This document shows positions 1 to 64,000 of a DNA stretch of 64,000 nucleotides, piece after piece (position 1 is the stretch's first letter; every line of letters starts with the position of its first letter). The notes under the pieces were generated by a model. The model did not search any database and was not told the origin of the DNA. It saw nothing but the letters and a program-made list of their open reading frames with translations. The position numbers were made by a program, and so were the translations under genes. Source of the DNA: an uncultured delta proteobacterium (GTDB taxonomy: Bacteria > Myxococcota_A > Polyangia > Polyangiales > Polyangiaceae). The DNA is taken from contig CAWJCS010000002.1 in NCBI GenBank assembly GCA_963841435.1, positions 864,001-928,000 of the forward strand, in the 5' to 3' direction.

Positions 1-665
1 TCCGCGAGTCGCTCGAGCGTCTCGGCCTCGCCCTCGGGGCGATCCTTTGCACGCACCACCACGCCGATCACGTGGGTGGTAACGCGGACCTCGTGGGGCG
101 ATATCCTGGCATCCGCGTCGTCGCTTCGGCTCGCGATCACGGGAGAATCCCCGCGCAAACCGAGGTCGTGAACGACGGCGACACGCTCGACGTGCTCGGC
201 CTCCGGTTCCGTTGCCTGATGGTTCCGGGCCACACGCTGGGGGCCGTCGCCTACGTCGGGCACGGCGCCGTGTTCACGGGAGACACGCTCTTCGCCGCTG
301 GCTGCGGTCGCCTGTTCGAGGGGACACCGGAGATGATGACGCGGTCGCTCGACGACGTGCTCGGTGGGCTGCCGCCCGAGACGCTCGTCTACGCAGGGCA
401 CGAGTACACGCAGAAGAACCTCGCCTTCGCGGCCCATGTCGAGCCTGGTAACCGGGCGGTCACGGACAAGGCGGGCAAAGTTGCGGCGCTCCGCGCGCGC
501 TCCGAGCCCACGCTGCCCTCGACGCTCGCGGACGAGCGTGCGACGAACCCCTTCATGCGGCTCGACGCCGCCGAGATCGTCGAACGCTACCTTACGACGC
601 TCGGCCCGTCGCCTTCCCGTGTCGCGGTCCTCGCGGCACTGCGCACGGAGAAGGATGCCTTCTGA
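1..665 (+). CDS. gloB: Hydroxyacylglutathione hydrolase (glyoxalase II), 5'-truncated by window edge
   Basis: Frame is open from base 3. It has THHHADH, PGHT, FTGDTLFAAGCGRLFEG, GHEYT and ERATNPF motifs. Confidence 0.93.
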   Translation, partial: RESLERLGLALGAILCTHHHADHVGGNADLVGRYPGIRVVASARDHGRIPAQTEVVNDGDTLDVLGLRFRCLMVPGHTLGAVAYVGHGAVFTGDTLFAAGCGRLFEGTPEMMTRSLDDVLGGLPPETLVYAGHEYTQKNLAFAAHVEPGNRAVTDKAGKVAALRARSEPTLPSTLADERATNPFMRLDAAEIVERYLTTLGPSPSRVAVLAALRTEKDAF

Positions 666-1620
666 CGTGGCGCTGCTGGCGCGCCGGTCGCTGCTTTTCG
701 GGCTCGGGGCGCTCGGCGTCGCCGCGTGCCGACGTGAGGAGCTCGCGAGCGCGTCGTCGGCGCGGCCGCCACCCGCGCCGAGCGCGAAGCCGCCCGCGCG
801 CCTCCCTGCGGAGGAGCGCACCTGGTCGTTCGACGACACGCCCGTCGGTCGCATGAGCGTCGTCGTCGTTGTCCCCGAGCGACGGGCTGGCGAGCGCTTT
901 CCCGTGTTGATCGCCATGCACGGCCGTGGCGAAACCCTGAAGGGTCCGAAGCGCGGCGCGCGGGGCTGGGTGGACGACTACGAGCTCGGCAAGGCGATAG
1001 AGCGGCTGGGGCGTCCGCCGCTCACGGCCAAGGATTTCCACGGCTTCGTGCTTTCCGAGCGCCTGGCCACCATCAATCGCGCGCTTCGCGAGACGCCCTT
1101 CGGCGGCCTCGTCGTCGTCTGTCCGTACACTCCCGACGTGCTCGGTGGTGACGATCCCTTCACGCCCGCGCCGCCGCTGGCGCGATTTCTCGTCGATACC
1201 CTGATCCCCAGGGTGAAGCGCGAGACGCCCGCCATCGGCACGCCCCGCTCGATCGGCATCGACGGTGTCAGTCTCGGCGGGCGCGCCTCGCTCGCGGTCG
1301 GCATGCTGCGCCCGGAAGCGTTCGGCGCCGTGGGGAGCCTGCAAGCGGCGATCGATGCCGAGAACGCCGCCGAGCTCGCCGTCCGCGCGGGACGCGCCCG
1401 ACGCGCGAACCCGGCGCTCGCGCTGCGCCTCCTGACGAGCACACAAGACTACTACTTACCCGCGCTTCGAGCCGCCGACGCGGCGCTGCGCCGTGCAGGC
1501 GTTGGCCACGAGTTTTTCGTGGCGGAGGGGCCGCACGACTACGTCTTCAATCGCGGGCCCGGCGCTTTCGAGATGCTGCTCTATCACGATCGGGTCCTCC
1601 GCGGCCGACCGCCGATCTGA
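655..1620 (+). CDS. Alpha/beta-hydrolase (esterase family), probable Tat lipoprotein
   Basis: ATG at 655 overlaps the gloB end. RRSLL twin-Arg, hydrophobic stretch and VAAC lipobox, then HGRGE, GVSLGG nucleophile motif and a C-terminal GPH His. Confidence 0.75.
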   Translation: MPSDVALLARRSLLFGLGALGVAACRREELASASSARPPPAPSAKPPARLPAEERTWSFDDTPVGRMSVVVVVPERRAGERFPVLIAMHGRGETLKGPKRGARGWVDDYELGKAIERLGRPPLTAKDFHGFVLSERLATINRALRETPFGGLVVVCPYTPDVLGGDDPFTPAPPLARFLVDTLIPRVKRETPAIGTPRSIGIDGVSLGGRASLAVGMLRPEAFGAVGSLQAAIDAENAAELAVRAGRARRANPALALRLLTSTQDYYLPALRAADAALRRAGVGHEFFVAEGPHDYVFNRGPGAFEMLLYHDRVLRGRPPI

Positions 1621-1632
1621 CGCGGCGCCGCG

Positions 1633-1980
1633 TCAGCGCCACTCCGGCGCGAGCGCTTCGGAGAGCAGCCGAAGCGCTCGGCCGCTAGCGCCGAGGAAGC
1701 GAACACCCGCGATGCACTTGCCGCTGTCATCGACGGCTCTCGACCAAGCAACCTCTGCCGCGAGCTCGAGGGGGTTCCACAACCCGGGCAGATCGATCGC
1801 GACCGTGACGCTGGCGGGCTCGTCGAGCGGTCCGTCGAGCTCGAGGCACGCGCCGCCCAGGCCGAGGTTCAGCACGGCTGCCGGACGCGGACCCTCCGTG
1901 TCGCCACGCGAAATCCGCGCTTCGAGGCGCTGCTCTTTGCGTCCGAAGGCTCGAAAATGGCGCTGGTCCGACTGAGACAT
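1633..1980 (-). CDS. PilZ domain protein
   Basis: RAFGR (RxxxR), NLGLGG (N/DxSxxG variant), EVAW and GVRF motifs. Start chosen at MSQSDQ. Confidence 0.8.
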   Translation of the reverse strand: MSQSDQRHFRAFGRKEQRLEARISRGDTEGPRPAAVLNLGLGGACLELDGPLDEPASVTVAIDLPGLWNPLELAAEVAWSRAVDDSGKCIAGVRFLGASGRALRLLSEALAPEWR

Positions 1981-2104
1981 TTCGATGATTTCGATGCTAG
2001 CGGAACCCAATGCCTCGAAACCACTGGAAAATCCGCGCCGGACCCAAGTACCGCCGTGCGCTTTCCCCGCGTGAGTCGGGTCCGGTAGGATGAGCATCCC
2101 GACC

Positions 2105-3585
2105 ATGGCCCAAGAAACCCGAAAAGATCCGCGCGCGAAGGTGCTCACCGTCACCGTGCGCTACAAGAGTGCGACGCTCGACGAGTTCATCGAGCATCAC
2201 TCCCACGACGTGAGCCGTGGCGGGATGTTCATCAAGACGAACTCACCCTTTCCGAGCGGCACACTCCTCAAGATCGAAGTGAGGATTGCGGGGGATCAGC
2301 GTGTGATGCAGGGTGTGGGCCGCGTCGTCTGGAAGCGCGAGTCGGCGGAAGCGCAGGATGGGGCGCCCGCAGGAATGGGTGTCAAGTTCATCAAGATCGA
2401 CGACGCATCGAGAGCGGTCATCGACCAGCTCGTCGAGAAGAGCGGCGGGGCCGTCAGTGCGTTCGACAAGGGAGTGGGTGACGGGGGACAGCCTGCTACG
2501 CCCGCGGCCGCGGCCGCCGAGCCCGCTCCACCCGCTGCCGCGCCGGCGCCGCGCCCCTCGATGCGCAAAGCGACCATGATCGGCCTCGGGGCGCTCGGCG
2601 CGGACGCGACGTCCGGCGAGGATGCCAAGGGCGCTGCCGAGGCCAAGCAGGAACCCTTCTTTCCCGATTCCGGCGATGCCGAGCAGCCGGCCCCCGAAGA
2701 TCGCACGGTCATGAAGCAAGCGGCCGAGCTTCTGCAGGATGCCCTGCGCGAGGCCGGTGGCTCGCTCGACGAGATCGGTACGCCCACTGCTGCGGCCGCG
2801 GGGACGCCGGGTGCATCGTCGCACCCGCCCGAGCCCGTGCGCGAAGCGCCGCGCCCCACGAAGAGCGAGGCGCCCGCCGCCGAAGCGAAGGCCGGCGCCA
2901 AGTCGGCGAGCGGGAAATCCGAGACGACCGCGAGCTCCAAGTCCGCCGAGAAGGCGGCCTCGAGCTCCCGACCCCCGGGTGGTGGCGCGCGCCCCGATTC
3001 GTCACGCCCTTCGGCGCGACCCAGCACGGGCACCGCACGTCAATCACCTCTTGCTGCCGAGGCGATCCCCGGTGAGGGCAGCAACAGCAAGCTCGTGCTC
3101 ATCGTGCTCGGGCTCGCCGTGGTCGGCGGCGGCATCTTCATGGTCACGCGCACGCCGGAGCAGCCCGCGCCGGCGGCCACCGAAGCCCCCGTCGAGCCCG
3201 AGCCGGTTCCGGAGATGTCGGCCGCGCCGGCCGCCACCGAGCCTGCCGCCGTGGAAGCGCCGTCCGAGGAGCCGAGCGCCAGCGCCGCTGCGTCCGCCGA
3301 GCCAGCCCCGGAGGCGATGTCGGCGCTGCCGCCGGAGCCCGCGGCACCTGCCACGACTCCGCCACCCGTGAGCAAGCCGAAGCCCGTCGCAGCGCCGAAG
3401 CCCGTCGCGGCGCCGAAGCCCCCCGCGGCGCCGAAGCCCCCCGCGGCGCCGAAGGAACCGGCCATGAGCGCCGCCCCTGCGGAGCCGAAGGCCCCCGCCG
3501 CACCCAAGCCGACCGCGACGGCCGCACCCAAGCCGACGGCGACGGCCGCACCCAAGCCAGCGCCGACCGTTAGCGACAACCCATT

Positions 3586-3589
<4 letters not shown>
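2105..3589 (+). CDS. TIGR02266-like PilZ protein with one TM helix and Pro/Ala-rich tail
   Basis: RKDPR...DVSRGGMFI...GRVVW...GMGVKF. TM segment LVLIVLGLAVVGGGIFMV. Low-complexity C-terminus. Confidence 0.85.
3376..3562 (+). repeat. Coding tandem repeats (18-bp PKP[V/P]AA units and 24-bp PKPTATAA units)
   Basis: Repeated gcgccgaagccc units and gcacccaagccgac units. Confidence 0.75.
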
Positions 3590-5504
<1,915 letters not shown>

Positions 5505-5529
5505 CTTCGCCGAACGGCCGTCGTGTCCG

Positions 5530-6324
5530 TCAGCGGCGCGAGACCGAGCGCGCGCTCTGGGCGTCGGCGAGGGCTCGCTCGACGAGTGCTTGCATGGCCT
5601 CGTACGGTAGCGCGCCCACGACGAACCAATCGTTGACGAAAAACGCAGGGGTTCCTTCGACGCCGCTCGCGAGCCCCGTGTCGATCTCCCGATCGAGGCG
5701 CGCCTCGTGGACGCCCGCCGCCATCGCCTGCGCGTAGCGCGCGGGGTCAACGCCCTCGCGTCGAGCGAGCGTGTCGATGAGTGCGTCGTCTAGGCCCTGC
5801 GCCTGGGCGTCGAAGAGTCCGTCGTGCATGCGCCAGAACGCGCTGCTGCCACGTTCGACGTAGACCTCGTGCGCCGCCGCCGCAGCGCGTCGGGCGTGCG
5901 GGTGCATGGGCAGCGGAAAATCGCGCCAAACGATGCGAACGGCGCCGCCGAATTGCGCCTCGATCGCGCGCAGCACCGGCACGGTGCGCGCGCAGAACGG
6001 GCATTCGAAGTCGCTGAAGACCTGGATTGTCACGCGGGCACCCGCGGGTCCGCGCGCGGGCGCGTCGGCGTGCGACGCCGGCACGCGCTCGGGGGCCACG
6101 CGGGCGGCGAACTCCGTGGGGTCGAGCGGCACGGCAGCGCCTTCGGGCGCTTCGCGGCCGCGCTCGTCCGGAGCTCCTTCGAGCAAGAACGGCGCGTCGG
6201 GATCCACGACGGACGACGCGCTCGGGTGGCGCGCCGGGGGAGTCTCGCTCCCCCGGCAACCGCCGACGAGGAGCGCGTGGGCCGCCGCGAGGGCGACGGC
6301 TCCACGCGCCACGGCTCGTCTCAT
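5530..6324 (-). CDS. DsbA-family thioredoxin-fold protein, probable lipoprotein
   Basis: FSDFECPFC, WRDFPLPMH, GTPAFFVN. Signal peptide ending VGGC. ATGA overlap with the upstream gene. Confidence 0.9.
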   Translation of the reverse strand: MRRAVARGAVALAAAHALLVGGCRGSETPPARHPSASSVVDPDAPFLLEGAPDERGREAPEGAAVPLDPTEFAARVAPERVPASHADAPARGPAGARVTIQVFSDFECPFCARTVPVLRAIEAQFGGAVRIVWRDFPLPMHPHARRAAAAAHEVYVERGSSAFWRMHDGLFDAQAQGLDDALIDTLARREGVDPARYAQAMAAGVHEARLDREIDTGLASGVEGTPAFFVNDWFVVGALPYEAMQALVERALADAQSARSVSRR

Positions 6325-8268
6325 CCGCCGGCTTCCTTGAGAGCCTTGTTGATGAGCTTCTTGAAAGCAGCCGCGGGTTGCGCGCCGCTCAAGAAGTAGC
6401 CGTTGATGACGAAGCCCGGCGTACCACCGATGCCCGCCTTGTTGCCGACCGCGCTGTCCGAGTCGAGCTTGGCTTTGTGCTTGTGGGAGTCGAGCGCCGC
6501 CTTGAACTTGTCCATGTCGAGACCGATCGATTGCGCGATCTTCTCGAGCTGCGGTCGCTCGATGCCCTCGCCGCCTTGCGAATCGAAGAGCTTGTCGTGC
6601 ATGAGCCAGAAGCCCACGTTGCCCTTCTGGGCGAAGGCTTCCTGGGCGGCTTCACTGGCGAGCGGCGCGTCCTTGTGGAACGGCAGCGGCATGTGACGCC
6701 AAACCCAGCGCACCTTGGTGCCGTACTCCTTCTCGAGCTCCGCGAGCGTAGGCTCCACGCGCTTGCAGAAGGGGCACTGGAAGTCCGAGAAGATCTGGAT
6801 CGTGACCTTCGCGCTCGCCGGGCCCTTCACGGGGCTGTTGGCGTCGGGCGGTGGCACTTCCTTCTTCTCGGGCGGCGGCGGCTCCTTACCTTCCTTGACG
6901 ATCTCCTCGTAGATTTTCGCGCGCGGCACGCCGCGAGCGAGCACGGCCTTGGCCTTGGCGAGCTGATCGTCGATGGTCGCCTTGAACTTCTCGAACGGCT
7001 GCGCGCCGCTCAGGCGCACACCGTTGATGAAGAAGTGGGGCGTGCCGCGGGCCTGGAAGTCGGCCGCCTGATCGACACTGGCGTCGATCTTGTCGGCGAA
7101 TTTGTTGCTGTCGATGGCTGCCTTCACGTTCTCCCAGCCGAGGCCGAGCTTGTCGGCGATCGCCTGGAGGTCCGTGTCCTCGAGCTTGGGCTGGCTTTCG
7201 AACAGCGCTTCGTGCGCATCCCAGAAGCCCTTGTCGCCCTTGGTCTTGTAGGCCTGGCGCGCGAGGATCGCCGCGGGCTTCGCACGCGGGTGGAACGGCA
7301 GCGGATTGTCCTTCCAGACGATGCGCACGTCGTTCGGGTAGGCCTTCATCACCTGCTTCATCGTGTCTTCTACGCGCTTGCAGAAGGGGCACTGGAAATC
7401 CGAATACTCGATGATGGTGACGAGCGCGTCACGGGCTCCCGTTACCGGATCGTCGGCGGCAACCGGCACCTTCCACACGCTCGTGTCCTCCTCCTCTTCG
7501 GCCTTCTGAGGCTTCGGCGTGTCGGGCTGTGCGGTCTGGTTCTTGTTGGTGAGCTGAGGGTACACGTCGAGGGGTTTCACGCCGCTCGCGACGAGCTTCT
7601 GCGCTTCGGCGAGCTGCGCGTCGATGACCTCCTTGAACTTGTCGAACGGCTGCGCGCCGCTCACGGTCACGCCGTTGATGCGGAACGCCGGGGTCCCGTT
7701 GGCGCCAATCTTCTTGGACAACGCGAGGTCTTCGTCGACCTTCGCGGTGTACTTCTTGGAAGCGAGGGCTTCCTTGAATTTGGCGGAGATCGACGCCCGA
7801 GGCGACCGCCCACTTCTCGAAGTTGGCAGCGTTCAGGTCCTTCTGGTTCGAGAAGGCGAGGTCGTGGAACTTCCAGAACGCGTCGCTGCCGCCCAGCCCG
7901 AAGACGGTGGCGGCGGCGTCGTGCGTGGGACGCGCGTCTTTGTGGAAGGGCAGGGGGTTGTGCTTCCACACGATGCGCACCTTGTCGGGCCCGTAGGTCT
8001 CGCGGACCTGCTTCATGGTGGGCTCGACGCGGCTGCAGAACGGACACTCGAAGTCGCTGATCTCGACGATCGTGACCGGCGCGTCGTTCTTGCCCCAGAT
8101 GGGGTCGTTGGTGGTGACGGGGACGCTCGCGGCGCTGTGATCGAAGGCGGCGGAGCCGCTGCCCTCGGCGCTGATCTCGACGCCCGTCCGGCGATCGACG
8201 CCCCACATGAGGAACATGCCGGCGATGAAGCTCAGCAAGAACCCGACGATGGCGGTTCCTTTATTCAT
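6321..8268 (-). CDS. Triple-domain DsbA-family protein (apparent +1 frameshift at ~7785)
   Basis: Three SDF[E/Q]CPFC / PLPFH / GTP repeats split over ORFs 7429-8472 and 6321-7721. N-terminal TM anchor MNKGTAIVGFLLSF with a GGAG RBS. Confidence 0.88.
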
Positions 8269-8403
8269 GACGTTTCTCCAAAGTTCGATTTGGGTTTCTG
8301 GTGGATGAAGCTCTGAGCCTCGGTGCGGTCGGGAGCCGGCGCTCGCGAACGGGCCGAGGCAGGGGGCGCCGGCCCGAAGGGCCAGCGCGGCGGCGAATGG
8401 GCT

Positions 8404-8439
8404 AAAAACGAGCCGACGCCACGTGTCAGCGACGGCTCG
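8404..8439 (-). terminator. Intrinsic-terminator-like hairpin between the leader ORF and the dsbA operon
   Basis: The mRNA reads CGAGCCG-U-CGCUG-ACACG-UGGCG-U-CGGCUCG-UUUUU. Confidence 0.6.
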
Positions 8440-8501
8440 AGCACCCGGGGGATCGCGCGCATGCGCCGGCACGCCTCACGATCGGCTTCCCCGGGCGTGT
8501 T

Positions 8502-8921
8502 TCAGCCGCGCGGCGGCCGGTAGGGCGTGTCGCGGACCGCGATCGGAGGCGGCCCGTCGTTGTCGGTGGGCTCGAGAGTAGACCCCGGGGGGTCGGCAAG
8601 CCCGCTGAAGGTCACGGGCACCGCGCGAAGTGGAGCGCTCGTGACGGTCGTCGTCGGTGAGCTGCGGTGACCGGGGAGCGAAGTGGTCGCGAGAGGGGAG
8701 CCCTTCGGACACGCATCCGCCGCATCGAGGACCAGCCCTCGATCAGGAGTACCAATCGGCGGGGCGATGATGGAGCGTCCATCGTCACTGCACATGGGCA
8801 CCGCCGCGCGCGCTGCGCTGCTGGCGAGCAAGCAACCGAAGAGCGCCAAGAGCGCAGGCAAAAGCCGGTGCAGCCCCTGTGGGGTCCGAGGGAGCGACGG
8901 GAGCGGAGAGCGTGACGCCAA
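8502..8921 (-). CDS. Small secreted hypothetical protein with two Cys and C-terminal RPPRG (candidate arrest/leader peptide)
   Basis: Signal peptide [23 protein letters not shown], then VPMC-x26-C, a Pro/Ser/Thr-rich linker and the end DTPYRPPRG. The start (TTG 8921) is uncertain. Confidence 0.65.
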
Positions 8922-9079
8922 AGCCTTTAGGACCGGGATTCTACCTTCGGGGCTCCGTTTCACAACCGAGCCCGGGAGATGGAACCCTTCTCGCCCTCCT
9001 CCCATTCCGCCCGGGGAGCACCTTCGCCCGGCCAGCAGCTTTCTTTGCCTACATTGTACGACATTGGCACCATGGCCCC

Positions 9080-11800
<2,721 letters not shown>

Positions 11801-11905
11801 TCCTTCGCTCGCCTCGCGCCCTTGGCCGGACGATTTTCACCGGCCGGCCGGTGCGTCGTGCACACGTCACGGGACGGTAGTAGTAGGGAGGCCCGCTCCT
11901 TGCCC

Positions 11906-13339
11906 ATGGATCCGTCGCTCAGCGTGCCCAGCGCGAACGTCGTCACGAGCGGCTCCCCGGAGCGGATCGTACTCAAGCTCGCGGCGCCCACCGTGCTCGC
12001 GATGCTCGCGCAGAGCGCCGTCAACGAGATCGACATCATTTTCCTCTCGTGGCTGCCGCAGCCCGAGTCGTCGAACGCGCAGGCGGCGCTCCTGCCGTCC
12101 CTGATCTTGCTCTGGATGTTCGGCGGCTCGCTGTCCGCCATTTCCGTAGGAACCCAGACCATCGCGGCCAGGCGCTTTGCGCAGGGGCGGCCGCTGGACG
12201 CCGGCGCCGTGCTCGCGAACTCCCTGGCCTTCGCGCTCGTGGCGAGCATCGTCTTCACGACCATCGCGTACCTCTGTTTGCCGACGGCGCTGGAGCTCCT
12301 CATCAAAGTGCCCGAGGTCCGCGTCGCCGCGAAGAGCTACCTGACGTTTCGCCTGCTCGGGGTGGCGTCGATGGTGATGACCTTCTCGCTCAAGGCGTTC
12401 TTCGACGGCATCGGCAAGACCTTCGTTCACATGGTCGCGTCGATCGTCATGAACCTGACGAACGTCGTGCTTTGCCTGGCGCTGATTTTCGGACGCTGGG
12501 GGGCGCCCCGCATGGGTATCGCGGGCGCTGGGCTCGCCGGCTGTCTCTCGAGCTGGCTCGGGCTCGTGATCATGCTCGTCTGGATCGTCCTGCCGTATTA
12601 TCAACGGCACCACCGGCCGTTCGACTGGAGTCGTCTCTCGCGTCCGCTGGTCTCGGACATCCTCAAGCTCAGCATCCCGAGCGCCGTGGCGACCCTCGCC
12701 GTGATGAGCGGCTTCGCGCTGTTCTCGATGATCGTGAGCGTGCTCGATCACTCCACGGAGATCGCCACGACGCCCCTCGGCCCGGGTGCCTCGGAAGCCG
12801 TGAACAGTGCCGCGACCACGGTGATCGTCGGTGTCCTCAAGCTGACCTTCACGGCGTGCCTCGCCTTCGGCACGTCGACGGCGACTCTCGTGAGCCAGTC
12901 GCTCGGCGAAGGAAAGCCCGACAAGGCCGAGCGGTTCGGCTGGGTCTCGGTGCGCCTCGGTTTGCTCATCTTCGGCATCGTGGGATTGGCCGAGGGCGGG
13001 GTTTTCACTCACGCGATCCTGCGTTTGGTCACGCGGAGCGACGCCGTGCTCGAGGCTGCCCTCGTGCCGCTTCGCATGATGGGGTTCGCGACGCCGCTCA
13101 TTGCCACCGGCATGATCCTCACCCAGGCACTCTTCGGCGCCGGCAATACGCGCTTCGTCATGGTCGTGGAGCTCGTGCTCCACTTCCTCGTGCTCGTGCC
13201 GTTCGCCTGGCTGCTCGGCCTCGTCTTTCACATCGGCCTGGTCGGCATCTGGAGCTCGGCGCTGCTCTACGTGGTCCTCTTGACCACGGCCATGACGCTC
13301 AAGTTCAGATCCGGCGACTGGAAGGGGATCCGAATCTGA
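11906..13339 (+). CDS. MATE family efflux transporter
   Basis: About 12 TM helices, LAAPTVLAM, MGIAGAGLA, LVSQSLG, GAGNT and W-K-x C-terminal motifs. Confidence 0.92.
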   Translation: MDPSLSVPSANVVTSGSPERIVLKLAAPTVLAMLAQSAVNEIDIIFLSWLPQPESSNAQAALLPSLILLWMFGGSLSAISVGTQTIAARRFAQGRPLDAGAVLANSLAFALVASIVFTTIAYLCLPTALELLIKVPEVRVAAKSYLTFRLLGVASMVMTFSLKAFFDGIGKTFVHMVASIVMNLTNVVLCLALIFGRWGAPRMGIAGAGLAGCLSSWLGLVIMLVWIVLPYYQRHHRPFDWSRLSRPLVSDILKLSIPSAVATLAVMSGFALFSMIVSVLDHSTEIATTPLGPGASEAVNSAATTVIVGVLKLTFTACLAFGTSTATLVSQSLGEGKPDKAERFGWVSVRLGLLIFGIVGLAEGGVFTHAILRLVTRSDAVLEAALVPLRMMGFATPLIATGMILTQALFGAGNTRFVMVVELVLHFLVLVPFAWLLGLVFHIGLVGIWSSALLYVVLLTTAMTLKFRSGDWKGIRI

Positions 13340-13348
13340 GCCAGGCGT

Positions 13349-14614
13349 TCAGCGCTCGGCGACAGCGAGCATCGAGCAGGCGGTACGGACCCGCACGTCC
13401 GCGTCCGAGTCGGCGAGCAGCGTCGCCGCTCGTGAAAAACTGCCGAGCGCGATGAGCCCGGCGCCGGCCGCCTGCCGCCGCTGCCGGTCGGGTGAGCCCA
13501 GCGACCGTGCGAGCAACGGCTCCACGCTCGTCTCGCCCGCGCGCGCGAGCTCCGCGCGCGCGGCATCAGCCGACGGGCCCTGCCTTTTCGCGAGCGTTCC
13601 GAGCTCTGCGAGGGCCCGGGGCCGCTTTTCGCGCTCGTCGAGCAAACGCCCGAGCGCCGCGACCCGGACGCCGGGGTCCGGATCGAGCGCGGCAGTCGCG
13701 AGCACGGGCAGGCTGCGCGGCTCGAGTGGAACGAGCGCGAGTGCGAGCATCTGCTCGTCGCTCAATCCCTCGGCTATGGCGCGCAAAAGGAGCGTCGTCA
13801 TGGCTCCCGATAGCGCGCGAGCGGTGCGCATCAGCGTGCCCGCGGCCGCGACCGCCGGCACGCCCTCGGGTGCCTCGGCGGCACGCAGAAGCGCTTCGCG
13901 CCCACCCGCGCCGAACGAGCGCGGTTTCGACCACGCTTCGACAATCGTGAGCCGCACGTCCTCGTCGGCGCGCTCCCACAGATCGGTGAGCGCACGCACG
14001 GCCTCGCTGCCACCGAGCTTGCCGACCGCGCGTACCGCCAGGCTGCGGGCGAACGGGTCGGGATCGACGCGCGCGGCCTCCAACAGCGGCTCGAGGTCGA
14101 GCGGCGCCGGCACTTGAAGCGCGGCCTCGAGGGCCGCGCGGCGGACGCGCTCGTCGGGGTCGGCGAAGAACGCGCGCCGCTGCGAGAAAGATTCGGGCGC
14201 GACCGAGGCTCGCGCCGCGACCGCTCGCCACGCACCGCTCTCGGCGTCGAGGTACCGCCGCGCGTACGGCTCCGGCTTGCGGGCCCCCGCTGCGAGCAGG
14301 ATGAGCGCCGCTTCAGCGCCGCCCTCGTCCTCTCGCTCGGCGCGTGCCTCGAGCGGGCCGATGAGTGGGCGGCTACACGCGCGTAGCAGGCGGATGCGCT
14401 GCGCCGCCTCATGCCCCCGCTCGGAGTGGATCTCGCGTTCGGCAACGGCTTCGGCGATCGCCAACGCGCGGCTGCGATCGAGATCGCCGCGCCCCTGCTC
14501 CTCGACGATGGCCCGCTTGAGGCCGGTGAGATCGGAGCTCAGCGCCGCCCGCACGGCGCCCTGCGTAGCGCAGCCGACGCTCACGATCGAGAACAGGAGC
14601 CACGCCGGACGCAT
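13349..14614 (-). CDS. HEAT-repeat lipoprotein
   Basis: SVGC lipobox and repeated DPDxxVRxAA helices. Confidence 0.75.
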   Translation of the reverse strand: MRPAWLLFSIVSVGCATQGAVRAALSSDLTGLKRAIVEEQGRGDLDRSRALAIAEAVAEREIHSERGHEAAQRIRLLRACSRPLIGPLEARAEREDEGGAEAALILLAAGARKPEPYARRYLDAESGAWRAVAARASVAPESFSQRRAFFADPDERVRRAALEAALQVPAPLDLEPLLEAARVDPDPFARSLAVRAVGKLGGSEAVRALTDLWERADEDVRLTIVEAWSKPRSFGAGGREALLRAAEAPEGVPAVAAAGTLMRTARALSGAMTTLLLRAIAEGLSDEQMLALALVPLEPRSLPVLATAALDPDPGVRVAALGRLLDEREKRPRALAELGTLAKRQGPSADAARAELARAGETSVEPLLARSLGSPDRQRRQAAGAGLIALGSFSRAATLLADSDADVRVRTACSMLAVAER

Positions 14615-14705
14615 CTTCCCGCCCACGATGGTGGGCCGGCCGAGCCCGGTCAAGGGACGAGCGGCCCCGGAGCTCGCGAGGCCAGCCGTGGCAGCGCTCC
14701 GCCGC

Positions 14706-16385
14706 TCAATTCACGCTGCTGCTGCGCGTTTCCGTGGGCGGCGGCTCGTCCCGGGCGCTCCGGGCAATCTCGTCGCGCCGCTCCGCGGCGGCCCGCACGA
14801 AACCGGTAAACAGTGGGTGAGCGGCGAGCGGCCTGCTCTTGAACTCCGGATGAAACTGGCACCCGACGAAGAACGGATGTGCCTCGAGCTCGACGATCTC
14901 GACGAGGCGGTCGTCGGGGCTCGTGCCGCTCAGCTTGAGGCCGGCTCGGGTCAGCGCCTCACGGTAGTCGTTGTTGAACTCGAAGCGGTGACGGTGACGC
15001 TCCGAGATTTGCTCCTGCCCGTAGAGCGTCGCCGCCCGGCTGCCGGGAGCGAGCACGCAGGGGTAGGCGCCGAGGCGCATGGTGCCACCCTTGTCCTTCA
15101 CCCCGCGCTGGTCGGGCATGAGATCGATGAGCGGATGGGGGCAGTCCTTCTGGAACTCGGTGGAGCTCGCACCCTTGAGGCCGCACAGGCTTCGCCCGTA
15201 CTCGATCACGGCGAGCTGCATGCCCAGGCAAATGCCGAAGAACGGCACGGCGTTCTCGCGCGCGTAGCGGATCGCTTGGATCTTGCCCTCGACGCCGCGA
15301 TCGCCGAAGCCGCCCGGCACGAGCACGGCATCGAGCCCGCTCAGCAAGGCCGCGGCGCTGCCGCGCTCGATCTGCTCGGAGTCGATGTACTCGAGCTGCA
15401 CCGCAACGTCGTTGGCGAGCCCGCCGTGGACGAGCGCTTCGTGCAGAGACTTGTAGCTGTCCTTGAGGTGAACGTATTTGCCGACGACGCCGATGCGCAC
15501 GCTGCCGCTCGACGGCTTCTTGAAGCGCTCCACCGTCTCCTGCCACGCGGTGAGGTCGGGCTGGCGAGACCAGATGTTCAGGCGCTCGGCTATCTGCGCA
15601 TCGAGCCCTTCGGCGTGCAACACGAGGGGCAACTCGTAGATGCACGAAACGTCCACGGCGGTGACCACGCTCTCGACGGGAACATTGGAGAAGAGCGCGA
15701 TCTTTTCCTTGAGGCCGCGCGCAATGGGTCGATCGGAGCGACAGATCAGGATGTCGGGCTGGATGCCGATCTCGCGCATCTCCCGAACCGAATGTTGCGT
15801 CGGCTTGGTCTTGAGCTCCCCTGCCGACGCGATGTGCGGCACGAGCGTCACGTGCACGCTCAGGGCGTTGGTGGCGCCCGCCTCGAGCTTGAGCTGGCGA
15901 ATCGCCTCGAGGAACGGGAGCGACTCGATGTCGCCCACGGTGCCGCCCACCTCGATGATGGCAACGTCTGCGTCGTCGGTGGCCTGGCGGATACGCGCCT
16001 TGATCTCGTCGGTGATGTGCGGGATGACCTGCACGGTCGCGCCGAGATACTCCCCGCGCCGCTCCTTCGTGATGACGGCCTCGTAGATGCGCCCAGTCGT
16101 CACGTTGGCCTGACGGGTCAGCCGCGCCGAGGTGAAGCGTTCGTAGTGCCCTAGATCCAGATCGGTTTCGGCCCCGTCGTCGGTGACGTAGACCTCGCCG
16201 TGCTGGTAGGGCGACATCGTGCCTGGATCGACGTTGATGTACGGATCCAGCTTCATGTGCGTCACGGCCAGGCCGCGCGCTTCCATCAATGCACCGATCG
16301 ACGCCGACGTGAGTCCCTTACCGATGGACGAGACGACACCGCCGGTGACGAGGACGAACTTGGTTCGTCGATTCACCGTGGACAT
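14706..16385 (-). CDS. pyrG: CTP synthase
   Basis: [46 protein letters not shown]. Confidence 0.98.
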
Positions 16386-16580
16386 CACGGAAGATTTGGG
16401 TATCACGCCTTGTCACGTCCTGCACGCCAAAACTCTTTTTCGTTGGGTTTGTACGGCGAAACCCCACACGATTTTTTTTCGTGCGCGCGCAGGACGAGTC
16501 GTGTCGGCGTGTTTCGCGCGCGTTCCGAAATAACGCGTGGCGCGCGCGCGTCCTCGAGAGCGCTCGTGGCGGGTCTCGCG

Positions 16581-17120
16581 TCAGAACTCGCCCACGACGC
16601 CGAGCCCGATCGTGCCGCGCCCCGCGACGATGGGGAGCGCCCGGACCCGAGCGTGGTCCTTTTGCAGCCGCTCGCTGCCAGCGTCGTCGTGGAGCAGAAA
16701 CGATTCCAGTATCACGCCAAGTCCGCCGACCTGTCCTATCCCGTCGACGATGGCCAGGAGCGAGCGCACGGCAACGAGGGCGTTTCCGCAGTTCGGGTTG
16801 CCGTTGCAGCCCATGTCGCGAAGGGAGAGAAAGGGACCCGCGACGGGGATGCGCAGCGCGGGCGCCCACTGCTCGTCACGGAACGCGTAGGAGGCGCCCA
16901 GCGATAGCCCATACCAGCCCACGGTGACCGCCGCGCCCGTGAGCAGTAGGCGAGTCCTCGTACCAGGGTCCACGCGCTCAGGCTCGGTGGCCGGACGGTC
17001 GCGGGTGGGAGCAGCCACGGTGGGCTCAGCGGCGTGCGTGGGGAGGCTCAGGAGACACCCCACGGCGACCACGCCCAAAGCCACCAATTTAGAGTGGTTT
17101 CGTGCGCTCACGCCCGCCAT
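16581..17120 (-). CDS. Secreted/membrane hypothetical protein
   Basis: Signal peptide, hydrophobic segments, IPVAGPF, CNGNPNC, C-terminal GLGVVGEF. Confidence 0.65.
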   Translation of the reverse strand: MAGVSARNHSKLVALGVVAVGCLLSLPTHAAEPTVAAPTRDRPATEPERVDPGTRTRLLLTGAAVTVGWYGLSLGASYAFRDEQWAPALRIPVAGPFLSLRDMGCNGNPNCGNALVAVRSLLAIVDGIGQVGGLGVILESFLLHDDAGSERLQKDHARVRALPIVAGRGTIGLGVVGEF

Positions 17121-17203
17121 ACGCGCGCACTTTGCCCCCGGAACCGGGGGCCTAGCAAGGCAGAAAGGTGGCCACCCGGTCGATCGCGTCTAAGACTCGA
17201 CCC

Positions 17204-18691
17204 ATGCGCCCCGCCGCGCCGACCGTCGTCACCCGCCGGGCTTTCCTTGCGTCGGCGGCGCTCCTCGCCTTTGCGGGGCGGGGTCGGGCTGCGCCTGCCG
17301 GGCTCGGGACTTTGCTCGGGCCCGCGCTCGAGGCCGCGGGGCGCTTTGCGACCTCGCACGGCGGTCAGTTCGGCGCCTGCTTCCTCGATGCGAGGACGGG
17401 CGAGGAGCTTGCCAGCCTGCACGGCGACGTGCCCGATAACCCTGCGTCCAACGAGAAGCTCGTCACTGCGGCGGCCGCGCTGCGCCTCCTCGGGCCGGAC
17501 CAGCGCTTCGAGACCGCGCTCTACGGCCGCCCCGTCAACGGTCGCATCGAGCGGCTCGTCCTCCGCGGCGAGGGTGACCCCTCCCTGTCGAGCGCCGATC
17601 TCACCGCCTTCGCAGGGGACCTTCGCACGCGAGGTGTCAAGGAGGTCGGCGACATCCTCGTCGACCAGAGTGCCTTCGAGGAGCGCTTCGTGCCGCCTGG
17701 CTTCGAGCAGCAGCCGGACGAGTGGGCAGCGTTTCGGGCCCCCGTGAGCGCCGTGGCCGTCGACCGGAATAGCGTGCTCATCACCATCGCGCCGACGACC
17801 AAGGGACTGTCGGCCCGCGTCGGCTTCGAGCCGAGCGGCTTCGTCAACGTCGAGGGCGACATCGAGACGGTTGCCAAGGGCACGCGCGCGCTGCCGCGCG
17901 TGGGTCTCTCCGCGAAGGGTCAGCACCTTGCCGCGCGCCTCAGCGGCTCCATCGCCGAGGGTGCCGACTCGTACCGCTACCGCCAGCGCGTCGATGACCC
18001 CAGGTTGCTCGCGGGCTACGTCCTCAGGGAAGGTCTGGCTTCGGTGGGCATCGCCGTTGGCGGCACGATTCGCCTCGGTGGAGCCGACGAGTCACGTGAG
18101 ATCGTGAGCCACGAGTCCGCAACGCTCGCCGAGCTCTTGCCGGAGCTCGGTAAGGCAAGCGACAACTTCTACGCGGAGATGGTGCTCCGCGCGCTCGGGC
18201 GGAGGTCGCGCGGACGCCCTGCGACGAGCGCCGCGGGCGCCGCCGCCGCCATCCAGTTCCTCAAGGACATCGGCGCTTGGGAGGATGGCCAGCGCGTCAC
18301 CAACGGCTCGGGCCTGTTCGATTCGAATCGCGTCACGCCGCGCTGTCTGTCGCGCGTGCTCGTGGCCATGACCAACGACGCCACGCTCGGCCCGCACTTT
18401 CGCGCGCAGCTCTCGGTCGGGGGAGTCGACGGCACGCTCAAGAGCCGCTTCAGGTCCCCGGGGACCCGCGGCGCCGTGCTCGGAAAGACTGGCACCTTGC
18501 GAGACGTCGTGGCGCTGAGCGGCTACGTCCTCGGCGCCGACAACCGGCCTTCCGTCGCCTTCTCGTGCCTAATGTCCGGGATCGCCGGGCGCACCGGTGC
18601 CGCGCGGCAGGCGATGGACCGCATCGTCGGAATCGCCGTCGGCGAGGCGCGGCGCTCATCGCCCGACGGCGCCCGCGCCGCGGCGCCGTGA
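17204..18691 (+). CDS. dacB: D-Ala-D-Ala carboxypeptidase/endopeptidase (PBP4, peptidase S13)
   Basis: PASNEK (SxxK), SDN and KTGTL motifs, GDP, NGSGL. TRRAFL Tat-like signal. Confidence 0.95.
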   Translation: MRPAAPTVVTRRAFLASAALLAFAGRGRAAPAGLGTLLGPALEAAGRFATSHGGQFGACFLDARTGEELASLHGDVPDNPASNEKLVTAAAALRLLGPDQRFETALYGRPVNGRIERLVLRGEGDPSLSSADLTAFAGDLRTRGVKEVGDILVDQSAFEERFVPPGFEQQPDEWAAFRAPVSAVAVDRNSVLITIAPTTKGLSARVGFEPSGFVNVEGDIETVAKGTRALPRVGLSAKGQHLAARLSGSIAEGADSYRYRQRVDDPRLLAGYVLREGLASVGIAVGGTIRLGGADESREIVSHESATLAELLPELGKASDNFYAEMVLRALGRRSRGRPATSAAGAAAAIQFLKDIGAWEDGQRVTNGSGLFDSNRVTPRCLSRVLVAMTNDATLGPHFRAQLSVGGVDGTLKSRFRSPGTRGAVLGKTGTLRDVVALSGYVLGADNRPSVAFSCLMSGIAGRTGAARQAMDRIVGIAVGEARRSSPDGARAAAP

Positions 18692-18822
18692 CCGGGGTCC
18701 GCCCCGGCCCCCTTCGGCCGCCGCTGATTTTCTGATCGAAAGGGTCCGGAGGCGCATCGCAGGAGGCACACCGGCGGCCCGGCGGCGAGCCGAGCGGCCG
18801 CGAGCCCGACGGGGCACCTGCC

Positions 18823-19509
18823 ATGCGAAAGCTGCTGATTCGTTTACTCCCCTTTGGGGCATGCCTTTTCGGCATGGGCTGTTCGGCGGGGCCGGCGCAC
18901 GCCCCCGCGCCGGCGCCCCTGACCGTGACCTGGCCGGTGGACCGCCTCGACACCGTCGGCGGCTACCACGTGAAGGTCGTCGGCACCCCCGCCGTCAAGG
19001 ACGACGGCACCGGACCCGCTGTCTGCTTCGGCGGCGAGGACGACGGTCTGGACGTCGCCATCAACCCGCTCGACCTGCAGACCGAGTTCACCATCGAGGT
19101 GCTGTTCAAGCCCGAGCCCGGCGGCTCGCCCCGACAGCAGTTCTTCCACCTTGCCGACGACGACGGAGGCAACGTGCTCTTGGAGCTCGCCGTCGGTTCG
19201 CGTGGCAAGTTTCGGCTGAGCTCGTTCTCCAAGGTCGGAGACGAGAAGCGCGACCTCAGCGGCCCTCCCGGGTCCCAGAAGGTAGACACTTGGTACTGGG
19301 CCGCGCTCACGTACTCCGAGGAGACGGCGCGGCTCTACCTGAACGGACAGGAACAGGCGGGCGACCACGTCGCGCTCAGACCCATGTCGCACGGCCAGAT
19401 GGGGATCGGCTACCGCATGTCGGAGGAGAACTGGTTCCGAGGCTGTGTGCGCGAGCTCAGGTTTGCCAACGCCGCGCTCTCCGCCGATCGCTTGCAGAGC
19501 ACGGAGTAG
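18823..19509 (+). CDS. LamG/concanavalin A-like lipoprotein
   Basis: GMGC lipobox, FTIEVLFKP, WYWAALTY, LYLNG, FRGCVRELRF. Confidence 0.8.
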   Translation: MRKLLIRLLPFGACLFGMGCSAGPAHAPAPAPLTVTWPVDRLDTVGGYHVKVVGTPAVKDDGTGPAVCFGGEDDGLDVAINPLDLQTEFTIEVLFKPEPGGSPRQQFFHLADDDGGNVLLELAVGSRGKFRLSSFSKVGDEKRDLSGPPGSQKVDTWYWAALTYSEETARLYLNGQEQAGDHVALRPMSHGQMGIGYRMSEENWFRGCVRELRFANAALSADRLQSTE

Positions 19510-19543
19510 CGATCACCTCGCCCAGACCGCGCGCTCCCCGGGC

Positions 19544-19933
19544 TCAGGGCGTCTGCGCCTGGGCCTGCGCTGCGCGGAACGCTTCCAGATCGTGATCGTA
19601 CTCGCTGCGATCCGTGAGTGTCATCGACAAGAACAGGATCAAGAAGAGCACGCTCGTCAGAAAGAGGATCAGGTGAAAGACCCGATCCCAGCGGAGGTGC
19701 ATGAAGTAGGTCACGACAAGCCCCGCCTTGATCGTCGCGATCACCATGGCGACCGTGAGGTTGCCCTGGGCGCCCAGATCGAAGCTCGTGACGCTTACCG
19801 TGAGGATCGTGAGCACCAGGAGGGCGCCCAGCACGGTGAAGAGCAGGGGCAGCGGTGTCGGGTGCGCGAACCCGTGCTCCGCGTGCTCGCCCGCGTGGTC
19901 TCCACCTTTGGATGCGTGTGCGTCGTCAGACAT
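19544..19933 (-). CDS. Cytochrome c oxidase subunit IV family protein
   Basis: Three TMs and IATIKAGLVVTYFMHL. Last gene of the cox cluster. Confidence 0.9.
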   Translation of the reverse strand: MSDDAHASKGGDHAGEHAEHGFAHPTPLPLLFTVLGALLVLTILTVSVTSFDLGAQGNLTVAMVIATIKAGLVVTYFMHLRWDRVFHLILFLTSVLFLILFLSMTLTDRSEYDHDLEAFRAAQAQAQTP

Positions 19934-19940
19934 CGTCGCC

Positions 19941-20951
19941 TCAGTGAATCAGGTAGAGCAGCGGGAACAGGTAGATCCAGATCATGTCTACCAAGTGCCA
20001 ATAGAGCGCCGCGTAGTCGATGGGGCCGAAGTAGTCGGGTCCGAAGACCTTCCTTCTTGCCTTCGTCAAAAGCCAGATCCAGATGCCGATGCCGATCAGG
20101 ACGTGCAGGCCGTGCAGGCCCGTCATGAAGAAGTAGATGCTGAAAAACACGTGCGCGTTGCGTGGCCGCGAGATCCCGTGGGGTGTTTCGGACTTTTCGC
20201 CGATCAGGCCCGCGGCGAGCAACGGCTCGACCTGCTCGAGCGTGGGTGGCTCGGCGCTCTCGGGTGTGCCTTCTTCCTTGTTCGGATCGGCCGCGGCGGC
20301 GGGCTTGGCGGCGCCGGCCGGCTCGGCCGCCTTGGCCTCGGTCGCCTCCTGGGCGCGCGCGAGCTTTTCGGCGTACTCGGCCGCTTCGGGGTGCTTCTTC
20401 TTGAACGAAGGTAGCTCCCAGATCTGCTCCTTGGGCGCGAAGTTCGGACCCCAGAGCAGTCCGTCGTGGAACTTGTGGGAGTACTCGACGTACTTGATCC
20501 CCATGAACGTGCAGGCGCACGCGATGGTGATGACGATGTTGGTCATCAGCATCGTGTGCTGACGAAGCTGCGCGTTTCGCACGGCCCACGCTGCCGTCAA
20601 GCTGCTGATGAGCAGCACGCAGGTGTTGAGGGCGCCGAGTCGAGTATCGAGGAAGTAGTGCGCATACACGAAGACCTCGGGGCGGATGCCTCGATAGATG
20701 GTGTACGCGCAGAAGAGCCCCGCGAAGAACAGCACCTCCGTCAGCAAGAACAGCCAGATGCCGAGCTTGCCGGCTTCGAACTGCTGCTGCGGCGTGTCGA
20801 AGTGGTGCGCGAGGTGAGGATGCGTGGCGTGCTCGTGATCCTCGTGATCGTGCCCATGGCTACCCGCGTGATCGTGGCCGTGCGCTGCCACCGCCGCCGG
20901 GGGCGCCGAGGGCTCTGCCGACGGCTCTGCTTGGGGAGTCGGTTCGCTCAT
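19941..20951 (-). CDS. ctaE: Cytochrome c oxidase subunit III
   Basis: GIWLFLLTEVLFF, NTCVLLISS, TGLHGLHV, LYWHLVD. Confidence 0.95.
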   Translation of the reverse strand: MSEPTPQAEPSAEPSAPPAAVAAHGHDHAGSHGHDHEDHEHATHPHLAHHFDTPQQQFEAGKLGIWLFLLTEVLFFAGLFCAYTIYRGIRPEVFVYAHYFLDTRLGALNTCVLLISSLTAAWAVRNAQLRQHTMLMTNIVITIACACTFMGIKYVEYSHKFHDGLLWGPNFAPKEQIWELPSFKKKHPEAAEYAEKLARAQEATEAKAAEPAGAAKPAAAADPNKEEGTPESAEPPTLEQVEPLLAAGLIGEKSETPHGISRPRNAHVFFSIYFFMTGLHGLHVLIGIGIWIWLLTKARRKVFGPDYFGPIDYAALYWHLVDMIWIYLFPLLYLIH

Positions 20952-20961
20952 GGTCGAGTCC

Positions 20962-22641
<1,680 letters not shown>

Positions 22642-22660
22642 GGACCGGGTTCCTTCGCTC

Positions 22661-23656
22661 TTACTTCAGGGTCTTGATGTACTCGATGACGCCGCTGAGC
22701 TGGCGATCACTGAGCTTGCCCTGGTAGGTGGGCATCGAGGGCGGGAAACCCTCCACGATTTTCGCCTGCGGGTCCTGGATCGACTCGCGGATGTAGTCCT
22801 CGTCGACCGTGGCCGCCGTGCCCCCCGTGAAGTGCTCCGTCTTGCCGAACACGCCCTTCCAGGAAGGACCGATGCGAGGCGTGCCGTCGGTGCTGTGGCA
22901 CGTGGCACAGCCCTGCTTGTCGTAAATCAGCTTGCCGAGATCGACGAGCGGGATGTCTTCCATCTTCTTCTTCGCCTCGGCGAGCCACTTCTCGAAGCCA
23001 CCGGGCTCGTGAACGATCACGCGGCTCAGCATGTCCGAGTGGGAGGTGCCGCAGTACTCGGCGCAGAAGATGGGGAACTCTCCGACCTTCGTGGCGTGAA
23101 ACCAGAGGTCGGTGTAGCGACCGGGCACGGCGTCCATCTTCACGCGGAAGTTCGGCAAGAACAGGCTGTGCAAAACGTCAACCGAATGGATGACGATGCG
23201 CACGTCGCGATCGACGGGCACGTGCAACGCGTCTTCCGTGCCATGGGGGTAGTCGAAGAGCCACTTCCACTTCTGACCCGTGGCCTGGATCTCGAGCGCG
23301 CCCTTGGGCGGCGTGCGGAGATTGACGAACCCGCGGAAGCCCCAGACGAAAAGGGCGATCACCACGAAGAGCGGCAGAATCGACCAGGTGATTTCGAGCG
23401 TGGTGTTGTGCTCGGAGCTGCGCTCGGAGAGCTCGTTCTGCGCGCGAGCTCCGGCTCGGTACTTCGTCACGAAGTACGCCATCGCCGCGAAGATGGCGAT
23501 CGAGCAAATGACCGACATCCAGATCATGAACATGTAGAGCCAGTCGATCTGGTGCGCCGTGGTGGACGCATCGAGCGGCATCCAGAACGTGTCCGAGTCT
23601 GGAAGCTTGGGAAGGGTCTGGGCTGGCTGGAGCAAGAACGTGGGGGTCATGGTCAT
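22661..23656 (-). CDS. coxB: Cytochrome c oxidase subunit II with fused cytochrome c (caa3)
   Basis: [17 protein letters not shown]uA site and C-terminal CATCH...MP. Confidence 0.96.
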
Positions 23657-24534
23657 GAAACGCTTTCAGCGGGCTTCGACGACGAGCGCTTGTGACGCTT
23701 CTTCCGCTCTGCTCGGAGGAGCACGATCACGAAGCCGGCGAGCAGCACCACGCTCACGGCGCCGCCCACGCGCATGATCCTGGATGCCACGGGGGCGTAG
23801 CGCCCGACGCTGGCGTCGTAGTGGAAGCAATAGAGGACGAGCTTGTCGAACGGCGTGCCGATCTTGCCTTCCGAGGCTTCGAGGAGCGCGAGCCTGAGCG
23901 ACTGCGGCGGGTACTCGATGCCGTAGAGGTAGCGGACGATCTTGCCGTCGGGGCTCGCGACCGCCATGGCCGAGGGGTGCGCGTACTCGTTGCGCTCGGG
24001 GTTGTAGCCGAAGCCGAAGCCGAGCGCCTTGGCGTACCCCTTCACGGCCTGCTCGTTGCCCGTCAAGAAGTGCCAGCCGTCCTTCGCCTCGGGGCGCCCG
24101 TACGCGGCGAGGTAGCGGTGCTGCGTCTTTAGCGCCTGCTCCGGCGTCTCGCGGTGGTCGATACTCACCGTCACCATGCGAAAATCGCGGCCCGGCACGT
24201 AAGCGATCTGCTTTAGCCCCTCGACGAAGCCGTTGAGCATCAGGCCGCACAGCATCGGGCAGTTCGAGTAGTTGAACGTCAGCACGACGGGCAGCTTGCC
24301 GTCGAAGTAATCCCCGAGGGTGACGGGGCGGCCGAGCTCGTCGTGAAACGCGAGTGACGCCGGAACGTGCGAACCGAGATGCTCGTCGACCTCGACGTTT
24401 TCGAGCGCCTTGGGGGTCGCGTCCGTGCGATCGGCCCGCTCGCCCGGGGATACGGGATGCGCCGTCGCGGTGGGCGGAGAGAGCAGGCACGCCACGAGCG
24501 CGGCCCCGACGAGCAGCCCACGCCTACTAGCCAT
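23653..24534 (-). CDS. SCO family copper chaperone
   Basis: YSNCPMLC, WHFLTG, YAHP and a C-terminal TM. Confidence 0.92.
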   Translation of the reverse strand: MASRRGLLVGAALVACLLSPPTATAHPVSPGERADRTDATPKALENVEVDEHLGSHVPASLAFHDELGRPVTLGDYFDGKLPVVLTFNYSNCPMLCGLMLNGFVEGLKQIAYVPGRDFRMVTVSIDHRETPEQALKTQHRYLAAYGRPEAKDGWHFLTGNEQAVKGYAKALGFGFGYNPERNEYAHPSAMAVASPDGKIVRYLYGIEYPPQSLRLALLEASEGKIGTPFDKLVLYCFHYDASVGRYAPVASRIMRVGGAVSVVLLAGFVIVLLRAERKKRHKRSSSKPAESVS

Positions 24535-25192
24535 CGCTCGTGGGTGGCGCGGCCGGCGGCTTCGGTGCGGGGGCCGCGGGCGTTGCCGTGGGCTTGGGGT
24601 TCGGCATCATGGGTGCCGCCGTGGGCGTGGGGCTCGGCACCATGGGTGCCGCCGTGGGCGTGGGGCTCGGCACCATGGGTGCCGCCGTGGGCTTGGCGCT
24701 CGGCATCACGGGCGCCGTGCCTGTTGCGGGAGCGGGCGCGACGGTCGCCGAAGGGGCAGCCGGAGGAGGCGTGCTGGGCGCGGGGGCGAGCGGCGCCCCG
24801 TCGGCTCCCACCGCGCCCTCGGTCCCCGCGTCGGCTTCCGCGGCACCGGCGTCGCCTTCCACGCCAGCGTCGGCGTCGGCCGCGGTGTCGGCGCCCGCGT
24901 CCTTTTCGGGAGCGGGCGGCGTGGCGCTCCAGGGGTCGCGCTGCAAATCGATGACGACCGAGCTCATGGCCCGCTCGATTGGCAGGCGCCCAGCTTCGAG
25001 CTTCTCGCGCTGCTCCTTGACGAGCGAGTGGTAGGGAATCGCCGCGAGGCCCGCGCGCTCCGCGGCGACCGTGCCGACCTCGTAGCGGACGAGGGCGTCG
25101 ACGGCCAGGGCGATGGCCAGGGTGGCAAAGGTTCCCACGGCGACGATGGTCCCGAGGGCGCCGCTGTTGACCTTATCGTTCTCGGTGGCCAT
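24527..25192 (-). CDS. Single-TM hypothetical protein at the ActG position, with acidic/Pro-rich tail
   Basis: ATG overlaps the actF stop. TM ALGTIVAVGTFATLAIALAV, then RLPIERAM (resembles the ActG IPIxxAM motif). Confidence 0.6.
   Translation of the reverse strand: MATENDKVNSGALGTIVAVGTFATLAIALAVDALVRYEVGTVAAERAGLAAIPYHSLVKEQREKLEAGRLPIERAMSSVVIDLQRDPWSATPPAPEKDAGADTAADADAGVEGDAGAAEADAGTEGAVGADGAPLAPAPSTPPPAAPSATVAPAPATGTAPVMPSAKPTAAPMVPSPTPTAAPMVPSPTPTAAPMMPNPKPTATPAAPAPKPPAAPPTSDG
24585..24710. repeat. 33-bp tandem repeat (~3.5 copies; VPSPTPTAAPM)
   Basis: catgggtgccgccgtgggc... recurs at 24608, 24641 and 24674. Confidence 0.9.
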
Positions 25193-26529
25193 CAGAGGTT
25201 CTCGAAGGCGAGCGAGCGAGCGAGTCGCGGGTCCTTGGTGGGGAGCAGGTTGAGCCCCTTGGCGCGCTGGGCCGCGGCGGCCACGAGCGCGCTCAAGAGA
25301 CCGATCAGGCAGAGGATATCCATCGCCTGCAGGTTCGGTTCCTCGTCGAAGCTCGGCATGACGAGCCAGTACATGTCGACGTAGACCATGCCGAGCATCC
25401 ACACCGCGAAGAAGGCGAGCGTCTTCTTGTTGCGCTTGATGTGGCGCGAGAGCAGCCCGAAGAATGGGAACACGAAGTGCCCGAACACGAGCGCCCAGGA
25501 GACGGTGCCCCAGCCTCCTGCGAAGCGCTCCTTGAACCAGGCCGTCTCCTCGGGGATGTTCGCGTACCAGATCAGCATGAACTGCGAGAAGCCGATGTAG
25601 GCCCAGAACACGGTGAAGGCGAATAGCATCTTACCCACGTCGTGGTAGTGCTCGACCGTTACGCTTTTCGTCAGGCGGCCCTTGGCTTGCAGCCACATCG
25701 CCGCGAGGCTCAGCGTGGCGTGCACGGCAAGTACGCAGCTCGCGAAGAAGTACACGCCGAAGATCGTGCTGAACCAGTGGGCGTCCACCGACATGAGGAG
25801 GTCGACAGCGCAGAAGGTCAGCGTCAGCGCGAACAGGATCATGGCCGGCCCCGAGACGCGCCGCATGGACGGGATGATCTCCGCGCCGCCCGTTTCGTCG
25901 AGGCGTACGGAGCCGTTCAGGTAGAAACGCGAGAGCAGCGTCCAGAACCCGAAATAGAACACCATCCTCAGCGCGAAAAAGCCGGGATTCAGGTAGGCCG
26001 CCTTGTGAGCCAGCATGTGGTCGGCCTCCATCTGCGCGTGGTCCGCCCACGCGTAGATGAGGCCGCTGCCGTTGAGCACCGGCAACACGATGGGCAGCGA
26101 GAGCACCGCCATGAGCGGAGCGTTCGCGGCGAACACCTCGCCGATGCGGCGTAGCACCACGCTCCAGTGAGCGTTCACGAGGTGTTGCAAAGTGACCCAG
26201 AACAAGTGGCCCGCGCTGATCGCCAGGGCGACGGCGTAGGCGACGAGGTAGGCGCGCGAGAGCCGCTTGAACCCGTCGCCGGCGGAAGCGCCGAGGACGA
26301 CGGCCAGGCCGAGTGAAACGACCGCGAGGCCGGCGGCCTTCGCGAACAACGTGCTGCCCTCGCTGCCGAGCCGGATGCTGTCCGACACGCCTCCGACGAG
26401 CGTTTGCACCGAGGCGTCGTCGGCGCGCGGCTTCGTGCCCGTGGCTTTCGACTCCGCCGATCCTTTCGAGGAGTCGGGCTTGCGCTCGGAGCCGCCCTTG
26501 CCTTTGCTGCCTTTCTTCGCGGTTGCCAT
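25192..26529 (-). CDS. actF: Alternative complex III subunit ActF
   Basis: About 10 TMs, HWFSTIFG, HDVGKMLF, FSQFMLIWYANIPEE, plus operon position. Confidence 0.92.
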   Translation of the reverse strand: MATAKKGSKGKGGSERKPDSSKGSAESKATGTKPRADDASVQTLVGGVSDSIRLGSEGSTLFAKAAGLAVVSLGLAVVLGASAGDGFKRLSRAYLVAYAVALAISAGHLFWVTLQHLVNAHWSVVLRRIGEVFAANAPLMAVLSLPIVLPVLNGSGLIYAWADHAQMEADHMLAHKAAYLNPGFFALRMVFYFGFWTLLSRFYLNGSVRLDETGGAEIIPSMRRVSGPAMILFALTLTFCAVDLLMSVDAHWFSTIFGVYFFASCVLAVHATLSLAAMWLQAKGRLTKSVTVEHYHDVGKMLFAFTVFWAYIGFSQFMLIWYANIPEETAWFKERFAGGWGTVSWALVFGHFVFPFFGLLSRHIKRNKKTLAFFAVWMLGMVYVDMYWLVMPSFDEEPNLQAMDILCLIGLLSALVAAAAQRAKGLNLLPTKDPRLARSLAFENL

Positions 26530-26556
26530 CGTGTCGTCTTCGCTTCGTTCGGAGGC

Positions 26557-27789
26557 CTACTGCGCTCTGCCGCGCTCGCTTGGCGAAAGCGAAGCGGTCT
26601 TGCCGGTATGCGCACGCTGCAGCGCGCGCACGTACATCACGATTGCCCAGCGATCCTCGGTTGGGATCTGCGGGCCGTAGCCCGGCATGGTGCGGATGCC
26701 GTGGGTGATCGTGTTGAAGATCTCTCCGACGGCCATCTGCTTGAGATTGTCCTGCGTCAGGTTCGACGGCGGAACCCAGGTGCCCTGCTGCAGCTCTTCG
26801 GCGCGCCTGGCGACCATGCCATTGCCTTCGCCGCCCTGCCCGTGGCACGGGGTGCAGTAAATGCCGAAGCGCTGGCGCCCACGCTCGACGGTGGCCTCTT
26901 CCGCGCGCACCTGGGAGGGGAACGTCCGCGCCCAGGCGCCGTTCTGCTTGCCCCGGTAGAAGTGATCGTCCTCGTGGAGCTCGCCCACGGCGACCGTCTC
27001 GGGCTCCTGGGGTCGGGCGGCGCGCCCGTCGGCAAACACGGGATTTTCCCGCTGCGCCTTGTACTTGGGCTGCCAGTCCATGTCCCCGATCAGGTGTATG
27101 CGGGGGCTTCTCGAAGTGGCAAAGCGCGCCTTGGCCGCGAGCGCGAAGGGAACCGCCGCCGCCACGGTGAGGATCACGACCGCGTAGATGAGCCCTTTCG
27201 GTATCGCGCTCGGCGTGACGTTGTCTTCCGGCACGGCCTCGATGGCGCTCGGGTGCGTCTCCTCGAGGAGCTTCTTCGTCGCTTCGTCGTCGAACTTCGG
27301 ATCGGCCGCCTCGATGAGCAAGAAGAAGCGGTCGTCGGTCGAGCGCGCGAAGCGCCGCACCGCGTCGAGCGGGTGGGAGGGGTAGGGCAGGTTGTTCAGC
27401 ACCAGCATCGCGACCAGCGCCGTGATGCCGGCAAAAAGAACCGTGAGCTCGAACATGATCGGCACGTTGGCCGGGATGCTCCAGATGGGCTTGCCGCTGA
27501 TGAGCCACGCGTAATCGTAGGCGTTCGTCCACCATTGCAAGAGGATGGCCGTGGCGAGGCCCGTGAGACCGGCGCCGAGGACGATCCACGGCAGGATCGT
27601 CATCTTGATGCCCATCGCCTTGTCGATGCCGTGCACCGGGAAGGGCGTGTAGGTGTCCCAGCGGGAGAAGCCCGCGTCGCGGATCTTCTTGGAGGCGGCC
27701 AGGATGCCCGACGGCGAGTTATACTCGGCGAGCAAGCCGTGGAGCGCCGCGGGCCCGGGGGCTTCTGGGGTCGCTTCGTCGTGGCTCAT
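26557..27789 (-). CDS. Fused ActD (DUF3341)-ActE (monoheme cytochrome c)
   Basis: TYTPFPVHG, SGKP and FELTVLF, then DMDWQPKYKAQ, CTPCHG, MPGY and DRWAIV. Confidence 0.92.
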   Translation of the reverse strand: MSHDEATPEAPGPAALHGLLAEYNSPSGILAASKKIRDAGFSRWDTYTPFPVHGIDKAMGIKMTILPWIVLGAGLTGLATAILLQWWTNAYDYAWLISGKPIWSIPANVPIMFELTVLFAGITALVAMLVLNNLPYPSHPLDAVRRFARSTDDRFFLLIEAADPKFDDEATKKLLEETHPSAIEAVPEDNVTPSAIPKGLIYAVVILTVAAAVPFALAAKARFATSRSPRIHLIGDMDWQPKYKAQRENPVFADGRAARPQEPETVAVGELHEDDHFYRGKQNGAWARTFPSQVRAEEATVERGRQRFGIYCTPCHGQGGEGNGMVARRAEELQQGTWVPPSNLTQDNLKQMAVGEIFNTITHGIRTMPGYGPQIPTEDRWAIVMYVRALQRAHTGKTASLSPSERGRAQ

Positions 27790-27792
27790 GAC

Positions 27793-29166
27793 CTAGTGGT
27801 GCTCCGCGTGCGCGTGGGCGGCCGGGTGGAACCCCTTGACCTCGGACATCGCCACCATCGGCAGGTAGCGACAGAAAAGGAGGAAGAGCGTGAAGAAGAG
27901 CCCGAAGCTGCCCGCGAGCGTCATGTAGTCGAAGGGTGTCGGGATGAAGTAGCCCCAGCTCGACGGCAAGAAATCCCGCGCGAGCGAGGTGCAGATGATG
28001 GTGAAGCGCTCGAACCACATGCCCACGTTGATGACCATGCCGATGAGCAGCGTGGCGAGCGGGCTGGTGCGGACCTTCTTGAACCAATGGAGCTGGGGCG
28101 AGACCACGTTGCACGTGATCATCGTCCAGTAGGCCCAGGCGTACGGACCAAAGGCGCGGTTGACGAAGGTGAAGCCCTCGTATTCGTTGCCCGAGTACCA
28201 GGCGACGAAAAACTCCATACCGTACGAGTAGCCGACCATCAGGCCAGTCGCGATCAGCACCTTGTTCATCAGCTCGAGGTGCTCGATCTTGATGATGCGC
28301 TTGAGGCCGAAGAGCTGGCGCGCCGGCACGGCGAGCGTCACCACCATGGCGAAGCCGCCGAAGATGGCGCCCGCGACGAAGTAGGGCGGGAAGATCGTGG
28401 TGTGCCAGCCCGGGATCTGGGCCGTGGCGAAGTCGAACGACACGACCGAGTGCACGCTGAGCACGAGGGGTGTCGCGAGCGCGGCGAGCAACAGGTACGC
28501 GCGCTCGTAGCGGTGCCACTGGCGCGACGAGCCGCGCCAGCCCATCGCGACGATGCCGTACGCGAGTCGACGGCCGAACGTCGTCGCCCGATCGCGGAAG
28601 CTCGCGAAATCCGGGATCATGCCCATGTACCAGAACACGATCGAGATCGTGGCGTAGGTGCTGACCGCGAAGATGTCCCACTCGAGTGGGCTTCGGAACT
28701 GCGGCCACATCACCATCTGGTTGGGGATGGGCATCATGTAATAGGGCAGCCAGGGACGACCGATGTGGATGCCTGGGAAGATGCCGGCGCAGATGACCGC
28801 GAAGATCGTCATCGCTTCGGCGAAGCGGTTGATCGCGGTGCGCCAGCCTTGCCGCAAAAGGAACAGGATGGCGCTGATGAGCGTCCCGGCGTGGCCGATA
28901 CCGATCCAAAACACGAAGTTTACGATCGGAAAGCCCCACGCGACGGGCATCATGTTTCCGTACACGCCGATCCCGGTCCAGAACAGCCACGCGACACTGA
29001 TCAGGAACAGCGAGAGCAGGCCAAGCGCACCGGCGAAGGCGATGTACCAAGCGCGCGGCGGGCGCTCCGCTTCCGCGATGCGCGCAACGTTGTCGGTGAT
29101 GCGCGCGAAGACGTTGTCGCCTGCGGGCGGGGTCACGAACGGGTTGAGGTCGGTCGCGGCGGCCAT
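27793..29166 (-). CDS. actC: Alternative complex III subunit ActC (NrfD family)
   Basis: [49 protein letters not shown]. Confidence 0.96.
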
Positions 29167-29167
29167 C

Positions 29168-32100
29168 TCAGCCTAGTTCCGGGTTGGGGTTGCGGACGCG
29201 CCCGAGGTAGCGGACACGCGGGCGATTGTTGAGCTCGCCGAGCAACGCATACGCACGGGGCAGGTTGTGGAGCGAAGTGACCTGGGCGGCGCCGTCGTTG
29301 AGGTCGCCGAAGACGATGGCGCCGGCGGGGCACGTCTCCTGGCAAGCGGTGCGGATCTCGCCGTCCGGGATGCCGCGGCCGGCGTTCTTCGCCTTGATCT
29401 TCGCGTTCTGGATGCGCTGCACGCAGAACGTGCACTTCTCCATCACGCCGCGCGACCTGACCGTCACGTCCGGATTGAAGACCATCGACTTGACCTTCAT
29501 TTTCGGGTCTTCGGTGGGCGTGTAGGGCGTCACGCCGATCACGTCGACGTTGTAGTTGAAGTAGTTGAAGCGCCGGACCTTGTACGGGCAGTTGTTCGAG
29601 CAATACCGCGTGCCGATGCAGCGGTTGTAGACCATGTCGTTCAGCCCCTCGTGGCTGTGCATGGTCGCGCCCACGGGGCAGACCTGCTCGCACGGCGCGT
29701 TCTCGCACTGCTGGCAGGGAACGGGCTGGAACGCCATCTGCGCGTCCGCCGCCTCGCCCTTGTAGTAGCGATCGACGCGCAGCCAGAGCATCTCGCGGCC
29801 CTTGGCGAGGTTCGTCTTGCCGACGACGGGGATGTTGTTTTCCGCCTGGCAGGCCGTGACGCACGCGCTGCAGCCCGTGCATTTGTTGAGGTCGATCGAC
29901 ATGCCCCACTTGTGGCCGTCGTACGACACCGGGTCCATGAAGAGGTTGAGCAGCGGCTTGTGCTCCACGCGCTCTTCGACGAAGTGCGGGTCCTTCTTGA
30001 ACTCCTCGAGCGTTGCCTCGCGCAGGAGCTCTCCCATGCGCGTTTCCACACCCTCGCGCCCGATGGCGTCGATCGCGTGGATGTCCGTCGAGACCGAGAG
30101 CCGCGGTAGCTCCTGGGTCGAGTGGGCGATGCTGCCGCCGCCGGTCGAGTAGAGTGCCGCGGCGGTGCGGAACGCGTAGGCGTTCACGCCGACCGACCCC
30201 ACGTCGGCGCGCGTGGAGCCGCCGACCTGGCCCGCCGCCGTCCGGCCGTAGCCGAGCGTCAGAGCGATCGAGCCCTCGGCGTGGCCCGGCACCCAGAGCG
30301 CGGGCAGGGTGACGCTCCTTTCGCCGAGCGTCACGGTGCAGGGCTCGCCGTCCGCGATGCCGAGCTCTTCGCCCGTGACGGGGCTCATGAGCGCGGCGTT
30401 GTCCCATGCGAGCTTGGTGACCGGCTCCGGCAGCTCCTGGAGCCACCCGCTGTTGGCGAACGAGCCGTCGTGCACCTTGAGACAGGGACGGAAGGTGACC
30501 TCGAGCTTGCCATTTTGCAGCTTGGTCTGAGCCAGCTCGCGCTCGGAGAAATTGAGCGGGGGGATGGCGACGAGCTTCGGTGTCACGCGCTCGAACGCCG
30601 AGCGCTGCAAGAGGCCGTCGTGCACGGCGCGGCGGAACGGAGCCTCGCCGGGCAGTAGGCGCGCGTGCGTGTGCTTCACGAGATCAACCGCGCTCTCGCT
30701 CTTGGCGAGCAAGAGGGCCAAGAGCTCGATGGCCGAGCGGCCGCCGTAGATCGGCGCGATGAGAGGCTGCGCGATCGAGATCGTGCCGTCCCACGAGCGC
30801 GCGTCACCCCAGCTCTCGAGGTAGTGAGCCGCGTTTAGGTGCCAGGTCGAGCGCTGCGACGTTTCGTCGTCGTACAAGCTCAAGTGAATGCTGGTCTTGG
30901 CGTGGCCGATGGCGTCTGCGAACGCGATGTCGCCGGGCGCCGTGTAGGCGGGGTTGCCGCCGAGCACGAGCAGCGTATCGACGCGATCGTTTGCGAGCTC
31001 GTCGGCGAGCTGCTTGAGCGAGAGCACGTCGGCGATGCTCGGCGCGAACGGGTCTTCGACGTACTCGACCGTGCGACCCACGTTGCCGAGCACCTCGTTG
31101 AGGCGGTGACCCAGGGCATGCACCTCGGGAGGTTGCGTCGGGCCGACGACGACGAGGCTGCGTCCGACGTGCGCGGCCAGATCCTTGGCGACCGCGTCGA
31201 GGAACTTCGCCACGGCGGCGTCCGCGAGGAAGGCCGCCTTGGGAGGCGCCTGCGCGGCGCCGAGCTCGGGCAGGGGCTTGGCGAGCTCGCTCACCTTGGC
31301 GTCGAGCGCTGCGGCGAACGCCTTGATGAGCTCGGTACGCACGCCGAGTCGGTGGTCGGCCAGGCCGCCCACGAGCGAATGTTCGCACTCGACGCTGTAG
31401 ACGCGGCTCATCTCGCCGTCCGGGGCGCGTCCGGCGGCGACGCCGCGCGCGTGCGCGAGGTTTCCGGGGAACGACGGCGCGAACAGATCGGCGTCGAGCG
31501 TGAGGATGACGGCCGCCGCCTCGGGCTTGAGCAGAGTGCGATGCGCCTTGCCGAACGCCATCACCGAGCCGGCGCGCGGCGCGTCACTCTTCGCGGGAGC
31601 GAAGGTCGTCCACTTGGCGAGCGGGAACGCCTCGAGAAACTCGGCCTTGAGCGCGAGCAGCGTGGGTGAGGAGCTGGGCTCGGAGAGGACGCGGACGCCG
31701 TACCCGCGGCCGCCCCGGAGGCGGGCGAATTGCTCCTTCGCGAACTCGGAGAACGCTTCCCAGGTCGCCGGTGCCGCGGCCGCCTTGCCTCGGCGCATCG
31801 GCCGGTCGCTGCGGTCCGGGTCGTAGACACCGAGGACGCTTGCCTGATGCTGCGCGCTCGCGGCGCCCAGGCTTTCGGGGTGCATCGGGTTTCCGTCCAC
31901 CTTGATGGGCCGGCCGTCGTAGCTCGTGACGTGTAGCCCGACGGCGACCCCGTCGGTTTCCATCACGGTCGCAAAGCGACGCGTCGTGCCGGGGATCGTG
32001 CCCTCGGGCCGGCGCGACAGCGGCACGATCTTGTCCTCGTGCCAGCGGCAGCCGACGCCGGCGAGGCCGAGCGAGGCGCCCATCAGTTTCAGGAAGCTTC

Positions 32101-32293
32101 GCCGCTCGGGCGACGATTCGGGCAGCGCCTCGGGGGGAGCGGCGAATTCGCGTTCGAGCAGCGCGCGAAACTCGGGAAGGTTGTTGAGCTCGGCGAAGCT
32201 GCGCCAGAAGCGCGGACGCGCGGTCGAGGCGGTGGCCCCGGTCGCTTCGCGCTTCGGGTCCGAGGACCTCTCGTCGTCTTTCAGCGATGACAT
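29168..32293 (-). CDS. actB: Alternative complex III subunit ActB (molybdopterin-oxidoreductase-like + Fe-S)
   Basis: [16 protein letters not shown]at signal, GRPIKVDGN and four Fe-S Cys clusters (CTGCSAC, CQQC, CIGTRYC, CTFC). Confidence 0.96.
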
Positions 32294-32937
32294 GTCGAAC
32301 AATCCGTCGGGGGATTGAGGTGGTTCTTTTCGCGCAGCATCTTGCCGTACTCGAACGGATCGACGCCCTCGGGCGGGGCCCAGTCCATGTTCGTCACCTC
32401 TTCGGGCGGCCTGAGATTCTTCTCGGGCTCGCGGTGGCAATCGAGGCACCAGCTCATGCTCAACGGCTCGTGCTGGAAGACCTCTTCCATCTGGTCCACG
32501 CGGCCGTGGCAGGTGACGCAGCCGACGCCTCGGGTCACGTGCGCGCTGTGGTTGAAGTAAGCGTAGTCAGGCAGGTCGTGGACCTTGATCCACTCGACCG
32601 GGTTGCCGGTTTGGTAGCTCTCACGAATGGGTCGGAGCTTCTCGCTCTTGGTCCAGATGTGCTCGTGGCAGTTCATGCACGTCCCCGACGGCGGGATCGC
32701 GGCATGGGCAGCCTGCTCCACCGTGTTGTGGCAGTAGCGGCAGTCGAGCCCCAGCGTGCCGGCGTGCAGCGCGTGGCTGTACGGCACTGGCTGTTTTGGC
32801 TCGTAACCTACGTCCGTGGTTTTCGGCGAGGCGCCATACCAAATGAGCCCCGTCAGGTAGATGGGGGCGCCTCCTAGGAGGGCACCCGCGAGCGCTCGTG
32901 TCTTGTTCGCCCAGCGCGGGAATACGAAGGGGGTCAT
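32281..32937 (-). CDS. actA: Alternative complex III subunit ActA (pentaheme cytochrome c)
   Basis: Five CxxCH (CRYCH, CMNCH, CVTCH, CLDCH, CSTCH), QPVPYSH and one TM. Confidence 0.96.
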
Positions 32938-33071
32938 CGAGGATTTAGGCGATGAGGCCGTCCAGCCCCCAATTTTGCGGGGCACACCGCCTCAGGGAGC
33001 CATGGGCAGGGGTAATTCCAAGGGTCGCGAGGCCCGGGCCCCGGGGGGCCCGGCTTTTCTCGACGCGCGAC

Positions 33072-33100
33072 CTTATGCGCCGACGGCTCTGAAATGTAAA
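33072..33100 (-). promoter_or_regulatory. Candidate sigma70-type promoter of the act-cox operon
   Basis: TTTACA-N17-CATAAG on the minus strand. Confidence 0.45.
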
Positions 33101-33136
33101 TGCCCCCTGCCGCGACAGTCCAAAGCCACCGAATTT

Positions 33137-33155
33137 ACAGGTACTTTTTACCTGT
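33137..33155. promoter_or_regulatory. Perfect inverted repeat, candidate TF site
   Basis: ACAGGTA-CTTTT-TACCTGT in an AT-rich patch upstream of actA. Confidence 0.45.
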
Positions 33156-33237
33156 TTCGGGATGGGACGCGCTGGCCGATTTTGACGGGACCGAGGCGGG
33201 AGCTCGGGCCGGCGGGGGCCGCCGGCCCTGAGTCCCC

Positions 33238-34692
33238 TCAGAACTCGCGCATTTGCTTACGGATTTTGCCGATCGCCTGCTCTTGGAGCTGCCGGATGCG
33301 TTCCCGGGACAAGTTGTACTTGTCACCGATCTCCTTCAGCGTGAGCTCGTCCTCGTTGTCGAGGCCGAAGCGCCAGCGAATGATCCGCGACTCGATCGGG
33401 GTGAGGGTACCGAGCAGCCGCTGGACCTCCTGCGCCCACTTCTGGTTCGCGAGGTTGTCGTAGGGCGACAGCATGTTCTCCTCGACCAGAAAATCGATGA
33501 AGCGGCGCCCGTCCTCGTCACCGACGGGGCGGTCTAGCGAGAACGGCGTGTCGGCGTAGAGATCCTTCACCTTGTCGAGCTTGTCGCGCGGGACGCCAGT
33601 CTCCTTCTCGAGCTCCTCGACGGTCGGCTCGCGACCCGTGCGCGCGATGATGGTCTGCGTGGCGCGGGAGACACGATTGTACGTGTCGAGCATGTGCACG
33701 GGGATGCGCACGGCTCGCCCCTTGTCGGCGAGGGCGCGGCTGATTGCGTGGCGAATCCACCAGGACGCGTAGGTGGAGAATCGGTAGCCGCGCGTGTGGT
33801 CGAAGCGCTCCACCGCCTTCATGAGGCCGATGTTGCCCTCCTGGATGAGATCGATGAGCGGTAGCCGGCCGCGGTTGTAGCGGCGCGCGATGCTCACGAC
33901 GAGGCGGAGGTTCGCCTTGACGAAGCGGTTCTTCGCCGTGCGCTGCGCGTTGTCGGTCGCTCGCGTGCGGCTGATGTAACGCTTGTAGGCGGGCGTCTCC
34001 GGCACGGGCTCGTGATCGAAGTCGTCGTCGCCGGGTTCGAGACCGAAGCGACGAGCGAGACGCTGGGCGTTCGCCATCCAGATGCGATCCGAGTCCGGCA
34101 GGCGCACTTCTCGCGCCAGCCCGGCGGCAAACGCGTTCCACTGACGCGTCTGGTCGGCGTTCAGCTTGGAGCGCTGCTTGCGGTACACCTTCGCAAGCCT
34201 GCGGAGCTCGGCGATCTGGGGCAGGTCGGGGCGCTCCTCGGGGGCCAGCGTCGAGACGTCGCGCTCGAGCCCGTCGAGCATCGCCTCGGCAGCGGGGACG
34301 TATGCGAGGAGTGCGACCCAGTGATCGATCTCCGCCTGCTCCACGTTCTGGGCGGCCGAGAGCTCCTCGTCCGGGCCCATGACCTGGTGGGTTGCCATGT
34401 CGCGGAAGTAGCGAGACAGCATCGAATCGGTCGAGCTATCGACCTCCGCGGGCATCGACTCACCGGTCTCCATGAAGCCCTCCGTCGTGTCGGGGGCCTC
34501 CGAGGAGCGGACTGACGACGCGCTGCGGACGCGCGTGTCCTCCGCTTCGTCCGTGTAGTTGGCGGGGCTGCTCGAAGGAGCTCGGCTGCTGAGCGCAGCC
34601 TTCCCCGAGGCCGGGCTGGACTCCGGGGCGATCGAGGGGCTCGGACCCTTGGTGGCCTGCCGGTGGGTGGCTGATTGGGAACGGGCGCTCAT
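33238..34692 (-). CDS. RpoD-like (group 2-type) sigma-70 factor
   Basis: Region 1.2 (SRYFRDM), [41 protein letters not shown] and region 4 SRERIRQ. The N-terminus is Ser/Pro-rich rather than a recognisable region 1.1. Confidence 0.93.
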
Positions 34693-34856
34693 GATTGACT
34701 CCAGACAGAAACGTGCATGCAAAAATCGATCCGCGCGGGCGGGGGCGTGGGGACAGGCTCAGGGCGAAGCGGGTGGGGTAGACGAACGCGCGTGCGGCCG
34801 GCAACGCCGTGACCACCCGCTGAGACGAACGAGGAGCGAACAAAGTTCCCTAGGGT

Positions 34857-34885
34857 TAGTTGCGAACGACGATGGCTCATGTCAA
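34857..34885 (-). promoter_or_regulatory. Candidate promoter of the sigma factor gene
   Basis: Perfect TTGACA, N17, then CAACTA (weak -10). Confidence 0.3.
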
Positions 34886-35181
34886 ATGAAACGACTTTCG
34901 TTAAGTACGCGCCGCGGAGGGGGTTGGATTCAGAAGATCGAGCGGCAGAATTCTCGCAAGGGTGAGCACAATGGGGCGAGTTCTCTAGGACGCGCTTCCC
35001 GTGGGGCTAGAACAGTCACACCCCCCGGGGGATTCCCGGAACACAGGGGTCGCTCAGAGTCAAGTACCCGAGAACGGCCGCACCGTGTCAGCCGCGGCAT
35101 CACGTGTTGCAATCGTTGCGGGGTGATCGCGGCACAGCCTGTGCCGCCGCCGCGACCCCGACGTCCGCCCGAGGCGCGGCT

Positions 35182-36249
35182 TTAGAACTGCGCCAGGAAA
35201 CGCGGGTCGTTCTCGAAGAGCAGGCGAATGTCGGGAATGCCGTAACGGAGCATCGCCACGCGGTCGACGCCCATGCCGAAGGCAAATCCTTGAAATTCAT
35301 CAGGATCGATGCCGACATGGCCGAAGACCTCGGGATCGATCATGCCGGCTCCCAGGATCTCGAGCCAGCCCGACGCCTTGCAGACCCGGCAGTTCGCGCG
35401 CGAGCCGTCGCTTTCGCTGCAAAAGACGCAGCCCACGTCCATTTCGGCGCCGGGCTCGACGAAGGGAAAGTAGCTCGGGCGAAAGCGCGTCTTCGTGTCG
35501 GGGCCGTAGAGGCGTCGCGCAAACTCGCTGAGGACGCCCTTGAGCTCCGCGAAGCTCGTCGTGCGATCGACGACGAAACCCTCGATCTGGTGGAACATCG
35601 GCGAGTGCGTGACGTCATCGTCGCGCCGATAGACGGGACCGCCGCTCACGACGGCGAGCGGCGGCGCGTGGGAGCTCATCTCGCGGACCTGGACGGTGCT
35701 CGTGTGGGTGCGCAAAAGCGCACGGACGTTGGGCATGGCGCCCGCGACGTCCACCCAGAAGCTGTCCTGCATGTCGGTCGCTGGGTGATCGGGCGGGAAG
35801 GCGAGCTTGTCGAAGTTGTTTTCGACGCGATCGACCTCTGGACCCCACGCGACGAGGAAGCCGAGCGATCGGAAGATGTCGAGGATCTCGAGCTTGACCT
35901 GCGTCACCGGGTGGAGATGGCCGCGGGGCGTCGTCACTCGCGCGGGTAGCGTGAGGTCGAGCGGCGGCCCTTCGAGGTCGGCGCGGCGCGCCCGCTCGAC
36001 GAGCTCTCCCAGCCGCTCCTCGAAAGCCGCCTCGACGGCGGACTTGGCGCGATTCACCTGTTCGCCGAGCGCGCGGCGGGTCTCGGGCGGGGCCTTGCCG
36101 AGCGCACGCAACGGCTCGCTGAGCTCGCCCTTCTTGCCCAGGATTTCGGCGCGGACGGCACGCAGCTCGTGCTCGTTCTCCGCTGCTTTCAGGCGCGCGG
36201 TGGCGCGCGCCGTGACCGCCGCGAGGTTGACCGCGGGAGGCTCCGACAC
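35182..36249 (-). CDS. pheS: Phenylalanine--tRNA ligase alpha subunit
   Basis: GHLHP, HPATDMQDSF, LRTHTS, HSPMFHQIEG, FRPSYFPFVEP, GFAFGMGVDR. Confidence 0.98.
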   Translation of the reverse strand: MSEPPAVNLAAVTARATARLKAAENEHELRAVRAEILGKKGELSEPLRALGKAPPETRRALGEQVNRAKSAVEAAFEERLGELVERARRADLEGPPLDLTLPARVTTPRGHLHPVTQVKLEILDIFRSLGFLVAWGPEVDRVENNFDKLAFPPDHPATDMQDSFWVDVAGAMPNVRALLRTHTSTVQVREMSSHAPPLAVVSGGPVYRRDDDVTHSPMFHQIEGFVVDRTTSFAELKGVLSEFARRLYGPDTKTRFRPSYFPFVEPGAEMDVGCVFCSESDGSRANCRVCKASGWLEILGAGMIDPEVFGHVGIDPDEFQGFAFGMGVDRVAMLRYGIPDIRLLFENDPRFLAQF

Positions 36250-36266
36250 GGCGCGAGGCTCCGACT

Positions 36267-36620
36267 TCAGTTGGCGGAAGCCGCGAGCCCCACGAGCTTC
36301 TTGAAGGCTTCCGAGTCGTTCACGGCCATCTCGGCGAGCATCTTGCGGTCGAGCTCGATGCCAGCCTCGCCGAGGGCCGCGATGAGGCGGGAGTAGGTCG
36401 TGCCGTTCTCTCGGCAGGCCGCGTTGATGCGTGTGATCCAGAGCCGGCGGAAATCGCGCTTGCGGAGCTTGCGCCCGGCGTAGGCGTACTGCCACGACTT
36501 CCAGAGAACGTGCATCGCCTGGCGGTAGCGGTTCTTCCGCCCACCGAAGAACCCCTCCACCTGATCGAGGACGCGCTTGTGGCGACGGCGGGGGGAGGGA
36601 CCACGTTTGACGCGGGACAT
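36267..36620 (-). CDS. rplT: 50S ribosomal protein L20
   Basis: [34 protein letters not shown]. Confidence 0.98.
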
Positions 36621-36638
36621 GGGATGAGCCTCTCTTCG

Positions 36639-36836
36639 TCAGCCGTAGGGGAGCATGATCTTGACGCGCTCGGCGAGCGGCCCGGCGACCATGTCGTTGT
36701 TGCGCAGACGCCGACGGCGCTTGCGGTTCTTACCGTTCATATTGTGCTGGGCTCCACCCTTGGGACGGCGGACCCTCCCCGAGCCAGAGACCTTGAAGCG
36801 CTTGTGGGCCGCGCGGTTGGTCTTCATCTTCGGCAT
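36639..36836 (-). CDS. rpmI: 50S ribosomal protein L35
   Basis: MPKMKTNRAAHKRFKVSGSG...MLPY. Confidence 0.97.
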   Translation of the reverse strand: MPKMKTNRAAHKRFKVSGSGRVRRPKGGAQHNMNGKNRKRRRRLRNNDMVAGPLAERVKIMLPYG

Positions 36837-36876
36837 GGCTGTTCCAGACCCCAGGCAGGCCGCCCGGGAGCGCGGA

Positions 36877-36905
36877 CTTATGACGGATGCAGCGGGCTTC
36901 GTCAA
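36877..36905 (-). promoter_or_regulatory. Candidate promoter of rpmI-rplT-pheS
   Basis: TTGACG-N17-CATAAG about 40 nt upstream of the rpmI ATG. Confidence 0.55.
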
Positions 36906-36965
36906 GCAATGGCCGGCACCCCTGACTCTTGGGACCCCCTCACACCGGCTCGGCGGTCGGGAGGC

Positions 36966-38508
36966 TCAGGGTGGCAGGCAGATCCGGTAGCGCTGGACCC
37001 GGAGGTCGTCGCCACTCTGCCCGGGCTCGATGAAGCCGAGAGCCAGGTGGTCGGGAGGGACGAAGGCAAGGGCCGGCCAGTCGGGCCCTCGGAAGTCCGG
37101 CGCGGCGGTTGACGCCACGCTCACGAGCAGGGGGTCCCCGAGGGGCGTGCTAGTCGGCTCCGACGCAAAGGGCACGCGCCCGAAGTCCACGCGGCTCGGG
37201 ATCAGGAGCAGGGCGGCCGTCGGCTCCGCGGTCACTTCGTCGAGGCCCAGGATCGGGACGGCCTGGAGCAGTGAGACAACGCCGTTCGGGTCGCCCGGTC
37301 GGACGGCCGCGAGCGTCACCGAGTTGCGAATCAGGTTCGCCTGGCTCATCGCCGAGCAGCTCGCGTCGTCCTCCATGCACCCACTCGCGCCGCAGCCGAT
37401 GGCGCGGCCGTCCGTCGTGAGCCAGCCCTCGTCGTTGGCGGTGGCCGGCGCGAACTTCGTCCAAGATGCCAGCCAAAACCCAGGGATCGTGGTGTCGGCC
37501 ACCGAGGAGCTCAGGTACTCGCCAGCGGCCGTCTGGCACTCGGTGACCGGGAAGGGCGAGAAGGCAGGCGCCTCGGCGAAGACGCCGCCCCCACTCGCCG
37601 TGTAAAGGACGACGGGTTGGTTCGTGACCGTGCCGAACAGCGAAAGCGTGGTCGCCGCCGTGCCGGCCGAGAGCGTGGCCGGTGTCGCGAGGGACCCACC
37701 CGTGAGCGCCACCGTCTGCTCCTCGGTGATCCATGCCGTGTAGACGCTGCCGGCGAGCAGCGCGGCCTGGGGATAGTTGTACGGCAAGGCCGACCAGTAG
37801 TCCGAGCCCACGGGAGCCCGGAGCCGCGGGGCGAAGCTCATGTCGAGCACGAGGTGCCAGACGCGCGAGCCCGTGCCCACGCGATCCTCGAGCGCGACGA
37901 AACCGTGCAGGAGGCCGAGCGATTGCTCGACGACGAGGCCGGCGGCGCTGAGTGGGGCGCCGGCCGTGCTGTCGAGGTTCAGCCCACCGAGCGTTGCAAT
38001 CTCGGCGAGGTCGTCCCCGGTCGCGCCCAGCCGGTAGAACGTGACCTCCCGCGTCCCGGAGGTCTCGGAGAAGCTCGACAGGAAGAAGGCGTCGGCAGCG
38101 CTGGCGAGCGTGACGCGATAGTGCGCGTCGGCGGGGATACGCTCGTCGATGCCGTCGAGCACGACTCCCGTGACGGGCGAGTGCATGCAGGCGCCCGTCG
38201 GTGGTGCAGCCGTCGTCGGTACACGGGTTCTCGTCGTCGCACTCCGGCGGGCACTCCGCAGCGCCGCCGCCGCCCGCCTCGCCCGTCGTCGCGCCCGCCC
38301 CGCCGCTGCCCGCGCCCGCCTCCATGGTCGCATCGCCGCCGCGGCCGCTGCTCGTGCCGCCGGCACCCGCTCCCGCGCGGCCGGCGGCACCGCCCGCCAC
38401 GGGGGCGCCGGCCCCTCCGGTGAGCCCGTCGAAGTCGAGCACGAAGCTGCAGGCGACGAGGCCGGGCAGCGTGAGGGCGGCGAGGCGGGCGGGCTTTTTC
38501 GTCTGCAT
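36966..38508 (-). CDS. Gly/Cys-rich lipoprotein of unknown function (apparent +1 frameshift at ~38195)
   Basis: LVAC lipobox, Gly-rich linker and CDDENPCTDDGC motif in ORF 37150-38508. A beta-rich domain continues in ORF 36966-39353. Confidence 0.7.
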
Positions 38509-38509
38509 T

Positions 38510-39340
38510 TCAGAACCGGATTCGAGCCGTGGCCCGCGCGCCGTCGGCGGCGACGCCGAGCCGCACTTCGCTCTGTGATGCCCTCTCGGAGGAATCGTTC
38601 GAGAAGAGGAGTACGATGCCGACGCCCGCGCTCACGATGGCCGCACCCGTCGCGAGGGTGCTCGCGAGCGCGAGCGTCTTGCCCGGAGCGACGTTGTGGT
38701 CGGTACACTGTGGGCTGCACGACGACTTCAGGTCCTCGTACTTGCCGTTCGCGAGCACGCCCGTGAGGGCAGCCGCGGCCGTTGCGACCCCCGCCACGCC
38801 GAACAGGGCGAGCGACGCTACCGGGCTCGGCGATTCCTTCGGCGCGGGGGGCGGCGCCGGTGGCGGTGGTGGTGGCGGGGAGCTCGCCTGAGCGGCGGGC
38901 CGTGGCTGAGGCTCGGGCGCCGTGGCCCGAGCAGGAACAGGCGCGACCGCGGGCGAAAGGGCGCGCCGTTTTTCGAGGTTTTGCAGGCGAAGTCGCGTGG
39001 TTTCCGCGTGTTCGCCCCGGGGCTCGGCGGCAAGATAGCCTTGGAGCGCCGTGATCGCTGCGTCGAGATCGCCGCGCCGCTCCTGGACCGTGGCGATGTT
39101 GAGCAGGATCGCCGGGCGCTTCGAGAGCTCGTAGGCTTTCTCGAACGCTTTCAGCGCGTTCTCGAGATCGCTCTCCTCGAGGTAGGCCACGCCTGAGTCG
39201 AAATGGCGGCGCGCGAGGTCGTCCGAGCTGGCCGAAGGCGTGGGGTCCTCGGCGAGCGCGGGCAGTGCCACGACTTGCACGACGAGGCACGACGCGACCG
39301 ACAACGTCCAACGTGCGGCGGCCGATTTCCGCGCCAGCAT
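38510..39340 (-). CDS. Secreted TPR protein with C-terminal hydrophobic segments
   Basis: Signal peptide, ARRHFDSG...AFEKAYEL...LLNIA TPR, poly-Pro linker, Gly-rich TMs and C-terminal F. Confidence 0.8.
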   Translation of the reverse strand: MLARKSAAARWTLSVASCLVVQVVALPALAEDPTPSASSDDLARRHFDSGVAYLEESDLENALKAFEKAYELSKRPAILLNIATVQERRGDLDAAITALQGYLAAEPRGEHAETTRLRLQNLEKRRALSPAVAPVPARATAPEPQPRPAAQASSPPPPPPPAPPPAPKESPSPVASLALFGVAGVATAAAALTGVLANGKYEDLKSSCSPQCTDHNVAPGKTLALASTLATGAAIVSAGVGIVLLFSNDSSERASQSEVRLGVAADGARATARIRF

Positions 39341-39463
39341 CCCGCTGATCCATAGCACGATCGGTGCCGGCCCCGGAATTGCGCGTAGAAAAGCCGCGCC
39401 GCTCCCGGCTCCGAAAAACGCGCCGGAGGCGAGGGCCGGGCCGTGGTAAGCGCCGGCGTCAAC

Positions 39464-42808
<3,345 letters not shown>

Positions 42809-42839
42809 CCCGGGCGCTCGACTGGGCTAGATCTGGGGC

Positions 42840-43331
42840 GTGGCGCGTCGCTACCCCCTCGAGCCGCTGGTCACGCTGAGGCGCAGGCGGGTCGATCGGC
42901 GCGCCGAGGAGCTCGCGGCGGCCGCCGAAAAGAGCTTGCTGAAGGAGCGGGTCGCGCGCGCCGCGAGCGACCAGCGCGTCGCCGCGGAGGAGCAGGCCGC
43001 CCGTGCTCGCAGCGCCGAGCAGGACGTGCTCGAACGCGGCGAGCTCTCGGCCCGCGATCTCGCGCAGGGGGCGCTGCACCGTCTCACGGTCGATGCCCAG
43101 CTCAACGCGCTGTCGCGCCGGGAGGCCGATGCGGGCGCGCGCGCTCTCGAGGCGTCGGGCCGCGAGGCGCAGGCGCGCGCCGAGCTCGGCCGGGCGCGGG
43201 CGGAGCACGAGGCCGTCGAGCGGCACCAGCGCCGCTTTCGCGCCGCGGAGCAGCGGGCGAGCGAGCGTTCGGAGGAGGACGCTGCCGCCGACCGCTTCCT
43301 CGCGGCGCGACGGGGAGCCCGGCGGGGTTGA
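42840..43331 (+). CDS. Coiled-coil hypothetical protein, FliJ/SctO-like
   Basis: 163 aa, predicted all-helical. N-terminal YPLEPLVTLR and C-terminal ERSEED. TTGA overlap with the next gene. Confidence 0.55.
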   Translation: MARRYPLEPLVTLRRRRVDRRAEELAAAAEKSLLKERVARAASDQRVAAEEQAARARSAEQDVLERGELSARDLAQGALHRLTVDAQLNALSRREADAGARALEASGREAQARAELGRARAEHEAVERHQRRFRAAEQRASERSEEDAAADRFLAARRGARRG

Positions 43332-45745
43332 CGTCACGCGGCTGGCTCCTCCTAGCCGCCCTGGCAGGCGGCGCACTGCTCATGGTCTGTCAGGTACCGC
43401 GGGGCGTGGTGGCTCCCGATTCGGACCCGAAGCTTGCACGGACGGCCGCGCTCTCGTCGCTGCCGAGCGGCACGCACCCAGCGCCGGCGCCGCCGTCGGG
43501 GATTGGCGAAGAGCGCTTCACGCCGATCGTCACCGAGCCCGCCTTCGCTGCCGTCGCTGCCGCGCTCGAGCAGGGCGACGCCAAGCTCGCGCTCGTCGAG
43601 CTCGACCGCGCCGTCGCCGCGCATCCGCCCGCCGAGGCCGACGCCCCCCGCGTCGCGCTGTTCACGGGGCTCAGCGCCGAGCGTGCCTCCGACGCCGGAC
43701 GCGCGCTCGCCGCTTACGAGCGCGCGGACGTTGCGGGCTATGTGCTCTCCGGTCACGCCAAGGTCGGCAAGTCCCGCGCCCTTTTGGCGCTGGGGCGCTC
43801 GGCGGAGGCGCTCGCCGTTGCCCGGAGCGTTCCCGAGGAGCCGTCGCTTACGAGCGCGCGGCGTCTCGCGCTCGCGGACGCCGCGCTCGGTGTCGGGGAC
43901 CGACCCGCGGCGCTCGCGGCGTTGCGGGCCGAGCTCGCAGCGTCGAGCGGGAAAAGCGGCTGGGGCGTCGCGCTCAGGCTCGCCGAGCTTTCGCTCGCGC
44001 CCGCCAGCGATGGCAAGCCGCCCGAAGCGTCGGCGGTGCTGACGGCGCTGTCGCTGGCGCGTCGCGTGGCTGCAGAAGCTGCCGCGCAGGACGAAACGGC
44101 CCGCCGTGCGACGGACCTCGAGGCGCGGGCTCTCGCGGCGCTGCCGCCCGCGGAGCGGGCCGAGCACTCGACGCCCGGCGTACAAGACGAGATCACTCGC
44201 GTGGAAGTGCTGCTCGACGCGCGGCGGTTCGCCGACGCGCTGTCGGTCGCGGACTCGCTCGCGCAGCGACCGGGCGCCAAGCTCGACGACCGAAGCTTCT
44301 GCCAGCTCGAATCGGCCCGCGCGAAGGCGCTCGCCGGGCGGCGCGACAGGGCAGGGGCGCTCTCGGTGGCCAGCGGCGCGCTCGACCGCTGCAAGGGCGA
44401 CCCGGCGGCGCACGCACGCCTGCTTTTCAACCTCGGGCGCTACGCTGCGGCAGAGGCCCGCTTCACCGATGCCGCTCGCTACTACGGCCGCGTGGAGACC
44501 GAGCACCCCGAGAGTAGCCTGGCCGACGATGCGCGGCTCGCCGCGGCGCTCGCGTACCTCGAGCTCGGCGTCGAGGCGCGCTTTACCGATCTCGTCCAGC
44601 GCTTGCCCGACGACTTCCCCGAGGGAGATATGGTGGCCGAGGGGCTATTTCGCCTCGCGGTGCGGCGCATGGACCGCGGCGACTGGTCCGGCGCAGCTTC
44701 GGTGCTCGAGCGCGCCGTGGGCGTCGTGGGGGACGGGGACGCCGCGCGAGGCGGCGAGCTCGGCGGTCGCGAAAAGTACTTTCTCGCGCGCTGCGAGCTT
44801 CACTTGGGGCAGCGTGACCGGGCGCTCGAGCGCCTCGAAGAGGTCGTCGAAGACCAGCCGCTCTCCTATTACATGCTCCACGCCTACTCCCGGCTGTTGG
44901 CGCTCGATGCCGCGCGCGCCGGGCGCGCGAGAAAGCTCGCGCTGGAGCGTGCGCAGTCGGACGGCCGCCCGCGCGTTCCTCCTCTGCTGCTCGAGGAGCC
45001 GGGCATGCGTCGCGCGCTCGAGCTCTTTCGCGTGGGCGAGACCGCGAGCGCCGTCACCGAGCTCGACGCGCTCGGCCTCACGGGACCGGGGGCGCGGCCC
45101 GAGCTGCTCTGGGCGGTGGCTCGCACCTACACGCGTGCCGGTGCCGACAAGCTCGCCCACGATGTCGTGCGCGCGCGGCTCACCGACTGGCTGGCGCGTT
45201 GGCCCGCCGGAGACTGGGCGGACGCGTGGCGCGTGGCCTTTCCGACGCCCTATCGCGCGATCGTCGAAGGGGCTGCCGCGCGCCAGGGCCTCGATCCGGC
45301 GCTGGTGTTCGCGGTGATCCGCGAGGAATCCGCCTTCGATCCTGGCGCGGAGAGCCCGGCCGACGCTCATGGCCTCATGCAGCTCATCGTCCCGACGGCG
45401 CGCGTCGCGGCGAAAGGCACGGGGCTGCCGCACGATCGGCGTGCCCTAAAGCGGCCCAAGGTGAACGTGGAGCTCGGGTGCCGTACGCTCGCGCGCTACC
45501 TGAAGGCGTTCTCGGCGAACCCGCTTCTGGCCATTCCCGGCTACAATGCGGGTCCCGGGCGCGTGCGTCGCTGGGTCGCGGATCGGCCAAGCGCGGATTT
45601 CGATCTCTGGGTGGAGCTCATCCCGTACCTCGAGACGCGGCGCTACACGAAGCGCGTGCTCGCGAGCCGTGCCGCCTACGCGTTCCTCTATGCAAAGCCC
45701 GGGACCGAGCCGGACCTCACCCTGCCGGAGAAGGTCACGCCGTGA
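43328..45745 (+). CDS. Soluble lytic transglycosylase (TPR + SLT domain)
   Basis: IREESAF, GLMQL, YNAGPG, ETRRYTKRV, with TPR-like N-terminal helices. Confidence 0.93.
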   Translation: MTSRGWLLLAALAGGALLMVCQVPRGVVAPDSDPKLARTAALSSLPSGTHPAPAPPSGIGEERFTPIVTEPAFAAVAAALEQGDAKLALVELDRAVAAHPPAEADAPRVALFTGLSAERASDAGRALAAYERADVAGYVLSGHAKVGKSRALLALGRSAEALAVARSVPEEPSLTSARRLALADAALGVGDRPAALAALRAELAASSGKSGWGVALRLAELSLAPASDGKPPEASAVLTALSLARRVAAEAAAQDETARRATDLEARALAALPPAERAEHSTPGVQDEITRVEVLLDARRFADALSVADSLAQRPGAKLDDRSFCQLESARAKALAGRRDRAGALSVASGALDRCKGDPAAHARLLFNLGRYAAAEARFTDAARYYGRVETEHPESSLADDARLAAALAYLELGVEARFTDLVQRLPDDFPEGDMVAEGLFRLAVRRMDRGDWSGAASVLERAVGVVGDGDAARGGELGGREKYFLARCELHLGQRDRALERLEEVVEDQPLSYYMLHAYSRLLALDAARAGRARKLALERAQSDGRPRVPPLLLEEPGMRRALELFRVGETASAVTELDALGLTGPGARPELLWAVARTYTRAGADKLAHDVVRARLTDWLARWPAGDWADAWRVAFPTPYRAIVEGAAARQGLDPALVFAVIREESAFDPGAESPADAHGLMQLIVPTARVAAKGTGLPHDRRALKRPKVNVELGCRTLARYLKAFSANPLLAIPGYNAGPGRVRRWVADRPSADFDLWVELIPYLETRRYTKRVLASRAAYAFLYAKPGTEPDLTLPEKVTP

Positions 45746-45898
45746 GATCGCGCGCGATGCGGCGAGACCTTGCCGCGCGTCGGTGCGCCACAGCCCAATA
45801 AAGCGTCAGGCTCGAGGGGAGGCCCAAGTCGAGGCCCGGGGGGCTCGCGTGGCTGAGCTTTGCGCTAAGGTACGGCCTCACCCGGAAGGAGGCGCCTC

Positions 45899-46463
45899 GT
45901 GGCCGTTTCATCCAGCATGCTTGCGCTGGGCACTCCGCTGCCCGCTTTCGCGCTGCCCGATACCGTCAGCGGGCGCACCGTCTCTTCGAACGACCTCAAG
46001 GGCGTGCCCGCCGTCGTGATGTTCATCTGCAATCATTGTCCGTACGTGAAGCGCATCCAGGCCGGGCTCGTGGAGTTCGGGCGCTACTGCGACGAGCACG
46101 GCGTGCGGATCCTCGCGATCAGCCCCAACGATCCCGAGCAAATACCCCGAGGATGCGCCCGACCAGATGGCGGCCGAGGCAAAGCGCGTCGGCTACTCGT
46201 TTCCGTACCTGTTCGACGAGTCACAGGCCGTCGCCAAGGCCTTCGAGGCCGCGTGCACGCCCGAGCTCTATCTCTTCGATCGCCACGGCAGCCTCGCGTA
46301 CCGGGGGCGTTTCGACGACGCCTCGCCCAAGAATCAAGTGCCGGTCACGGGTCGCGACGCGCGCCTTGCCGTCGAGGCCGTGCTCGCCGGCAAGGCGCCG
46401 AGCGCCGAGCAGATCCCGAGCATCGGCTGCAGTATCAAGTGGAGGCCCGGTAACGAGCCTTGA
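45899..46463 (+). CDS. Thioredoxin/AhpC-TSA family protein (apparent +1 frameshift at ~46141)
   Basis: FICNHCPYV, then FPYLFDESQ, ACTPE, YRGRFDD and PSIGCSIKW in the next frame. Confidence 0.9.
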
Positions 46464-47494
46464 GGTGCGCGCCGGGCCGCTTCGCCTCCGCTGCGCTGGC
46501 CGCGCTCGCGGCTCTCGCGCTCTTCCCCCACGCGGCACGCACCGGCCCCCGGCCATTTGCCGTGGTCGATCTCCACGTTGACCTCTCCTACCAGACCAAC
46601 TACGAGGGGCGTTCATTCGCCCGGGCGACCCGGCAGTTTCCCGCAGCGGAGCTCGCACGGGCCGGCGTCGTCGGCGTCGTGCTGCCGCTCTTCGTGCCGC
46701 GTGGCGTGTCGCCCACGGGGCCGCGCAAGGCCGACCTCGAGAGCTCCTACGCGCGCATTTTCGGCGAAATCGCTGCGAGTGATGCCTACGCGCTGCCCGG
46801 TTGTCTGCCGCGCGGCGGTCGCGTGGCGACGTTTCTCGCGCTCGAGGGCGCAGGGCAGCTCGCGGGCGACCCGGATGCATTGACCGCGTGGGCCGCGCGC
46901 GGGCTGAGGTCGCTCGGCCTCGTGCACACCTGGGCGAACGCGCTCGCCTCGTCGTCCGGCGACGGCGTGAAGAAGCCCTTCGGGCTCACCGAGGCCGGGC
47001 GTGCGCTCGTCCGCCGCGCCGAAGCGCTCGGCGTTCCCGTTGACGTTTCTCATGCGTCCGATCGCGCGGCGCGCGACGTGCTCGATCTCGCGGAAGCGAG
47101 CGGCGCCGTGGTCATTGCCACGCACTCCAACGCGCGAGCGCTCGCCGACCATCCGCGCAACCTCGCCGACGCCGAGCTCCGCCGCATCGCGCACACGGGC
47201 GGTGTGGTCGGCGTGAATTTCCATTCGGCGTTCCTCGCGCGTGGTCGCCCCGCGACGCTCGGCGACGTTGTGGCGCAAGTGCGGCATCTGGTGCGCGTCA
47301 TGGGTCCGGAGCACGTTGCCGTCGGCTCGGACTTCGAGGGCGATATTCGCCCACCGCCCGAGCTCTCGGATGTCCGGGGGTACCAGACGCTTGCGGCAGC
47401 GCTCGTCGAGAGCGGGATGACCGAGGGCGAGGTCGAGGGGATCATGGCGAAGAACGCGCTTCGCGTGCTGTGTCGCGCGGGCGGCGAGCTCTGA
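46460..47494 (+). CDS. Membrane dipeptidase (peptidase M19)
   Basis: VDLHVD, LEGA, VDVSH, THSN, HPRN, GSDFEG, NALRV. Confidence 0.92.
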   Translation: MRCAPGRFASAALAALAALALFPHAARTGPRPFAVVDLHVDLSYQTNYEGRSFARATRQFPAAELARAGVVGVVLPLFVPRGVSPTGPRKADLESSYARIFGEIAASDAYALPGCLPRGGRVATFLALEGAGQLAGDPDALTAWAARGLRSLGLVHTWANALASSSGDGVKKPFGLTEAGRALVRRAEALGVPVDVSHASDRAARDVLDLAEASGAVVIATHSNARALADHPRNLADAELRRIAHTGGVVGVNFHSAFLARGRPATLGDVVAQVRHLVRVMGPEHVAVGSDFEGDIRPPPELSDVRGYQTLAAALVESGMTEGEVEGIMAKNALRVLCRAGGEL

Positions 47495-47507
47495 TAGGCT
47501 CGCTCGC

Positions 47508-49871
47508 GTGGAACCGGTGCGTGAGACCGCAGCGCGCCCCGCATGGTCGGCGTTCGTGATCGCCGGGTTGCTCGCGAGCGCCTGCTCGCCGCGTTGTCGC
47601 CAGGCTGCCCCGCGCGCGCCGGGCGAGCCCGGCCCCGCACCGTCGGATTGAGAGGGCGCGGTGGCGCGCGAAGGCGGCGCAGCGCCCCCGCGCCCGGTGA
47701 CCGATCCGGCGCCGTGGTTGCTCGAGTACCACTCGCCCGCGCGGAGCTGGGAACGCGAGGGGCTGCCCATCGGTAACGGCACGCTCGGCGCCATGGTGCT
47801 CGGGGGGCCAGGCGACGCCGAGCTCGTCTTCAACGTCGGCTCGCTCTGGACCGGCGACGCGAACCCGAGTGGCCAGTTCGACGACGACGGCTTCGGCAAT
47901 TATCAGGCTTTCGGCACGCTCTCGCTCGAGCTCTACGATCTCGCCGCCGCGGGCGACTACACGCGGCGCCTCGACCTTTCTCGTGCCGTCCACACGGCGA
48001 CCTTCATCGGACCCGACGGGACCCGTTACGCCATGGAGGCCCTCGCGAGCGCCCCGGCTCGTGTCATCGCGCTGCGCCTGCGGGCCGATGGTCCCGCCGA
48101 GCTGCGCGGGCGTTTGCGGCTCGTGGGCGCGCACGGCGAGCGGACCCGCAGCCTGCCGCGCGGTCTCGAGCTCGCCGGCAAGCTCACGAACGGCCTCGTC
48201 TACGCCGCGAGGCTCGGCGCGGTCTCGGACGGGCAGCTGCACGAGGTCGGCGACGACCTCACCTTCACGGGTGGCCGCACGCTCACGCTGTACCTCGCCG
48301 CTGACACCGACTACGCACTCGACGCAGCGACGCACTTTCGTGGTGCGCCTCCGGGCCCGCGCATCGGCGACGCGGTGGCGCGCGCCGAGGGCGCCGGCTT
48401 CGATGCCACGTTGCGCGAGCACGTCGTTGACCACGCACGGCTTTTCTCACGCGTTGACGCCGATTTCGGGCGCAGCTCCGGGGAGGTGCGAAGCCTCACG
48501 ACGGACCTGCGCGTGGAGCGCTACACGCCGAATGGTGACCCCGAGCTCCTCGCGACGCTCTTTCACTACGGTCGCTACCTGCTGATCGCTTCGTCGCGCC
48601 CGGGCGGCCTGCCCGCGAACCTGCAGGGCATCTGGAACGAGTCGAATCATCCCCCGTGGCATTGTGACTACCATTCGAACATCAACCTGCAGATGAACTA
48701 CTGGCTCGCCGAGCCGACGAATCTCGCCGAGTGCCACCTGCCGCTGTTCGATCTGCTCGACGCCACGCTGCCGGCGGCGCGCGACGCCACGCGTTCGGCT
48801 TTCGGACCCGATACGAAGGGCTTCACGTACCGGACCTCCCAGAACGTCTTCGGCGGCCAGGGCTGGGAGTGGAACACCCCGGCGGGCGCCTGGTACGCGA
48901 TGCACTACTGGGAGCACTACGCGTTCAGCCTGGATTGCGAGTTCCTCGAGCGCCGTGCCTACCCGTACCTGCGTGAGGCCACGGAGTTCTGGCTCGGCCG
49001 GCTCGTGCGCCGCGACGACGGGAAGCTCGTCGCTCCCGACGGCTGGTCACCCGAGCACGGACCGCGCGAGGACGGCGTCACCTACGACCAGGAGCTCGTG
49101 TGGGAGCTCATGGCCGACACGCTTTCGGCGGCCCGCGCGCTCGGGATCGACGATGCTTTCGTCAGGCGCGTGCGGGCCGCACAGCGCGAGCTCCTCGGCC
49201 CGCGCGTGGGGCGCTTTGGGCAGCTGATGGAATGGACGACCGATCGCGACGATCCCGAAGACCGGCATCGGCACGTCTCGCAGCTCGTGGGCGTGTTCCC
49301 GGGACACCACATCAGTGCTCTGGGCACGAAGGAGCTCGCCAAGGCCGCCGAAGTGTCGTTGCGCGCCCGAGGCGACACGGGTGACTCCCAGCGCTCGTGG
49401 ACCTGGCCCTGGCGCTGCGCGCTCTGGGCGCGGCTCCGCACGCCCGAGTGCCACCGCATGCTCGATGGGTACGTCGCCCACAATCTCCTGCCGAATCTCC
49501 TCGCGACGCATCCGCCCCTGCAGCTCGACGGCAGCTACGGCATCAGCGCGGGCATCGCGGAAATGCTGCTCCAATCGCACGCGGGCGCGCTGGAGCTCCT
49601 GCCCGGCGTCGACCTCTCGCGCTGGCCCTCGGGATCGTTTCGGGGACTTCGTGCTCGCGGTGGATTCGAGGTGGCGGCGCGCTGGTACGCGGGGGCGCTC
49701 GCCGATGCCCAGATCCTGTCCCTCAGGGGCGGCCCCCTCGAGGTGAAGAGCAGCCCGACTCCGACCGGCGTCTCCACGGAGCCAGGCGATGCGGTCGCCG
49801 CGAAGCACACCAAGACCGGGGCCCTGCGCTTCGAAACGAAAGCCGGCGAGCGCTATCGGCTGATTTGGTAG
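47508..49871 (+). CDS. GH95 alpha-L-fucosidase-like glycosidase; lipoprotein signal separated by an in-frame TGA at 47649
   Basis: LPIGNG, YGRYLLIASSR, PANLQGIWN, NINLQMNYW, SPEHG, HRHVS, GLRARGG. The uninterrupted ORF is 47661-49871. Confidence 0.9.
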
Positions 49872-49876
49872 CCGGC

Positions 49877-50755
49877 TCAGAACGAGAGCACGACGTTGGC
49901 GAGCCCCGTGCCGTCGGCCATCGCCTGGTAGACGGGGTCGTCGACGGTCGCGCCGTTGCAGCTGAGGGTCTTCGAGTCGTCGCTCGCGGCGTTGAGCTCG
50001 CAGGTGCTCGGCATGTTTTCGACCGAGACCGTCCCGCCGGCGAGCGCCTGGGCCTGGACGCTGAAGACGCCGTCCGTGGGCAGAAACAGGGTGATCGAGC
50101 CGTTGCCCGTCGAGAACCCGGCGCCCGTCTGGGGCACCGCGGCGTCGATGGTCGCCGTCATGTCACCGTTGTCGCAATGGGCGGAGATCTCGCTCGCCGA
50201 GCCCGTCGCGAGATCGCAGCCGCCGTTCTCGCTCGTCACGAGCACGCCCATGGCGGCCCCCACGAAGTTGACGTTGGTCGAGCCGTTGGTCTGATCGATA
50301 CGCAAGCGCCCGTCGAAGCTCGGGGGCAGCTCGGCGGTGATGTCGGCGCCGAGCGAGGAGGGTGAGCCGCTCGGCCGCGTCACGTCGATGAGCACGTCAC
50401 CGCCGCTCGCGCCGATCGAGCGCTCGAGTGAGGCGAGGTTTTCCGCAGCGATCTCGTCGGGCGTGTCGTAGGCGCGCAGCACGAACGGCTCGAATGTCAC
50501 GACGAACTCGTCGTCCGCCGATCCGGCGATCACGTGGACGTCGCCCTTCGGACTGTCGATGAGCAGATCGCCCGTGCCGTCATAGGGCGCGGAATCCGAC
50601 TCGGCCGGGGAGACGAAGCGCTTGAGCGATTTCAGGCACACCCCCTGGGCTCCCGTGTCCGGGTTGTCGCAATTTTGGGCCTCGCAGCCCGCGAGGGTGC
50701 TGCCGAACAGCATGCAAGCGACGATCGCGCCCGCTCTTCCCGATGTTCCGTGCAT
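49877..50755 (-). CDS. Lipoprotein with DUF4097-like beta-strand repeats
   Basis: LAGC lipobox and repeated TNGS/ENGG/DNGD/GNGS turns. Confidence 0.7.
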   Translation of the reverse strand: MHGTSGRAGAIVACMLFGSTLAGCEAQNCDNPDTGAQGVCLKSLKRFVSPAESDSAPYDGTGDLLIDSPKGDVHVIAGSADDEFVVTFEPFVLRAYDTPDEIAAENLASLERSIGASGGDVLIDVTRPSGSPSSLGADITAELPPSFDGRLRIDQTNGSTNVNFVGAAMGVLVTSENGGCDLATGSASEISAHCDNGDMTATIDAAVPQTGAGFSTGNGSITLFLPTDGVFSVQAQALAGGTVSVENMPSTCELNAASDDSKTLSCNGATVDDPVYQAMADGTGLANVVLSF

Positions 50756-50870
50756 GGCTCCTACCTTCCTCCGATTTACGAAAGCGAACCCCCCGATCTT
50801 CCTCCAATCGCGCGCCGCGGGAAAGTGCGCGTAGCCGCCGAAAGCCTGCGATGGTAGCCCCTTTGCCTAC

Positions 50871-51410
50871 ATGTCACCCCTCGACGCTCGCTGTCTCGAG
50901 GCGTTTCCCGCCTGGCTCAAGGGGCTCGGCGACGACGCCAGGAAACTCGCCGCGCTGCTCGACGACGCCGCCCTGCCCGAGGGCGCGCGCCGTGGCGCGG
51001 CGGCCGCGCTCAACTACCTCTTCAAATCGCTCGATCTCATTCCCGACGGACTCGAAGACCTCGGATTCGTTGACGATGCGTTCGTGTTTCGCGTGGCAGC
51101 CGCGTCCGTGGGCGCGGCCGACGGTCGTGCGGACTCGACGGGCACGCTGTCGCGGCTCGCGGGCGACGCCTCGCTCGTCGAAGAGTTCCTCGGGGACGTG
51201 TACCCGAAGCTGGTCGCCTACGTGGGCGAGCTCCAGGGCGCCAAGGTGCGCGGCCGGTCTCCGACGGAGCTCGTCACCGACGAAAGCATGCGGGGAGAGC
51301 TGCTACGCGAGGTGCGAGCCTTTGCGGATGGGTACCAGTCGCCCGCCTTCTTGCGCGACGAGAAGAACCTCGTGAAGCTGCGCTCGTTCCTCGCCACCAA
51401 GCTGAAGTGA
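50871..51410 (+). CDS. DUF1232/YkvA-like protein
   Basis: YLFKSLDLIPD...LGFVDD motif. Confidence 0.8.
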   Translation: MSPLDARCLEAFPAWLKGLGDDARKLAALLDDAALPEGARRGAAAALNYLFKSLDLIPDGLEDLGFVDDAFVFRVAAASVGAADGRADSTGTLSRLAGDASLVEEFLGDVYPKLVAYVGELQGAKVRGRSPTELVTDESMRGELLREVRAFADGYQSPAFLRDEKNLVKLRSFLATKLK

Positions 51411-51434
51411 GTCGGGCTCGGGGCGCGGCGTGGC

Positions 51435-52520
51435 TCACGCCGCGACGCCGAGGGAGCGCGCCGCCGCTCGCGCCCGCTCGCTCTGCGGGTGATAGCGGTC
51501 GAGCTTCGGCGGCGCGTCGCGCGGTGGCAGGGGAAGCCCGAGGCTGATGGCGTCGAGGTCGACGAGGAGCTCGGCCATGTCCTGGTAGCGCAGGGCCGGA
51601 TCCTTTTTCGTCGCGCGCACCACGACGGCGTCGAGGCGCGGATCGAGCCGGTTGACGAGCCAGGAGGGCGGCGGGACGGGCGAGTTGAGCTGGTGGCGCA
51701 ACAGCGTCGTCCCGAGATCGAGATCGAACGGGAGCTGCCCCGTGAGCAGCCGGAACAAGACGACACCGAGCGCGTACACGTCCGTGCGCGAATCGACGGG
51801 GTCGCCCACGATCTGCTCGGGGGCCATGTATTTTGCCGTTCCCCGCAAGAGAAGCGGACCGTCGGTCGTCTCGGCGGGCTCGGCGTGAGCGACCCACGCG
51901 AGGTCGAAATCGAGGATCTTGAGGGTTCGGACGCGATGCGCCTCGACGGCGAACAGATTCTCGGGTTTAACGTCGGCGTGCACGATGCCCGAGCCGTGAG
52001 CGGCATGGAGCCCGCGTGCCGCGCCGCGCGCCAGCGTCACGACGAGGTCTCCCGGTAGGCGCTCGCGTAGCGCGAGCATGGCGTTGAGCGGCTCGCCGCG
52101 CAAAAGCTCCATCACGGCGAACGGTCTTTCGCCCTCCGGCTCGTGCACGGCGAACACGCGCACGACGTTCTGGTGCGCGACGGTCATGGCGGCGCGCGCG
52201 CCGACCAGGAAGCAGCGCCTCAGCACTGGGTCCCCCGCGGCCTGCTCGCTCAGGAGCTTCACGGCGCGTTGCTCGCCCGTTGCGAGATCGAAGGCGCGGT
52301 AGATGGTGGCGGTGCCGCCACGGTCGATGGGGCGCTCCAGCGCGTAGCGGCCCACGAGGGCCCGCTGCCCGGGTTTCGGCCCGCGGGTCGTTACCCGCTG
52401 GGCCACGGGCTGCGTGGCGACGGCCGCGCGCGGGGTCGGAGGCGTCGTTTCGTAGATTCGGCGCAGGGCCGCGCGCTTGAGGGCCGCGGGTGGCAGGGGG
52501 TGCGTTGACAGGCGAGCCAT
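51435..52520 (-). CDS. Atypical cytoplasmic Ser/Thr kinase
   Basis: AVK, HADVKPEN, DFD (for DFG), YMAPE, DVYALG. Confidence 0.88.
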   Translation of the reverse strand: MARLSTHPLPPAALKRAALRRIYETTPPTPRAAVATQPVAQRVTTRGPKPGQRALVGRYALERPIDRGGTATIYRAFDLATGEQRAVKLLSEQAAGDPVLRRCFLVGARAAMTVAHQNVVRVFAVHEPEGERPFAVMELLRGEPLNAMLALRERLPGDLVVTLARGAARGLHAAHGSGIVHADVKPENLFAVEAHRVRTLKILDFDLAWVAHAEPAETTDGPLLLRGTAKYMAPEQIVGDPVDSRTDVYALGVVLFRLLTGQLPFDLDLGTTLLRHQLNSPVPPPSWLVNRLDPRLDAVVVRATKKDPALRYQDMAELLVDLDAISLGLPLPPRDAPPKLDRYHPQSERARAAARSLGVAA

Positions 52521-52622
52521 CCACCCGCCACATGCCGGATCGGCGCCGATTAACCCGAAATTTTGTCGCGCCGATGGGCTCGCCGGGCCGGGTCGCGTCA
52601 AGAGGGATGCCGGGCGCGCCCA

Positions 52623-53084
52623 TCACCCAAAAGTCGCCACGGACAGCAGATTCTCGACGGTGACCACGGCATCGTCCCCCTCGAGCGCGACCGGCAGCGA
52701 CTCGAGAAACAGGCCCGCGCAGGGCCCCGCCGTGCACTCGCCCGTCGTCGGCAGAAAGAGCGCGCCGTGGTTGCGGCAGAAGATGCGGTCGATATCTGCC
52801 GCATAAAAGTCGCCGAAACCGAGGTCGAGGTTGACGAACCAGTGCGGGCAGACGTTCACGTAGGCAAAGAAGCCGAGCGAATGCCGCAGGATGAAGCCCT
52901 CGAGCTTTTGCCCGCTGCGTTCGAAGGGGAATGCGCGCGAGTCGCCGACGGCCAGGGCGGCCACGCCGGGGAGCCGGATGGTTCGCGGCGGGGCCCCCGG
53001 CGGCACCTCGCCCGAGGTCACGCTACGGACCGTTGCCGGGGCGCGGCGCCGGGGCGGCCTTGCCGTCGTCGGTGGCTTCGTCAA
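52623..53084 (-). CDS. Rieske [2Fe-2S] ferredoxin
   Basis: NVCPH...CRNHGALF...GECTAGPC. The start is uncertain (overlaps the upstream gene). Confidence 0.9.
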   Translation of the reverse strand: MTKPPTTARPPRRRAPATVRSVTSGEVPPGAPPRTIRLPGVAALAVGDSRAFPFERSGQKLEGFILRHSLGFFAYVNVCPHWFVNLDLGFGDFYAADIDRIFCRNHGALFLPTTGECTAGPCAGLFLESLPVALEGDDAVVTVENLLSVATFG

Positions 53085-54777
53085 CGTCGCCGCTCTCGCC
53101 GGGGCCCGCCTTGAGCTCGCTCATGAGGTCCCGGCACTCCGGACGACCCTTGAGATGGCTCATGAGCAGCGCGAAGGCCTCACCGAAGGCCTTCTCGTAC
53201 TTCAGGCCCTCGCGCGTGCGGAGCGCGACTTTTTCGCGACCCGAGCTCAGGTCTTCCTCGAGCGCCTCGGCGTAGCGAGCGAGCTGCCCGCGCAGCTCTT
53301 CGATCTGACGCCGGAGGTCGCCCGCGGTGCTCTCGCGGTTCGTCCGCTTCGCTTCGCGCGTTCGGAGCCACTGCTTCTGGGCCTCGACCATGGCGGCCGC
53401 CGCACCGGCGGCCTCGAACACCTGGCGCGTCCCCTGGCCGGAGCGCTCCGCCTGGTCGGCGATGCTGCCGCGCTCCTTGGAGGTCTGCTCGGCGCGACCG
53501 AGCTCCTGGCTCGCTACGGTTTCCTCCTCGGCGTAGGCAGCGGCCTCGCGCAGCACGCGCGACTCCTCGTGAGCGAGCTCCTCCACCTTGCGGCCGATCT
53601 CCGCGCGGAGGGCACGGCCGCGGCGCTCGAGGGCCTCGAGCTTGCGGGTGTGGCTCGCGATCTCGCCTTCGAGGGCGCTCGCCTTGGCCGCGACGTCCCA
53701 CACGGTGGAAAGCGCCTCCGTGACCTCGGCCGGAGCGTTGCCGGCAGGATAGGCGCGCGTCAGCATGCGCGAAAAGAGCCCGGCGCGGGCGGCCCACTCG
53801 GCGACGCCCGGTGAGCGCGGAGGCGGAGGGGGCGGCGGGGCGGCGGGGGGCGCCTCGGTGCTCTCCTTGTCCCACGATGTGCTCGGCAGCGAACGCTGCA
53901 GGGCCTTGAGCTCCTCGAGCAGGTGATGACCGTCGCGGTAGCGCTTGCGGGAATCCTTCTCGAGGAGCCGGAGCACGATGCGCTCGGCGACGGGGTGGCA
54001 GTTCTTCTGCACCGTGCTCGGTCGGGGTGCCGGAGCGGTGCGCTGCATCTCGAGCAGCGTCTCGCGGTCGGCGGCCTTGAACGGCAGCTGGCCCGTGAGC
54101 ATCTCGAAGAACAGCACGCCGAGCGCGTAGAGGTCCGATTGTGGCCCCGCCTGCTCGCCGCGAGCCTGCTCGGGCGACATGTATTCGGGCGTGCCGAAGA
54201 CGGCGCCCTTCGGCGCGAGGCGCGGATCGTGCGCCAGCGCCGCGAGACCGAAGTCGAGGATCTTGACGAAGTCCTTACGGCCGCCGCGCGCCGTCAGCAG
54301 GATGTTGTCGCTCTTGAGGTCGCGGTGCACGACGCCGAGGTCGTGAGCGCGCGAAAGCGCGGCGCCCATTTGCTCGAGCACATCGACGCCGCGTGCGAGC
54401 TGCAGCGGCCCCTTCGCGAGCTCGTTCGAGAGCGGCGTGCCGACGAGGTACTCCATCACGAGATAGAGCTCGCCGTCGTCGGTCTCGCCGATGTCGTGGA
54501 TGTCGATGATGTGGGCGTGGTCGACACGGTTGGCCGCGCGCGCTTCGCGCAACATCCACGCGCGCAAGTGAGTCTCGCCGCGCAGATCGGGCCGGATGAG
54601 CTTGACCGCCACGACTCGATCGATGAGCACGTGCCGCGCCCGGTAGACGATGCCCATGCCGCCTTCGCCGATGCGCGACTCGAGCCGGTAGCGCCCTGCG
54701 ATGACGCGACCCAGGGAAGGATCTTCCCCTTTTCGTGTTCGAGGTAGCCCCGGCCTCTGGGGTGCTGCCTGTGCCAT
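53023..54777 (-). CDS. Ser/Thr kinase with C-terminal coiled coil
   Basis: GEGGMG, HRDLKSDN, DFG, GTPEYMSPE, poly-Pro linker and a long E/R/A heptad region. Confidence 0.93.
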   Translation of the reverse strand: MAQAAPQRPGLPRTRKGEDPSLGRVIAGRYRLESRIGEGGMGIVYRARHVLIDRVVAVKLIRPDLRGETHLRAWMLREARAANRVDHAHIIDIHDIGETDDGELYLVMEYLVGTPLSNELAKGPLQLARGVDVLEQMGAALSRAHDLGVVHRDLKSDNILLTARGGRKDFVKILDFGLAALAHDPRLAPKGAVFGTPEYMSPEQARGEQAGPQSDLYALGVLFFEMLTGQLPFKAADRETLLEMQRTAPAPRPSTVQKNCHPVAERIVLRLLEKDSRKRYRDGHHLLEELKALQRSLPSTSWDKESTEAPPAAPPPPPPPRSPGVAEWAARAGLFSRMLTRAYPAGNAPAEVTEALSTVWDVAAKASALEGEIASHTRKLEALERRGRALRAEIGRKVEELAHEESRVLREAAAYAEEETVASQELGRAEQTSKERGSIADQAERSGQGTRQVFEAAGAAAAMVEAQKQWLRTREAKRTNRESTAGDLRRQIEELRGQLARYAEALEEDLSSGREKVALRTREGLKYEKAFGEAFALLMSHLKGRPECRDLMSELKAGPGESGDVDEATDDGKAAPAPRPGNGP

Positions 54778-54924
54778 GATTGATTTCGGCCTTCGAGCGC
54801 TCGCGCACGAGCACCCGAGTCTCCAATGCTAGCGGGTAGGGTCCGCTAAAGCCAAGGGATAAGCGCTACCGGGAGCCCGACCCCGCCCAGCCGGGCTCGC
54901 GCCCCGTTCGAACTTCTCGAATTC

Positions 54925-55623
54925 TCAGAAAACGACGCTCAGGAACGGGACGCGGACTTCCGTCGTCTGCTCCAGTCCGTACATCGCGATCTCGCGCACG
55001 GTGTAGGTGCCTTGCACCTCGACGGCGGGAATGCTGAGCGCGAGGCGGCCCGGCGAGAAATCGAGCAGTGCCGGCGGAGTGAGCCTGAGCGGCTGCAGCC
55101 GCTCTCGGTGCGCAAGGTGCTTCCTCGGAGGCACGGCGGAGGTGGGCGGTGCCGAGGTAGGTGCGGGTGAGGAAGCAGGCGCAGGCGTTGCGGGAGCGGC
55201 CGGGGTCGGCTGCGGAGGATCGGCGACGGGCTCGTCCGCGGGCGGCGTGTCGACGAGGTAGTCGGCGGGCGGCTGGTAGGCGGTGGCGCTCAAGACGGCC
55301 ACTGTTGTGGGGATCGCCAGCGTGAGCCCGCCGGCGAGCAGCAGCATCGAGACGCGTGCGCTCGCGTTCTGCTCCACGAAGTATCCGCCGACGCCACCTG
55401 CTGCGGCGCCGAGCACGCCACCGCCGAGGTACGCCCACGGCGACTGAACGTCGGCGGCCGCCTCGACCAAGAGCACGACCTCGCCGCCTAGGAGCGCACC
55501 GCCGACGGTCCCTTTCGCGACCGGCGAGGCAGAGTCACGGCCGACGGCCTTGGCGCTCGCGGGCGAGAGCGTCACGAGGCATGCGAGAGGGAACGCGGCG
55601 AGCAGGGTGGGGACAAGGCGCAT
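54925..55623 (-). CDS. Secreted/membrane hypothetical protein with Gly-zipper helices
   Basis: Signal peptide, GGxxG TM motifs, Pro-rich linker and C-terminal VPFLSVVF. Confidence 0.65.
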   Translation of the reverse strand: MRLVPTLLAAFPLACLVTLSPASAKAVGRDSASPVAKGTVGGALLGGEVVLLVEAAADVQSPWAYLGGGVLGAAAGGVGGYFVEQNASARVSMLLLAGGLTLAIPTTVAVLSATAYQPPADYLVDTPPADEPVADPPQPTPAAPATPAPASSPAPTSAPPTSAVPPRKHLAHRERLQPLRLTPPALLDFSPGRLALSIPAVEVQGTYTVREIAMYGLEQTTEVRVPFLSVVF

Positions 55624-55825
55624 TGGATGGCTCCGGGAAGCTCCGGGAGGATAACACCCTCGTCTCCTACCGAAAGGCGATTCAGGGCCCAAGGCGATCA
55701 CGCCCGGCGGAGGCACCCGGCCAAAAGGCCGGAAGGCGTGGGCCGGATTGTCCGGGCGGGAGCCCGGTGGTAGACGCCGGGTCGCGTCCCTTCGGCCCAC
55801 ACGGTCCTTTTTACCGGAGAATATC

Positions 55826-57028
55826 GTGCCCCATACGCTTGCCACGCGTCTCGACGCGGTTCAGCCGAGCGCCACCCTCGCCATGACGGCTCGCGCGAAC
55901 GAGCTGCGCGCGGCCGGCCGGAAGATCTACGGATTCGGCGTCGGCGAGCCGGACTTTGCGACCCCCGAGTACATTCGCGAAGCGGCCCAGAAGGCGCTCG
56001 CGACGTCGTCGCACTACACGGCCGTGTCGGGCACGCCCGCGCTCAAGAAGGCGATCTGCGAGGCCACGGCGCGTGATCGCGGCTGGTCGCCCACGCCCGA
56101 TCGCATCACGGTGAGCGTCGGCGCCAAGCACGCCCTCTTCAACCTCGCCATGGCGCTCGTCGATCCGGGCGACGAGGTCGTGATCCCCACGCCCTACTGG
56201 GTGAGCTACCCCGAGCAGGTGCGCCTGTTCGGCGGCAAGCCGGTGTTCGTGACGACGCGCGCGGAAAATGGCTTTCGCATGTCGCCCGACGAGCTCGCGG
56301 CGGCGCTCGGCCCGCGCACCAAGGCGGTGATCCTCTGCACGCCGTCGAACCCGTCCGGTGCCGGCTACGACGCCGCCGAGCTCAAAGCGCTCGCGCGTCT
56401 GTTGCTCGAGAAGACGGACGCCTACGTGATCGTCGACGAAATCTACGGCGAGCTCGTCTACGACGGCTTCGAGCACTCGTCGCTCGGCAAGTTGGCTCCC
56501 GAGCTCGGCGACCGGCTCATCGTCGTCAACGGCGTCAGCAAGACGTACGCGATGACCGGCTGGCGCATCGGTTGGTCGATCACCCCGCCCGCGCTCGCCA
56601 AGGCGCTCGACAAGGTGCAGGGCCAGTCGACCACGAACCCCACCGCCGTGGCGCAAGCGGCCGCCGCGGCGGCGCTGCTCGGCCCGCGCGACGAGGTCAG
56701 GAAGATGGTCGGCGTGTTCGCGGCGCGCCGCAAGCGCATGGTCGACGGCCTGCGCGCCGTCCCGGGCGTTCGTTGCGACATGCCGCGCGGGGCGTTTTAC
56801 GCCTTCCCCGACGTGACGGGCCTCTACGGCATCCGTCATCAGGGCAAGGCGCTCGCGAGCGCGAACGACGTGACGCTCTGGCAGCTCGACGTTTGCGGCA
56901 TCGCCGCGGTCGCCGGGGAGCCGTTCGGCGCGCCGGGGCACGTCCGCTACACCTACGCGTCAGCCGAGTCGGTCATCGACGAGGCGCTGGCAGCGCTGAA
57001 GGACGCCGTCGAGCGCGCCGAGCGCTGA
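55826..57028 (+). CDS. PLP-dependent aminotransferase class I/II (aspartate aminotransferase-like)
   Basis: GEPDF, PYWVSY, PSNPSG, DEIY, SKTYAMTGWRIG. Confidence 0.95.
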   Translation: MPHTLATRLDAVQPSATLAMTARANELRAAGRKIYGFGVGEPDFATPEYIREAAQKALATSSHYTAVSGTPALKKAICEATARDRGWSPTPDRITVSVGAKHALFNLAMALVDPGDEVVIPTPYWVSYPEQVRLFGGKPVFVTTRAENGFRMSPDELAAALGPRTKAVILCTPSNPSGAGYDAAELKALARLLLEKTDAYVIVDEIYGELVYDGFEHSSLGKLAPELGDRLIVVNGVSKTYAMTGWRIGWSITPPALAKALDKVQGQSTTNPTAVAQAAAAAALLGPRDEVRKMVGVFAARRKRMVDGLRAVPGVRCDMPRGAFYAFPDVTGLYGIRHQGKALASANDVTLWQLDVCGIAAVAGEPFGAPGHVRYTYASAESVIDEALAALKDAVERAER

Positions 57029-57035
57029 GCACCGC

Positions 57036-57935
57036 ATGAGCGATTCCCCCAGCTCCGTCGCCGTGGCCGGCTCCGCCCAGCAGGGCGGGATGACAGGCGC
57101 GCTCGTCGAGCTCACGAAGCCCAGCGTGCTCGGCCTCGTGATGGTGACGGCGTTCGCGGGAGCGCTCGTAGCCGAGGGCGCGCTGCCGTTCGGGCGCGTG
57201 CTCGTTGCGTTGCTCGGCACCTCACTCGTCGTCGGCGCGGCCAACGCGCTCAACATGTACGCCGAGCGCGACGCCGACGTGCACATGAGCCGCACGCGAC
57301 GGCGGCCGCTGCCGTCGGGGCGGCTCGCGCCGGAAGTGGCGCTCGGGTTCGGGCTGCTGTCCGCGAGCCTCGGGCTCAACGTGCTCGGGCTCGCGGCGGG
57401 CGGGCTCGCCTGCGGCCTCACGCTGCTTGCCTTCGTGAGCTACGTGTTCGTGTACACGCCGCTCAAGCGCGTGTCGCCCATCGCGCTCTGGGTGGGTGCG
57501 CTCCCGGGCGCGCTGCCGCCGCTCATCGGCTATGCCGCCGCCCGCGGCACGCTGGGCGCGCCCGCACTCTGGCTGTTCGCCATACTCTTCTTCTGGCAGA
57601 TCCCGCATTTCATCGCGATCGCGCTGTTTCGCGAGCAGGAATATCGGCGCGCGGGCATGCAGGTGCTCCCCGTGGCACGTGGGGCGGACGCCGCCGTGCG
57701 CGCCATGCGCGTCTGGACGCTCGTGCTCGCTGTCCTCGCGCTCTTGCCCCTGCCGCTCGGCGCCGTCAGGCTCGGTTACGCGCTCGTCGCCGTGCCGTCG
57801 AGCATCGCGTTCGTCGCGCTCGTCTTCTGCGGCCCGCGCGGCGTGACGCGCGACCGCTGGGCCCGCCGCGTGTTCTTCGCGTCGATGCCGTACCTCGTCG
57901 TGCTTTTCGCGGCGTTCGTCGCTTCGTCGATCTAG
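57036..57935 (+). CDS. cyoE: Protoheme IX farnesyltransferase (heme o synthase)
   Basis: LTKP, NMYAERDADxxMSRTRRRPLP, YTPLKR, GALPPLIG, WQIPHF. Confidence 0.96.
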   Translation: MSDSPSSVAVAGSAQQGGMTGALVELTKPSVLGLVMVTAFAGALVAEGALPFGRVLVALLGTSLVVGAANALNMYAERDADVHMSRTRRRPLPSGRLAPEVALGFGLLSASLGLNVLGLAAGGLACGLTLLAFVSYVFVYTPLKRVSPIALWVGALPGALPPLIGYAAARGTLGAPALWLFAILFFWQIPHFIAIALFREQEYRRAGMQVLPVARGADAAVRAMRVWTLVLAVLALLPLPLGAVRLGYALVAVPSSIAFVALVFCGPRGVTRDRWARRVFFASMPYLVVLFAAFVASSI

Positions 57936-57991
57936 AAACGGCCGCTCTGGCAGGCGACGGGCTCGAGCGACAGCCGCTCGGGGCGCGCGGC

Positions 57992-58990
57992 TCAGCGGTT
58001 GCTTTTTGGCATGGCGTACGCGGGAACGGCAATGCCCGCGACGACTAGCAAGAGGGCCGGGATCGGCACGTCGGGCGACCCGCGCGCCGTGAGGCAAAGG
58101 GCCATGAGCGGTGCGAAGGGCGAACGGCGCGCCGCGAAGACGCCCCCGGCGGCGGCGACCAGGCTCCCCACCTCGAGCACGAGCCGCGCCGCGGGCGGCA
58201 CGAAGGGTGGCGGGCCGTGCAAGAGCGCGCTGGCGGCGCGGGCGATCACGACCTCGGCCGTTGACGCGCCGAGGCGCAGCGAGGTGCGGAGCGTGACGAC
58301 GAGCGCGAGGCTCAGCACCATGCTCGCGACCGCGAGGATGATGCTGCGATGCTTGCTGCCGCCCGCGACGAACGCAGCGGCGATGGCGATCAGCACGAGC
58401 TCCAGCACGAAGCCGAGCGTCATTAGCCCACCTGCCACGCGATAGCTCGTGGCCGAGCCGTCCGCGACGGCGGCGGAGGCCAGGCTCAGGCCCGCGAAGT
58501 CTATAGCGCCGGACACCGCGGTGAGCGCGAGCACGAGCCCGAGGGCACGGCTCGCCGGAAAATAGAGGGCGATCGGCGCGCCGCCCGCGGCGCTGACGAG
58601 CGAGGTCACGGCGAGCGCGCTGCCGAGCTGCGGTTCCAGCACGCGACCGGTCGCAATCATCGTGAGGGCGCTCGTCGCGACGACCGCCGGGATGACCACC
58701 ATGCGGTAGCCGATACCGAGGCCACCGCGCGAGAGCGCCACGCCCACGGCGCGCAGGGCGAAAGCTACGCCGCCCGCTGCGACCGCCTGGCTCGATACGT
58801 TGCCGAGCGCCTGCGCCGCCATGATCCAGCGGCCGAGGCCGGTGCCCGAGCCGAACAGGGCTGGCGACAGCAGGCGTCCGAACGTCGTGGCGACGAGCGC
58901 GAGGCCTGCGAACAGCGCGAGGGGCACACCTTCGGGTAGACCTGGCGCGACCGTCGGCGCGCGGGCCGCTGAGCCTTCAGTTCGAGACAT
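57992..58990 (-). CDS. Multi-pass membrane hypothetical protein
   Basis: About 9 hydrophobic segments. Overlaps the TonB-domain gene. Confidence 0.65.
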   Translation of the reverse strand: MSRTEGSAARAPTVAPGLPEGVPLALFAGLALVATTFGRLLSPALFGSGTGLGRWIMAAQALGNVSSQAVAAGGVAFALRAVGVALSRGGLGIGYRMVVIPAVVATSALTMIATGRVLEPQLGSALAVTSLVSAAGGAPIALYFPASRALGLVLALTAVSGAIDFAGLSLASAAVADGSATSYRVAGGLMTLGFVLELVLIAIAAAFVAGGSKHRSIILAVASMVLSLALVVTLRTSLRLGASTAEVVIARAASALLHGPPPFVPPAARLVLEVGSLVAAAGGVFAARRSPFAPLMALCLTARGSPDVPIPALLLVVAGIAVPAYAMPKSNR

Positions 58991-60746
58991 CGGCGAGCGT
59001 CAAGCGACCGGGTCGAGCGGGCGGCGGGCTGACGCTGCCGTGGCGCGACGGTGCTTCCGACTCCGGGGGCGTCGCCGGTAGCGGCAAGCTCGGCGGGATG
59101 GCGCGCGGCGCGCCCTTCAAGATGAACGGGCGGGCGAAGTAGGTGGAGCAGGCTTCGTCCCGGTTGCGGTGGAACTCCCAGTGAAAGTAGACGTTGCCGT
59201 CGGGGGACACGATCTCGCGCGGCGGTGGGCCGAACGGCTGCGCGCGCTGCACGGACTCGAGCGCGGCGACGTCGAAGGCGGTGACGCCGCTGGTCTTGGT
59301 CACGCCCATGCGCTGGATGCGGCCTTCTTCCTTGTCGAGAACGATCTCGAGGTTGGTCGTGATCTCCTGGCGGTTCAGCGGGTGGCTGTCCGGCAGGCTG
59401 TCGAGCGAGTCCAAAAACCCTTCGGCGAAGATCGGGTGGATGCGGTTGTGGATGCGGTTCAGGTAATTCGCGAAGGGTACTCTGGCCGTGTTGAGAGCGG
59501 TCTGGTTGCCGGGCTTCACGCTGGCGACGTAGTTTTCGATTGCGGAGCGCCAGCGCTCGATGCCCACCGGCCGCCAGTGCCCGGCGTGCTGACTGCGCCG
59601 CCGCTCGCCGTCGGCACGCCGCTCGCGCGCGAGCTGATCGGTGCCGATCGCGCTCACGGCGACCTGTGGCGAAAGGTTCAGGTTCACACCGCCCGGTGTG
59701 AGGCCGCTCGCTCCGAGCCCCAAAAGGTCGGTCCTCCCCGAGCTTCTCAGCGGAGGCAGCGAGCGCTTCTTGCGCCCGACCTGCCCGCGCTGGTCGATCG
59801 AGGCGGTCTGCTCGCGCGGCATTTCGAACGTGCCATGGCCCGACTCGAGGACCTCCGGCACCTCGTCCGCCGCGTGCAGCTCGGCCTTAGCCTCGGCGCC
59901 ATCCTGCGCCGGCCGGGGCTGCTTCGCATCCGCCGTTGCGCCGTGCTGCTCGCCGGCGCGCCGGAGCTCCGTGCCGCTCGCCGACGGCGGCCGCGCGGGT
60001 GCCGGTACCATCGCGAAGCGCAGCTCGCTCGGTTTCTTGTTCGGCTCCTCGGCGGGCGCACGCTCTTTCTCGCCACGGCGGTCCTCGCTGTCGGCGATAC
60101 GCGTCGTGTCGGAGTCGCCAGGATCGTTGGGGTCGCTACCGGGTTGTGCGGCGCCACCGGGCGTCGGGTGGGCGTCGTCCTGATCGTGGGAGGTGATGTG
60201 CGCCTGCGTCTGCTCCCTGACGCGGTTCGCCTCGTTGCCGATGAACTCCGCGTCCGGATTGTCTTCCTGGTCGGGCTTCACGTGTTGTTTTACGGCGACG
60301 CGTCGATCCGCCTTGACCGGCAGCTCGGGAACCGCGACCGCCTCCTCCGGCTTCTTCTGCTCCTCGGGCTTTTGCTTCTTCTGCTCCTCGGGCACCTTCG
60401 GGGGCTCGCGCTCGGGCTCCTTGTCGGGCATGGCGCTCGCCTCGGGTACGGGAGCTTCGTCGCGTTCTGCGCTCTTCTCGTCGGGGGGCTCCGTCGGGTC
60501 CGGCTTGTCTTCCTCGGGTGCGGCCGGATCTTTCCGTGCGGGCGGCTCGCTCTCTTCGAGAAGCGAGACCTCGATGGGCCGGGTCTCGCCGCGCACGAAG
60601 CGCCGCACCGACGCGGCGAACTCGCGGATCTCCACCTTCTCCTCGATGACCTCGGCGACCTTGTCCGCACCGCCGCCCCAGAGGAGGTGCGCGACCACGG
60701 CGGTCGCGATCCAGAGGAAAAGGGGGATCTGGGCGTCGCGGGTCAT
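58977..60746 (-). CDS. TonB C-terminal domain protein
   Basis: N-terminal TM with His (AVVAH), Pro/Glu/Lys-rich spacer, [24 protein letters not shown]...PFGPPP. Confidence 0.85.
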
Positions 60747-60817
60747 CGGAACGCTTTCGCCTCGCTCAACCTATCATTCGGCCCAGGGGCCAGCAATCAC
60801 GGGCCCCTCGGCCGGGG

Positions 60818-61663
60818 TCAGAGCTTCGCGATGGCCTCGAAGTGCTCGGCGATTTCGGCAGCGGTCCAAATTCCCCCGTCGCCATCCTTGTACTTGCCGC
60901 TGCTCTCCACGACCTTGAACACGCTCATGCGCGCGCCCGCGACGGCGAGCACCAGGCCCGTCCTGTCACCCGAAAGCTCGCTCGCAAGGAACAGATGGGC
61001 GGGCGCGACGTGCTCCGGCGACAGCGTGTCCTCGATCTTTTCGAACATGGGAAGATCCTCGGTCATGCGCGTCTTCGCGACGGGAGCGACGGCGTTCACC
61101 ATGATGCCGTAGCGCTGCAGCTCGATGGAAGCGGTGCGCGTGAGGCCGTAGATGCCCGCCTTGGCCGCCGCGTAATTCGACTGCCCGAAGTTGCCGAGCA
61201 GCCCCGAGATGCTCGTGGTGTTGACGATGCGTCCCGAGCCTTGCTCCTTCATGCGGAGCGCCGCCGCCTGCGTGCACAGGAAGGTACCCGTGAGGTGCAC
61301 GCCGAGCACGGCGTTCCATTGCTCGAGGTCCATCTTGAGCAGCGTCTTGTCACGCAGGATCCCGGCGTTGTTGACGAGCACGTCGATGCGCCCGAACTCT
61401 CGGACGGCCGTCTCCACCACCCGCTTCGCCCCCTCGGGGCTCGCCACGCTGTCGTAGCTCGGTACCGCCGTGCCGCCCGCCGCACGGATCGCCGAGACGA
61501 CCTCGTCGGCGGCTGCCGACTCGGAGCCATCCCCGGCACGGCTGCCGCCGAGGTCGTTGACGACGACCTTCCCGCCTTCGCTACCGAAGAGCAGCGCGGT
61601 CGCGCGGCCGATGCCGTTGCCGGCCCCCGTGATGACGACGGATTTTCCAGCGAGGAGTCCCAT
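60818..61663 (-). CDS. Short-chain dehydrogenase/reductase
   Basis: [21 protein letters not shown]. Confidence 0.95.
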
Positions 61664-61741
61664 GCGACTAGCCTACGCCGGCCGCAGGCGCTTGGGAAAC
61701 GCCTCGTTCGGCTGCGACCTGCCTGCTACGCTCGCGGCGCC

Positions 61742-63839
61742 ATGTCGCGTCGCTTGCTGGTCACGTCCGCGCTGCCCTACGCGAACGGTCCCATTCATCT
61801 CGGGCACATGCTCGAGCACGTGCAGACCAACATCTGGGTGCGCTTCCAGCGCCTGCGCGGGCGGCGCGTCGCCTACCTGTGCGCCGACGACACGCACGGG
61901 ACCGCCATCATGGTCCGAGCGCGCAAGGAGGGTCGCAAGGAGGAAGAGATCATCCGCGACAGCAGCCTCGACCACCAGCGCGACTTCAACGGCTTCGACG
62001 TGCGCTTCGATCACTACGGCAGCACCCATTCGCCGCAAAATCGCGCGCTCTGCGCCGAAATTTGGGCGGCGCTCCGGGGCAAGGGGCTCGTCGTCGAAAA
62101 GGAGGTCGTCCAGCTCTTCGACCCCGAGGCCGGTGTGTTCCTCGCCGACCGCTTCGTCAAGGGAACCTGCCCACGCTGTGGCACGAAGGACCAGTACGGC
62201 GACTCCTGCGAAAGCTGCGGCAGCACCTACACCCCTGCGGATCTCAAAGATCCGGTGAGCACACTGAGCGGCGCGCGTCCCGAGCTCAGGAGCGCCCAGC
62301 ACCACTTCGTGCAGATCGAGAGCCTGCACACGTTCCTCGCGGAGTTCATCGCGAAGCCGGGCCGGCTCCAGCCCGAGATCGCGAACTACCTCACGGGCTT
62401 CTTCCTCGCCGAGCCGCTGCGCGACTGGGACGTGTCGCGTCCGGCGCCGTACTTCGGCTTCGAGATCCCCGATGCGCCGGGGCACTACTGGTACGTGTGG
62501 TTCGACGCGCCGATCGGCTACATGGCTGCGACGGCCGAGTGGTGCGAAAAGGGAGGCGAGGCCTTCACCGACTGGTGGTGCTCGCCCGACACCGAGATCG
62601 TTCACTTCATCGGCAAGGACATCACCTACTTTCACACGCTGTTCTGGCCGGCGATGCTGAAGAGCGCCGATTTCCAGCTGCCCGCGCGCGTCCAGGTGCA
62701 CGGATTTTTGACGATCAACGGCGAGAAGATGAGCAAATCGCGGGGCACGTTTCTGCTCGCCTCGACCTACCTCGAGCACCTCGACGCGGAGTACCTGCGC
62801 TACTACTTCGCGAGCAAGCTCACGAGCGGCGTCGATGATCTCGACCTCGACCTTTCGGAGTTCGTCTCGCGCGTCAACTCGGACCTCGTGGGCAAGGTGG
62901 TGAACCTCGCGAGCCGCACGGCGCGCTTCGTCGAAACGCTGGGTCTCTCGCCCGCGTACCCGGACGACGGCGGCCTGTTTGCCCAGGCCGAAAGCGCCGG
63001 CGCGGAAATCGCGCTGGCGTACGAAGCGTGCGACTACGCCCGCGCCATGCGCATCGTGATGAGCCTCGCCGATCGTGCCAACGAGTACGTCGACCGCTCC
63101 GAGCCATGGAAGCTCGCCAAGCAGCCCGACCAGGCCGAGCGCCTGCGTGACGTGTGCACGGTGACCTTGAACCTTTACCGGCAGATCGCGCTCTATCTTT
63201 CGCCCGTGCTCCCCAAGCTCGCCGCCAAGAGCGCGGAGCTCTTGCGCGCGCCGTTTTCCGACTGGAGCGAAGCCGGGACCCCGATCGTCGGCGCCGCCAT
63301 CGGCCGCTTTTCGCACCTGATGCAGCGTGTGGATCCGAAGAAGGTCGAACGCCGTGCTCGCGGCGCACGCGCCGGCAGATGCCGCGGCGCCCCTCGCGGC
63401 CACCGCGCCGAAGAGCCCCGCCGGCGCAGCGCTCGAAGCCGGCACACCCGGCGACGGCGCGGCACCGCCCGACGACGACGGCGCCGCGCTCACCGCGGAG
63501 CCGCTCGTCGCCGAGTGCAGCATCGACGATTTTTCGAAGATCGACCTGCGCGTGGCGCGCGTCCTCGCTGCCGAGGACGTGGCCGGCGCGAAGAAGCTCT
63601 TGAAGCTGACGCTGGGCCTCGGCGGCGGGGTGACGCGGCAGGTCTTCGCGGGCATCAAGAGCGCCTACTCGCCTGCCGAGCTCGTGGGGCGCCTCGTCGT
63701 TTGCGTCGCGAACCTCGCGCCGCGACAGATGAAGTTCGGCACGAGCGAGGGCATGGTGATCGCCGCCGGTCCCGGCGAAAAGGACATCTTTTTGCTCTCG
63801 CCCGACTCGGGTGCGAAGCCGGGCCAGCGCGTTCGCTAG
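61742..63839 (+). CDS. metG: Methionine--tRNA ligase (apparent +1 frameshift at ~63348 before the C-terminal tRNA-binding domain)
   Basis: The main frame is missing from the ORF track, so I read it by hand from ATG 61742: [36 protein letters not shown]. The OB domain (DLRVA...NLAPR...SEGM) is in ORF 63327-63839. Confidence 0.96.
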
Positions 63840-64000
63840 AGCTTCTCCCCCCTCACGCGTTTCGCGCGTGGCCGGATCCGCGCGCCGTGATCCTCGCGAT
63901 CACGAGCTTGCGTCGGGGAGCGCGTGCGCCGATCACGAATGCGCCCTCGGCGCGCGGAACCGCGGCATCGACGAGCCGGCGCTTCGAAGCGTGGAGCATC

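Follow-up and report, generated by a model that had tools for sequence, protein, structure and literature searches.

On the minus strand of the window (the whole 64,000-nucleotide stretch of Polyangiaceae DNA that was analysed), a small open reading frame, here called the leader, lies ahead of two genes of the DsbA family. The features of this locus, in 5' to 3' order on that strand, are:

8938..8965, minus strand: putative sigma-70-like promoter (TTGTGA, 16 nt, TAGAAT), assigned purely by consensus match and ending ~17 nt upstream of the leader TTG
8502..8921, minus strand: leader ORF, 139 amino acids plus stop, TTG start, without a Pfam or NCBIfam family
8805..8921, minus strand: predicted signal peptide, residues 1-39, with a basic N-terminus, a hydrophobic core and A-x-A (Ala37, Ala39), then AVPMC
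8709..8792, minus strand: Cys pair module P-M-C44 ... A53-P54 ... C71 (C-x26-C), in which C44, A53, P54 and C71 are invariant
8520..8708, minus strand: low-complexity linker, 63 residues from Cys71 to Arg135, tightly conserved in length and poorly in sequence
8505..8519, minus strand: candidate arrest core R135-P136-P137-R138, then G139, so that the leader ends Y-R-P-P-R-G-stop
8269..8501, minus strand: structured spacer of 233 nt, with a terminator-like hairpin at 8412..8430, then TCGTTTTTAG
6321..8268, minus strand: membrane-anchored DsbA with three CPFC thioredoxin-fold domains (Pfam Thioredoxin_4 5.2e-54, DSBA 1.4e-48)
5530..6324, minus strand: a further DsbA-like gene, its N-terminus of lipoprotein type (LVGGC; DSBA 5.7e-20)

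A preliminary description of this DNA had proposed a 139-residue leader with a signal peptide, two cysteines in the mature region, a 63-residue linker and the end YRPPRG-stop, and all of these are present at 8502..8921 on the minus strand. The cleavage site was inferred via the A-x-A rule: the predicted signal peptide terminates in A-R-A, AVPMC directly follows, and Ala37 and Ala39 are each at least 90% conserved in an alignment of 40 leader sequences. Cys44 (codon 8790..8792) and Cys71 (8709..8711) are the sole cysteines of the mature region, the third cysteine, residue 30, lying inside the signal peptide. A lipoprotein reading of Cys44 was dropped, as V/A-P-M-C is unlike a lipobox by the general rule. 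The RPP codons occupy 8511..8519 and the stop codon 8502..8504. A Pfam scan of the leader returned zero families at E <= 0.1, and the DUF2946 model was among those unmatched. An AlphaFold2 model built from the 40-sequence alignment (pTM 0.30) contains a single helix, residues 17-39, which corresponds to the signal peptide, and gives the linker zero secondary structure at a pLDDT of 56-69; the mature part is thus predicted to be non-globular. The codon-position signal is weak in the window's copy, with a GC3 of 0.77 vs. 0.84-0.88 in the neighbouring genes, and together with a GC2 of 0.66 this is close to the values of the adjacent spacer. No Shine-Dalgarno (SD) sequence was seen ahead of the TTG start. 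A scan of 8100..9300 found one promoter-like site, directly 5' of the leader, where 0.0 were expected from 50 shuffles; the same scan found none in the spacer between the leader and dsbA.

The first dsbA gene begins with MNKGTAIVGF at 8268, on the same strand and 233 nt downstream of the leader, and both Thioredoxin_4 and DSBA match it several times. That two dsbA-family genes lie co-directionally downstream was anticipated, and both were found; the first, however, is not one uninterrupted frame but is split in two near 7785. Relative to its homologues, this assembly carries a one-base insertion there: DsbA proteins of relatives align in frame -1 to residue ~160-167 and in frame -2 from ~162-166.

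The leader is a real gene family, and its anatomy, spacing and synteny hold family-wide. Of 90 genomes sampled from the source's GTDB family, Polyangiaceae, 67 contain homologues. Open frames with the leader features were present in all 12 of the first loci examined and in 30/30 loci picked by profile score; among 16 weaker matches, motif patterns gave no recognisable leader in four (L075, L081, L082, L083). A search of 5.8 billion proteins returned 64 relatives, every one with the Cys module and the RPP, the latter never more than 12 residues away from the C-terminus in these independently called proteins; all 64 are unnamed or annotated 'hypothetical protein'. Named records of the cultured genera Sorangium and Minicystis include family members, and the corresponding loci were sought with the DsbA N-terminus as query. 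The expected synteny with a multi-domain dsbA was borne out in 12/12 first loci and in 38/40 by a strict pattern; at the other two (L037, L039), a DsbA gene with a variant N-terminus was confirmed by eye among 10 loci inspected.

Outside the invariant columns the 40 aligned leaders share 20-40% identity. Only seven columns are invariant in all 40, namely C44, A53, P54, C71, R135, P136 and P137, and R138 is at least 90% conserved; P-M-C, Cys2, the length of the linker and the RPP near the end, which had been singled out for a conservation test, are the family's most conserved features. Spacing was measured in 75 unique leader sequences chosen by motif. The distance from Cys1 to the RPP is 88-101 residues (89-95 in 71 of them), from Cys1 to Cys2 20-33 (27 in 42), and from Cys2 to the second Pro 64-73, with a mode of 67. 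The segment consensus is [V/I/L]-[Y/F/D/E]-[R/H]-P-P-(R), and His replaces the Arg before PP in 11/75 leaders, including the named Sorangium and Minicystis records. The R-P-P codons vary synonymously, with every CGN and every CCN codon in use, which indicates that selection acts on the peptide; their GC3 is 0.656 vs. 0.805 in the rest of the leader, with CGA, CCA and CCT enriched. Past the PP, the tail has 1-8 residues (1-3 in 71/75) and nine at one further locus (L064), and its sequence varies. What the motif tracks is the stop codon, not the C-terminal carboxylate, and this suits a stall site more than a sorting signal or PDZ ligand at the C-terminus.

Two unrelated leader families share the [YFDE]RPPR end with the dsbA leader. 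The first, a metal-type leader found in 42 of 151 genomes of the same family, combines a TM segment or signal with CPPGCPxCHC and ends in [YFE]RPPR; the RPP is kept in 25/25 loci, and the final Cys precedes the R by 44-50 residues. Pfam scans of 17 ORFs 3' of it identified 11 outer-membrane efflux proteins, three CusB/HlyD adaptors and one HMA P-type ATPase, three having no Pfam match; in the genome from which the window derives, an adaptor and then an RND pump follow. No Pfam family matched the metal-type leader itself at E <= 0.1, DUF2946 included. The second, a peptide rich in Cys, comes from a sister family, where 58 of 88 genomes have it. In 20/20 loci this peptide terminates in RRV[ED]RPPR-stop, always 56 residues past its last Cys, and a CPFC DsbA lies ~105 nt 3' of it in all 16 cases examined. 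In the sister family the dsbA AUG could be covered by a long-range helix (92% of cells paired), with zero compensatory changes and a 3' side that never varies. The RPPR module is therefore portable between leader families. In the proteome of the window's own genome, represented by 2,674 proxy genes, RGPP and RAGP are depleted (observed/expected 0.49 and 0.47), strong under-representation in proteomes being a hallmark of RAPP-like arrest motifs; RPPR, in contrast, occurs 52 times against 39 expected, a ratio of 1.33, and its permutations 60-70 times. Since RPPR is not avoided, any stall must depend on upstream context.

The preliminary description knew of no described arrest-peptide monitor of oxidative folding. 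This is outdated: in the sections of Fujiwara et al. (EMBO J 2025, PMC12992588) drawn on here, small ORFs with RAPP/RGPP are reported to be enriched ahead of genes for DsbA-family and thioredoxin-domain proteins, and arrest is shown for S. lividans SLIV_27375, a peptide with a conserved pair of Cys whose ORF precedes a gene with a thioredoxin domain. What is new here is the RPPR variant; RAPP/RGPP leaders ahead of DsbA genes were already reported in 2025. The dsbA leader resembles the RAPP/RGPP peptides (ApdA, ApdP, the RQH family) in being a small co-directional ORF (139 aa, < 300) 5' of an envelope-homeostasis gene, in its N-terminal signal or TM segment, in an Arg/His plus Pro-Pro core that is a few codons away from the stop, and in the low conservation between sensor and core. 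It shares with SLIV_27375 the conserved Cys pair and the thioredoxin-fold target gene, but has one cleavable-looking signal where SLIV_27375 has four TM segments. Arrest has been demonstrated for the RAPP/RGPP peptides, whereas for the dsbA leader it is predicted.

The cores differ as well. The earlier remark that RPP is not the canonical RAPP was correct: the core here is [R/H]-P-P-R rather than R-[A/G]-P-P, with no residue between R and PP. In the same sections of PMC12992588, ApdP A132P is described as arresting at nearly wild-type level in B. subtilis, A->P mutants of the arrest core as partly permissive, and random libraries as yielding RxPP with x = G, A, S or P; the parts of Fujiwara et al. 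2024 (PMC10987492) used here report R/H alternation in the R/Q/H arrest family too. An alignment as R-P-P that places Arg in the A site leaves that site with neither Pro nor Gly, and the core would fit the published mutagenesis only when taken as R-x-P, x being Pro and the A site holding a residue other than Pro. The string 'RPPR' does not appear in the main text of PMC12992588, and 'RPP' appears once in PMC10987492, within RPPP; a literature search for 'RPPR' together with 'ribosome stalling' found nothing. The terms 'DsbA', 'Polyangi' and 'Sorangium' were not found in the searched supplementary files of PMC12992588; any lists there of RAPP/RGPP ORFs that precede DsbA genes may be relevant to how near the published set is to this family.

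Other systems share parts of this design. In its proposed logic the leader is like SecM, MifM and VemP, with the stall of an exported chain relieved by machinery encoded downstream, which would give feedback, and like SecM it has its candidate stall site a few codons ahead of the stop. Those three monitor translocation or insertion, whereas the proposed input here is disulfide formation, and their stalls open a short SD-sequestering hairpin, whereas here the spacer is 120-430 nt and masking the footprint brings no consistent change in predicted SD access. Inputs proven so far for arrest peptides are translocation, insertion into the membrane, small molecules and, in the case of CruR, copper. 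CruR (DUF2946, Bordetella) and CutF (Rhodobacter), both copper-responsive, are likewise exported or membrane-bound small ORFs that sense through Cys and control the next gene by a proline-rich stalling motif at the C-terminus, and the metal-type CPPGCPxCHC leader looks like an analogue of them. However, CruR uses RAPP and CutF a proline-rich end, the dsbA and metal-type leaders match neither DUF2946 nor any other Pfam model, and their target genes encode DsbA or RND/OEP/P-type ATPase proteins. In the TnaC-tnaA system, the stall lies close to the leader stop and a spacer of ~200 nt precedes the regulated gene; TnaC stalls at termination with free tryptophan and thereby blocks Rho loading beside the stop. 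The dsbA leader resembles it in having a candidate stall near the leader stop and a spacer of similar scale, and differs in that it is probably exported and in that its spacers are not enriched in C-rich, G-poor sequence.

We propose, with roughly even confidence, that the dsbA leader is a Sec-exported regulatory leader with a RAPP-like arrest that reports periplasmic disulfide formation, rather than an enzyme or a structural protein. On this model, [V/I/L]-[Y/F/D/E]-[R/H]-P-P-(R) would slow or arrest its own translation when one or a few codons remain ahead of the stop, in the way of RAPP, RGPP and RAGP. Because ~67 residues would then separate Cys2 from the peptidyl-transferase centre, both cysteines would already be periplasmic during the stall. 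The path from that centre to the periplasmic exit of SecYEG takes ~50 extended residues, as given in the portions of PMC7513700 consulted, so the 64-73 residues between Cys2 and the second Pro are compatible with cysteines lying outside SecYEG. DsbA-catalysed closure of the 28-residue Cys44-Cys71 loop there might pull on the chain or block its back-sliding and so release the stall; the same portions of PMC7513700 describe a measurable relief of the SecM stall by DsbA-dependent periplasmic folding. A shortage of oxidising capacity would prolong the stall, and the stalled ribosome would raise downstream dsbA expression by remodelling the structured 120-430-nt spacer or by protecting from termination. 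The stall, its oxidation-driven release and the coupling to dsbA are inferred, and the conserved residues coincide with those that the arrest-sensor model needs. The original interpretation of the locus as a disulfide-sensing arrest leader is partly supported, the comparative tests all favouring it.

How a stall would act on dsbA was examined in the spacer, whose length is 120-430 nt across the family. Segment 8255..8530 folds with z = -3.27, and 1 of 200 shuffles folds equally well; three of the spacer hairpins are kept in six close relatives, with at least one double change in 14/39 pairs. No Rfam family matched 8100..9200 at E <= 1. SecM-style SD unmasking showed no consistent effect: with a ribosome footprint masked at the RPP, mean accessibility of the dsbA SD changed by -0.002 (38 loci, partition function), rising in three loci and falling in two, and the SD was ~0.5 unpaired already before masking. 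A family-wide terminator is unsupported, as loose matches occur in 16/38 spacers and at differing positions. For Rho rut-like composition, C-rich, G-poor windows in the spacers were not more frequent than in coding controls (21/38 vs. dsbA, 14/38 vs. the leader). A comparison of 6-mers showed the SD as the only word common to the spacers family-wide; the enriched 6-mers were the SD and GC-rich hairpin words, and no promoter-like consensus was found. None of the tests, whether for SD unmasking, for a terminator or for a C-rich Rho site, revealed a consistent RNA switch. Metatranscriptome contigs of Sorangium-like relatives start 59-63 nt upstream of the dsbA ATG in 3/4 runs, which hints weakly at a separate 5' end for dsbA, by promoter or processing; these contigs represent relatives' RNA, do not give strand, level or true ends, and in each run cover less than half of the Sorangium stretch. 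They also leave a gap in cover at 1178-1241 of that stretch, which proves nothing.

The best-surviving alternative is a small disordered periplasmic protein that acts with the adjacent DsbA as a dedicated substrate, redox partner or trans regulator, with RPPR as an interaction or processing motif and no stall. Such a client would explain the conserved synteny, signal peptide and Cys pair, and conservation of the cysteines, their spacing and the synteny is expected of it too, but its region between Cys2 and RPP, predicted to be unstructured, keeps its length and not its sequence, and its motif varies by 1-9 residues in distance from the C-terminus yet stays within a few codons of the stop. That RPPR is not avoided in the proteome, that spacer tests found no RNA switch and that the dsbA mRNA possibly has a separate 5' end all suit a client; the same RPPR end on a Cys/His-rich peptide ahead of metal-efflux genes, with no link to DsbA, does not, and neither do the published RAPP/RGPP leaders, which in the sections of PMC12992588 used share the overall design and arrest. 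We consider a client fairly unlikely.

A stall at the RPP could also operate without disulfide sensing, either as a Sec monitor in the manner of SecM or as an mRNA tether for co-translational DsbA insertion, the Cys pair serving otherwise. The known Sec/YidC-monitoring substrates all combine a signal or TM segment with a C-terminal arrest, as far as the parts of PMC10987492 and PMC7897499 used here extend. Tethering would suit the N-terminal membrane anchor of the downstream DsbA and the failure to find an SD-unmasking switch, but a stall without sensing leaves aside the two cysteines invariant in 40/40 leaders and the different Cys-rich sensor that carries the same module ahead of dsbA in the sister family. 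The metal-type leader likewise couples a metal-binding-like motif with metal-efflux genes, so that the sensor part matches the target each time, and we regard a stall without sensing as improbable. An open frame arisen by chance in GC-rich intergenic DNA flanked by divergent genes, for which the weak, spacer-like codon-position bias and the missing SD might speak, is refuted, with next to no probability left, by the synonymous R-P-P codons behind invariant residues, the seven invariant columns, open alignable frames in 67/90 family genomes and 64 independently called database proteins.

Returning to the oxidation-sensing leader, a wider proposal, which we make more tentatively and at somewhat less than even confidence, is that [Y/F/D/E]-[R/H]-P-P-R is a new, Polyangiales-specific arrest core grafted on at least three different periplasmic sensors, and that the dsbA leaders may be the first natural oxidative-folding monitors, in which one disulfide loop formed outside SecYEG mechanically frees the ribosome and sets the DsbA level. 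To our knowledge, little is understood of how feedback controls the disulfide-forming machinery beyond a few envelope-stress regulons. If the proposal is true, a stall released by disulfide closure would be a direct readout of DsbA activity, and the leader would be a natural counterpart of engineered force-profile experiments. The RPPR/HPPR core would then widen the sequence definition for genome-wide arrest-peptide searches; searches built on R-[A/G]-P-P would have passed over each of the three RPPR leader families. Since the dsbA leader family occurs in cultured strains, in the named Sorangium and Minicystis records, the idea is directly testable.

The candidate arrest peptide (the leader) is a minus-strand open reading frame upstream of two genes of the dsbA family. 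It begins with a basic and then hydrophobic stretch that ends in A-R-A and is followed by AVPMC44. Its second cysteine is residue 71, after which a Pro/Ser/Thr-rich stretch runs to Y-R-P-P-R-G directly before the TGA. The preliminary description had listed the frame, its signal, the two cysteines, the linker, the YRPPRG end and the dsbA pair, and each of these details holds. The features of the locus are:

8965..8938, minus strand: sigma-70-like site just upstream of the leader start, the only such site in 8100..9300
8502..8921, minus strand: leader, TTG start, 139 residues, TGA stop
8430..8412, minus strand: terminator-like hairpin with a T run, in the spacer between leader and dsbA
after the 233-nt spacer (8269..8501), minus strand: first dsbA gene, starting MNKGTAIVGF..., membrane-anchored, with repeated Thioredoxin_4/DSBA domains
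5530..6324, minus strand: second DsbA-like gene, a lipoprotein, downstream of the first dsbA
8879-11800 and 3586-4872, plus strand: Ser/Thr protein kinase genes flanking the locus

Synteny of the upstream kinase gene, which diverges from the leader, extends to same-genus loci, where open frames were seen. In this assembly the first dsbA is spread over two frames by a one-base insertion near 7785 relative to four relatives: the minus strand at ~7782-7788 reads CTCCGCC where relatives have CTCGCC-type sequence, splitting the three-domain gene. Codon bias is strong in both halves; either an error of the assembly or a recent inactivation could account for the insertion.

Taken by itself, the window's copy of the leader is unconvincing as a gene. 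Its GC3 of 0.77 and GC2 of 0.66 are close to those of the adjacent spacer, while neighbouring genes have a GC3 of 0.84-0.88. Sequence comparison settles that it is one. A single-sequence search of 41 related genomes recovered alignable, open frames. All 12 loci fetched, the window included, have an ORF ending in RPP plus 2-3 residues with a MNKGTAIVGF-type dsbA 136-236 nt downstream, so that the synteny upstream of a multi-domain dsbA, which the preliminary description had singled out for checking, is kept in 12 of 12. Within the same GTDB family, a profile of 12 sequences matched 72 of 201 genomes (32 of 89 genera), and a profile of 40 sequences found the leader in 67 of 90 genomes; across other families of the order the latter matched one genome in 210, marginally. 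The leader is also present in records of cultured Sorangium strains and Minicystis rosea, among the closest relatives (Polyangiaceae). A collection of 5.8 billion proteins returned 64 relatives, all unnamed or 'hypothetical' and lacking a Pfam domain, and no NCBIfam or Pfam model matched the leader peptide.

Within the 40-sequence alignment, identity to the window's peptide runs at 20-40%, and just seven columns are the same in every member (C44, A53, P54, C71, R135, P136 and P137); seven more are conserved in at least 90% of sequences (A37 and A39 of an A-x-A, P42, M43, P83, R99 and R138). Spacings were counted in 75 unique mature sequences gathered by motif and are conditional on that selection. 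The two cysteines are 27 residues apart in 42 of the 75 (range 20-33), Cys1 lies 88-101 residues from [R/H]PP (89-95 in 71), and Cys2 lies 64-73 residues from the second Pro (mode 67). PP is preceded by R in 64 and by H in 11 and is followed by R in 66; the tail after it is 1-3 residues long in 71. Loci chosen by profile score give the same picture as the motif-chosen set: [R/H]PP is close to the stop in 30 of 30 such loci, in all 11 loci L062-L072 and in all 64 database proteins, the longest tail, of 9 residues, being that of L064. Among 16 weaker profile matches fetched by hand it was found in 12, while in the other four the search patterns recognised no leader. PMC, the second Cys, the linker length and the terminal RPP, all proposed earlier as the features to follow, are thus kept across relatives. 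AlphaFold2, run with the 40-sequence alignment, predicted a single helix (residues 17-39) and coil for the remainder (mean pLDDT 68.6, pTM 0.30), which is moderate evidence, from a shallow alignment, that the mature part is non-globular. Large-genome relatives (L107, L108, L110, L112 and L124, named Sorangium, and L073-L085) have longer leaders, in which the Cys module is present a second time on the N-terminal side (VPVCEDD..IVAPP..C); these leaders end in YHPPR-stop or similar, and their spacers measure 300-430 nt.

Codon use was examined at the conserved end. Over 40 loci, each of the four CGN and of the four CCN codons is in use for R-P-P, and GC3 is 0.656 at the four RPPx codons vs. 0.805 elsewhere in the leaders. 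RPPx is enriched in CGA, CCA and CCT compared with other Arg and Pro codons of leader and dsbA; the nominal Fisher p of 1e-5 overstates the significance, the sequences being related. As judged from codons, selection is on the peptide. In the proteome of the window's own genome (GCA_963841435.1), RPPR is not avoided (52 observed vs. 39 expected), and RGPP and RAGP are depleted about twofold. A stall, if there is one, must accordingly rest on the conserved residues upstream of RPP, which are [V/I/L]-[Y/F/D/E], often with G-F ~9 residues earlier.

Is this end confined to the dsbA leader? In a scan of the same genome, 21 ORFs were found to end in [x][YFDEW][RH]PP plus 0-4 residues, and besides the dsbA leader only one of them combines a good coding signal with a Cys-rich body:

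contig C6 of the same genome, outside the window, 277205..277555, plus strand: metal-type leader (loci L169, L170)

After a hydrophobic N-terminus this peptide shows HHETC...CPPGCPRCHC and then, beyond a linker of 46 residues, PFRPPRLAA-stop. An adaptor of CusB/HlyD type and an RND pump of the AcrB family are encoded downstream. Relatives, found in 42 of 151 family genomes, end in [VILPH][YFE]RPP[RK] plus 1-7 residues in 25 of 25 loci, with the last Cys of CxxxCxxC 44-50 residues before the Arg. A scan of 17 downstream ORFs gave outer-membrane efflux proteins (11), CusB/HlyD (3), an HMA-domain P-type ATPase (1) and no hit (3). A third, Cys-rich family (L195-L214, L150 and L123), met during the collection of dsbA loci, comes from a sister family in the order, where 58 of 88 genomes have it. 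It carries C-x-C, C and W-C-x7-C motifs and RRV[ED]RPPR followed immediately by the stop (20 of 20 loci), its last Cys is constantly 56 residues from the second Pro, and a membrane-anchored CPFC DsbA lies ~105 nt downstream in all 16 cases examined. Three different sensor-like, exported small peptides thus share one C-terminal end, and the downstream genes match the sensor chemistry, a Cys pair going with DsbA and a Cys/His cluster with metal efflux. The strongest case for RPPR being a portable functional module, and not part of a fold, rests on this sharing.

In arrest peptides of the RAPP class, the third residue occupies the P site and the fourth the A site. The Arg is irreplaceable, and the Ala can be replaced by Gly or, less well, by Ser, Asp or Pro; ApdP A132P arrests almost as wild type in B. 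subtilis, and selections from random libraries yielded RxPP in which x was G, A, S or P (PMC12992588). An earlier survey gave R/Q/H-[A/G]-P-P, RAGP, RAPG and RPPP as RAPP-like motifs (PMC10987492). The leader's RPPR, in contrast, departs from the spacing that defines the class; the RPPR/HPPR core is non-canonical and common to the three leader families in Polyangiales. The main text of PMC12992588 does not contain the string RPPR, and in the paper collection searched, queries for 'RPPR' with 'ribosome stalling' and for Sorangium with DsbA and leader peptide found no paper and nothing relevant, respectively. Small secreted RAPP/RGPP ORFs are enriched upstream of genes for DsbA-family and thioredoxin-domain proteins, and S. 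lividans SLIV_27375, a four-TM peptide with a conserved Cys pair whose ORF lies upstream of a gene for a thioredoxin-domain protein, arrests (PMC12992588). The earlier statement that no arrest-peptide monitor of oxidative folding had been described is accordingly out of date: the idea of such a link is in print, where the demonstration is of arrest and not of redox sensing.

How a disulfide might release such a stall can be considered by analogy with SecM, whose stall is relieved by DsbA-dependent folding of PhoA in the periplasm; the PTC-to-periplasm distance corresponds to ~50 extended residues (PMC7513700). From the last sensor Cys to the second Pro there are ~67 residues in the dsbA leader, 46-52 in the metal-type leaders and 56 in the sister-family leaders. 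A ribosome stalled at RPP would thus place the last Cys either level with the translocon's periplasmic mouth or a little past it, and the mechanics of a disulfide-released stall are plausible.

We also looked for an RNA switch. With the sigma-70-like site this near the TTG, the 5' UTR of the leader mRNA would be a mere ~10 nt and lack a Shine-Dalgarno sequence (SD); an obvious SD is absent before relatives' leaders as well. Within 8100..9300 no sigma-70-like site was found inside the spacer. The leader end and spacer fold better than 199 of 200 shuffles (z = -3.27), and six close relatives keep three hairpins with some covariation, the last ending 3-5 nt before the SD. Family-wide, terminator-like hairpins were inconsistent (16 of 38 spacers under loose criteria), C-rich, G-poor windows were not enriched, and the SD was the only shared word. 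Masking a ribosome footprint at RPP brought no consistent change in predicted SD accessibility over 38 loci (mean change -0.002). For the sister family, RNAalifold predicts a possible long-range helix between the leader codons that lie 9-13 before the stop and the beginning of dsbA (its AUG and first codons); the 3' side of this helix never varies, and no compensatory change is present. For Sorangium-like relatives, metatranscriptome contigs cover the leader and 290 nt of spacer (locus L110). Contigs start 59-63 nt upstream of the dsbA ATG in three of four runs, from three different studies (L110:1240-1301), which hints weakly that the dsbA mRNA may have a 5' end of its own, or a processed one; transcript ends, strand and level are beyond what such contigs can show. 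An alignment of six same-genus spacers (A3) has, at columns ~150-185, a conserved unpaired box, TCTGCAACATCATTCG(T/A)AACAGGAAAC, ~55-85 nt upstream of where dsbA starts. The box was not found family-wide; it could represent an unrecognised type of promoter, or a site that binds protein or RNA.

The leader could instead be an ordinary small periplasmic partner protein of DsbA, for which the conserved Cys, spacing and synteny would also be expected. We consider this rather unlikely: the portability of the RPPR module tips the balance, and the motif is anchored to the stop codon rather than the carboxyl end and alternates between R and H before PP. Together these points favour an arrest leader, without proving it. 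From sequence evidence, a stall of some kind is probable. The full model, in which the ribosome would stall at RPP, disulfide formation would release it and the leader would thereby control dsbA in cis, has in our judgement an even chance of being correct. The observation in the preliminary description is borne out and greatly strengthened, and its interpretation is supported in part; RPPR lies off the RAPP spacing, and no family-wide RNA switch was found. As cultured strains carry the leader, the idea is directly testable.
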